This document shows, one piece after another, positions 1 to 62,000 of a stretch of DNA of 62,000 bases. The notes below the pieces were generated by a model that was not told where the DNA came from, searched no databases, and saw only the letters and a list, made by a program, of their open reading frames with translations. The position numbers and the translations under genes are program-made. The stretch is from contig OX597826.1 in NCBI GenBank assembly GCA_951406725.2, positions 60,160,001 through 60,222,000 of the forward strand, read 5' to 3'. The DNA is from Octopus vulgaris (Eukaryota). Position 1 is the first letter of the stretch; every line of letters starts with the position of its first letter.

Positions 1-1
1 C

Positions 2-230
2 ATCCCATAGAAACTCAACAAATTGTTAAAAGATGGAGAAGGGATGTTAAAATTTGAAAATAATTTTAATGCAGGCACACGATCGTTCCGAACAGCAATA
101 GTAACATGTAAATAACATGGTAGAACAATTAAAATTAGTCAAATTAAATTGCATTACAAATCACTGTTCTTCTCAGTGCAAGACGAATTATATGATGATG
201 ATGATGATAATAATAATAATAATAATAAGG

Positions 231-282
<52 letters not shown>

Positions 283-547
283 TAATAATAATAATAATAA
301 TAATAATGATAAAAAATAATAATAATAATAATAATAATAATATTTTATGATGTATTCGTCTTGCGCTGAGAAGAATAGTAATTTGTAATTAATTTGATTC
401 ACTTTAATTAAGTTTAATTATTTTACCATGTTAATTACATGTTTAATATCACTGTTCGAAACGATCGTGAGCTTTTTAAAAATTATTTCCAAATTTTAAC
501 ATCTTCTCTTCTGCATCTTTAAATAATTTGTTGAGTTTCTATGGGAT
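2..547. mobile_element. Foldback/MITE-like element: long imperfect inverted arms (~2-140 and ~410-547) around an (ATG)n/(AAT)n tract; left end cut by the window edge
   Basis: atcccatagaaactcaacaaatt... at 2 is the reverse complement of ...aatttgttgagtttctatgggat ending at 547; similarity continues through cacgatcgtt.cgaacag and aacatggta. Confidence 0.7.
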
Positions 548-676
548 ACCTTTCCATGAAATCTCATAACACACAACATATGCGCGCACGCGTGTGTGTG
601 TGTTTATCTGCCTGTATGTCTGTGTCTGTCTGTCTATCTGTCTGTCTGTGTATTTGCTTTTGTGTCTTTATTTGAT

Positions 677-845
677 CCTCCCAAATCGTTTGATAGCCGA
701 TTCTGGTAGGTTTACGTCCCCGCTAACTTAACGGTTCGGCAAAAGAAACGTTAGAAAAAGTACTAGGGTTCAATTTGCTCGCCTAAAGGCGATGCTCCAG
801 TATGGCCGCGGTCAAACGACTGAAAAAAATAAAAGAATAAAAAAT
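677..845 (+). mobile_element. SINE family B, 3' fragment
   Basis: gtttacgtcccc...cggttcggcaaaag...taaaggcgatgctccagtatggccgcggtcaaacgactgaaa matches the 3' half of the full copies at 30593-31009 and 45531-45963. Confidence 0.8.
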
Positions 846-848
846 AAA

Positions 849-1330
<482 letters not shown>

Positions 1331-2559
1331 ATTCTTTTGCTTCTTTCAGCGATGCGGCTGCGGTCGTGCTATATATACATGTATCTATATCTATATATGC
1401 ATGTATGTATATGTGTGTGTGCGTGTGTTTGTATATGTGTGTGTGGTGTGTTTGTGTGTCTGTGCGTCTGTGTAGTTTAAATCTATAACGATGCAGATTG
1501 TGAGGTAGTGTGGTATTCAGCTTCCATAAATATCACTCCATTTTGCATTACATTCACAGGAAAAAGAAATTGTAATCCTTCTTTAATGAACTGGATCCAA
1601 TTGCAAGAAATGCTTCCATTCTTCAAACTGTAATACAGTCCCTAATACCCACCATAGATAATTCTTCTATAACACTTACAAACATACTGAAAATTTAACA
1701 AATCCCGATACCATAGTGAGAATTTATTAAATAAAGGAAGCTTATATATAAGAGGAAAACCCTGACGGTGATGAATCACTAATAGAGTCTCTATGTATTC
1801 ACTCAGCTGGATAGATGTAACCACAAAAGCAGGGACGTTATTGAATTGCGTCCTATTTGCTCTGTCAAAAGAAAGGACATTTTGTTTGAAGTGGCTTAGT
1901 GTTACTTGACTACGTACAGAAATGTAGAAAAGAAAAGGTGGTAGTTGTAGTTGGTCTACTGAGGAAGAATATGGAACCAAACAGCAATAGCAACATGAAG
2001 GTGATTCTTCTAAATCCACTTCGTTTTTCTGTACGACTTTTAAATCGTATCACTAATGGTAATGGTAGTAGGCACGAAAGAAACGTTGTTATCTTTGATG
2101 CTATTGTTAGTGGTGACGGATGCGGCGGTGACGGTCGTCTTCGTCCTCGTCGTAGTTGTAGTGGTGATGGAGGTAGTCGCAGTGGTGGTGGTGATTATGA
2201 TGATGAGGATCACACACACACACGTAATGTAGGGATTTCAACACAAGTTTCGGCTATCAAATTCATTCACAAAGAATTATTCGACTCCGGAATCTAGTTA
2301 TAAGACACTTGCTCAAGGTACTACGCAGTGGAACCGAACCCAAAACCGTATGGTTGCATCCATGCTTAAGCAATAGATCAATATATGTCTGTCAAGTATG
2401 CCGTTACCCTTATTGTTGTTGATGCTGTTCTTGTTATGGAGATGTTATTGTTGTTATTATTCATGACACCATGTTCAGTTTGTTGTTGATAATGATTGGT
2501 TATATCGTTGTCCGTTTCCCTTCTGATGGCGTTGACGTAATATTTATGATGTTAAGTAG

Positions 2560-3775
2560 GTTGCTAATATTGGTGATGTCGATGAAAACAATGTTGCTGT
2601 TGTTCTTTATAACGATGTTGCTAATGTTGGTGATGTTGATGAAAACGATGTTGTTAGTATTCTTTATAACGATGTTGCTAATATTGGTGATGTCGATGAA
2701 AACTCTGTTGCTGTTGTTCTTTATAATGATGTTGCTAATTTTGGTGATGCTGATGAAAACGATATTGCTGGTATTCTTTAAAACGATGTTGCTAATATTG
2801 GTGATGTCGATGAAAACGCTGTTGCTGTTGTTCTTTATAACGATGCTGCTAATGTTGGTGATGTCGATGAAAACGATGTTACTGACGTTTTTAAAACGAT
2901 GTTGCTAATGTTGGTGATGTTGATGAAAACGATGTTGCTGGTATTCTTTATAACGATGTTGCTAATGTTGATAATGTTGATGAAAACGATGTTACTGACG
3001 TTTTTAAAACGATGTTGCTAATGTTGGTAATGTTGATGAAAACAATGTTGCTGGTATTCTTTATAACGATGTTGCTAATGTTGATAATGTTGATGAAAAC
3101 GATGTTACTGACGTTTTTAAAACGATGTTGCTAATGTTGGTGATGTTGATGAAAACGATGTTGCTGGTATTCTTTATAACGATGTTGCTAATGTTGATAA
3201 TGTTGATGAAAACGATGTTACTGACGTTTTAAAACGATGTTGCTAATGTTGGTGATGCTGATGAAAACAATGTTGCTGGTATTCTTTATAACGATGTTGC
3301 TAATGTTGATAATGTTGATGAAAACGATGTTACTGACGTTTTTAAAACAATGTTGCTAATGTTTGTGATGTTGATGAAATCGATGTCGCTGGTATTCTTT
3401 AAAACGATGTTGGTAATGCTGATAATGTTGATGAAAACGATGTTACTGACGTTTTTAAAACGATGTTGCTAATGTTGGTGATGTTGATGAAAACGATGTT
3501 GCTCTTGTTCTTTATAACGATGTTGCTAATATTGGTGATATCGATGAAAACGCTGTTGCTGTTGTTCTTTATAATGATGTTGCTAATTTTGGTGATGCTG
3601 AGGAAAACGCTGTTCTGGTATTTTTTAAAACGATGTTGCTGTTGTTCTTTATAATGATGTTGCTAATATTGGTGATGCTGATGAAAACAATGTTGCTGGT
3701 ATTCTTTAAAACGATGTTGTTAATTTTGTTGATGTTGAAGAGAACGATGTTGCTCTTGTTCTTTATAATGATGTT
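2560..3775. repeat. Minisatellite of ~57-bp units (gatgttgctaatgttggtgatgttgatgaaaacgatgttgctggtattctttataac), alternating with 56-bp variant units in the centre
   Basis: About 20 tandem units; the central block alternates ...ggtattctttataac and ...actgacgtttttaaaac endings. Confidence 0.95.
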
Positions 3776-4744
3776 CGACAATGAAATTTTAGCTCTCCAT
3801 GTCATTGTTTGAGATTATTTTTTCTTACGCTCTTGTTGATGTCATCGTGTTCTTGTACATTTTAATGATAACAGTATTGATGTCGTTGTTGTTCTTCTAT
3901 ATTGGTTTATTCATTGTCAGTTCATTCTTATTTATGCTATCTTTGTTGAACATGTTGTTATTTGGATGATATTATTGTTAATAATATTGAGTACGTTGTT
4001 TAACTGTTTACCCATCTGCTAGTCAACAGAAAAAGTGCCGACTTAGAAAGAATAATGAAAGGCTTTCCAGTCCTCACCATTTCCAACCGGTTTTCTTATG
4101 AACCAGCAAACATGCAATACAATGTATTCTGTATATATTACAGCAGGGTGTAAAGTGAGAGACATTTGGCTACTATTTCTATCAGATTGAACGTCTCATA
4201 GCGACTTCTTACTATCTCTAAGTTATTACTTTTGTTGTTGTTGTTGTTGTTTTGGTGGTGGTTGTTGTCTTGGTGATGGTGGTGGTGGTAGATGTGATGA
4301 TGTTAGTTGTGATTGATGTGTTGTTAGTTGCTGCTATTTTGCTTCTAGGCAGATGAAGTCGACTTTCTATATTTCAAGCAGTCGTATCAGGTGGAGCAAG
4401 ATGGGGAAGAGAGAGAGAGAAACAGAGAGAAACAGAGAGAGAGAGAGAGAGAGAGAGAGGCAGACTGACAGACAGAAACATAGAGAATGGGAGGGAAAAG
4501 GAAGAGAGAGAGAGAGAGAGATCACAGGGATTCGAGTAGAGGTCGATGGGGATTGTCGAGGTGGATGAAGAGGAGCTGTAGGATGAGGAAGGATATTATG
4601 GAGGTGGATGATGAAGGAGGTAGACGAGGAGGCAGTGAGCAGGTGGAGTAATGTCCACTTGATACGTCTCAAATAGATTGTCTCCACTGTGCTAACAGCA
4701 ATTCGACCCCCTTCCCATATTTTGTCCTTTGAGATGAATGTAAT

Positions 4745-4827
<83 letters not shown>

Positions 4828-5308
4828 GTATGTGCGTCTGTTCCGTTTGAGTGTGTGTGTGTCACTGAGAGGAAGAGAGAGAAGTCTGTGCGTGTGAGTA
4901 TGTGCACCTCTGTACTGTTATGTTCGTGTTACTACTTTGGTTTATTAATGTGTTTAATGGTATCTGTTATGTATGAGTGAAAGCGTGTTTGCCTGCGTGT
5001 GCGTATGTCCGTGTGTGCTTGCTTGTTTGTGTGTATTTGTGTGTCTGCGTATGAGTGAGTGTATCTGTGTGTGTGCGTGTGTTCCAATTTAAAAGATAAA
5101 AGTTATATAAAGTAAGTTTGAAGATGGCTGATTTTACGCAAATGTATAAAAGTAAGCACACTACGTATTCACACTTACGCCACACGGACCTACATCATGT
5201 GCACACACAAACATACTCGTTCAGACATATATAAAGATATTTACTCATATAGACCCAGAAAGAAACAAGGCATTTATAAAAAAGAAATATATAAGTATGT
5301 ACATACAT

Positions 5309-5384
<76 letters not shown>

Positions 5385-5388
<4 letters not shown>

Positions 5389-5583
5389 GTTAGCTACTGC
5401 ACGCATTTTTTTTCTCTCCTTCTTTCTGTGTTTTTCTCTCTCTGTGTATCTTTCTGTTGAAGAGCGTAGGCTCGAAACGTTAAAGACTTGTTTTATTTAT
5501 ATTTCCTGAGCGCCATACTAATACAATTGTTCGTTTGTTTTCCACCTGCCTTCGTCTTTTGTTTATTTTCATAAAGCTTCCCG

Positions 5584-5584
<1 letters not shown>
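5385..5584 (+). mobile_element. Short non-coding element with hammerhead-like motif (family G1), (TA)n on both sides
   Basis: tcttt-ctgttga-a-gagc-gtag-gctc-gaaac-gtt-aaaga at 5449-5486; nearly identical to 39378-39545. Confidence 0.7.
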
Positions 5585-5680
<96 letters not shown>

Positions 5681-6208
5681 CACACACACGAATACTTACA
5701 TATATAAACATATACATATACGTAGACATGTATGTGTATTGTGTGTGTTTGCAAACACATGATATACGTGTGTGTATGTTTCACTATATAGCTATATATG
5801 TAAATACAAATATGTATGTACATATGTATGCATATATCTATATATACATGTGTCAACGTATGTGAATATGTGTGCGTATATTCTTGTGTATATTGGACCC
5901 ACACTCGATCGCCATACTAGGATATTACAAATGTTTCTTCCCTCGGGTAAAACCCAAAGTTACAAACCTGTCTCAATCCAAAATTCCTGAAGGAATTCTT
6001 CTAAATGACAGCTTGGATTTTAGAAACAAATGACTATTTTCTTTCATAAAGGAATTGTAATGCTGTGATCAAAATCTTGAACCCAACTGCCATCATTGAT
6101 TACGGGTCAATGTACCTTTTCTGGTCTTTTGTCTTTCGATTTCCACAACAGTAAGATTTTGACAAACAGCTAAGTGTATTTGTTAGATGTAAGTTAGATG
6201 TATATCAG

Positions 6209-6580
6209 ACTAGCAGTATCGCCCGGCGTTGCTCGGGTTTGTAAGGGAAATAACTATAAAGCATTTTTAGAGAGTTATAGCCAAAAAAATGGGAAAAAAA
6301 TTATGGTAAATTTTTTTTAGTTAAAAAGGTCGAGTTGCGTCCCCTAGACAGTCTGTGGTTTGTGTTTCTAATTCTCGACCCCATGTCGAATTTATCGATT
6401 TTTTTCAGAACTGGGGGAACTTTTCAAAATTTTCGCTGCGTTAGTTTTGAATTATGACATTGGGCTATGTGTGTGTCAAGTTTCATCAGAATCGGTTGAA
6501 AGCCGTGGTCAGGGTGAGGGTACAACCTAACAGACACACAGAAACACACAGACAAACTGCCGTTTATATATAGAGAGATA
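6209..6580 (+). mobile_element. Non-autonomous Helitron-associated (HINE/Lep1-like) element
   Basis: 5' actagcag..cccggcgttgctcggg hairpin; 3' caagtttcatcagaatcggttgaaagccgt, then a short acag/acac microsatellite and tttatatatag; this layout is typical of the class. Confidence 0.6.
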
Positions 6581-6913
6581 AGGGCACCAGCAAACAATCA
6601 GCCATACACACCCACACAATACACCATCCATACACTCACACACTCATACTCACATAACGCACTGGTGTGTTTACACATTTTTGTCTACAGCAGGAATCTT
6701 TCTCGTAACAACTGGTATCATGTTTATATTTAAATACATTACTGCTTAGCGCTTCTAATACGTACAGGAAAAAAACACAACAGCCATTTTCAACTATAAA
6801 AGGTACATATATATTATTTGTTTACGAAATCAGAAGAGGTAAATTGACAGGATTACTCCATGTAGTCAATTGCGTTGCAAATAATGGCAGTCCATTGACT
6901 CAAAGACGTATAC

Positions 6914-7074
6914 GGCCCAGGCCTGGGTGTGCGGAAAGAAGCCTGATTCCCAAACACATGGCTCAGGGTTCAGTCCCACTGCGTGGCATCTTTGGCAAGT
7001 GTCTTCTACTATAGCCTCGGGCCGACCAGGGCCTTGTGAATAGATTTGGTAGACGGAAACAGAAAGAATCACGT

Positions 7075-7105
<31 letters not shown>

Positions 7106-7358
7106 GCATGTATATATCCATATACATATATATATATATACATATATATGTGTGTGCTTGTGTTTGTGTTTGACCACCACCATTGCTTAACAAACGATGT
7201 TGGTGTGTTTACGTCCCCGTAATTTAGAGGTTCGGTAAAAGTGACCGGTAATATATGTAACAGACTTACAAAAAATAAGCCCAGTGATCGATTTGTTCGA
7301 CTAAGAGGAAGTGCTCCAGCATGGCCACAGTCAAAATGAGTGAAACAGGTGAAAAAAC
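6914..7358 (+). mobile_element. SINE family B, full length (tRNA-like head, CORE-like ttggcaagtgtcttct, internal microsatellite)
   Basis: gggttcagtcccactgcgtggcatctttggcaagtgtcttctactatagcc; 3' ccagcatggccacagtcaaaatgagtgaaac. Confidence 0.85.
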
Positions 7359-7447
7359 AATATGTATGTATGTATGTATGTATGAATGTGTATCTATGTA
7401 TGCATGTATATGTGTGCGCATGTGTGTAGTTGTGTCTGTGTGTGTGT

Positions 7448-7482
<35 letters not shown>

Positions 7483-7999
7483 TGTGTAGACGGAGATTCT
7501 TATTAGAGAACTTTTGACTCCGATGTCTTTAGCCATAACTACATTACCAGTAAACGTAGGTGATTGCAAAAATTACGAACGCAAAGACAATTGACTGCAA
7601 TTTTCAAAACAGTTTCTTTCTTTTTTCTTTTCGAGACCTCAAGTTGTTTCGGCTTCATCGAAAATCGGCGTGTTGAGCGCTATCCTGCCCTATGTCATCT
7701 AGAGCGAGAAACCTGAAACGAGCGAATGAAGACAGGGATAGCGTGAATTAGATATGTGTATTGTCTGGTTTCCCTGTATTCTAAAATAATATTGTATATG
7801 ATGGTATATAATAGATAGTGTGCAAGCAGAGATGATATCATCAAAAGTATGTAAGTCAGATGAAAATGGCTATTGTGTTTGAAATGGAAATAGTAAAAGA
7901 TTGTTTCGTGATTTTGAAGACAACAACTTAATAAAACGGCCGCAAAAACGAACAAAACGAATATAAGTATTACTAATGAAGATAATAATAAATTCTACA

Positions 8000-8182
8000 A
8001 AAGGAGTACGACCTGAGATTTTTACTCCGCCCTCAGTGCTCAGTTGGTACGTATTTTGTCGAACTGAGAATGATGAAAGACATAGTCGCCCTCGGCGGTA
8101 TTTCATCACGGAAGGTAAAGCGGACGAAATGCCCTTGTGCGTTTTGTTTGGCGTGCTAACGACTATACCAGCTGGCCGTTTT
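8000..8182 (-). mobile_element. SINE family A, degenerate copy
   Basis: cagttggtacgtattttgtcga...gatgaaagacatagtcgccctcggcgg...gctaacgactataccagctggccg is a diverged reverse complement of the family A head and body. Confidence 0.65.
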
Positions 8183-8191
8183 AATAATAGC

Positions 8192-8292
<101 letters not shown>

Positions 8293-8296
8293 TAAA

Positions 8297-8820
8297 TGCC
8301 CTGATGTAGCACCAGGCAGTGGTTCTCGTGGCTTCTGATCTCAACTGATTGGAAGTGTTATCATGTACATTGTTGTGTCTTGGTATAAAAGATGGGCTAC
8401 AGCAAATATTCTGCTCAATACCACAGATTTGCTTATCAGTTGCTTGACTTTAACCAGTTGAGCATGTCCCTTAGTGGCTGACGATATGTGCATCTCTGAT
8501 CACGAGCATCATAGCCATGTGTTGAGAGGGATTCTTTGGGGTTTGAATAATTCACCTCTGAAAACGTGGGTAGTTCGTTCAACATCCTTAAACAACCTTT
8601 TGAGCGGGATGGGCTACTCGACCAGAAGAAAATTCTAACTGGGCCCCACTTGCAAGGTCATGTGCTGTTTATCTTGACATGAGATCACCATGTCGCGCAC
8701 ATATGGTTGTGATGCATGTGCCTAGTGTACCCTTATCAGACGGGTAGTTATGATGGTTTTACTGGGCTTCGTATATTTTACCCCAGTGTCACTTTGATGG
8801 CATTCACTGCTCTCTCACTC
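8297..8820 (+). mobile_element. ~520-bp non-coding interspersed element (family F), (AAT)n on both sides
   Basis: Colinear with the reverse complement of 57218-57798, from tgccctgatg to ctctctcactc. Confidence 0.85.
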
Positions 8821-8890
<70 letters not shown>

Positions 8891-9970
8891 TAACAGTAAT
8901 AATAATAATTTTATAAAAAAAGGATAGATATTTATGAATAGTTTTGTGTATATACCAATCTTTTACCGCAATAGTGGGAGGAAAAGAAATTAATCCAATA
9001 AAATTAATTAATCTAATAAAATTAATCTAACAAAATTCATCTAATTTTTGTATCTATAAATTCATACTTAGCTTATATAAAGCTATACTGGTATATTCAC
9101 TACTTATAAAAGAGGTTGCAATTTTATTAATATATAATTAGCATGTATTTTTACCTCAATACTACTTTATTAATACCAATATATACCAATTAATCAATAT
9201 TCACAGGCACCAACTGATGAGTTAGTATTTACGTGTACGCTATGTATAAATATTAAACTATTTCTGGATAATTTATTTTTCTCCCTCTATTGTAGTAAAA
9301 GTTTGGTATACACTCAACAGTATTCATAAATATCTGTAGTTTTTGTTATAATATTATTTTTAATAATCGTCTGAATAACCCTAAACGTTAACTGTATATT
9401 GTTTAAAATATTTAACTATAGTTAAAATATTTAACTATAGTACTAAATGATAAAGCTTCCCCTGTTTCATTATCAATAGTCTGCTAGTGGGCGACCCCAT
9501 TAATTGTCATCTAACATCTTGTTTTAAGTTTTCCTTTACCAAACTTCATGATATTGCCTCTAAGAAATCTTGATTTTTATGATTATATCAACTAAGATTT
9601 ATGTCTGCTCCCTCAGCCCTAACCCTAACAGATAATGTCCTTTGTTCTCTCAGCCTTAGATATACAAGGATTTGATAAACTAGTCTATGAATTAAAACTG
9701 ACCCCATTAAAAACAAAACAATCAGTGACAGACAGAGTGAGTAAAAATGTATATCAGTCTGTTCTTTGTCTATATCCTTAACTTCTTGGAGATTTTAGGT
9801 ATAATTATACTAATGTGTCCATCTGTTCTAAATTAATTAAATTCTATATCTGTACAGCTGAGGATTGCTCTGCATTTTAAATTGTTGTAATGATTGCATT
9901 GTTCATTTAAATGGAGTTGCATGAAACGATCGTGCTGCATTACCTCTGCATATCCTTGTTGCTTATTTTG

Positions 9971-10112
<142 letters not shown>

Positions 10113-11021
10113 ATATGATATATATATATATACATATATTTATGAATGAGTAGGGCAAGAATGGGTTGATATTTCTAATGGTGTGAGGAAATGTATAGTT
10201 CCCTATTTAGTCTCCTATTCTTCTTTCTCTCTTTCTTCCTTACCTTCCTCTTCCCCTTCTTCTTCGTCTTCTTCTTCTCTTCTTCTTCTTCTTCTTCTTC
10301 TTCTTCTTTTTCTCCTTCTCTTTCTTCGTCTACTACTAGTACTACTACAGTTTGTATCAAGAGGAATATTGAAAGTATTGTCGATTTTTTTCTTAATTGG
10401 CAGTATCAATAACCATGCGTTATTGTTGTTGTTGTTGATGATGATGATGATGATGATGTTTTCAGATTATTTAGATGACTTTTTTTGCAAAGGAGAGTTG
10501 ACAACCTTCTCCAAATGAACCAACCAACCAGCTAACAAATCAACCCGCAAATCACCCACTAAAAAAAAAACAACATAATAACACGCACACATACCGTGTT
10601 AGAAATAAGAAGAACATTTAACAGCTATCTCCACATAACTTTTCTTAACGTAGAAAGCTGCTATTAATCATTTAATAAACATCTTTCTCAGGAAACGAAA
10701 GATTTTAGATGTTTCAATGGATATGTTTAAAAGGTAAAAAAAAATAAAACATAATATATAAACAAACAATTCGTGGAAATTAATAAATATATTGAAAATA
10801 CCAACAACAAAATCGGGCCAAATATGCATAAAAAAAAAAACGAGTAAATGTCATAAACAATTGATAGAAATTGTGCTGAATAAGAAACTAGAATTTAATT
10901 TTGATTTATGGGAGGGGAAAAAAGCGATCTATTGGTAATTGCCAAATAGTGATTGACGAAATGATAATTGAGAAAACAGCTAGGCATGGTTTGATATATA
11001 TATATATATATATACACACAC

Positions 11022-11072
<51 letters not shown>

Positions 11073-11206
11073 TATATGCGTGTATATATATTTATATATA
11101 TACATACATACATACATACATACATACATACATACACACATACACACACATAAATATACATATTTGCATATATAAACACATATACATATATATATAGATG
11201 TATGTC

Positions 11207-11283
<77 letters not shown>

Positions 11284-13137
11284 GTGTGTGCATAAACATA
11301 TATATATTTATGTATGTATATATATATATATATATACATATGTTTGTGTATGTGTAGGCAAAGAGACATAGAGAGAGCGGCACAAGAGAGGGAATTAGTA
11401 ATAGGGAGAGAAAGAAATAGAGGAAAAGAGAAATGACGAAAGAAAAGATGTACATGTATGTTTGTATGTGTGTATGGGAGGTATAGGAAGAAAGAGATAT
11501 AGTATAAAACCACTGACAATGCATGAAAACGTTGATAAAAAGGGAGAAAGACAGAGAGAGAGAGAGAGAGAGAAAAGTGGAACTGAGTGATTGAGAAAAG
11601 CAAACTGAAAGAGAACAGTTTTTTTATGTATCTTTGATCCGTGTCTTTATATTTCTGTGGATTCACTTCAACATATTAAATTCTCATCTCCGTAACACCC
11701 AAGTCTAATATGCGTGACTCCTGGAGAGCGCGCGCGCGCTTGAATGTATGTATTGTAGTATCGCTGTAGGGTAATGTATATGCATATGGGCAATACTTAC
11801 TTCGCTGTCTCCTCAGATGTACGGAATCTTACTCCGTTCGTATGAATATTTGAACCTACTACATCGAACATTCGTGGAAGCGAATCGACCTGTTATAAAA
11901 TACGCACAACCGCAACAATTGTGGAGTACTTATCTCTGTATTTCTACTCCTCTTTCGTTTTATATATACATATATATATATGCATACGTTATACATGCAC
12001 GTATGTGTGTGTTATACATGTATATATATGGTATAGATATGTATGTATTTGACTTGGCCTTTACCCTCAAAACGGCAGGCATTGTGCAAAATCTGAAGTA
12101 ATTCTTATCATCATAGAAACAGGCCCTAACACGGCGGACATCCACCAAAGATAATCGTTTCCACTCACAATATAAGTTCCCACACAAATTCCATGCATAC
12201 ATAAATCCCCAAAAGAATTTAACCAAAACATAAACGAAAATCACATTAAGGAAAACAAATGCGTATGAAACCATTTTTCCCTCAGCTCACACGAAACGCT
12301 TCACATATTGTACCACTACTCAAATTCAATTCTTACAAGAACACCAACCTGAAAACGTACACACATTTCCTATAATCTTTCCAGAAAACCTTTGTTGCCT
12401 TGCAGCATCACCCAATATGGTGTTTTGGTATGAAGAGACATAATTCCTAGCCCAACCATTGCGTGAATTGGTTAATCATCTTTTTTACAGCATCGAAACA
12501 CCGGATGTGTTTGTTGACATCCCAAAATAGAGCGCGGTCTCCATATTTCATTTCATATCTGCCATCTCTGAAGAGCGCAGTGTTACATGATCGGACTGTA
12601 ACCTAACACCTCGTTGAACCCCTAGTGCGAAATCCAACCTTAAGATCAGCCGTAATGGGTGTACACTAGTGTACACTTCGATTAATATGTATGTATATAT
12701 AAATATATATAATACATGCATACATATGTACATACCTTGATGTTGATGAAATTCCAATGTATATAGGCAATAACCTAGGCAAGAAATATTGAAATATGTC
12801 TGAATAATAACATTCATACTTACATACATACATATATTGTTATGGTATATTCTGTAAAGAACATAGGGGAGTACAGTATTGAGCTCATCCTCCTTCAGAT
12901 TTAGCCTGTGCCATCCAGCAGTAGTATTATACATACTTCCAGGTTTGCGTTTCGGCATATGTCTTGTTTGAATAGGTAATTAAAGAAAGTGGGAAACATT
13001 TACATAATGAAGCACTTGCACACCTGGAGAACTACGTTGCATGGAAACAAATGTAGTGCTTAAAAATGAAATGTCCAAACGTTGACTCTAATTTCTTAAA
13101 TTGCACATATATATATATATATATATATACATATATA

Positions 13138-13356
13138 AAGTTAATCCAAACAAGAAAGCACAAAAAAAACACTACAACGCAAGGACGTGGAACACATATA
13201 GCATTATTGGACGCTCAGGAATGAAGGAAAGAAGGAGGGTTTAACGTTTCGAGCGGAGCTCTTCGTCGGAAACATAGGAGAAGGAAAGATCCAGAGAAGG
13301 GAAGACAGAGGATAAAAAATCACCAACGGTACACACGAGGTCACATTTTGAAAAAA
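13138..13356 (-). mobile_element. Hammerhead-motif element, family G2, between (TA)n tracts
   Basis: Minus strand gttt-ccgacga-a-gagc-tcc-gctc-gaaac-gtt-aaac (13273-13239), followed by the family-shared ttcctgagcg. Confidence 0.7.
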
Positions 13357-13369
13357 TATATATATATAT

Positions 13370-13460
13370 GGAGGCGCTTGTCTTAGTGGTTAGGATGTCA
13401 GCATCATGATCGTAAGATTGTGGTTTCGTTGTGTTCTTGAGCAAAACACTTCATTTCACG
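13370..13460 (+). mobile_element. tRNA-headed SINE 5' fragment (family C/D type)
   Basis: tagtggttaggatgtcagcatcatgatcgtaagattgtggtttcg...cttgagcaaaacacttcatttcacgt. Confidence 0.65.
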
Positions 13461-13461
13461 T

Positions 13462-13499
<38 letters not shown>

Positions 13500-14714
13500 G
13501 GATGTGTATGTGTGTGTGTTCTCCAACGTTCACTAGTGAACGATTGAGGAAATTGGGTCGCTCCCTCACATCCCTATCCATATTATAATTCCCTAGTATA
13601 TGGGGGAAACGAAAAATGAACGTCCTAATCATAGACATCACAAACGTGGTGAAATCGTGCCTCGATGTTGTTTTCGATATGTGTTGTGCACTGATAGTCT
13701 CTTCCAAACTGAAATCAGATGGAATTTCTTATGGAAGTGCAATTCCTATAAATCACTAGAAATGAAACAAGTCTTGTACACCGAAGCTGGTGCGGGGCGA
13801 AAGGCCTTGGGTATGGTAAGGAAGTACTGAATCGCAGCTACCCTGATGTATGTATAACAGTGAGGGTACAAATTTATGTGCAAGCTGCGCAGAAAATAAC
13901 CCAGTTAAGATGTATTTATATGAATATTAGAATCATTAAGTAACAGAACTTTGACAAGTATCTCATTTCCCATTGGCATTACAGATAAAGGTATGTAAAT
14001 AATTGTAAAAAGAGGATACAATTATATACACGGCATACACAGACGTCTCTCTCTTTCTATCTCTCTCTCTCTGTATATATATATATATATATATATATAG
14101 ATGAGAAAGTTGGTTTGTGAAAGCACGTGGTTGAATATATAGAATATATAGAATATATAGAAAATAGTAAAAAGTGAAAAAACTACAGAAGGTCATTTCT
14201 TCTAAACTATGTCATTATAAGAAAGGAAAAAAAAAATTATAACATTCTTCAGACATATTGACTCAAATATATATTTTTTAACCTTTTAAAACAAGCCTTC
14301 TGTAGTTTTTTCACTTTTTACTATTTTCTATAAATATATATATATACACATATTTGCGTATGTATTGGGAGACGGGGATCCCTGTGTATGCATATATTTT
14401 CCAACTACCTGTCTTGTTTTTCACAATGTGTTGTTCTTATTCCCTCACAGTTCATCGCTTGTGTATGTTTCCGTTACCGTCCTTTACGGGCTTTGCTAAT
14501 GTTCGTACACTTGTCCCAGAAGGATTGGCTGTAGGTATTACTAGAACGAATAATACTATCGATAAACACGAGAAATCATGAAGAATTTTGGGTGATAATT
14601 GATGGTGCCTCATGTGAAAGGTTTCAGAGTATTCCTTTATTTGATCTTCTGTACATTGTTTCTTTTTTTACTATTACTGTATATATAAATATTTAAATAT
14701 ATTTCAAATTCTAA

Positions 14715-14900
14715 CAACATGTGAATTGTTGACTAAGTTTTTCCCTACTTCTTCATTTTCTATTCGACTTTCCTCTCTCTCTCCTCTTTCTGAAGAAGAG
14801 CATTGCTCGAAAGGAAAAACCACCTTTCTTTCCTTCCCTGATCGTCTGCTAATATTTTACATGTACCACGTACTCATGTCGTTGTTTTTTTTGTGTTTGT
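14715..14900 (+). mobile_element. Family G2 element, degenerate hammerhead motif
   Basis: ctgaaga-a-gagc-att-gctc-gaaag at 14790-14813, then accacctttctttccttccctgatcgtc as in the 31322 copy. Confidence 0.6.
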
Positions 14901-15272
14901 TCTTGTTTTTTTTTTCTTGAGGGTGGGATTTACTATATGTGTGTGTGTCTGTGTGTGGATCATATTGCTTTACAATTTTTACAAATCTTTATATTTATTT
15001 CAGATACACTTTCATATAAGTACGGTAAGCCGAGTTCACAGCACTTTTTATTCTTTGTATGAATGAAGGGTCCCTGTTGGCAATGAAAATGAATGAATTG
15101 TCATCATCGTCAACATTGTTTCATTTTTGTTTTCGTGGTTCTTGTCGTTCTTTTTCGTCTTCTTCGTTTTCTTCTTTTCGTCTTCCTCCACGTCCTCCAC
15201 GCCCCCCTTCATTTTCTCATTATCATTATTCTTATTACTTCTACTACTACTCACATTTCAATTGTTGACAGA

Positions 15273-15341
<69 letters not shown>

Positions 15342-15360
15342 ATATATATATATATATGTA

Positions 15361-15406
<46 letters not shown>

Positions 15407-15899
15407 GTATGTGTGTGTACATATATAAATGTATATATGAATGCGTTAGAAGCAGAGTCTAACATAGTTATTGTTACTCATTTCTTCATTATAAACAAAT
15501 ATTTTGAAAGTTTATATGAAGTGGGAATGGTGTGGGAATGCGATATGAGTGGCTGATAGAGTATTTTCCGAAACCTTAGAACTAATCGAAAATTCTTCAG
15601 CAATTAAATTGGCTGGAACATATCGTTAGACCTTGTAGCGTTTAGTTCTATGTTCATGGAATTATTTGTGGTGATGTTCATGATGATAGTGGTGACGGTG
15701 GTGGAAGGTGTCGGTGGATCTTGGTGCGAGTTTCTATGCGCCATTCATAGCATTTATAAACAAATATGTGGTGCGTTAATATATGTATATATATATTTGC
15801 TATGTATATATATATATCTCTATATATATAGATATATATACTATGTATATAACTATATATATACATATATATGTATATATATTTATATATGTATATATG

Positions 15900-15939
<40 letters not shown>

Positions 15940-16024
15940 CTCACTCCAGATATATAACGGGATTCTATATATTTAATATACGCATAGCTAACTGCGCGCG
16001 CTAGGGGTTTGAGTATGTACAATC

Positions 16025-16065
<41 letters not shown>

Positions 16066-16186
16066 CATGTATGTATGCATGTATGCGCGTGTGTCTGTGT
16101 GTGTGTTTACATTTATCTATATCTATATCAATATATATATATTAATATATATATACATATATATATATATATTTATGAATATATAC

Positions 16187-16236
<50 letters not shown>

Positions 16237-16319
16237 GCATATCTACACCTATCCGTCTCTCTGTATATCTATTTAGCTATCTAGATATTAATCAATCTAT
16301 CTATATACGTATATGTTTG

Positions 16320-16364
<45 letters not shown>

Positions 16365-17534
16365 GCGTGTATAAACGTATGTATGTACGTATGTATGTAC
16401 ATATCTATTTATTTATATATCTATGTATTTACACAATTAGAGTGAAGTAGTCTCACAATGAATTCAATATGTCCAAACGAAAATGTCACAAGATTTATTT
16501 AATAATATCTTCTTGCTTCTAGTCAATCCAAAATGTTGCGTTGTTTCCCTTTTTGCGTTGTTGACATTTAAAAACCGATGTTGGCGTAGTTGTTGCTGTT
16601 TTTCTGGCTGATCTTTTTGTTATTTATCTTCTATATTTTTCTCATTTTTTTTTCTTACTTATGATTCTTCTGATTCTTCTTCTTCTCCAGCTTTACTTTT
16701 CGACATCGTCAGAACCATCATCATCATAGTAGTGATCTTCGTCATCGTCATCGTCTATGTCTTCGTATATCTCCTCCACCTCCTCCTCCTCCTTCTCATC
16801 CTCCTCCTTCTCATCCTCCTCCTTCTCATCCTCCTCCTTCTCATCCTCCTCCTTCTCTCCTCCTCATCATCATCATCATCATGACCATGTCGTAGTCGCC
16901 GTGGTCATTATTATCATTATCATCATCATCGTCGTCGTCGTCATCATAATCGTCTTCGTCGGCGCCATGTTCCACACTTTTTTCTTCTACTCGTTATAAT
17001 TATAATAACAATCATCATCATCATCGTCATCAACATCATCATCAATTATTATTGTTGTTGTTATGATTATAATCATCATCATCATCGTCGTCGTCTTCGT
17101 CGTTCTTCTCGTCGTCGTCATTGTTGATGTTATTGTTTGTAGTGGTTGAAGCAGCAGTATTTGTAGTAGCAACAGCAACAGAAGCTGCGGTGTTATTTGC
17201 AATCATCTTCCTTTACACCCACCATCTTTTCCCTTGTTGTTCCTTTTGAGGCTATTTTCCGGTTGCATTGTCTGCTTAAAAAAATTATATTTCCCTTTGT
17301 CATTTTATAAAAATGATTACATAATTTGTTTACGTTACAATGAGTAGGGTTTTTTTTTTAAATATAAAAAGAAAAACGGAATTTTATTGTCAAAGAAAGA
17401 AATAACAAAAACAAAAACAAGCCTACATCATTCAGCTTATCACTGAGATGCTGAGTTACCAAGTGATGAAGTAGCTAGATCTCCTAAAGGGAACAGCCAA
17501 TTATGTACTTGCGTTTACGTTTCTAGATACGTGC

Positions 17535-17568
<34 letters not shown>

Positions 17569-17573
17569 TTGTG

Positions 17574-17776
17574 TTTTAGAGAAAAACCTCTATTAAACAA
17601 TTCAATAACAAAAGAGGTTATTCATACCATATAGAAAACGTATACTATAAAAGCGTTATTAGAAAAATAAATGAAGTACAAGAAAAAAAATAGTAAATAG
17701 TAGTAAAAAGACTACGTGCGTTTCGTGGCTATATATTTCCAATAGATAATACTAATAAAATGAATTCGATGTGCGT

Positions 17777-17821
<45 letters not shown>

Positions 17822-18280
17822 AGAGGAAAACCTCTATTAAACGATTCAATAACGAAAGAGGTTATTCATACCATATAGAAAACGTATACTATAAAAGCCT
17901 TATTAGAAAAATCAATGAAGTACAAGAAAAAAAATAGTAAATAGTAGTAAAAAGACTACGAGCGTTTCGTGGCTATATTTTCAAATAGATAATAATAATA
18001 ATAAAATGAATTCGATTTAAAATTAAATCGATCTAGAATTAATTCTTTTTAAAAATATAGTTACTCATCAGTTCTAAAATAATAATAATAAAAGAATAAT
18101 AATAGCATAAATGTACTTATCTTATAGCCACGAAACACGCATAGTCTTTTTACTACTATTTACTAATAATTGTTTTTGTACTTTATTGATTTTTATAATA
18201 AGGTTTTGTATAGTATATGTTTTCTATATGGTGAGAATAACATATATCGTTACTGAATTGTTTAATAGAGATTTTTCTCT
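17574..18280. mobile_element. Foldback/MITE-like structure: ~200-bp arm in two direct copies (17574-17770, 17818-18016) plus an inverted copy (~18122-18280)
   Basis: agagaaaaacctctattaaacaattc...gactacgtgcgtttcgtggctata is repeated; tatagccacgaaacacgcatagtc...gtttaatagagatttttctct is its reverse complement. Confidence 0.75.
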
Positions 18281-18603
18281 TAATCATAGGGCACATTATC
18301 GATGGTATATACATAGTGAATATTAGTGAATATTGTATTTATAAGCCAAACCTGGAGCAGTATACGTATAGGGAAATCTCCAAACAAGACGCCATGTGAT
18401 CAACAGCACCAAATGTCACAGACAGAGCGAGATAACTCGCTTCGTGTATTGAAATTGGTAGATATTTGATATTTCGCCGTTATAGTCGATTATAAATACG
18501 ATGTACTCGGATGCACTAGAAACTAAGTGAATCGCCAGCCTATAGCTTATATGCAAATAGAGTGATATATATTCATATGTGTGTGAATATATATATATAT
18601 GCT

Positions 18604-18904
18604 GAGACCCCTCTTCGGTCCTGACTGACTATGGGATTGCACCTAGAAAGTTACTCTTCCAAGCAAAAGCCCAGGCAATGATGTTTATGGAAGACCAGCA
18701 TACCAGCCTCCCGTCTCCACACCACCAGTTTTAACCAACTTGGCACATGTGACGTCGCAGCTAATTTCTACAGCTGAGTGAACTGGAGCAACGTGAAATA
18801 AAGTGTCTTGCTCAAGAACGCCACACGCAGCCCGGTCTGGGATTCGAACTCACAACCTCACGATCGTAAGTTCCACGCTCTAACCACTGAGCCATGCGCC
18901 TTCC
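18604..18904 (-). mobile_element. SINE family C, near full length
   Basis: Minus strand ggcgcatggctcagtggttagagcg...gagttcgaatccc (A/B boxes), CORE-like cttgagcaagacac, 3' ctaggtgcaatcccat...gaccgaagaggggtctc. Confidence 0.85.
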
Positions 18905-19197
18905 CTATATATATATATTAACAATGCAAATGATATATTAACAATGCAAATGAATTTAATTTCCTAATTTTTTGTTTTGAGACTTGGAAATAGCAGCGAA
19001 ATGTTCCCGCGCATCACACTCTATACTCCAAAAGAAATTTAGACAGATAATAAAACACTACAATACAATTTATCTATCATCTCCTGCTACAGATGCATAA
19101 GTCTTCGCACAAATACGTAATACCTTTTCAAAAACTGACAACTGACACTTTTGAAATAAGATAATAACGCCTGTAATATTGTTTTTGAATTTTGGCA

Positions 19198-19460
19198 CAT
19201 GGCCAGCACTTTCGGAGGAGGGGTTTAATTTAATTTCATCGACCCCTCCAGTACACAGCTGGTACTTATTTTATCGACTCCGAAAGGATTAATGTCAATG
19301 TCAATTCTCTCAGCTCACTGCCTCATGTCACAGATGTCAAGAATGAAAGGCAATGTCGACATCAGAGGTATTTTAACTCAGAACGTAAAGACGGATGAAA
19401 TGCAGCTAATTCTTTTTTTTTTTCCGGCGAGCTAACGACTCTGTCAGTTCACCGCCTGAA
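19198..19460 (-). mobile_element. SINE family A-related (A2 tail), degenerate, with a ~55-bp internal insertion
   Basis: ctggtacttattttatcgactccgaaagga[insert]tgaaaggcaatgtcgac...ctcagaacgtaaagacg...gctaacgactctgtcagttcaccgcc. Confidence 0.7.
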
Positions 19461-19848
19461 ATGAAAGCGACCTGCAAGCCGCTATCGAGTATCGAACCCC
19501 GTAACGGTTGTAATTGTATCGGCCATACATGTCAGCTTCAGAAACACTTTTCTTATCTAACTTATCATTCTCTTACCGTGGTAAACCATTAATACACACA
19601 CTTTCTTTCTCCATTTGTCTCTCTTTCTCTATTTCTCTCTCTCTCTCTCTGTCATCCCTCCCTAATTCACCCACGCACCTTCTCCTTGTTTCTCTTTCTG
19701 TCTCTTATTCTAATATTGCAAGATATCTGTTTGCCTTTTTCTTTCTCTTTCACCTTCTACTACTATCTAATTTCTGTCTTCTTTAATCTAGGCAATTGCA
19801 TACCATCAGGCACCAACATAGATGATAGTTAAGTATCTTGCTCTGTAA

Positions 19849-20080
19849 GGCGGCGAGCTGGCAGAAACGTTAGCACGCCGGGCGAAATGCTTAGCGGTAT
19901 TTCGTATGCCGCTAGGTTCTGAGTTCAAATTCCGCCGAGTTCAACTTTGCCTTTCATCCTTTCGGGGTCGATAAATTAAGTAACAGTTACGCACTGGGGT
20001 CGATATAATCGACTTAATCCGTGTGTTTGTTCTTGTTTGTCCTCTCTGTGTTTAGCCCCTTGTGGGTAGTAAAGAAATGG
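19849..20080 (+). mobile_element. SINE family A, full length, with a 21-bp target-site duplication (1 mismatch)
   Basis: tRNA-like head ggcggcgagctggcagaa...gagttcaaattccgcc; flanks gttaagtatcttgctct(g/a)taa at 19828-19848 and 20081-20101. Confidence 0.92.
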
Positions 20081-20560
20081 GTTAAGTATCTTGCTCTATA
20101 ACCATGCGATTTTGGGTTCAATCGCGCTCGTACGAAACCTTGAGCAACAATATTCTACAACACCAAGACGACCTAGGCCCCCGGAGCAAATTTAATAGAT
20201 GAAAACCCTATAGAATACCGTCATCTACACGCACACACGCACACTCACTACCATAAAAATGTGTGTTTATGTGTGTTTGTGTGTGTGTTTGCGTTCGTGT
20301 GCGTTCGTGTGTGAGTGTGTGTGTTTGTATGTGTGTGTACGTGTGTGCCTGTAAGTGAGACCGTGTTTGCTCGCCCACAGCTTAACAACCGGTTTTGATT
20401 TGTTTGCGTTCTCGCAGTTTAGACGTTCGGCAAGAGAAAGCGAAAAACTTCAGCATTACTAAAGTACTAGGTTTGATTTGTCCACCCCACAAACATTGAA
20501 GGGTATATCCCAGAATAACCGCATCCATTGACGGAAAATAGTGAAAGATAAAATATAAAT
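20081..20560 (+). mobile_element. Old family B SINE interrupted in its head by the family A insertion (head starts ~19810)
   Basis: aaccatgcgattttgggttcaatc...ccttgagcaac...; 3' cttaacaaccggttttgatttgtttgcg...gttcggcaagag. Confidence 0.6.
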
Positions 20561-21152
20561 TGTTATGTTACTATTAAACAAACTTTGCAGCAATTCGTTA
20601 AATAATGACGTACTGACCATAAAATTAAACGATGTCCGTTGATATCACAGTTCCTGATAAGCTCAAATTGTCCCTAAATGTTACTACATATCATTATTGT
20701 TAAATCTAAGCTTGCTTGCTTAGGTTTGACAATTTTTACATTATTGTTTACATAAAATTTTGGGAAGATCTGCAATTTTAAAAATATATAAAGAGTATGA
20801 TTAAATACCGATTTTTCATACCTCGTATGAGTAATTATTAACAGATAACTAAATGTCAACATTTTAAAATTTAAGAAGCATTTATTAGCATACTTAGAAA
20901 TGCGTAAGTGATGCGAAGAATATAATGCTAACTAATATTAAATAGTTTTATTTTATTTCTGATGACAGAATTCAAAATATGTGTGGTGATGAAATATGGC
21001 CGTAATACTGTTTTAGTAAACGTAGTCGAAAATATTCCATGGTACATTCGAATATATCGATTTCACTATTTATTCTATTTTCCTTCCGAACGATGAATGT
21101 CAAAATGAACCCGGTTGAGATTTCAAATGAGAAGGCTGTTTAACCAATATTT

Positions 21153-21382
21153 ATTTCTTTATTGCCCACAGGGGGCTAAACATAGACGGGACAAAGAAGG
21201 ACAGACAAACGGATTAAGTCGATTTTATCGACCCCAGTGCGTAACTGGTACTTAATTTATCGACCCCGAAAGGATGAAAGGCAAAGTCGACCTCGGCGGA
21301 ATTTGAACTCAGAACGTAACGACAAACGAAATACGGCTACGCATTTCGCCCGGGGTGCTAACGTTTCTGCCAGCTCGCCGCC
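21153..21382 (-). mobile_element. SINE family A, full length
   Basis: Reverse complement aligns end to end with 19849-20078 (roughly 90% by eye). Confidence 0.92.
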
Positions 21383-21519
21383 GACCGGCGATGGATCTAA
21401 TCTGTCAGCCATTCGCTATTTCTAATGTTTTGCCCTGCGTTGAGCAATTACTGAAGTATTTCTGTACTCCGACATTATTGGTCAGATATAATTTCAAAAT
21501 AGCTCTTTTTAAATATGTA

Positions 21520-21730
21520 CTGTTTTTACTTTTACTTGTTTCATTCTTTGCACTACGACCATGCGACCATGACATGTGAGTGGATTTAGTCTAACGAATA
21601 GATGTAAATAGTTATTTGTTTAAAAGTCTCGTATTTATTCAACTGGCCACCTTTGACGAACCGCTAATTTATGGGAACATAAACTAACACCGGTTGTCAA
21701 GCTGTGGTAGGAGATAACCAGAAACACAAA
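21520..21730 (-). mobile_element. SINE family B, degenerate 3' fragment
   Basis: tttacttttacttgtttcatt...gacgaaccgctaatttatgggaacataaactaacaccggttgtcaagc. Confidence 0.6.
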
Positions 21731-21984
21731 TTTATATGTACACACACACGCACGCACGCACACATGTATATAAATACATGTATGTACGTATGCATATATG
21801 TGTGTGCGTATGCATGTATGTATGACTGTATGTACGAATTAGCAATGCCGAAGGCACTAAGACACAGCTAGAGAACTGGCTGAGGGCAGGTGATAAAAGC
21901 CAGCTGACTGGAATGTTGTAGGTTCGATGCTTCGAGTATGAAATCTTACTCAGATTATAATATTAGCCATGTTTACTTTGCAGC

Positions 21985-22620
21985 CTTGCCATGACTCGGG
22001 CAGTGGAGAGGCTTTGCAGTAATTTCATGCGAATGTACCCGAGTCCTCCCCCCGAATATCAGCTCCGTCAATCTGTACTGCAAAGCTTTCAAGCGTCACT
22101 TAACAATTTCATCAATTGGGAAGGAATTCAAAGCCACAAAAGCAAGAACACTAAACGCATTGCTTCTCTTTGAAGAGGAGAAAGTCACACACACCCAAAG
22201 GACCGTAAAATGTTGCAGACCATAGAAACCAAAGAAGTGGTGGAGGAAGCGGATATATATTGAGAAAACCAGGATGTTGCTGACGTAGTCTGTCAAGAAC
22301 TGGCTTTCAAATTCCAACGCGAAACTGTTGGAAAAACACAAAGACCAGAACCAAGAGAGAAATCAAAGTGCAGGGGACCTGTGATTCAACAGAAGATGAT
22401 CACCCTGTGAAGGCAGCAGGGCTTGCCTACCAGGGATAATGGATACAGTGGAACTTGAGTGACATCCGCACCGGAGGGAACCCTTGCTGACTGACCAAGG
22501 CAGATTGTCCTTCCTCCCTGCTATCGCTGGCCCCTTGCCAACTCCAAATAACTGTAAACAAGGCCCCTCTTCCAAACAGTGTGGAGCAGTTCATTGCAGT
22601 TTCAATCAAATTTTGACATG
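21985..22620 (+). mobile_element. Possible decayed LINE 3' region (CR1/L2-like)
   Basis: Translation ...SVLQSFQASLNNFINW loosely resembles the FKxxLDxF C-terminal motif; higher GC than flanks; weak. Confidence 0.3.
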
Positions 22621-23392
22621 GTAATTTCTTTATATTTATTTACGTAGAATAGAAATAAAATGCGCGCAAATAAATTATTTGAAAGTTGCCATCCACATGT
22701 AAAATAAAAGTTAAGTTACTGCATGAAGCAATAAAAAAAGAACCTTATTAGATATAAACATATACTAATGAGAAATATAACAAAGGTTAACCACTTGCTT
22801 TCAGAAATAATGTATTTAGGATTTCATTATTTCGGTAGGATGTAATTGGTGTTAATTTGATTTCTCTCTCTATCTTGAGGTGTCATTGCATGAAGACTCG
22901 TTTCTTTTTCTTATTAGACTGAATTATATTGATTTAGGATAAAAGTCACCATTCTATATTTAACTGAATTTACAGCCTCAATATCGCTGCTACATCTATC
23001 GAAATGTAAAGGATGAAACATTGTTAAATATATGTTATGAAAGCTTCCTTACGCTAAATATTCGCGTCTATGTTAAGAGCAATGGGACACATTTTGTCTT
23101 TTATCTACAAGGCATAATCGATTCTATTGGCCTCAGTATATTATATCAACTCCATAGACAATAGAATGACTAGAATTCTGAATATAAAAAGATATAACTG
23201 AATGTTACGTTCACTTGTGTCCGACATTCTAAAGACTCAGCCAATTCATATTAGACAAAAATGTAATAAATTATAAAATAGGAATAAAATTAGCTCAAAT
23301 AACGATTGCTAATTTGATACAAGAGTTCAAATTATTGTGCTGGAATGGGGAAGTATAATCAACTGCATTGAAATGAGAATGTGCCTCATATG

Positions 23393-23441
<49 letters not shown>

Positions 23442-23506
23442 CAGATAATTTGCCTTGCTTATTTTTACATTTTGGGTTTTTATGATATATATCTTGAGAA
23501 TACATT

Positions 23507-23547
<41 letters not shown>

Positions 23548-23560
23548 TAGTCCTTAAATT

Positions 23561-23699
<139 letters not shown>

Positions 23700-24515
23700 C
23701 ACACACACATATAAAATATATATTGCATCAATCATAAAGTTATTTTGAATCAGGGTATAATTTAATCGAAGAATATGGGGCAGGCCCCATATGGGCGAAT
23801 AATACGAATTATGTGTTACTGCCATAGCAAAGAATGCACACTCATGATACAAATACTTACATCGGTTTGGACCCTGCCAAATATAACAAAGAAGGGTGTG
23901 ATGAGGCTAAAACTGACAACGGATATAATATACCAGGCTGGAAGCAAAGTCGAAGTAGACTGTATTTGAACAAATATCATAGAAGACTTTTAATTGAAAA
24001 TTGAATGTGATTTAGTCCAATGCTTTCTGGATATTTCGCCAAATAAGCATTTTATAATATTGATGATATCGTTTCAAATATTTGTCTTCCTTGACAGTTC
24101 TTTGAGTGCCAGTTCTGTGAAATAAATATTCCACATTCCAGTTGCCAAATTCTTGAGCACCAGAAGCAGCTGCAGAATCAACGAATCAGCTGCGTAGGCA
24201 ATAACGTTCTGTGCGATGAAATCATAGAACACTAAATACAGAATATAACCTTTGGCAAAAGATATCATAAACTTAATTTCATATTTCCCTCTTGTGTCTA
24301 AATTTTTCTAGGTAAACAGGCATGCGATATGAAAAATTGATATTAAATTAGTATGTAGTATTTTAAACATATACAAATTTTCTTATACAGAATGAAAGGA
24401 TGATGTGAACGTTGGAGTAAAAGAATAAAATATGTACGGGCTTATTTGATATTTTTTCTTAAATCATTTATCATAATGCATACACATCTATCTATCTATC
24501 TATCTATCCATCCGT

Positions 24516-24604
<89 letters not shown>

Positions 24605-24768
24605 CACAGACACATATGTATCAATACGTATTTTGTATATACATATACTCATATATAAACATATATGTATCAAAACATATACAGATATCGACACGATGCA
24701 GTGACACATTTAAATACATACATACAGGTTTACAACTAAATATACACCCAGAACCATATCTGTATCTA

Positions 24769-24848
<80 letters not shown>

Positions 24849-24909
24849 TACAAGTACACACATACATGCACGCACTCACACAGTCACACACTCATACACG
24901 CACACACAA

Positions 24910-24948
<39 letters not shown>

Positions 24949-25740
24949 AATAAATTTAGGATATCTGTACACTACGAAGTAGATTTCTCGAAGAAGTCTC
25001 CAAAACGTTTTGTGGCATAAACCTGGTGAAAAAAAAATGTTTTCAGTTATAATATATATATACATTCTTTTATTCTTTTATGCGTTCTAGCACTAACGCT
25101 GTGACCATGCTGGGGTACTGCTAGTGTTATCACCTTTTCAATGGCCGTTCGACGCAAAATGGCTTTTGATGAAAGAGCGAGTTCGACATGGTTGCTCTCT
25201 CTTGATTTTCTTGCCGTGATATAGCTTCATGTTGGATCTTGGACAGCAAGGTGTCAACTTGTTTCATGTGGTCATTTCTTATATAAAATAACAGAAAGGA
25301 GAAGAAAAATCTCTGAAACAGGCTGAAATGACTATCATAAAAGAAATTGTACAAAATTAGAAATCTCACATCTCAATTCTTTATTAGAAATTTTTTTCGT
25401 TTATGTCGGTAGATACGAAATTCTTGTTAGTTACAGGGACTAAAGTGATCTCAATAATACACATACGCATCCACATTCTCGGTATGCGTTGTGCACTTTC
25501 TTTTCGCTGTATATATATCTCAACAGTTTCCTTGTACAAATAAATATGCACGCAAAGATATGTTGAGTTAATCATCACTATAATGTTAATTGTTATGTAT
25601 TATTTCTGTTATTCACGGGTTTTGTTGGAGCTCCTGGAGTTTGCATATTTAGCGGGCTTAATACCTGCAATCTACGGTACCATACTAACCATTATGCTAA
25701 GAAGGTAAACATTTTATATATATACTTATATACGTCTTGA

Positions 25741-26304
25741 TGCCTTCTGATGCTGTTCCCAAAGACCCAACAATGACTGGTATTATCTTCACCTTCTTCA
25801 ATCTCCATAGCCGGGCTATTTCGTACTTAAAAGGGTTGTATTTATCTTTTCGCCTTCTTTCTTGACTATTCGTGGGTCAATAAGGGGTGCAACATCAACT
25901 ATATAGCATATGTGACGTATCTTGTCGACCATCACTAGATCCGGTTGCTTATGCTCTAGCACCTGATCTGTTTGGACTGCGAATTCCCAGAGGATGTTGC
26001 TAGTCTCTGACTTCGTCACACACTGCGCTTTCTACTCATGCTACGCCTTGCCTCTCTCTAGTCCCCAGTTTCCCCACAGTTTCCAATGTAGCACCTTCCC
26101 TACCTGATCATGTCTCCACAACTTGTAGAGGTTTGGAGCAAGTCTAGAACATTCGTTCGTAATATGGTCAATGTTTTCATCCACTATATTTCACGTGTGG
26201 CACAACGGAGAAACTTGCTCTTTCTTAAGTTTGACCCTGCAATTCATGACCAAAGTTTGGCCTTGCGCTGCCAGTATAGTACTCCCGGTATCTTTATTTT
26301 AGTG
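25741..26304 (-). pseudogene. R4/Dong-type non-LTR retrotransposon remnant: CCHC zinc knuckle plus restriction-like endonuclease, with stops and frameshifts
   Basis: Manual translation KDTGSTILAAQGQTL...CHT*...HITNEC...RHDQVGKVLHWKL...ILWEFAVQTDQVLEHKQPDLVMVDK...EK/YNPFKYEIARLWRLKKVKIIPVIVGSLG. Confidence 0.85.
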
Positions 26305-26362
26305 TTCCTATTATTACTATTATTATTATTATTGTTATTATTATTATTATTGTTGTTATTAA

Positions 26363-26416
<54 letters not shown>

Positions 26417-26465
26417 GATTACGACTATTATTATTATTATTATTAGTAGTAGTCAGTATTAGAAC

Positions 26466-26538
<73 letters not shown>
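26305..26538. repeat. (TTA)n/(TAG)n microsatellite between the two R4/Dong fragments
   Basis: Direct reading. Confidence 0.95.
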
Positions 26539-26899
26539 GCTTTCAGTAGTTTTATTTTTATACTTCACTACCGAGCGCAGCTCTGTGTGCCTTGGGTATG
26601 TGCTGTGATTTGTTGTGATGCTCTGATGGTTATTGTATGGAAAGTGTTCTGTGTGCAGTGCCTAGTAGTGCAATTTTCTGTATGTTATATGTGTTTGTAA
26701 GTCCTGGTGTTTTTGTTATGTATTTGTCTGAATATTTTTTTATCATGCCTAATGCACCTACTATGATAGGAATTGTTTCTGTTTTCAGATTCCACATTCT
26801 AGTTACCTCTATTTCCAGGTCTTTGTATTTTGAGAGTTTCTCCATTTCTTTTAGAGACACGTTGTCATCTGCCGGTATTGATACATCAATTAGAAAGCA

Positions 26900-26906
<7 letters not shown>
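26539..26906 (-). pseudogene. 5'-truncated R4/Dong-type retrotransposon 3' end: RLE C-terminus, stop and ~90-nt 3' UTR ending in (AAT)n
   Basis: KKCFLIDVSIPADDNVSLKEMEKLSKYKDLEIEVTRMWNLKTETIPIIVGALGMIKK...IQKIALLGTAH in ORF 26630..27298. Confidence 0.9.
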
Positions 26907-26978
<72 letters not shown>

Positions 26979-27061
26979 TGTAGTAGTAGTAGTAGTAGTA
27001 GTAGTAGTATTACGACTATTATTATTATTATTAGTAGTAGTAATAGTCGTAGTATTAGAAC

Positions 27062-27104
<43 letters not shown>

Positions 27105-27216
27105 AATAATAATAACATCATTATTGTTATTATTATTATTACTACTATTATTATTATTATTATTATTATTAATAATAATAATAATAATAATAATATCATT
27201 ATTATTGTTATTGTTA

Positions 27217-27250
<34 letters not shown>

Positions 27251-27316
27251 CATTATTATTATTTTTATTATTATTATTATTACAATTATAATTATCATTA
27301 TAATTATTATTATTAA

Positions 27317-27398
<82 letters not shown>
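26907..27398. repeat. Long compound (TTA)n/(TAG)n/(AAT)n array
   Basis: Direct reading. Confidence 0.95.
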
Positions 27399-27857
27399 TC
27401 GCACGAGGACCAGACTAATACATGTGCGTGTGTCCTTATGGGTGTGTTTCTTTGTCATCGTCTGTGTATGTCTTTGTGTGCGTGCGTCAGAATTTGCGAT
27501 AAATTAGTGAGCAGGTGATCGTGTCATTTTTCAAATTTCTTAACATTAGTACTTTAATGTTTATTTATTTGCACGATTAAAATGTTTTCGTTATTCATGA
27601 ACGTTCACTCTCCCACGCATTTCTGCACTTTATAAATGATAGATTACGTACGACTACATGCAGCAGATCATTATTGGATATGGCATGAATATGTATGTGT
27701 ATATGAATGTATGTATTTATGCATGTGTATGTTAATATAAATATATTTATATATATATGTGTGTGTGTATCGTTATATCTAAATATACAGATATATATAT
27801 ACATATATATGTGTCTATCGTTATGTATATACATATATATACACACACACACAAACG

Positions 27858-27909
<52 letters not shown>

Positions 27910-28099
27910 TATATGTATATATATATATGCTAATTTATATACACACATTCATACCTTCATATATGTATATTTCTAACTATGTATGTATACATACGAACAC
28001 AAACTTTCAACTCCCGTTTAGAGTGTTCATTTTCCTTTCTATGGTCACAGTGTGCAGAATATTTTCTATTAATCTATACTCTATGTGTAGAGCAATCTT

Positions 28100-28860
28100 G
28101 AATACTCGTGGTTTCTCCCTGACATTTAATCTGGATATCTAATCGTTTCTAACTACTTCCTTTCTAAAACTGTCACTTTGTTATCTTCTCCGTTTTCTAT
28201 GGCTAGATCCGCAGAAAAACTCTTGCTTATGTAATTACGAGGGCAATAATACGATGATTTATCTATTCTGTGGAAAATGAGACTTTCGGTATGAGTACGC
28301 TCATTGACCTAATCACGTCCAAGTGCTTTTCATAGGTGTCATTGATCCTATTGCAGAGATTGAATAACATCCTGGGCATCGTGGGAATGTGTCCTTTTAG
28401 TATTTCTGTAGGGATTTCCTCAATTGCAGTAGATTTTTCTTTTGGAAATTTTGAATTGCGTCTTTTAATTCTGACTCAAATGCTGCTAGGAAGGTGGATC
28501 GTACTTCATGAGAGAAACCTCTTGGTTGTGATATTTCATTATCTTGAAATGAGTTTTTACCATATTCTTTTAATTTCCTGGCGATGCTTTGCAGAAGAGC
28601 AAACACTTTGCCAAATAAGACTTTGGTAGATGTCGCCCTCTTTTACTTGGAATATATTTGTTAAGATATTACTAATGTTGTACGTCTTTCATGTGTTATT
28701 TTGGTGTAAATGGTCTTGGACGTCAGTGTACATGCGCTCCAACTATTTGGCTTTGTTCCTTCAGCCCTCTCTTTGAACAGCTCATTTGATCTTTTTTTTA
28801 AATCTCTATCCCTGAGGTAGATCTTTCCGTTTTGATCTTTTTTCTTTGATTTATCAATTG
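28100..28860 (-). pseudogene. Degenerate RTE-like LINE reverse transcriptase N-terminal remnant
   Basis: Manual translation KSTAIEEIPTEILKG...MLFNLCNRINDT...VLIPK...NHRIIALVIT*ARVFLRI...QF*KGSS parallels RT motifs KxxGxDxIPxE, PIPK, NYRxIxL and GFRKGR. Confidence 0.7.
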
Positions 28861-28998
28861 AAGGGTGTCTTTAGATATCCAAAGTTAGTTCTGTCAAGAA
28901 ATACCTCTTCCATGAACGAAAGTTCATCACAAGAAAAGTTTGTTAAAAATAAGGATTGTTTTATTGTAGTTTTTATTTTCCATAGACATTTCTTTGTC

Positions 28999-29100
<102 letters not shown>

Positions 29101-29962
29101 GACATATACATATACATATATATACGACATATACATATATATATAAACATACACACACACACAGAGGCAGGCAGAAAACACCGTCAAACATATGTTGTAT
29201 GTAACCAATGCATATACGCGAGAGAATGTTTACTTAAATACGTAGATATTTGCTGTGTAGGCTTGCGAAATTGAGTACAATGCTATAAAATAGGTCCCAT
29301 CATAGCAACCGACATAAATGAGGAGGGAGAAAGAGAAGGGTGAAGAGGAAGAAAAAAGGAGAAAGAAAAGAAGGAAGAAGAAGATGACTTGGAAAAAAAA
29401 ATAGATAATGAATGCGCTTCCATATTAAGAAAACAACAAAATTTCAGTAAAAGGCAATAAAGAGAAAGATCAAAGTACCAAACCAGAACTAAAATCTACT
29501 AAAAACTGAAATAATATAGCAAACAGTACCATTTTGTTAGTGCATGTTCTCGCCCACACGTTCGCTTTGTCTCTCTCTTTCTCATATGGAAATATAAATA
29601 CACATACACAAACGCCCACCCACACACTCATACATTTATATTTATATACTTATGCTTAGTTGTACGTACTTATATGTATATGAATATTTGTACATCTATA
29701 TGCTTCTGCGTGCTCATATATTATATACACAGACTTATGCACATATACCATATACATATCTGTCAATATATCTGCCTATCTATGTATATATATATATGTG
29801 TGTGTGTGTGTGGCGGCGCCCATACGAATGTGTGTTCTTGTATAAATACATAGAATATATGTGCAGTAGTTCTTACATATTTATTTATTTGTATAATAAT
29901 CTATATGAGCATATATATATATGTGTGTGTGTGTGTCTGTGTGTGTGTGTGTGTATGTGTGT

Positions 29963-30032
<70 letters not shown>

Positions 30033-30301
30033 TTCTTTGTGCAATCTTTGAGAACGTTTACTTAATGTTGTAAAAATATTTTTTTTCCTCTGAATCACTT
30101 TATATACATATCTGTCTATCTTATCCGCATTATTTCTGTTTACATACAAATAAACACTCCAGAAAAACGTACATAACATACGCGTATATACAAGCAGAAT
30201 TATACACTCAATGAAATTTTCATACACATGCAGATATACACTCTGGAAGTAGACTAATCGGCAAATATTCGTAAGTATTCACTGTTACATTCTAATTAGA
30301 C

Positions 30302-30406
<105 letters not shown>

Positions 30407-30553
30407 TGTATGTATGTATGTATGTATGTATGTGTGTTCACATATATACGAACGCTTTAAAATTTCAATATGTGCATTCCTAGAGTTACAAATTCATACA
30501 AATTATATATAAGAATTAAAATACATAGAAATGTAATATTTAAGACTTGTGTG

Positions 30554-30592
<39 letters not shown>

Positions 30593-31009
30593 CTTTCTTT
30601 TTCCTTTTCTTTTTTACTTGTTTCAGTCATTTGACTGCGGCCATGCTAGAGCACCGCCTTTAGTCGAGCAAATTTCCCCCCGGGACTTATTCTTTGTAAG
30701 CCCAGTGCTTATTCTATCGGTCTCTTTTTGCCGAACCGCTAAGTGACGGGGACGTAAACACACCAGCATCGGTTGTCAAGCAATGCTAGGGGGACAAACA
30801 CAGACACACAAACATAACCACACATACATATATATATACATATATACGACAGGCTTCTTTCAGTTTCCGTCTACCAAATCCACTCACAAGGCATTGGTCG
30901 GCCCGGGGCTATAGCAGAAGACACTTGCCCAAGATGCCACGCAGTGGGACTGAACCCGGAACCATGTGGTTGGTTAGCAAGCTACTTACCACACAGCCAC
31001 TCCTGCGCC
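30593..31009 (-). mobile_element. SINE family B, full length and well preserved
   Basis: Minus strand ggcgcaggagtggctgtgtggtaag...gggttcagtccc...cttgggcaagtgtcttc...gcatggccgcagtcaaatgactgaaacaagtaaaa. Confidence 0.92.
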
Positions 31010-31256
31010 TGTGTGTGTACAAAGAGTAATCTTCTTCTATAAATACACTTATACATTTGCTGCGAATGTGCATGTACGATTTATACGTGAAATTCATCAT
31101 ATCTCCTGTAAAAATATCGTACAATCAGTGAATTCGCATAGACTTTTTTTTATATATTCAAGACGCTACTCTTTCATGCAATACACATACATGCAATTTG
31201 AAGCATGCATGCTCATTCATAGATAAATATACATATATAGAAACATGCATACACAA

Positions 31257-31304
<48 letters not shown>

Positions 31305-31321
31305 ACATATATATATATATA

Positions 31322-31516
31322 TAAATGTAACCACATGTGAATCGCTGGTGATTTTCTTCCTTCGTCTTCGGTTCTTTTGGACTTTCCACTATTTCTGAAG
31401 AAGAGCTTTGCTCGAAACGTTAAAACCATCTTTCTTTCCTTCCCTGAGCGTCTTCTAACACATTACGTGTACCACGATCACGGGTTGCTGTTCCTTTTCA
31501 TGTCAATTCTTCTTTT

Positions 31517-31520
<4 letters not shown>
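31322..31520 (+). mobile_element. Family G2 element with the best-preserved hammerhead motif, long (TA)n on both sides
   Basis: ttt-ctgaaga-a-gagc-ttt-gctc-gaaac-gtt-aaa at 31392-31424. Confidence 0.75.
31392..31424 (+). ncRNA. Minimal type I hammerhead ribozyme-like motif
   Basis: CUGAAGA core, GAGC/GCUC stem II, GAAA, ACGU stem III, GUU cleavage triplet, UUU/AAA stem I; activity untested. Confidence 0.5.
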
Positions 31521-31600
<80 letters not shown>

Positions 31601-31659
31601 GCGTATTTAAGTGTATATAAACTGAGAAAGGTTTATTTATATATATATATATATATACA

Positions 31660-31830
31660 TATAGTGAGAATTTATAGAAAGAAACAAAAGATGAAGACGG
31701 GTGTGTAAACAACGAACAAATGTCTTTGTTTAACGCTCGGTGAGAAAATCTTTTACGTTCCTAGCCTGCGCTCTTCGACAGAAAGAAACAGAATTAAACA
31801 GGGAGAGAAAATAAACATAAATGTTTAGTG
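31660..31830 (-). mobile_element. Family G1 element, degenerate
   Basis: Minus strand tcttt-ctgtcga-a-gagc-gcag-gcta-ggaac-gta-aaaga; gaagacgggtgtgtaaac corresponds to the G1 tail. Confidence 0.6.
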
Positions 31831-31914
31831 GCTAGGGATTTATCATGCCAAATGCCAGACATAGGGATCACACAGGAGAGCAACGAAGAAGGGGAACTTA
31901 TAAAGTAGTGGTGA

Positions 31915-32092
31915 TCCCAAAACTACAAGATGCAGGAGGAAAGCATGAGAAAAAGTTATGGCGAGAGAGTCAGCAGAAGTTTGTCATTACCTTCTGCCAG
32001 TGCCGCGTGGCGCTTAAGTGTTTCGCCCATAAAACCGAGATCCTTCGACCGCGAGTCTGCTGCTCTAACCATTAGGCCATGTGCCTCCACTA
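31915..32092 (-). mobile_element. SINE family E, 5' part
   Basis: caagatgcaggag...gagagagtcagcagaagt...ttaccttctgcc is shared with 55041-55318; tRNA-like ctctaaccattaggccatgtgcc end. Confidence 0.75.
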
Positions 32093-32200
32093 TTAAAAAT
32101 GTATACATAATTGAATATCAATTGTCGTGATTAATAATAATTTCACGTATATTTCATCTAATGTCTCTTATTTTATCTAATGTCTTTTATTCACCACTCA

Positions 32201-32238
<38 letters not shown>

Positions 32239-32396
32239 TATATATTTCAAAGGAGCACCAGGCCTATCAACTACTTTAATTCGTAGAATAGCTTTACGTC
32301 ATGTTTTTCTAAAAAGATGTTCTATTTGGCCGCCAAGGGAACCATCAAGGAACAGGCGACTTTGGTAATTTTTGTTGTCATACCAAGTGTTGAACT

Positions 32397-32447
<51 letters not shown>

Positions 32448-32719
32448 GTTTTTGGAGTTGGCTTCCAAGATTCTTTATTTGAATTCGTGTGTTGAAGCAT
32501 CTTCTATTGTATATGGGGAGAGTCATTTTCTTTTTGTGCCTTATAATGTAACACACTCACCGGTAAAATTTCCACTTATTTCATATTTTTATTCTCCTGA
32601 AATTTTCGTTGCCTCTTGCGACCTTTTCAATATATATCTATATATGCGTGTGTGTGTGTGTATGTATGTATTTATAGATGTATGTGTGTATGCGTGTATA
32701 TGCATATATCTGTATGTAA

Positions 32720-32766
<47 letters not shown>

Positions 32767-33289
32767 GATTTGTGTATACATTCATACACATACATATTAT
32801 ATGTAATACGACGTGTGATATACATATATGTAATACGTGTTTGTGTGTGTATATTCTGTTAAGAGACCTTAGCAATCCTTAAATGATTATAACATACGCA
32901 ACTCTCACAACTGTTTAACAAGGTACTCCACAACGTCGCAGATCTTTAATCAAAGACAATGCGAAGGGTAGATGTCGGCCAAAGCCTAGCCCCAATATAT
33001 ATAATAGCATGCTCTGATATCGTTTTTGTCATATATTTTACTATTCTATATCTGTTGATATTCATTGCTTTCTTCCAAAAGAAAATCTTTTATTGCAACC
33101 ATATGTTTATCTTTGTTCCCTTGTCTTTTTTTTTTAAACTATACACTTTGTTTATTTCTTTTTTCTTCGAGATTGTTTTCTTCAAGTACATTTGGCAAAA
33201 CTCTTGAGCTCCACCATTTTTTGTTTATGTTATATTGTTCCTGTATATGTGTGTATGTGCCCTGGTGGCAAAATGAAAGAAAATGTTGG

Positions 33290-34155
<866 letters not shown>

Positions 34156-34588
34156 AATACGATGGCCAACATAATACCGACTATTGTTTTTTGTATCATA
34201 TTCTTTATATTTTACATTATCATCATCATCATCATCATCGTTATATTCATCATCTTCATCCTACACCTCTTCCTTATCATCATCATCACCTTCATCCCAC
34301 AAAAATACATGTTTCCCATGAAAGTCAGTACGATTGTTAGCTCACACGGACAGGGCAAATAAAAAATAACAAATACAGATTATTTTGGGACAATTGTTTC
34401 GCTATTAATGAATTAAATGTAATTTTACTTACAATAAAATCCACTTGTAGCTCTTCAGCCAAAACTATCTGGATGAAACAACCAGATACACGCACATGCA
34501 ATTTAATGCGTATGTATCTCTGGCACTATGTATCTATCTATACGAACGCACATAGATCATTATAAAGATAGAATGACAGATAGATAGT

Positions 34589-34631
<43 letters not shown>

Positions 34632-34670
34632 GTGGCTATATATATATATGTGTGTGTATATATATACAAC

Positions 34671-34730
<60 letters not shown>

Positions 34731-34754
34731 CATGTATATATGTATATACATGTG

Positions 34755-34893
34755 CAGGATCATGGTTCAGTGGTTAGAGCGTCGAGCTTACGATCGTGAG
34801 GTTGTGAGTTCGATTCCCGGACCGGGCTTGTGCCTCGGAGGGTAAATTTCTAGGTGCAATCCCATGGTTATTCATGACCGAAGGGGGTCTCCC
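34755..34893 (+). mobile_element. SINE family C internal-deletion derivative (tRNA-like head joined to the 3' end)
   Basis: catggttcagtggttagagcg...gagttcgattcccggaccgggct runs directly into ...ctaggtgcaatcccatgg...gaccgaagggggtctc. Confidence 0.8.
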
Positions 34894-34895
34894 AT

Positions 34896-34934
<39 letters not shown>

Positions 34935-35050
34935 TATATATACATATATACATATATATTTATATGTGTATAATACATATAGATACATGCACCAGAGAAA
35001 TGCAGATAAAGGAAGATAAAGAGACAGACAGACAGATAGATTGAGTGATT

Positions 35051-35095
<45 letters not shown>

Positions 35096-36201
35096 AAAAG
35101 ATAGATAGACAGATTTCTGTTTAGGAATTTATTACAAGCATCGCACCACTAATGGACATAAATACCAAGGATGTTTTAACATGCGTAAAGTTGATGCTAT
35201 TTATTCATAACCTAGACAACATATATTTTGCATTCCAGTAATGCAATGCATCTACTAACTTCTTATGCGTTGCACTCAGCTTCAGTTGCAAAATATATCT
35301 ACTCGTTCCGAAACATGATCCAACCTATTCAATACTGTTGCTTCAAGGTCATAATATGTTGTAACGTACCATAATATGATATAACTTTGTTCATCTGGTG
35401 ATGATATACGGGACTTACAGCCGATGGAATGAAGTAAATATTTATTTATCAAATATAGTCCTTCAGGCCCAATGTTAGTACAAGCTACCCATACAGTTTT
35501 AACTGGAGACTAAACAGAGAATTCACATGCCACATTTTCAACAAGACGTTTAATAATTCAATACCGGTTTAATAATTCAATGCCGGTTTTGTTACTACCA
35601 GTGACAGACAATAATGCAACATCTAGCTGTGGTTCTTATAAAGAAAACTGGACTTACAAACATTTCCTCTAACAAAAATCCTTTTAAGTTACTAAATGAG
35701 AACAGCATTCTATAATATTTACTAGAATATTTGAATTTTATAACAAACTCATATTTGCCCAAAATACAATTCCAGAATTTATCCCATACATTAGCCAACA
35801 AATAGTCGGTGTGACATATTAATTACACTCATTGAATTACTAAATCTAGTAGGTACTTTTCTTTTCGAAGCATTATACAACTTACTATGCATTATTATGT
35901 CTTCCACTGCCTCACATGTACTTCCCTCTTGCGTCCGAAACTAATAAGATCCCCTCACCACATTCATACGTACATACATACATACATACTGGAGTACTAG
36001 GTTTTTTTAGAAAATGCTTAAAGTCAGTTGGTACTACTAGTGGCTAGGGGCGAGTAGTACGCTCCCTAGCTCAAAGTGTATTTCAGACACAGATCGTGTG
36101 TCCATAACCAGCTGGAAATGCTCTTTTACTGGTGTTAAAAGGTAGTAACATGTTTCTACGTAGGACTGCCAACTTACGTTTGCAAATTCATATTGTATAT
36201 G

Positions 36202-36236
<35 letters not shown>

Positions 36237-36255
36237 TTGTGTGCATACACACAAA

Positions 36256-36301
<46 letters not shown>

Positions 36302-37191
36302 GATAGATAGATAGATAGATAAGTGTATATATATATATATATATACATACACTCATGCATACACTCATGCATACACTTACGTAAACCCGAATATTCCAGG
36401 TGTTATTTAGTTAGGCTTGTCCCGAACCGATATGGGCCGAAATATATCTAAGTATCTTAGGAAGTGTTCTATGTACCCTCATATATAAGCGTGTATGTAC
36501 AGAGATAGAAATATAAAGAGGCAGATATGTAGGTTTTCACATAAATTGACAGATATATGCATATCTGTTACATCTTTCACTTCAGGAATCAATATGCCAC
36601 AACTTTGTTTTGAAACCTTTAGGCATAATTCAAGATATATTTATTGAATATTAAAGTTACAGCTAATTAGTGAGTTTCTGTGTACTTCCATTAATGCTCT
36701 GCAAACAATAAAGTACTTCATTAAAAATCTTGGATCGGGAGAAACATACTTGGTAATGTGTAGCAATTATTTAAAGTACATACGTATTTCATTAGTAGCG
36801 AAGGAAACAGTGTGAATATCTGAAGGTAGTCTTTATATCCAACGTGGCATGGATGCTTGTTATAACATTGAGTTATTAAACTTGAAAGATTATCCAGTAT
36901 AGGCGATTGGTGCAGAAAATTGTAAACGTAGATTATAGTAGATGAGAAACATGACATAGGCATCGTAACTCCGCCACCTCATTTCGCATGATTTCACAGA
37001 CATATGTGTGTGTATATGAGTATCTTGGTGTAGGGTCGCGCTCACAACACGCACACACATACGCACACATGCACACATATGTGCTAGCAGCTGACCGTTT
37101 GTATGCACCTGTATATGAGCAATTAGATAATGATTAAAAGTACTAAAGACAGAATTATATTCTGTAAAACAGAGACGGATAGTAAACTATG

Positions 37192-37246
<55 letters not shown>

Positions 37247-37267
37247 ATGTACGTATGTATATACACC

Positions 37268-37321
<54 letters not shown>

Positions 37322-37367
37322 TACATATATACATACATATATATATAAATATATATAGACATATATT

Positions 37368-37405
<38 letters not shown>

Positions 37406-38337
37406 TATACATACATATATATGTGTGTGTGTGTGTGCATGTAATTATGTGTGTATATATGTATATGTATGTATGATATGACTATAACTTGCAACTGACT
37501 ATAAACCAAAGATGGATAAAAGAACTCTCATTCAGTTCATATTTGACCATTTAAGAGTGCAATAAACTTTGGTTTATGGCTTGGAAATTAGTGCTATAAC
37601 TAGGTGGATTTTGAAGGCAGTAAATCATTCTTGTATAAATATTTGTATTACGAACAGATGTGAGTTACAAAAGAGAAGGTATGTTTAATTATCACTTGTA
37701 TATAGATAGAAGAATTGTATGTCTCTCTCTTTGTCTCTCTCTCTCTCTCTCTCTTCTTTCAGTCTCTGCATACACACACGCGCGCGCGCCTATGTATATA
37801 TATATATATATAACAATGGATGGGTGGTGTATGTCTGTCTACCGGATTTACTACTGAAAGCTACTTCGTGTGTAAAATTTCCCGACGAATACAATAGAAG
37901 TGTTCCCGAGTCTCTAGCCGTTCTCTGAAGGGAGCTATTTGATCTTTTGCAAAATGTACAAAAAAGCATTTAAAAAATAAATGAAGATTGATAATTTTTT
38001 TGCCACTTCCAAATTAACAATAAATATATTTAGGGCCTTATTTGTCCCCCCCCTATTGCGTGTTAGGTTCATCTGGGACTTTCGACATGAAAGATCCATT
38101 TTCGTTATGAAAACACCTACATCCACTTTGTGTAGGCCCCTCAGGCTCTTTGGAGAATATTATAAAGCTGTGGGCCCTTGCAACTCAGGCTGTTGCAGTA
38201 ACTGTACAATATTCGAAATTCGAAGCTGCATATTTGTTACAATGTATTTGTAACGTATTATTGAAGATACTGATAGGTTTTTGTCAGAGATGGAAGGCAC
38301 ATCGAGGAGATTTCGATATTTCAACAATTATTATAAT

Positions 38338-38480
38338 ACTAGCAGAGATTCCCGGAGTTGCTCGGAATTATGTACAGATAACTGGAGGTTAAGTTGAAAA
38401 CAACATCCTAAAATATGTGGAATATACTTCCGTTGAAAGATGTTTTATGTGTGCCTGAACTATTGGCATCTCAACGTCAG
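38338..38480 (+). mobile_element. Possible 5' end of a second Helitron-associated element
   Basis: actagcagagattcccggagttgctcgga resembles the start at 6209. Confidence 0.45.
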
Positions 38481-39148
38481 CATATAACTTGAAACGAAAA
38501 TGAATAGTAAATATAGAAACTTTTGAAGCATCTTACGACACCTGATGAAACGTTGCATTTAGTGTCATTACATTGTTCTCCATCAACTACGATACAGTGC
38601 AGAATGATGGCGAAACGATTACTGTGTTAATAAATGCATCTAATTACACTCCGTCTTCCATATTAATCATATAAAATATACTCTACGTGCACCTCAGAAT
38701 TCCGGACGTAGATCCGACGAAGAACGCACAGTATCGCCCATGACACCTGGTAACCATAAGTGGTGAATGTGCTCTGCAGGCACACTACCTAAGACTTACT
38801 CTGAAACAATGTTGGATACTGAATTTAGTACCTAATTTCTAAACTTAACATACAGATACGCACATATGCATATATGTAAGTATGTAATTATGCGTGAACA
38901 ATCTCAAGATTAATCCGCCGAAATTGCGAGGATGATACGGTTCTTGACTGAAGATAAAAGGCTTCGAATGACCCGTCCGTGCTTTTTTTTTGTATTGTCT
39001 ATCTGGATGTTTTTTTGTCCCATTTTGTATCTCCTAGTTGTCCGGAGATTTTGTGTTCTTGCCCCATTTTGTATTTTATTTTATGTATATATATATATAT
39101 ATATATATAGCAGCGTACGTACACTTTGTTCTCTTATATGTATGTATG

Positions 39149-39182
<34 letters not shown>

Positions 39183-39377
39183 TGCATGCGTGTATATGCG
39201 TGAAATCACTTGCATACATGTATACATGGACATGATATCACATAATGATGGTCGATTAATATTTTCAATATCCTAAGTTATTTGCAATAAATGTGGTTGC
39301 TCCAATCTTAGTTAACCGCGCTTAAAATGTGTACCATAAGTATGAAAACCCTTAAACCCCTGCGTATATATATATAT

Positions 39378-39543
39378 ATTTTCTCTCCTTCTTTCTGTGT
39401 TTTTCTCTCTCTGTGTATCTTTCTGTTGAAGAGCGTAGGCTCGAAACGTTAAAGACTTGTTTTATTTATATTTCCTGAGCGCCATACTAATACAATTGTT
39501 CGTTTGTTTTCCACCTGTCTTCGTCTTTTGTTTATTTTCATAA

Positions 39544-39545
<2 letters not shown>
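39378..39545 (+). mobile_element. Family G1 hammerhead-motif element in (TA)n
   Basis: One visible mismatch versus 5410-5575 over ~165 bp. Confidence 0.75.
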
Positions 39546-39584
<39 letters not shown>

Positions 39585-40099
39585 TACATATATACATATA
39601 TACATATATACATATATACATATATATACACACACACACACATATATATATATACATATATATGAGTGTGTGTGGGTGCGTGTGTATTGTGTATATCTAT
39701 ATGTGTAGGTGTACAAGTGAGTATATACCTTCATTAAGACAGAGAGAGGGGGAAAGAGAGAGCGAAAACTCAAGAACTACGGATCTACTTCCAAACTATC
39801 AAAATTCCATTGTGAAGAGAATGTCTCATGAGATACGTTAGAAAGGCCTCGTCAGGAGAATGGTTATACAGTTACAGAGAAAATAGTCGTTTTGGGTTGT
39901 TTTTTTTTTTAAATTGAAAATACCAAAGTCATATTAGCCTCGTGTTGACAAGAAAACGATTGGATTTTTGATAGAAACTCTAAGAATCTAAAGATTGACA
40001 TGCCATTGGGAATAACCGATATATAAGACTAACAGGCTTATATGTGTGTATTTAGCGCATAGACACATACATGCAGACATACAACCACACGCACATATG

Positions 40100-40181
<82 letters not shown>

Positions 40182-40315
40182 TATATACATATACATATAT
40201 ATATATATATGTACATGTAATCAAATACACATATATTTATAGATATATATGTGTATGTACATATATAATATATATCTATCTCTCTTTCTATTTATCAATC
40301 AGTCAATCACTAAAT

Positions 40316-40368
<53 letters not shown>

Positions 40369-40390
40369 TATATATATGTATATACATAAT

Positions 40391-41138
40391 CAAAACATTC
40401 AAACACTGAGATTTGAAATCAGATGTCAGTACTGTTCATATAACCTGTGGATTAATTTTAAAATTGATATCACCAGCCGTGACATAGGTGGATCGCAGGC
40501 GCAATAGCATTACATAGCTATGAATTATAACATTTGTACGAAGCGTAATGATGCTTAACAAGCATCCACCTGCTAGAAATGAGAGCTAAAGTCGTTAAAT
40601 TTATCCACTGTACCGCACCAAGATAATAGAGAAAAATCAGTATACGAGGAAAACAGAAAGAATTAAGACATTTAACAGCACAAAATAAAAATATTTTGGA
40701 ATTAGGGATATCCAGAAACCAGGATTCGGCTTTTGGTTATTTAAAGACTGAGCCTCATCAGGGTGGCCTACCGGGTAATAATCCATAACTCTTTAGTTAA
40801 ACTCTGACTGTGCAACTGGTTTTGATTTGTACCAAAACCAGAGCACATGGTGCATAAAAATTTATAAGCAAAACATTCAAACACTGAGATTTGAAATCAG
40901 ATGTCAGTACTGTTCATATAACCTGTGGATTAATTTTAAAATTGATATCACCAGCCGTGACATAGGTGGATCGCAGGCGCAATAGCATTACATAGCTATG
41001 AATTATAACATTTGTACGAAGCGTAATGATGCTTAACAAGCATCCACCTGCTAGAAATGAGAGCTAAAGTCGTTAAATTTATCCACTGTACCGCACCAAG
41101 ATAATAGAGAAAAATCAGTATACGAGGAAAACAGAAAG

Positions 41139-41140
<2 letters not shown>
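40391..41140 (-). mobile_element. 272-bp direct repeat (40391-40662, 40869-41140; period 478) with a hammerhead-like motif in the spacer; Penelope pseudo-LTR-like; (TA)n on both sides
   Basis: caaaacattcaaacactgag...gaaaacagaaagaa duplicated; minus strand ctgatga-ggct-(19 nt)-agcc-gaatcc at ~40762-40720. Confidence 0.55.
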
Positions 41141-41221
<81 letters not shown>

Positions 41222-41695
41222 AGAGAGACTGTATACGTACATTCGTACGTATACGCATATGTACATTTTTATGTATTTGTGTGAGTGTATATGAATGTCT
41301 GTGCGCTTGTGTGAATGTTCAGTAAAAAATATATTATTCTTTAACTAGAATATTATTACATTATTAAGAATAACTTCGATGTTTCTCCTTGCGTAGGTCA
41401 ACATCAGACTGTGATAAATTTGAATACGTCTTGCCTTCACATTCTCACGTTTAAAATAAAATGTTCTAGTGCGGAGGAGATCTGGTGAGTGATAATTAAG
41501 TAGTAGGCTAAATTGTTACTGAGAAGTGTAATTGAATCCATTCGATGATATAATTTGGACCAAGGATGTTGATCTTCGTAATCATGCGTATCTGTGCGTG
41601 TCAGCTGACGCATTTAAACATTGAAACAGAACAGTGACGGTTTAACTGCCTGAAACATTGAAGTCACTGCATACACTGTTCTTCGGGAATTTTAC

Positions 41696-41746
<51 letters not shown>

Positions 41747-42277
41747 AGCATTAGGTTCCTTGGAAGAAAGCAACGTATGTTTGTTCTAGATTGAAGAAGG
41801 TAGGTGTGACACCATTGCTTTGAAAACACCCTACGAATCACCGCTTGTCACAATTCTATTCTGATAAACTTTTATTTGACAGAGATGGACATGAAAACCG
41901 TCTGAGGTAGAACTTCTGAATGAGTGGTTTGGAGACACTGAAACGATGGTGGGTGTGACATGGGTCCTCGACATCTTATCTTTGGTGGGTTTCCATGGGG
42001 ACTTCGCGAATTGGCTGGAGACCACTGAAATAAGAGTATCGTATCTAAAAGAAGACTATAATTTGTAGTTCTCAAAAATTAACATTTCTCATGAGAGTCT
42101 CAAAAGTTCGAGAAAACACTGCATATACCCAAACATGCATACACATAAGTGTATTTATGTATGCAGAGTTTATATGCACTGTTCACAATGAACCGTATCC
42201 GCTGTAAATGTCTGTTTCTTAAATGTCAAAATGTCAATCACATCCTGGAGAGTATGTATGTATATATACATTCCTGC

Positions 42278-42347
<70 letters not shown>

Positions 42348-42545
42348 ACAATCAGGAACGGCCATAATAGGCCATTCACCCACTATATCAACCGCAAATA
42401 TTTGCGGTTGAATATAGTGGGTATATTATGGCCGTTATGATTGTTGATGTTGAACTTAAAAATGGTCTATGACTATTTAATTTTTTCCTACTAGGCCGCT
42501 GGTGGCAAAGAATTCTACAAAATTTTTTTTTGCCACCCTATATTG

Positions 42546-42639
<94 letters not shown>

Positions 42640-42641
<2 letters not shown>

Positions 42642-42821
42642 AGATCGTTAGCTACTACACACATTCTTTTCTCTCCTTGTTTTTTTCTGTGTACCTTTCT
42701 GTAGAAGAGCGTAGGCTCGAAACGTAAAATACTTTTTCTATTCCTGAGCGCTATACTAATACATCTGTTAGTTTGTACACCACCTGCCTTCGTCTTGTGT
42801 TTATTTTCTTAAACTTACCTT

Positions 42822-42822
<1 letters not shown>
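42640..42822 (+). mobile_element. Family G1 hammerhead-motif element between long (TA)n tracts
   Basis: gttagctact start as at 5387; ttt-ctgtaga-a-gagc-gtag-gctc-gaaac-gta-aaa at 42696-42729. Confidence 0.75.
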
Positions 42823-42862
<40 letters not shown>

Positions 42863-42946
42863 ATGTATATATATACATATATACATATATTCATATATAC
42901 ATATATATACATATATACATATATATGCATATATATATGTATATAG

Positions 42947-42985
<39 letters not shown>

Positions 42986-43574
42986 CATAGGTATATATAT
43001 GTAAATATGTCTGTATGTGTAAGAGGCTAAGTAACCATCTATGGGTTATTAAATATCCAATATACTACTTAGTTGCCTTAAATATGTATATACACGTATA
43101 TGATTATTATGAGGTGTGGACGTGTATGTTATTCATACGTAAACATCCAACACAACTGATTCTAATATACTCACGGCTTCGTCAGTTATATCATTTAATT
43201 GCATGAAATATATAAAAAGAGATATACGTAGCAGGGCCGTACCAAGTGACTATTTGTCTACCTACAATGGGTCAGTGATTACACTTACTTCCTACCAACC
43301 CAGAATACTGAACCAATTGAAACAGCGAGTAATTACGTGATTTACTGTTAGTGGCAGTTTGAATACAAATGCTGATCTTTGACCATTATAGAAGGAATGA
43401 CTAATTGCAAGACTACATCATTGATATTCACTGTATCCAGTCGCGTTTCAGCAGATTCATTTGTCTCAATGAATGAAAGCCACGCAAATGAGTGAGCGGA
43501 GTCTGAATGACAAAATTATTAATCCGTATTATGACATGCATTTCGTTGATATAATTTTCTGCGACCGTGTACAA

Positions 43575-43850
43575 TATTTTCACATAAACTTAGATAAACT
43601 TAGATATGTTTCGACCAAAGATTGGTCCAGGCCATGTCTAACTTAATAGCACCACCTGATAGGATTATTCGAATCCTGTTTAAGTCAAGTTTTGTTTAAG
43701 TCAAGTTTTGTTCAAGTAGTGAGTTCTTGTTGGGTGAGTTGTATCCAATTATGGGTGGCTTATCTGGTATTCTTTGAAGGAATCTATCCAGACTCTGTTT
43801 AAAGTTGATGGGATCCTTTTCCTCTTTGATCTCCCTCGGGACATTGTAAT
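43575..43850 (-). pseudogene. CR1/L2-type LINE 3' end with 3' UTR and short tandem tail (tctaagttta)2
   Basis: Manual translation NVPREIKEEKDPINFKQSLDRFLQRIPDKPPIIGYNSPNKNSLLEQ fits the FKxxLDxFLxxIPDxPxxxGY..NSL C-terminus. Confidence 0.7.
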
Positions 43851-44185
43851 AACACAGTATTTTTTTTTCTATATTTTAATTATATAGAAATTTTAAATAC
43901 ATGTAAAGAATATTCTGACTTTAAACAATGAGTATTATCAGTTGAAATATACACCAAAACAAATGTGTTGATTAAGCATTTATTTTTAAAGACAGATCGA
44001 GAAGAGGGATGATTGCGTCCGTGACAATTTTATGGGCGTTCGAGGCTAATGGTAGAAAATGAGAGACTTTAGTTAGGCTTCACGGGCAAAATGGCAGAGT
44101 AAAACACTGAGACAGATTATCGATCTACCTACCTGCCTACATGCCTCCCTACTTGCCTATATACATACATAAGTAAATAATACAT

Positions 44186-44217
<32 letters not shown>

Positions 44218-45530
44218 GTATACACTCTCCATGCAGCTAATGTAATAGTAGACAAATTTCCAGGCCTCTACGAAATTATTAGTAAATAGATAAATTCGAT
44301 AAAGAAAGAAAAACAAATTACGGTAAGCAAATTTCCCTTAAAAAAAACTGACTTAAAATAAGCAAAAATATACATATATCTAAACGCAACTCTAGACAAT
44401 AAATTTAAAGTAAATAGACATTAGGTACCATAGCAGACAAAAAAGAAATAAAAAAAACAAGTGACAGAAAAAATAACAACAACCAATAGCTGTAAAAGAA
44501 GAACTAATCAATACCCCCTCAACAACCGGTCTCTGTCCTCCTACATCAACGAATATAAACGAATAATCACTTAGAGTTGTAACACATTTTACCTGAAGTT
44601 CGCAGCAGCGTGAAACGTAAATCGCGAGACAAATAAACTGTCTAAACAGATTACACGCTCACATATACATATACACGTATATCTACAAACGTTTAAACTT
44701 CGGTGCGCATATGTATGTCTGCACACACACACACGCATATATACATATATATATATGTATGTATATATATATGTGTACATAGGTGCACACACACAAAAAC
44801 GCACGCACGCATATATGCATATATGTATGTATATACGTACATATGTACACATACACACACATACGCACATAGGTTTGTTTCAACTGTTGAACAATGTCCG
44901 AAGCTTTCGTTCATTGCAGCTCAGTGCTCAAAATTCCTGGTTTTTATCTCGTTTATGTAACTTTTCAGCGAAATGAAAAACATATATATGTACACATGTA
45001 TGCACGTTATTGGGTGTATCACGTGTGTGTTTGGGGTATGTATGCGTGTGTGCGAGCTGTGTGTTCATTCTGTGTTTGTTTGTGTTATTGTATTGTGAAG
45101 TATTTTGTCTTTCATGAAAAAACGCACACGCACACACACGCACGCACACGCATACACACACACGCAATATATATACAGTTACGTATGCATACGCAAGTAC
45201 ACACACGTAGATACGAACTTTCCAGTACACACACACGAACGTACGAACACTTAAATTCAGGATCACACGCACAAGGGACCAGTAAATGCCCACGCCTACG
45301 GATGTCAGATCAGCGCTCTGATAATGTAGGACTTACTTCTCCTATGCATTCATGTTTACCGATACAAACCGAGGATATGGAGGCATCGTCAAGTAAACCA
45401 GAAATCAATTCAAGGTGGACTCAAGGGTATCATTGTAGTATTTGCAGAATAAAAATCAAAAACTTTTCGAAAATTGTAAACTGAGGTAAACAAAATTAAT
45501 GAACGTTTAAGTTGGCTTGCTTGCATATAG

Positions 45531-45736
45531 TCTTTTACTCTTTTGCTTGTTTCAGTCCTTTGACTGTGACCATGCTGGAGCACCGCCTCTGGTCGAACAA
45601 ATCGACCCCGGGACGTATTCTTTGTAAGCCTAGTACTTATTCGATCGGTCTCTTTTGCCGAACCGCTGATTACGGGGATGTAAACACACCACCATCAATT
45701 GTCAAGCGATGCTGGGGAACAGACACTGACACATAA

Positions 45737-45802
<66 letters not shown>

Positions 45803-45963
45803 GACGGGCTTCTTTCAGTTTCCGTCTAACAAATCCACTCACAAGGCTTTGGTCGGCCCGAGGCTATAGTAGAAGACACTTGCACGAGATGCCACACAGT
45901 GGTTCTAAATGCGGAACCACGTGGTGGGTAAGCAAGCTACTTATCTCACAGCCACTCCTACGT
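45531..45963 (-). mobile_element. SINE family B, full length
   Basis: Colinear with 30593-31009; internal (CA)n(TA)n. Confidence 0.9.
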
Positions 45964-46862
45964 CTTTATATTGAGATATGAATATAAAATCATGTGTGTG
46001 GAGAACAACCTCACTTGAAACTGGAAGTGTTTTATGACAATCTGGCCAGTAAATCCATTATATACGCACACGTGTCTCATAAGCGTCTATCATTAATTGC
46101 CGGTAAGCTATTTTGATGCTAGTTTCTTGTCTGCTTTCTCTGAAGAGCAAACCAACATTCTGTTTTCTTGGAAACAGAAATAGAGAGAAGGCAGCAAGGC
46201 TTCTTTGTTGTAGCGCGCAGAGCGTCAAGTGTGTCCACGGATAATGAATTACCGTCACATTGTTCTGCTTCCGCAGCCACTAGTAACGGTTTCCAAGCCG
46301 ATGGAAGTAAGGAAGGTGAAATATCGTCAGGAGCAGTCATAATTTTACATGAATTCATTCAGCTACATGATTTGTTCATGCACCGTTGAAGTGCCGCGAG
46401 TACACAAGTGCTGACGTTTTGGATTTGCCATACATTTTGAATGCCATCCTGATCACAGTAAACAATATTTGGAGCAGGACATCTGTAATTTTAGCGCTAA
46501 CGGTGGTCATACTTGGTAATGAATCTACAACCACTCTATATTGGATATAAGCATAAAGTGAAGTTATGATATAGGAATGGGAAAAACTCATATTGTCAAA
46601 GACAGAAACATAGTGAGTTTCTTGACAGCCGACCGAGACAACAACAAAGTACACAACAATGAGAATATCATATAGAAGCTAATATATATAAACATGGTGA
46701 ATAAACAGGGTAAATAAAGGAAACGATGTTTAACAGCCAATTATGTCATCAGAGATGTATTGAGATGACGACGACGGTGAGGTGTACGTTATGTTGTATT
46801 GCTTCGTAATTGTCTCCTCATCCATCATATTAGGAAATTGATTAGTTGTGTAAAGAACTACA

Positions 46863-46901
<39 letters not shown>

Positions 46902-46917
46902 ATACATACACAGAAAC

Positions 46918-46967
<50 letters not shown>

Positions 46968-47566
46968 ATGTGTGTGAGTTGGAAATATAGCAATTTTGAC
47001 AGATTAGATCTAATAACCTAACTTTTGCTCATTTACAAAGAACAGAAAGCTGGCATGCGAGAAATTACTTCACAAAGTGACAAACACATTTACAAGGAAA
47101 AGAAAAAAAGTCCAAGAACAAACTTAAAAAGCTTGGAAGATAAACTACACAAAAAACAACTACCAAATACTATGCGTGGTTCTCGTAATGTTTCTTCGAC
47201 TTCAAATTTCTCACTTGAAGTTTGACAACACTAAAAATTGAAAACAATGACAATTAGGTATTCAACGGTTTTTCATTTACAAACGTATGCTTGGTTTTCA
47301 AACAATGTTATGTTTAATTTATTATAATTTCATTAACATCACCAAGTAGGGTCGATGTAAATGATGAAATAACACCAAGTGACATTACATACATCACAAA
47401 CAGCGTCGGATTCCATAAATGATTTTCTTTCTCTGTAATTCTTTAACGTTTCCATACGCTCATAAGTTCTTACTTTGGTAGACGAAGATCTGTAAATAAC
47501 TTCATAAAAATTACAGGTGGCTGGGCGGGCTAAGAAGCTTGGTTTGCAAACCCATGGTTTTGCGTT

Positions 47567-47619
<53 letters not shown>

Positions 47620-48374
47620 ATCTATTTCAAGCGTAAATTGACAGTTCTGATAAGGACGATGTTACTACGTTTTGTGTCACTTTAAAAGTATATACCACGA
47701 ACAAGGCTAACCTCTGCGGCTGAAAAGAAATAACCCAGAAACCATGGTCCGCAGGTTCTGTTTAAGACTGGGTGGTGTCAATATCTCCCTTGTTTGAGGC
47801 ATAAGGACGCAGATGTGCGTCGGTAGCAAGCTGGAAATGATGTTTTCCTGGGACTATAAAAGTTAGTAAAACTGTCCGAAGCAGAAGTTTGAAAGCAGTT
47901 CATGACCATTGTGTCCGGCTAACGAAGTTATAACACGCATATACTGATTGAAACCCTATTACACGTGTTTATCTATTCAATCTCCGCGGCGCTTTCAAAT
48001 TATTTGGCTTGATGAAGCGACAACTGCTGTATTAACAGAATACTATTTCTTTGTATATCTATTCTATTACACATAACTAAATGAAACGGAACTGACCAAC
48101 TAAGATGAACATGTCCAAAGAATGATCAGTATCAAACATGTGTCTTGAGTAAACGCGACAAAAAACCTCCATTTGAACCTAAATTTATTTTGTTAAGGTA
48201 TTATCTGGCCAAAGAAGATTCCATTGGCTAAGAAACTGTCTTTGCAACTTCGTGGCTTCGGGTTTAGCTCCATTGCGTGGCATCATTGCAAATATCCTTT
48301 GCAATAACCCCGGGCCGATTATTGCATTCTCGGTGAATTGGTTAATCAACATTACTCTGTGAGGATAATTGGGC

Positions 48375-48560
48375 AGATTTCTCTGCCGTATAAATATCAT
48401 TCCATGGACAGTACGCTAGACCGTCGCAGGATTATTCACTTTTACCAGCTGAATTGACTGAAGCAACGAGATATGAAGTATTTTGCTCATGAACACAATG
48501 CATTTCCCAGTGCATCGAAACCACAACCTTACGATCATGAGTACAACACCGGAAACACTA
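48375..48560 (-). mobile_element. SINE family D, degenerate
   Basis: ccgtcgcaggatt...cagctgaattgactgaagcaacgag...gaaaccacaaccttacgatcatga is the reverse complement of the D layout at 56857. Confidence 0.6.
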
Positions 48561-48635
48561 AGCTATGAACCTCCACATTCTGAGTGAAATAGTAAAGGAA
48601 AACTGCTTGGAGGTCCGTCGTATACATATATATAT

Positions 48636-48704
<69 letters not shown>

Positions 48705-49484
48705 AACATATTCCTGTAAATATATGTGTGTGTGAGTTTGTGTACATATAATTGTGTGTATATATGTATAATGTGTGTCTGTGTGTGTTAATGTCTGCCA
48801 CCCTCCAACACTTTCCAACTGGCGCTGATTTGTTTTTGAACCCATAACTCATCGGTTTGGCAAGCGACCAATAGAAAACCAGATTTTAAAATAAAGTATT
48901 GCGGTCGAAATGATTGACTAACCCTCTTCAAGGAGAGTTTCCATCTCGGCATAAGTTCATTAACTGAAAGAAAAAAGTTTGCAGACATCCTTGCGGCATG
49001 ATCAGAAAATATATATATTAGGGTCCACAAACCACAGAAGTTTTAATATCTATAAAACATGAATAAACCACCACATTATTAAATAGAAAGAAATTGAAAG
49101 CTTGATATGTTTTAAATGTTTATCTTAAGCGTTTCTGAAGATTAATAATATCCGCACCCACCAACCATACGGAGTTGATGTCTTTAAAGAAATTTGTTGT
49201 TGATTCACGTTAAAATAATCTTTTTTACATTGTCGTCTATGTTCCATTCCAGCGATGAGCTACGAAATCGATTCCATCAAGGCACTCATGCAAAGGAGAC
49301 ACAATACTTGGAATTTTATTAATTAAGATAAAATTACTGTTTACTAATGAATGTCACATTAAGACGTTGCTGACCGATTTCATAAGAGAAAATGATTTTT
49401 CACAGCACATATAAATCAGGAATAATGTATATTTTTCAATTACACGTGGATCTATCTGAATATATAATATAAAAATAGCAGCAA

Positions 49485-49715
49485 GGCGGCGAGCTGGCAG
49501 AATCGTTAGCACGCCGGGCGAAATGCTTAGCAGTATTTCGTCTGCCGTTACGTTCTGAGTTCAAATTCCGCCGAGGTCGACTTTGCCTTTCATCCTTTCC
49601 GGGTCGATAAATTAAGTACCAGTTACGCACTGGGGTCGATGTAATCTACTTAATCCGTTTGTCTGTCCTTGTTTGTCCTCTCTGTGTTTAGCCCCTTGTG
49701 GGTAGTAAAGAAATA
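49485..49715 (+). mobile_element. SINE family A, full length, with an 18-bp target-site duplication
   Basis: tatataatataaaaatag at 49461-49478 and 49716-49733. Confidence 0.92.
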
Positions 49716-50592
49716 TATATAATATAAAAATAGATGCATGAATTTATCAAGTACACACTGTGTGTTTGGTTTAACGAAATAATATAATGTTATTTAATTC
49801 ATATTATATATTGATAAAATCAGGAAAAATGATAGTCGTCGTATTTCAAAACTTAGACATGCTGTGGAATAACTAAAGACAATTTTGTAATCAGCGTCCA
49901 AAATAGATTTAAGAAAAGGCTAAATTGAAGAAAAAGAAAATTATCATGTTAACCAGCGTAGTTTATTGAATTTCTCAAATAAATTAAATACTTGTTAAAA
50001 ATCTTCTTAAAACTTAGTAATATTTCAAAATATTTGTACAATCTACGATGTGGTTAAGCAGCAAATTGGCTAAAAAGCAAAGAAAATATTTTCTGAAGAT
50101 ATTGCAAAATTTTTCTAATGTTCATTTATCAGTAACAGGTGCACCGGTTGCTGGTTAGATGTCGACAATTAACTTCAGCAATTTCTCCTCTTTCTTTCTA
50201 TTTGGTATGTTAACTAAAAATATTTTGAGTTTTTATTCTTTTAAGCTTTTTGTTTCTTTTTACCGTTCTTTGTTCTTCTTAGCATGATTTGTTTTGTTTT
50301 CTAAATAACAGAAAAGCAACTTGGTAAATTATTCTAATTCCTAAAATCAACAAATATTCGCACAGGAAATGATATACAACCGTTTCTACATACGTGTGTA
50401 GCAAAAGGCATACACCTATGTACATGTGTGTGCGAGTGTCTGTCAGCCTGTGTACTTTATGTTAGCAATTTTTGAATGCGTAATTTTTTTTTATAATCGT
50501 GAGTGCTCGAGTGAGTGTGGGCATACCTGCAGCGTAACACTTCATGTGCGCGTGCGTATGAATACATACAAACATACATATATATATATATA

Positions 50593-50662
<70 letters not shown>

Positions 50663-51314
50663 TATAGTTCTCTGTAGTCCTATTTAACCAGGTGTGCCAG
50701 TGTATATACACAGGTTTATAAACCATTAAACAACATAAACAATGCACAACATTTTTCGTTAACTCGACAAGAATTATGTACACATTGAATGACATGTTAT
50801 TCTTTCTTGATGTCATTTTGTTTACTTTCCTTGTCTTTATTTGCAGTTTCTTGATCTAAAACGTTTCTTCATTTTTCTGTTGAGTGGCAAATTTTTCATA
50901 CCCTTTCAACTTTATTTGTGTTTTATCAATGAGTTGGCTTTTAAAATTACCAGGAAATAACTTAATTACATTCTTTTGAAAATTGGAACATTAATATGCT
51001 TTAGAAATTAAATATTTTAAGCAAAGGTGACATAATTACATCGATACAATGTGCAACCAAGTTTACATCGATACTATGTGCAACCAAGAAAACCCAGATT
51101 TCCTTTCAGCAACATATGATAGTCGAAATCATTAGACCGTATAGATGGAAAACTCAAAAAGTCCGCTTTTCTTAAAGGCCAGTCCCTTAGCGAGCGCTTA
51201 GCTTTTAAGCCTATTCTGCCGCTTGCATTTGAGGTTTTCATTGATTTACATTACCGATATTCGAACGCTATGGAAGACTACGTAGATAACTGTCAATATT
51301 TATCTTTTATTGAG

Positions 51315-51530
51315 ACGGCGAGCTGGCAGAATCACTAGCATCCCGGACAAAATGCTTAGTGGCATTTCGTCCGTATTTTCGTTCAGAGTTCAACATTCGA
51401 TGAGATGGTCTTTGCCGCTCTTCATTTCGGGTTCGATAAAATAAGTACCAGTTGAGGATTGGGGTAGATGTAAGTAACTTAATCCCTTCTTCGAAATTGC
51501 TGGTATTTCACCAAATTTTAAATCAGAATT
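51315..51530 (+). mobile_element. SINE family A-related (A2), degenerate
   Basis: acggcgagctggcagaatcactagc...cgataaaataagtaccagttg...ttcgaaattgctgg. Confidence 0.7.
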
Positions 51531-51629
51531 CAACATCTGCTGGAAGATGAGAGTAACAATTTACAGGACAACGCGAGAAATTTGAGAATGAGACTTTGGT
51601 TTTTGATTGTATATTAAAAAAAAAATTAT

Positions 51630-51830
51630 TACATCGACCTCAGTGCGTAACTGGTACTTATTTAATCGACCCCAAAATATGAAAAGCAAAGTCGACCTCG
51701 GCGGAAATTGAACTCAGAATGTAACGGCAGACGAAATACCACTCATTTTCACCAACTGAGTGGACTGGAGCAACGTGAAATGAAGTGTTTTGGTCAAGAA
51801 CACAACGTGTCACCCAGTCCGGGAATTTGA
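51630..51830 (-). mobile_element. Family A fragment abutting a family C/D fragment
   Basis: cagtgcgtaactggtactta...gtcgacctcggcggaaattgaactcagaatg, then ctgagtggactggagcaacgtgaaatgaagtgttttggtcaagaacac. Confidence 0.7.
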
Positions 51831-52158
51831 TTGTATATTTAAAGCAAACAATACTCTTAGCTTTAGAATTACACAGAGAGAAAGGACGACTGAGCCAAAG
51901 GGACGTGCACGTTTTTCTCCTGCCTCTATTACATCATTACTCTGTATGTTCAAACAAAAGAAAATGAACAAAATATGAACATGATTTATTATGAATACAT
52001 CTACAATGTTTCAATATTTTCCCCTAAATTTCAATTTACTGTTATTAATCAAAATACGCGCTTTTGGATATTCATTTATGATGGCATCACCAATGTTTCC
52101 TTTTATAGTTTGTGCCGTGATTTATTCAATTCATATGACCGTATGCATTTATTCGTAC

Positions 52159-52207
<49 letters not shown>

Positions 52208-53089
52208 TGTGTGTGTGTGTATGTGTGTTTGTGTGTGTTTAGGTGTACCTATACACAGACGCACAAACACACAGAAACACACACACATATATACATTTGC
52301 ACATGGTACATATTGCTAAGTATAAATACAATAGTTCGAATTGTGTCCCAAAATTCTGTGGCATATTTTCGATAACTTGCCAATGAATTTGCCGGAAAAT
52401 TATAATTAGAGACTTTGTTATGGGTCCATATTATCCATAAAAGAAAACGATTTCCCTATTGAGATAGACAGGATGTTGAAACATAGACAAAGCACTATTA
52501 ACGCTTGGTTGCAAATTTTACCTGCATAGCCCCTTTTTAAATCTCTTAAAACCTCTTCAAACGTATGAAATACGGTTTAACAACAATGAAGAAATGAGAA
52601 ATGATTTACACAGTTGACAACGAGAAAGCATGTTATTTGGTGTATTACTTTTCCCCAAATAGCATGCTTTCTCGTTACCATCTGTCCAATACTTCAGGGT
52701 TGCTTATTTTTTCAATCCTGTAAAAATGGAAGTAAAAATTTAATTCCTGGTGATTTGAACACACAAGATACACATCTATCCCTTCAACACAGGACAACTT
52801 AGCAACTTCTAAATATCCTGGAAGTTCGTTAATTTAATAATTTCTTATGATAGTTTCTATTTTAGCCACAAGAGAACAAATTTAGTTGAATACCATAATC
52901 TGTTTCTTTATTTTTCGACACTCAGAGAATGAAATCCAAAACTGTGATCAGTAGGGTTTGAACGCAGAAAGTAAACATTTAAAACATATTTTTTCTAATG
53001 CTCTAAAGATTAGACCAATTCGAAGGTTTGAATAGAGATTAAATAAAACGTAGAAAATCGAAACAATCTGCCAGCTGGAAGAATATTTA

Positions 53090-53500
53090 GCAGGTATGGC
53101 TGTGTTGTGAGAAGCTTATTTCTTAACCACATGGTTCTGGGTTCAGTCCCTCTGCGGGATACTTTGGGAAAGTATCTTCTACTATAACCTCAGACCTACC
53201 TAATCTTGGAGTATATTTGATAGACAGTAACAGAAAGAAGCCCGCCGTATACATATATATGTATATATCTATGTGTAAGTGTCCTTGAGTCTGTGTTTGT
53301 AACCCATCATCACTTGACAACCGGTGTGTTGGTGTAGTTACGCCCCATACTTTGGTGGTTCGGCAAAAGTACCGATGGTATAAGTACCAGGCTTTAAAAA
53401 GAAAAGCAAGTCCTGGAGTCGATTTATTCGACTAAAACCCTTCAAGGCGGTGACCCAGCATGGCCGCTATCAAATGACTGAAGCAAGTAAGGGTAAAAGA
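53090..53500 (+). mobile_element. SINE family B, full length, diverged; an A-type fragment follows (~53505-53640)
   Basis: cacatggttctgggttcagtccc...cttgacaaccgg...ccagcatggccgctatcaaatgactgaagcaag. Confidence 0.8.
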
Positions 53501-53850
53501 CGTCGGTCAAAATGCTTAGCGGCAATAATTTGGTTTTGTGCACTGTGAATTCAAATACTGCCCAGATCGAATTTTCCTTTCGTTTTTTTTTTTCGGTGTT
53601 GATAGAATAACATACCAGTCAAGATCGGGGTCCATGTATTTGACTTGTCCCTGCTCGTAAAACATCACTGACCTTATATCCTGCAAGGGACTACCATTTC
53701 CTTCAAGCCGGGATGTTGTGAATTTAGTCACTTAGGCTCCAAGGAAACAGCGTGTTACTAGTCCTAGAGTTCAAGAAAACTAGGAAAAAATATCTAAAAT
53801 TCAATGACAGTACCATATATATATATATATATAAAATTTACATCTATCTA

Positions 53851-53881
<31 letters not shown>

Positions 53882-53936
53882 GTATATATATGTATAAACC
53901 AATATATATGTATGCATGTATGGACTTATATGTGCA

Positions 53937-54013
<77 letters not shown>

Positions 54014-54800
54014 TAAAAAATGATTTGTAAATGTGTACAAGACATTTACAGATAATTTCAAGTTCATGTTTCGAGTGTTAAGTGAGAGGGGCGTGGGCGT
54101 ATTTTTGATGATTCTCATTATACACTAGAATATATTTGAACAAAATTCAGAAATGAATGTAAAGAATGTAATGAAAGTGGAGAAATAAGGTAGTCAAATG
54201 GCTTACAGAATAGAGAAGAAAAATAATTTATGAAAAAGTAAAGGGTTCAAAAAAAAAAAAAAATTAAGAGAAGGAAAAAAGAAAGAAGAATGTAAAAGAA
54301 GTGAATGGGTTGAAGAAGATAAACGAGTGTTTATAGAAGAAGAAATAAAACAGTTGATCAGCGTTAATAAAGGAAAAAAATAAATAATATTTCAATAAAG
54401 TGAAACACAGTAAAAAATAAAATGTTAACGTGATTCATTTTCGAGATTGAAGTTCTTTTATCAATATTGAGATAAAGACAAGAGGATACAAAGCGGTTTA
54501 CTAATAATTTTCAGTCTCAAACGAAATGAATTTGAACGACTCTTAGCCACTACTCGAAAGGCTTTTGCATCCACGTGCGTGCGCATACATGCACACGACA
54601 CAGGTACACATGTACAAACATGTACATAAATTTATAAATCCAAAATTCTGCTTACGTATACATAGACATACACACGCGTAAATATATGTATACGTATATG
54701 CGTGTACGTGTGTGTGTATATACAAATATGCATACATACAACCACACATACACACACAAATATGTTATATAATGCATATGCACATATATGATATATATAT

Positions 54801-54833
<33 letters not shown>

Positions 54834-54921
54834 CACACACATATATAAATATATACACATACAAATATTATATATATGCGTACACATATACGTTCATATA
54901 TGCATACATATATATTGGTAT

Positions 54922-54986
<65 letters not shown>

Positions 54987-55040
54987 TATATATGTATGTA
55001 CGCATGTATATATATGTGTGTATATATGTGTATATATATT

Positions 55041-55318
55041 GTTTGTTCCTTCTAGAGCCATGCCTGGCTCATAAGGGCTGATTTCCCGGTTTCCTTGGCG
55101 TATACGTTCCCCACCTGGACGGGACGCCGGTCTGTCACAGTTGAGCTCCAAGATGCAGGAGAAAAGAGTGAGAGAAAGTTGTGGCGAGAGAGTCAGCAGA
55201 AGTTCGCCATTACCTTCTGCCGGAGCCGCGTGGAGCTTAGGTGTTTCGCTCATAAACAGACACATCGCCTGGTCTGAGATTTGAACCTATGATCCCTCTA
55301 AGCACTAGGCCATGTGGT
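55041..55318 (-). mobile_element. SINE family E, near full length
   Basis: tRNA-like head catggcctagtg...ggttcaaatctcagacc; 3' cggcgtcccgtccaggtggggaacgtatacgccaaggaaaccggg. Confidence 0.75.
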
Positions 55319-55319
55319 A

Positions 55320-55376
<57 letters not shown>

Positions 55377-55775
55377 TTGTGAATCCGTTTTCGTTTAGTG
55401 CGCTTTACACTATCATCTGAGGTGCTCCGTCATCATAATTCTGTGAAACTTGATTTCTACCTTTCTAGACTCTTATCCGAAACTCCAAATGAGAAGATTA
55501 ATTAGTTGCGCCTCGAACAACTAAGAATATATTTCAAAATATGAAAAATAGAAACCAAAATTCGCTTGAAAGTTCATACATAAATGTCAAAATAAGGAAG
55601 AAACTAAATACTAAGTTCTAAACTAAGAATGAGGGGTCGTTGTATCATTCAATTGAGTTTGGTATGAAAGTGTTATTTAATTTTTGAACCTTAAATTTCA
55701 TAGTTAGCATCAATCTATCCTCGAAATTGACGTCTTATGGATATATTCAATGCACGACTATTCTCTTTTTTTTTT

Positions 55776-56100
55776 CTCTTTTTACTTCTTTCAGTCATTT
55801 TGACTGCGGCCATGTTGGTGCACCGCATTTAATCGAGCAACTCGAACCCGGGACTTATTCTATCGGTTGTCAAGCAATGCTAGGGGGACAAACACAGACA
55901 CACAAACATACACGCACATGCATATATATATACATATATACGACGAGATTCTTTCAGTTTCCGTCTACCAAATCCACTCACAAGGATTTGTTCGGCCCGA
56001 GGCTATAGTAGAAGACACTTGCCCAAGGTGCCACGCAGTGGGACTGAACCCGGAACCATGTGGTTGGTAAACAACCTACTTACCACACAGCCACTCCTAT
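55776..56100 (-). mobile_element. SINE family B with internal deletions
   Basis: Colinear with 30593-31009 but reads gggacttattctatcggttgtcaag where the full copy has ~75 more bases. Confidence 0.85.
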
Positions 56101-56112
56101 GTTTCACCCTTT

Positions 56113-56211
<99 letters not shown>

Positions 56212-56493
56212 ATTATATATATATAAGTTAAAACTACAACTTTTAAAATTTAACAAAATGTAACCAAAATTCCTGTAGTCATACCGATATACGATCAAAT
56301 TAAACATTTATAGCTAGCCATTAACTGCAACACAATCAACCTCGAACCCACCAACACAAACGCATTTAAATAGGACAAACATATAATAAGTAAATACATT
56401 CATGTATACAACGTTCTAACAACATGCAGTATTACAAAGGTATGCCTGTGAATAAAGTAAAATACCCATCTAAAAATGTCAGAATGATATGTG

Positions 56494-56542
56494 GACGCCT
56501 CTGATGAGAACCCATTTATGTTCGAAAATCGATTAATGTTGT
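56494..56542 (+). ncRNA. Isolated hammerhead-like motif
   Basis: ctgatga-gaac-ccatttat-gttc-gaaa followed by palindromic atcgat; stem I is weak. Confidence 0.35.
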
Positions 56543-56623
56543 TCATCAATTTTTTTCAGTCTACAGACAAATGAGAAAATTTCCCCTGTTTATAATTGTA
56601 CCATATGTTATACATATACATAT

Positions 56624-56680
<57 letters not shown>

Positions 56681-56856
56681 AGGTGAGAGGAGGGATATAA
56701 TATCCAGGCAGATACCGAATTTCTCTGAGTCAGAATCATTTCTGTCAATGTGTTTTTTGGTACTTTTCCTTTAATTCCTATCTGATGTTCCGGTTTATTT
56801 CTTGGCTTCTTAGGGTGTAAAGAACAATGTGTGTGTGTGTGTGTATCTGTGTGTGT

Positions 56857-57092
56857 GGACTAGTGGTTAGGGTGTGGCACTCACCATCGTAATATTGTGG
56901 TTTCGATTCCTGGAACGGATGACGCGTTGTATTCTTGAACAAAACACTTCATTTCACCTTGCTCCAGTCCACTCAGGTGGCAAAATGTGTAATCCTGAGA
57001 TGGATCGGCGTCCCGTCCAGGTGGGGAATATTTACGCCATTGAAACCGGGAAGCCGGCCTTCATGAACCTTGCATACCTCGAGAAGGAAACA
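56857..57092 (+). mobile_element. SINE family D
   Basis: tagtggttagggtg...gtttcgattcc; cttgaacaaaacacttcatttcaccttgctccagtccactcag; tail cggcgtcccgtccaggtggggaat...gaaaccgggaag. Confidence 0.75.
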
Positions 57093-57118
57093 TTTCTATA
57101 TCATTATTATTATTATTA

Positions 57119-57155
<37 letters not shown>

Positions 57156-57178
57156 GATTGTTGTTGTTATTGTTATTA

Positions 57179-57217
<39 letters not shown>

Positions 57218-57798
57218 GAGTGAGAGAGCAGTTCATGCCATCAAAGTGACACTGGGGTAAAATATAAGAAGCCCAATATACCCATCATGACTACCCGTCT
57301 GATAAGGGTACACCAGGCACATGCATCACAACCATATGTGTGCGATATGGTGATCTCATATCAAGATAAACAGCGCATGACCTTGCAGGTGGGGCCAGTT
57401 AGAATTTTCTTGAGGTTGAGTAGCCCATCCCGCTCAAAAGGTCCCTGAATAAGGGTTATTTAAGGATATTGAAAGAACCACCCATGTTTCCAGAGGTGAA
57501 TTATTCAAACCCCAAAGAATCCCTCTCAACACATAGCTATGATGCTCCCCCACTACTTCTGCGCGTGATCAGAGATGCACATATCGTCAGCCACTAAGGA
57601 ACATGCTCAACTGGTTAAGGTCAAACAACTGACAAGCAAATCTGTGGTATTGAGCAGAATATTTGCTGTAGCCCACCTTTTATACCAAGACAAAACAATG
57701 TACATGATAACACTTCCAATCAGTTAAGATCAGAAGCCATGAGAGCCACTGCCTGGTACTGCATCAGGGCATCCACTGCCTGGTACTGCATCAGGGCA
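57218..57798 (-). mobile_element. Family F element, (TTA)n on both sides, with a 26-bp tandem duplication at one end
   Basis: Reverse complement of 8297-8820; ccactgcctggtactgcatcagggca at 57746-57771 and 57773-57798. Confidence 0.85.
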
Positions 57799-57889
<91 letters not shown>

Positions 57890-58078
57890 GTATTTATGTA
57901 TGTGTGTGTATATATAGTATGCGGAGGGATATAACAACCAGGCAGATACAGATAACGAATATCTGAGGCAAAGTATCAAGGTTGGGTCCCTCTGATTGTG
58001 TGTCTTTTGGTAAGTTTCCTTTAGTTCGCATCCGATGTTCCAGTTTATCTCTTGTTTACTTAGAGTATAACGTATAAT

Positions 58079-58137
<59 letters not shown>

Positions 58138-59741
58138 CATATATGTATATATATATATATATATATATTATATATCTATATATATATGGAGAGAGAGAGA
58201 TAGAGAGAGAGGGGGAGAGAGATAGCTATACGTATATATTATATATATACATGAAATACATGTATGTATATACCTATAAATTTATGTACATGATATATAT
58301 ATATATATTTATGTGTGTGTATGGGTGTGTATGTATATTGTATACCGATATTATATATACACCGAAATACAGAAATCTAATCCAACGTTGATGAAGTTGT
58401 TATGTACGAATTGAAGAAAAGAAACCCACCAACCGTTTCAGAAATATTGACATTCAGTGAGATTGTTGCCGCGCAGAAATTTATGAATTTGACAGTGCAT
58501 CTAATTAAATCAATCAGAATCTGTTTTGTCCCAAGGCACGGTCACTAATGAAGTATTCCATTGCTAGTTATTTGAGAATGTCCGATTTAAAAATTAATAC
58601 TAGTTTTAACTAATGTCTCATATTGTATGAAGGGATAGAATTTCTGATAACAGTTCAATACTGAATCTATCGGATTTGCGGAGAAGTGTTATGATGGCCT
58701 GTGTAGCTATATTCATCCATGTGAAAGGTCATATTAGTGTTCAATAAGTTCCGTTGCCGTGATGAGTTGTGGAGTCAAATGTTCCTAACCTTACCCTTCA
58801 TCTTGGAGTGAAGAAGCGAGAGAGAGAGAGTGTAATGTTATCATATCCTGTGCTGCTTGACAAGTAAATGACGAATGACCGAAGTTGAAGGAGTGTTCGT
58901 GTTGGTGGTGGGACGTGATGTGAGACGAGATTAGGCAATAGTGAATAAAGTTGTACAGGAAGGTTTGGAAGTAAGATAAAACTAATGATGAGGAAACTAA
59001 GAATTGGAGGAATAAATAAGAGTAATATTGTATCGTATGCAGGGCATCATGGACAGGTAGATTTTATTATTACCTTACATGGAGCAATACGTTGCGTTTG
59101 AAAGAGTTTTCGGAAGAGCTAAGTAGAATCTAGTTTTACATCTTACGCTATGTTTGGGACCCCATTCCACACCAACATAAAACTATTGGCTGATATTGCG
59201 TAGTGAAAGCTGTAACAAGAAATCAGAGACTAAATTTTCAATCTGAAAACAATTTCCACGGTTTTCTAACCTCAATTTTCGGTACTGACTAGGAAGGGCA
59301 TGGATAGAATCATTTTACTTCAGCTCGGTTCGCATAAAATATGCAAGAGGTCCACTTCAAAATAAAGAGACTGATGGTACAAATAAAGATTGTTTGAGTC
59401 ATGGAAATACTTACAACACATGCAATTAGAAGAGTTATTTATGTATAACAATCACTATACAAGGATATCTGAAGTAAGAAACACAATCTTTGTAGGTTAA
59501 GATGTATTACTTAATGAAGTCGTTACATGCTCAATCTGGATTTACGTGCTTGATATCATCATTACTTTTGTAACTGTTTAACCCCAGATCGCATCTATGA
59601 ATGATAATCTCCATGATAAAATCTCTTCTAATCCCGATCTCCTCTTCCTTTTTATTATTTTTTTGTTGTTGTTCGCGCAGCATTTATCAGATGCTTTATA
59701 TTCCAGTGTAAGTTAAGGCACTAACTGTAGTCATTACGGTA

Positions 59742-59966
59742 TACTCTTACTCTCTTTACTCTTTTACTTGTTTCAGTCATTTGACTGCGGCCATGCTGGA
59801 GCACCGCCTTTAGTCGAGCAAATCGACCCCCGGGACTTATTCTTTGTAAGCCCAGTACTTATTCTATCGGTCTCTTTTGCCGAACCGCTAAGTGATGGGG
59901 ACGTAAACACACCAGCATCGGTTGTCAAGTAATTCTAGGGGGGCAAAAACACAGACACAAACACAC
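59742..59966 (-). mobile_element. SINE family B, 5'-truncated copy with a tandem tactct tail
   Basis: Close match to 30605-30810. Confidence 0.88.
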
Positions 59967-61031
59967 TGTTATGGTACGCAGAAAATTTTAATTCTAGGAA
60001 GCCGAGCGAAGGCTTAACATACGCCTAGGTGTTCCATTTTCTACCTTATTTTAATGAAGAAATTCGTTTGAAGATATCAATGGTTTTGTTGAAAACTATA
60101 TTATGTTGAATGTATTTATTCATTGTGGCAGCCATATAGCGTTGGCCATGCTAATTTGGAGTTTTTATATTGTTATACATCCACTCCTATGTACACTACA
60201 CATATTTACATATAGATGTGTGCATGTGTGTGTGTGTGTAAGCGTGTGTGTGTGTGTGTATCTGGCTGGCTGTCTGTTTCTCTCTCTCTCGTTCTCTCTC
60301 GTTCTCTCAATATATATGTATATATGCATGGATGTATTGTAACAAGGAAGGACAGTAGCTCCGGTGGGAGCGCTGCAAAATATTTTTTTGTTTTTTTTGT
60401 TTACTTCAGACGACTCTTCTTTTGACTCTCACCTGTGGGTCTTTATGCACAAGACAATTCGTCAACTCCAGAGCTGTCTCAAACAGTCTAGCTAGCTGAC
60501 CAATCTTAAATTTTTGATGTAGGTCTTAAAACATTTCTGTGTCGTACGAAGAGCAATAAAATATCAGGTATAGTTTTGATCATAGGATGGTACTCTGCTA
60601 GAGCGAGGGTATCGTAGACTCATTCCGTATGTATGCGTAGCTGCTCGTTGCTATTTCACATTTCTTGTTGGCCAATGTTTTCCGCATTGGATACATACAC
60701 GGTTCTTAATTTGTGATCAGGTTACCAGTGAAGATCATTTTCTGTGACTCGTAAACAACTTTCGTATGATTTCAAAGATTTATTTCATTTTTCCGTCTAC
60801 AACAATCACTTTTGCGAAAAATGGCACTCTAAACAGTCGCAATGGTCATGCTTTTTTTGTGACATCGTAGAGGTTTTCAGGTGATAAACGAATCTCTCTC
60901 CAAGGACAGGAGGCATCTTTATGAAGTGTGATATGATACTGACTCTATACCAATCAATCGACACCCCTCACTAAATTTGCCGTTCGTGAAGAAGGTATGA
61001 CGCTTTCCGAATTGCGTCAGCTGTCCCTTTT

Positions 61032-61430
61032 TATTGGGTTGTCCGGAAAGTTCGTGCCGATTTTTAAAAAAAGGAAAACGTCAATAAATACTTGCTATTA
61101 CATTTTTAATCAACTAAATATAAACCATTTTTTTGCAAAATGCGTTTCCATATTTCCTTTAACTAGAAAATACCCCCTTACCAGAATTGAGGTAGTTTCA
61201 TGGTAAAAAAAATTCATCAAGATATTATTTTACGTTATCCAAGGAATTGAAATTTTTACCATTAAGACTATTCTGCAGAGACCTGAATAAGTGGAAATCC
61301 GAAAGAGCAATATCTGGTGAATATGGAGGGTGGGGTAACACATCCCAGCCGAGCTGCAGCAATTTTCGTCTGGCTCCCAAAGCATCAAGTGCGGAAAATG
61401 AACTCTTTTATCTTCAATTAACACAGGTTA
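61032..61430 (-). mobile_element. Mariner (Tc1/mariner) DNA transposon 3' remnant with TIR and TA target site
   Basis: Manual translation KLLQLGWDVLPHPPYSPDIALSDFHLFRSLQNSLNGKNF; TA followed by ttgggttgtccggaaagttcgtgccgattt at 61032-61063. Confidence 0.88.
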
Positions 61431-62000
61431 TAGGAATATAAATCTTCTTCCAAGAAAAGATAGCTTAAACTGTGCTATAAATGGAAGTGTAGTCAAATCC
61501 TATTTTATGAATTCAACCATAGCAAAAAATTCTATGCCCCCACACGGAGCATAGAAGTGCGGGTAAATGAGCATTGGAGGGAACTTAAGGAAGATAAGAG
61601 ATCATCGGTTCTGTACCAGCACGGGGGGCTCGCTCAACAACATAGAAGTTAAAATCTTCAACATACAACAGACGCAACGCTTAGACAAATTACAGAAGCT
61701 ACACACATAATAGAAGATAAACCTAGCCTGAATAGGAAGCTGGAATGGAATACTAGCACACACCCACAACACACCACAACATACGACAGAATGAGAGCCC
61801 CATAAACTAATAATAAAATGAGTATAATATAAACTATATACAGATAAACAAATGGAATTAAATAACTATATACGTTAACAAAATAAATTAAATTAATTAC
61901 AAAAAAGAAAGAATAGAAAAAATAAGTAGGTATAAACACATGAACAAAATAAATAAAGACAAATTAAATGAACGTGTATAAACAGGGGATAGTGCTAATA

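What the first reader, a model, noticed from the sequence alone, without database searches (positions are those of the whole stretch)
31322..31520. Candidate retrozyme-like family: ~200-bp elements with a minimal, probably dimer-dependent hammerhead
Seen: seven copies (5385, 13138, 14715, 31322, 31660, 39378, 42640) in two subfamilies share stemI-CYG(A/U)NGA-A-GAGC-loop-GCUC-GAAAC-GU(U/A)-stemI', usually followed by cctgagcg, with no ORF. Stem III is a loopless ACGU palindrome that cannot fold in a monomer. Established: minimal hammerheads with palindromic stem III occur in Penelope-like elements and metazoan non-LTR retrozymes and act as dimers; an extra A between A9 and G10.1 is known from a viroid hammerhead. 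Inference: a non-autonomous ribozyme retroelement that could yield small circular RNAs. I cannot tell whether it is already described.
Basis: partly seen in the sequence, partly recalled or inferred. Interest (0 to 1): 0.8.

Follow-up and report, generated by a model that had tools for sequence, protein, structure and literature searches.

The report
Penelope-type minimal hammerhead repeats, mostly decayed
The window holds seven old, scattered copies of a roughly 200-base non-coding repeat carrying the stripped-down hammerhead ribozyme motif already known from Penelope-like retrotransposons, so it is a new example of a known kind and shows no sign of being an active circular-RNA element.

Summary
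There are exactly seven copies in two subfamilies: A at 31322, 14703 and 13140(-), and B at 5385, 39374, 42637 and 31655(-). They share a 35-nt block that reads helix I, CYG(A/U)NGA, an extra A, GAGC-loop-GCUC, GAAAC, GUH, helix I'. This block is far better conserved than the rest of the unit (0.82 against 0.48 identity).

That includes the loopless ACGU helix III, the extra base after A9, the G10.1-C11.1 pair and the short helix I. An unrelated repeat family in metazoan-type metagenome contigs carries the same block in the same architecture.

The retrozyme and circular-RNA reading is not supported here. No two copies are in tandem. Only one copy (31395-31421) has a canonical catalytic core. 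All four B copies carry U at the essential position A6. There is no significant covariation within the window, no Rfam hit, and no reverse transcriptase or GIY-YIG gene nearby.

The units have fixed 5' ends and sit inside (TA)n tracts, which fits short non-autonomous passengers of Penelope machinery. Verdict: a new member of a known kind, of modest interest.

The parts
31322..31520 (+). Unit A1 (199 bp), the focal copy. It is flanked by (TA)n on both sides.
31392..31424 (+). Minimal hammerhead of A1, the only copy with a canonical core. Helix I 5' strand UUU 31392-94; C3-A9 CUGAAGA 31395-31401; extra A 31402; stem II GAGC 31403-06, loop UUU 31407-09, GCUC 31410-13; G12 A13 A14 31414-16; palindromic helix III ACGU 31417-20; U17 31421. 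Predicted cut between 31421 and 31422. Helix I 3' strand AAA 31422-24.
31443..31450 (+). Conserved CCUGAGCG box of A1. It is complementary to the 3' strand of stem II plus G12, so it can form an alternative helix. Function unknown.
14703..14909 (+). Unit A2 (207 bp). Hammerhead block about 14790-14815 with an intact CUGAAGA box, but GAAAGGA in place of GAAACGU, so helix III and the cleavage site are destroyed.
13140..13352 (-). Unit A3 (213 bp). Block at 13243-13269 with core CCGACGA (U4C) and a 4-bp helix I.
5385..5592 (+). Unit B1 (208 bp). Block at 5454-5481 with core CUGUUGA (A6U) and a 5-bp helix I UCUUU/AAAGA.
39374..39548 (+). Unit B2 (175 bp, 5'-truncated by about 35 nt). Block at 39423-39450, identical to B1. 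B2 is 94% identical to B1 overall.
42637..42826 (+). Unit B3 (190 bp). Block at 42699-42726 with core CUGUAGA (A6U), H17 = A and a 3-bp helix I.
31655..31846 (-). Unit B4 (192 bp). Block at 31754-31781 with core CUGUCGA (A6U) plus C11.1A and A13G. It lies tail-to-tail with A1 across one (TA)n tract.

Best explanation
These are seven old, solitary insertions of a short (about 190-213 bp), non-coding, pyrimidine-rich retroposon family with two subfamilies. Its conserved heart is the minimal, helix-III-less hammerhead typical of Penelope-like elements (PLEs).

Most likely mechanism, which is inferred: source copies are transcribed by Pol II or by read-through, and the RT/GIY-YIG protein of an autonomous PLE elsewhere in the genome copies the RNA in trans into AT-rich or (TA)n DNA. 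The hammerhead block is kept in the source lineage because it serves that cycle. It could act as a weak ribozyme that works only when two copies meet. In that case the ACGU palindromes pair into a 4-bp shared helix III, helix I forms by domain swap, and the cut falls after GUH. Alternatively the block could be a structured recognition element.

The copies in this window are dead relics. They are monomers, so the ribozyme cannot assemble in cis, and six of seven carry changes at core positions.

Shown: the copies, their boundaries, the motif, the conservation pattern, the (TA)n association, and the absence of tandems and of coding partners in the window. Inferred: PLE dependence, any cleavage, and the transcription mode.
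For: 1. Motif match. The block fits the published min-HHR definition point by point (paper; sequence). A review states that all available PLE sequences carry such minimal HHRs lacking helix III.
2. Conservation. The block has 0.82 mean pairwise identity against 0.48 for the rest of the unit (0 of 20,000 permutations as high). A-versus-B identity is about 0.55 overall but 0.76-0.88 in the block (0.74 for A1-B4).
3. Pattern of variation. All 6 hammerhead-free positions (N7, loop 2, H17) vary, against 6 of 28 constrained ones (Fisher P = 7e-4).
4. Independent recurrence. A scan for only GAAGAGC-N3-4-GCTCGAAACGT gave more than 120 metagenome contigs. In 71 of 120, C(C/U)GAN sits in register upstream although the search did not require it, H17 is never G, and a 3-bp helix I of different sequence is present. 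Across families, helix I covaries: pair 2.2-1.2 is CG 18, UA 6; pair 2.3-1.3 is GC 19, UA 7; covariation score 0.143 against 0.089 shuffled, 0 of 500. Those contigs encode metazoan-type proteins.
5. Discrete units. The 5' ends agree within 0-8 nt in 6 of 7 copies, and one copy is 5'-truncated. This is the signature of a retroposon in the sense orientation of the ribozyme.
6. Target. 5 of 7 units have (TA)>=5 within 15 bp of both ends, against 1.8% of random 200-bp intervals. PLE endonucleases prefer AT-rich DNA and PLEs show a microsatellite bias.
7. PLEs are abundant and old in coleoid cephalopods, if the window is from an octopus as I believe.
Against: - No PLE ORF is in the window or next to the related motifs in the metagenome contigs, so PLE dependence rests on the motif alone.
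- Within the window the helices are supported by invariance, not covariation: 1 compensatory pair, with 167 of 500 shuffles as good.
- The B subfamily spread with U at A6. By classical hammerhead mutagenesis, as I recall it, that should nearly abolish cleavage.
- The one canonical-core copy has a helix I of only three A-U pairs.
- Nearest-neighbour energies disfavour the double hammerhead: A1 -1.9 against -14.8 kcal/mol for the best dimer, and B1 -14.9 against -28.0.
- No Rfam family matches.
- (TA)n covers 5.8% of the window and also forms tails of the local SINEs. LINE-type mobilisation through a TA-rich tail would give the same flanks.
Confidence: 0.6

Rival explanations
1. The copies are not an independent family. 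They are simply 5'-truncated 3' ends, or solo pseudo-LTR pieces, of an autonomous Penelope-like element whose body lies elsewhere in the genome.
For: PLE insertions are typically heavily 5'-truncated, and the HHR lies in the pLTR. Cervera & de la Peña judged most dispersed single min-HHRs to be 'probably related to truncated PLEs'. One copy (B2) is 5'-truncated.
Against: Random truncation should scatter the 5' ends. Here 3 of 3 A copies and 3 of 4 B copies start within 0-8 nt of one another, and homology stops there. No longer fragment exists among the seven.
Confidence: 0.2
2. The family is an active retrozyme-like element whose tandem copies self-cleave as dimers, circularise to circles of about 200 nt, and are reverse-transcribed. 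The window merely shows its monomeric offspring.
For: Non-LTR retrozyme families have dispersed monomer derivatives and are related to PLE pLTRs. The hammerhead lies in the middle of the unit. That is what a single round of reverse transcription on a circular template, from a fixed start, would give (inference). B1 and B2 are 94% identical, so some activity was relatively recent.
Against: - There are no tandems in 62 kb despite 7 copies.
- The motif is of the minimal PLE type, which cleaves poorly even as a dimer in vitro, not the canonical type I of retrozymes.
- 6 of 7 cores are non-canonical, and the youngest copies (B1, B2) carry A6U.
- The unit RNA is not unusually stable (z = -1.45), unlike the compact circles of retrozymes.
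Confidence: 0.1
3. The family is a Pol III SINE. The conserved GCTCGAAAC is a B-box-like internal promoter, and the likeness to a hammerhead is coincidental.
For: GGCTCGAAACG resembles the B-box consensus GGTTCGANNCC, and TAGCTAC in the B head loosely resembles the start of an A box (my reading). The units are SINE-sized with fixed 5' ends. Schistosome Sm-alpha SINEs combine a Pol III promoter with a hammerhead.
Against: - ARAGORN finds no tRNA-like sequence.
- Every copy has one or more T>=4 runs (up to T8) between its 5' end and the block, which should terminate Pol III.
- A B box explains 9 conserved bases, but not the conserved UUUCUG..GAAGAGC half, the stem II complementarity, or free variation exactly at N7, loop 2 and H17.
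- It also does not explain the same architecture in unrelated repeats.
Confidence: 0.05

Closest known systems
Minimal hammerhead ribozymes (min-HHR) of metazoan Penelope-like elements (Cervera & de la Peña 2014, PMC4209133; Lünse, Weinberg & Breaker 2017, not readable here)
   Same: Type I topology. No helix III loop, with a palindromic 15.2-16.2, so it is predicted to work only as a dimer. An extra nucleotide between A9 and G10.1. A G10.1-C11.1 pair. A short helix I (3-5 bp) with no loop 1. The motifs are mostly dispersed single copies, are sequence-heterogeneous within a genome, and tolerate core variants.
   Different: Helix II is only 4 bp, against 6-8 bp in the schistosome and Drosophila examples. 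No PLE ORF or pLTR context could be shown. One subfamily carries A6U, a core change I did not find reported. The carrier is a discrete unit of about 200 bp with fixed 5' ends.
Metazoan non-LTR retrozymes and their monomer derivatives (Cervera & de la Peña 2020, PMC7229834; Li, Clavereau & Pollet 2026 preprint, 10.64898/2026.07.22.740005)
   Same: Non-coding, AT-rich units of similar size (consensus lengths 51-972 bp are reported). A type I hammerhead that prefers dimers. Dispersed monomers exist. Proposed to be non-autonomous derivatives of PLE pLTRs.
   Different: Retrozymes are defined by tandem arrays and by canonical, cleavage-competent hammerheads with a helix III hairpin. Neither is present here. 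No circular RNA evidence is available.
Sm-alpha / Sj-alpha SINE-like retroposons of schistosomes
   Same: A short dispersed non-autonomous retroposon carrying a type I hammerhead.
   Different: Sm-alpha has a Pol III promoter and a canonical, active hammerhead. The present units lack a tRNA-like head, contain Pol III terminators upstream of the motif, and have the minimal motif.
Repeat family in metazoan-type metagenome contigs found (for example L021, L026, L062)
   Same: An identical ribozyme backbone, C(C/U)GACGA-A-GAGC-UAAC-GCUC-GAAAC-GUC, with a short helix I. The copies are dispersed without adjacent RT genes. The U4C variant, as in window copy A3, is as common as U4 (32 against 30).
   Different: There is no sequence similarity outside the 30-nt block. 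The helix I sequence differs and H17 = C. Head-to-head inverted pairs occur. The source organism is unknown.

Membership tests
PLE-type minimal hammerhead (min-HHR) | Catalytic boxes CUGANGA and GAAA in type I order | tested here: met
   Met by the focal copy at 31395-31421. Six other copies deviate: U4C in A3, A6U in B1-B4, GAAAGGA in A2, and A13G plus C11.1A in B4.
PLE-type minimal hammerhead (min-HHR) | No helix III loop; positions 15.2-16.2 palindromic (A-CG-U) | tested here: met
   ACGU follows GAA directly in 6 of 7 copies.
PLE-type minimal hammerhead (min-HHR) | One unpaired nucleotide between A9 and G10.1 | tested here: met
   An extra A is present in 7 of 7 copies.
PLE-type minimal hammerhead (min-HHR) | Conserved G10.1-C11.1 pair closing helix II | tested here: met
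   6 of 7 copies. Helix II GAGC/GCUC is 95.8% paired but invariant, so there is no covariation.
PLE-type minimal hammerhead (min-HHR) | Short helix I (about 4-5 bp) flanking the core and cleavage site | tested here: met
   3 bp in A1 and B3, 4 bp in A3, and 5 bp in B1, B2 and B4. Helix I covaries across unrelated families.
PLE-type minimal hammerhead (min-HHR) | Residence in the pseudo-LTR of an element encoding RT plus GIY-YIG endonuclease | tested here: not met
   No RT or GIY-YIG appears among the ORFs and open pieces of the window. The source genome could not be searched. The defining paper notes that most genomic copies are solitary.
PLE-type minimal hammerhead (min-HHR) | Self-cleavage after H17, only when two copies can pair | not testable with these tools
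   This needs transcription assays. Thermodynamic models give the double hammerhead -1.9 kcal/mol (A1) and -14.9 kcal/mol (B1), against better alternatives.
Metazoan non-LTR retrozyme | Two or more units in direct tandem, so that two hammerheads delimit a unit | tested here: not met
   All seven copies are solitary. The nearest neighbours are inverted (A1/B4, A3/A2) or 3-34 kb apart.
Metazoan non-LTR retrozyme | Canonical type I hammerhead with a helix III hairpin (matches Rfam Hammerhead_1) | tested here: not met
   No Rfam hit at gathering score or at E<=10 on single units. A descriptor that allows a helix III hairpin finds only the loopless A1 site.
Metazoan non-LTR retrozyme | Short non-coding AT-rich unit (about 170-400 bp) | tested here: met
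   175-213 bp, 33-42% G+C (T 39-48%), stops in nearly all frames.
Metazoan non-LTR retrozyme | Expressed as unit-length linear and circular RNA | not testable with these tools
   No transcriptome is available. The unit RNA fold has z = -1.45.
tRNA-derived / Pol III SINE with hammerhead (Sm-alpha type) | tRNA-like head with A and B boxes, and a body transcribable by Pol III | tested here: not met
   ARAGORN finds nothing. T4-T8 runs lie upstream of the block in all copies.

The most novel reading that the evidence does not exclude
Subfamily B kept every other hammerhead feature but spread with U at the essential A6. In B1 and B2 this lets the two core strands pair (U4-G16.2, G5-C15.2, U6-A15.1, U7-A14), turning the three-way junction into one continuous hairpin. 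A large unrelated family likewise spreads with C at U4. The most novel reading is therefore that in these lineages the 'ribozyme' is no longer catalytic. It would have been retained as a structured RNA handle, for example for recognition by the Penelope RT or for template dimerisation through the ACGU palindrome. That would make it an ex-ribozyme co-opted as a retrotransposition signal, in an abundant cephalopod-specific non-autonomous PLE family.
Probability: 0.12. Interest if true: 0.5.

Novelty: new member of a known kind. Interest (0 to 1): 0.25.

Why it matters
If the window is from an octopus genome, as its SINEs suggest, this is a previously unremarked and abundant family at about one copy per 9 kb here. 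It would link the expansion of Penelope-like elements in cephalopods to short non-autonomous passengers that carry minimal hammerheads. Repeat annotations probably file such units as 'unclassified SINE' or 'unknown'.

The family offers a natural experiment on whether catalysis by the PLE hammerhead is needed for propagation. One subfamily keeps a canonical core and the other is fixed for A6U. Beyond that, it adds no new principle. The motif, its dependence on dimers, its dispersed solitary copies and its link to PLEs are all published.

Tried and rejected
- Rfam at gathering score on the whole window, at E<=10 on the whole window (swamped by microsatellite and miRNA false hits), and on single units. 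No hammerhead model matched, as expected for a motif without helix III.
- MFE and alignment folding. These recover stem II only and give no significant stability. Folding did suggest an alternative helix between CCUGAGCG and the 3' strand of stem II.
- A search for more copies from the same genome. An element-derived peptide against 5.8 billion proteins found nothing. An exact look-up of a window ORF found nothing. The viral contig scan had 0 hits. I therefore could not test covariation within the family, copy number, tandem arrays or a PLE partner.
- A look for PLE ORFs beside the related motifs in metagenome contigs. I found only host genes (TRIM-NHL, GPCR, bHLH, acyl-CoA-type ligase), a DDE transposase, an AP-endonuclease and a YLDD-type RT fragment (L117), which is not PLE-like.
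- Terminal inverted repeats. None found, so the unit is not a MITE.
- The Pol III SINE idea, rejected because of internal T-runs and the lack of a tRNA-like head.
- Lünse et al. 2017 could not be read, so I could not check whether A6U variants are known.

Full report
**Setting.** The window is AT-rich eukaryotic DNA (26-39% G+C in 2-kb bins), crowded with (TA)n, (TAGA)n, (CA)n and (ATA)n arrays. Perfect (TA)>=5 runs alone cover 5.8% of it. It contains no tRNA gene and nothing that reaches an Rfam gathering score. None of 30 of the most protein-like open pieces has a significant Pfam domain; the only match listed is a sub-threshold DUF7528 (E 0.005, below the curated cut-off). Several copies of a tRNA-related SINE are present, for example at 6960-7080. 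From memory, that sequence matches the abundant octopus SINE, so I believe the window comes from an Octopus genome. This is a recollection, not a test.

**The observation.**
- Subfamily A: 31322-31520(+), 14703-14909(+) and 13140-13352(-), at 64-71% mutual identity.
- Subfamily B: 5385-5592(+), 39374-39548(+), 42637-42826(+) and 31655-31846(-), at 66-88% over the aligned columns. B1 and B2 are 94% identical by blastn.
- A and B are only about 50-56% identical overall.

All seven share a 35-nt block that reads UUU, C(U/C)G(A/U)NGA, A, GAGC, a 3-4 nt loop, GCUC, GAAAC, GU(U/A), AAA. Most also share a second box, CCTGAGCG, 24-35 nt downstream. A descriptor for a loopless hammerhead finds five of the copies with a relaxed core and one with a canonical core. 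It finds none in 100 Markov shuffles of the window. The only correction is that two copies (A2, B4) no longer fit the stated consensus.

**What the block is.** Read as a type I hammerhead, the focal copy assigns as follows.

| Hammerhead position | Window coordinates |
|---|---|
| Helix I 5' strand UUU | 31392-31394 |
| C3-A9 (CUGAAGA) | 31395-31401 |
| Extra A | 31402 |
| Helix II GAGC / loop UUU / GCUC | 31403-31413 |
| G12 A13 A14 | 31414-31416 |
| A15.1 C15.2 G16.2 U16.1 | 31417-31420 |
| U17 | 31421 |
| Helix I 3' strand AAA | 31422-31424 |

Helix III has no loop, so it can only form between two copies. In such a dimer the two ACGU stretches pair, and each core is completed by the cleavage-site strand of the other copy. 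Helix I is therefore domain-swapped (my analysis).

All of this is the published definition of the 'min-HHR' of Penelope-like elements. Cervera & de la Peña designed a descriptor with no helix III or loop 3. They then found, as emergent features:
- a conserved G10.1-C11.1 pair;
- palindromic 15.2-16.2;
- a short helix I;
- thousands of heterogeneous, mostly solitary copies per genome;
- very low cleavage in vitro, even as dimers.

A later review states that all available PLEs carry such minimal motifs.

**Evidence that the block is under hammerhead-like constraint.**
- The block is the conservation peak of the unit, at 0.82 mean pairwise identity against 0.48 elsewhere. None of 20,000 permutations reached that value.
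- Within it, all six positions that a hammerhead leaves free (N7, the loop 2 columns, H17) vary. Only 6 of 28 constrained positions do (Fisher P = 7e-4).
- Within the window the helices never vary, so they show no covariation: one compensatory pair, no better than shuffles.

Outside evidence fills that gap. A scan of metagenome contigs for only the stem II-GAAACGT string returned more than 120 contigs. In 71 of 120, C(C/U)GAN lies in register upstream although the search did not require it. H17 is C, U or A and never G. A 3-bp helix I of a different sequence (U-A, C-G, G-C) flanks the motif. A third family (L118) has yet another complementary helix I.

On a joint alignment, helix I covaries between families: score 0.143 against 0.089 in shuffles (0 of 500), and 0.035-0.103 in the slid controls. 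This counts few independent events, so it is moderate support. Those contigs encode metazoan-type proteins, and their repeats resemble the window family only in the ribozyme block.

**What the units are.**
- Six of seven copies begin within 0-8 nt of a common 5' end: TTCAAAATGTAACC in A and ATGATAGATCGTTAGC in B. One copy lacks about 35 nt at that end, and homology stops there.
- There are no terminal inverted repeats, no coding capacity and no tRNA-like head.
- Every copy has T4-T8 runs upstream of the block. This argues against Pol III and therefore against reading GCTCGAAAC as a B box.
- Five of seven units have (TA)>=5 within 15 bp of both ends, against 1.8% of random 200-bp intervals. A1 and B4 lie tail-to-tail in one tract.

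PLE endonucleases cut AT-rich DNA, and PLE clades show a microsatellite insertion bias, with (TA)n reported for Naiads. The flanks therefore fit PLE-mediated insertion. A TA-tailed, LINE-dependent retroposon would look the same.

No RT or GIY-YIG remnant is in the window. PLEs are reported as abundant and ancient in octopus genomes, with an expansion at a Jukes-Cantor distance of about 0.2. That is broadly in line with the 12-36% divergence among these copies.

**Why the retrozyme / circular RNA reading is not supported.** Non-LTR retrozymes are tandem arrays of units bearing canonical, efficiently cleaving type I hammerheads. The authors explicitly set the minimal PLE variants apart from them. 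Here:
- no two copies are in tandem;
- the motif cannot fold in a monomeric transcript;
- only A1 has a canonical core, and its helix I is three A-U pairs;
- A3 has U4C, A2 has lost C15.2/U16.1, and B4 has three lesions;
- all four B copies carry U at A6, including the youngest pair.

From classical mutagenesis, as I recall it, A6 is essential. In B1 and B2 the U6 and U7 residues let the two core strands pair with each other. The monomer then folds into one continuous hairpin of -10.8 kcal/mol.

Nearest-neighbour energies disfavour the double hammerhead in all cases, and the unit RNA is not unusually stable (z = -1.45). These models ignore tertiary contacts, so they weaken the case but do not exclude cleavage.

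The internal position of the hammerhead, about 70-100 nt from the 5' end, shows that the unit ends are not made by cleavage of a linear RNA. It is compatible with a defined transcription start, or with one round of reverse transcription on a circle. I cannot tell these apart.

**Verdict.** The finding is real, and its structural reading is right. It describes a new family of an already described kind: short, solitary, PLE-type min-HHR-bearing repeats, most likely non-autonomous passengers of Penelope-like elements, present here as decayed relics.

I found no paper describing hammerheads in cephalopods. The family itself may therefore be unreported, although repeat libraries probably hold it under another label.

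The one mildly unusual point is the fixed A6U core of subfamily B. Together with the equally common U4C variant in the metagenome family (32 against 30), it raises the question of whether catalysis matters at all for these elements.

Noticed in passing
window 6919-7111, 30824-31009, 45773-45959, 55906-56098 (also about 53126-53431 and 59717-59929): Multiple copies of a tRNA-related SINE (GGTTCAGTCCCACTGCGTGGCA...GGTAGACGGAAAC...) ending in (TG)n(TA)n tails. From memory it matches the abundant octopus SINE, which suggests the window is from an Octopus genome. The SINE tails may seed many of the (TA)n tracts.
   Followed up: partly
window 31443-31450 and the equivalent position in the other six units: A conserved box CCUGAGCG lies 24-35 nt downstream of the predicted cleavage site. 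It repeats the 5' strand of stem II and can pair with (U/G)GCUCG, forming an alternative helix that would compete with stem II (RNAalifold). Function unknown.
   Followed up: partly
window 5446-5489 and 39415-39458 (B1, B2 ribozyme blocks): The subfamily-specific A6U change, with U7, makes the two core strands complementary (UGUU/AACG). The monomer then folds into one continuous hairpin of -10.8 kcal/mol instead of a three-way junction.
   Followed up: partly
window 31322-31846: Units A1(+) and B4(-), from different subfamilies, lie tail-to-tail across a single interrupted (TA)n tract (31521-31654). This suggests repeated targeting of the same microsatellite.
   Followed up: partly
loci L001-L120 (metagenome contigs, e.g. 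L021, L026, L028, L062): A large repeat family in contigs that encode metazoan proteins carries (G)AUUCGCU-C(C/U)GACGA-A-GAGC-UAAC-GCUC-GAAAC-GUC-AGC. The non-canonical C4 form is as common as U4 (32 against 30) and tracks two sequence subfamilies. Head-to-head inverted pairs meet a few bases upstream of the motif, and many copies appear 5'-truncated just there. The source organism is not identified.
   Followed up: partly
window 2560-3775: A minisatellite of about 19 copies of a 57-bp unit (higher-order periods 113 and 451 bp; 84-91% matches), open in one frame as a repetitive N/D/V-rich peptide.
   Followed up: no
window 8296-8859 vs 57179-57772; 21147-21382 vs 49485-49720 and 19849-20078: Other interspersed repeats at 91-94% identity in inverted orientation (repeat finder). 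They are younger than the hammerhead units and were not classified.
   Followed up: no
window 31923-32118 vs 55146-55352: A further repeat (74% identity) lies immediately upstream of unit B4 but is not associated with any hammerhead unit at its second site, so it is a separate element.
   Followed up: partly
window 25819-26031 (-): An open piece (...ILWEFAVQTDQVLEHKQPDLVMVDK...IVDVA...) that from memory resembles the C-terminal region of invertebrate LINE ORF2 proteins. It has no Pfam hit.
   Followed up: partly
window 207-342, 8182-8295, 26309-26538, 26905-27398, 33290-33603: Long (ATA)n/(TTA)n trinucleotide arrays (38-165 copies) in addition to the (TA)n and (TATC)n tracts.
   Followed up: no
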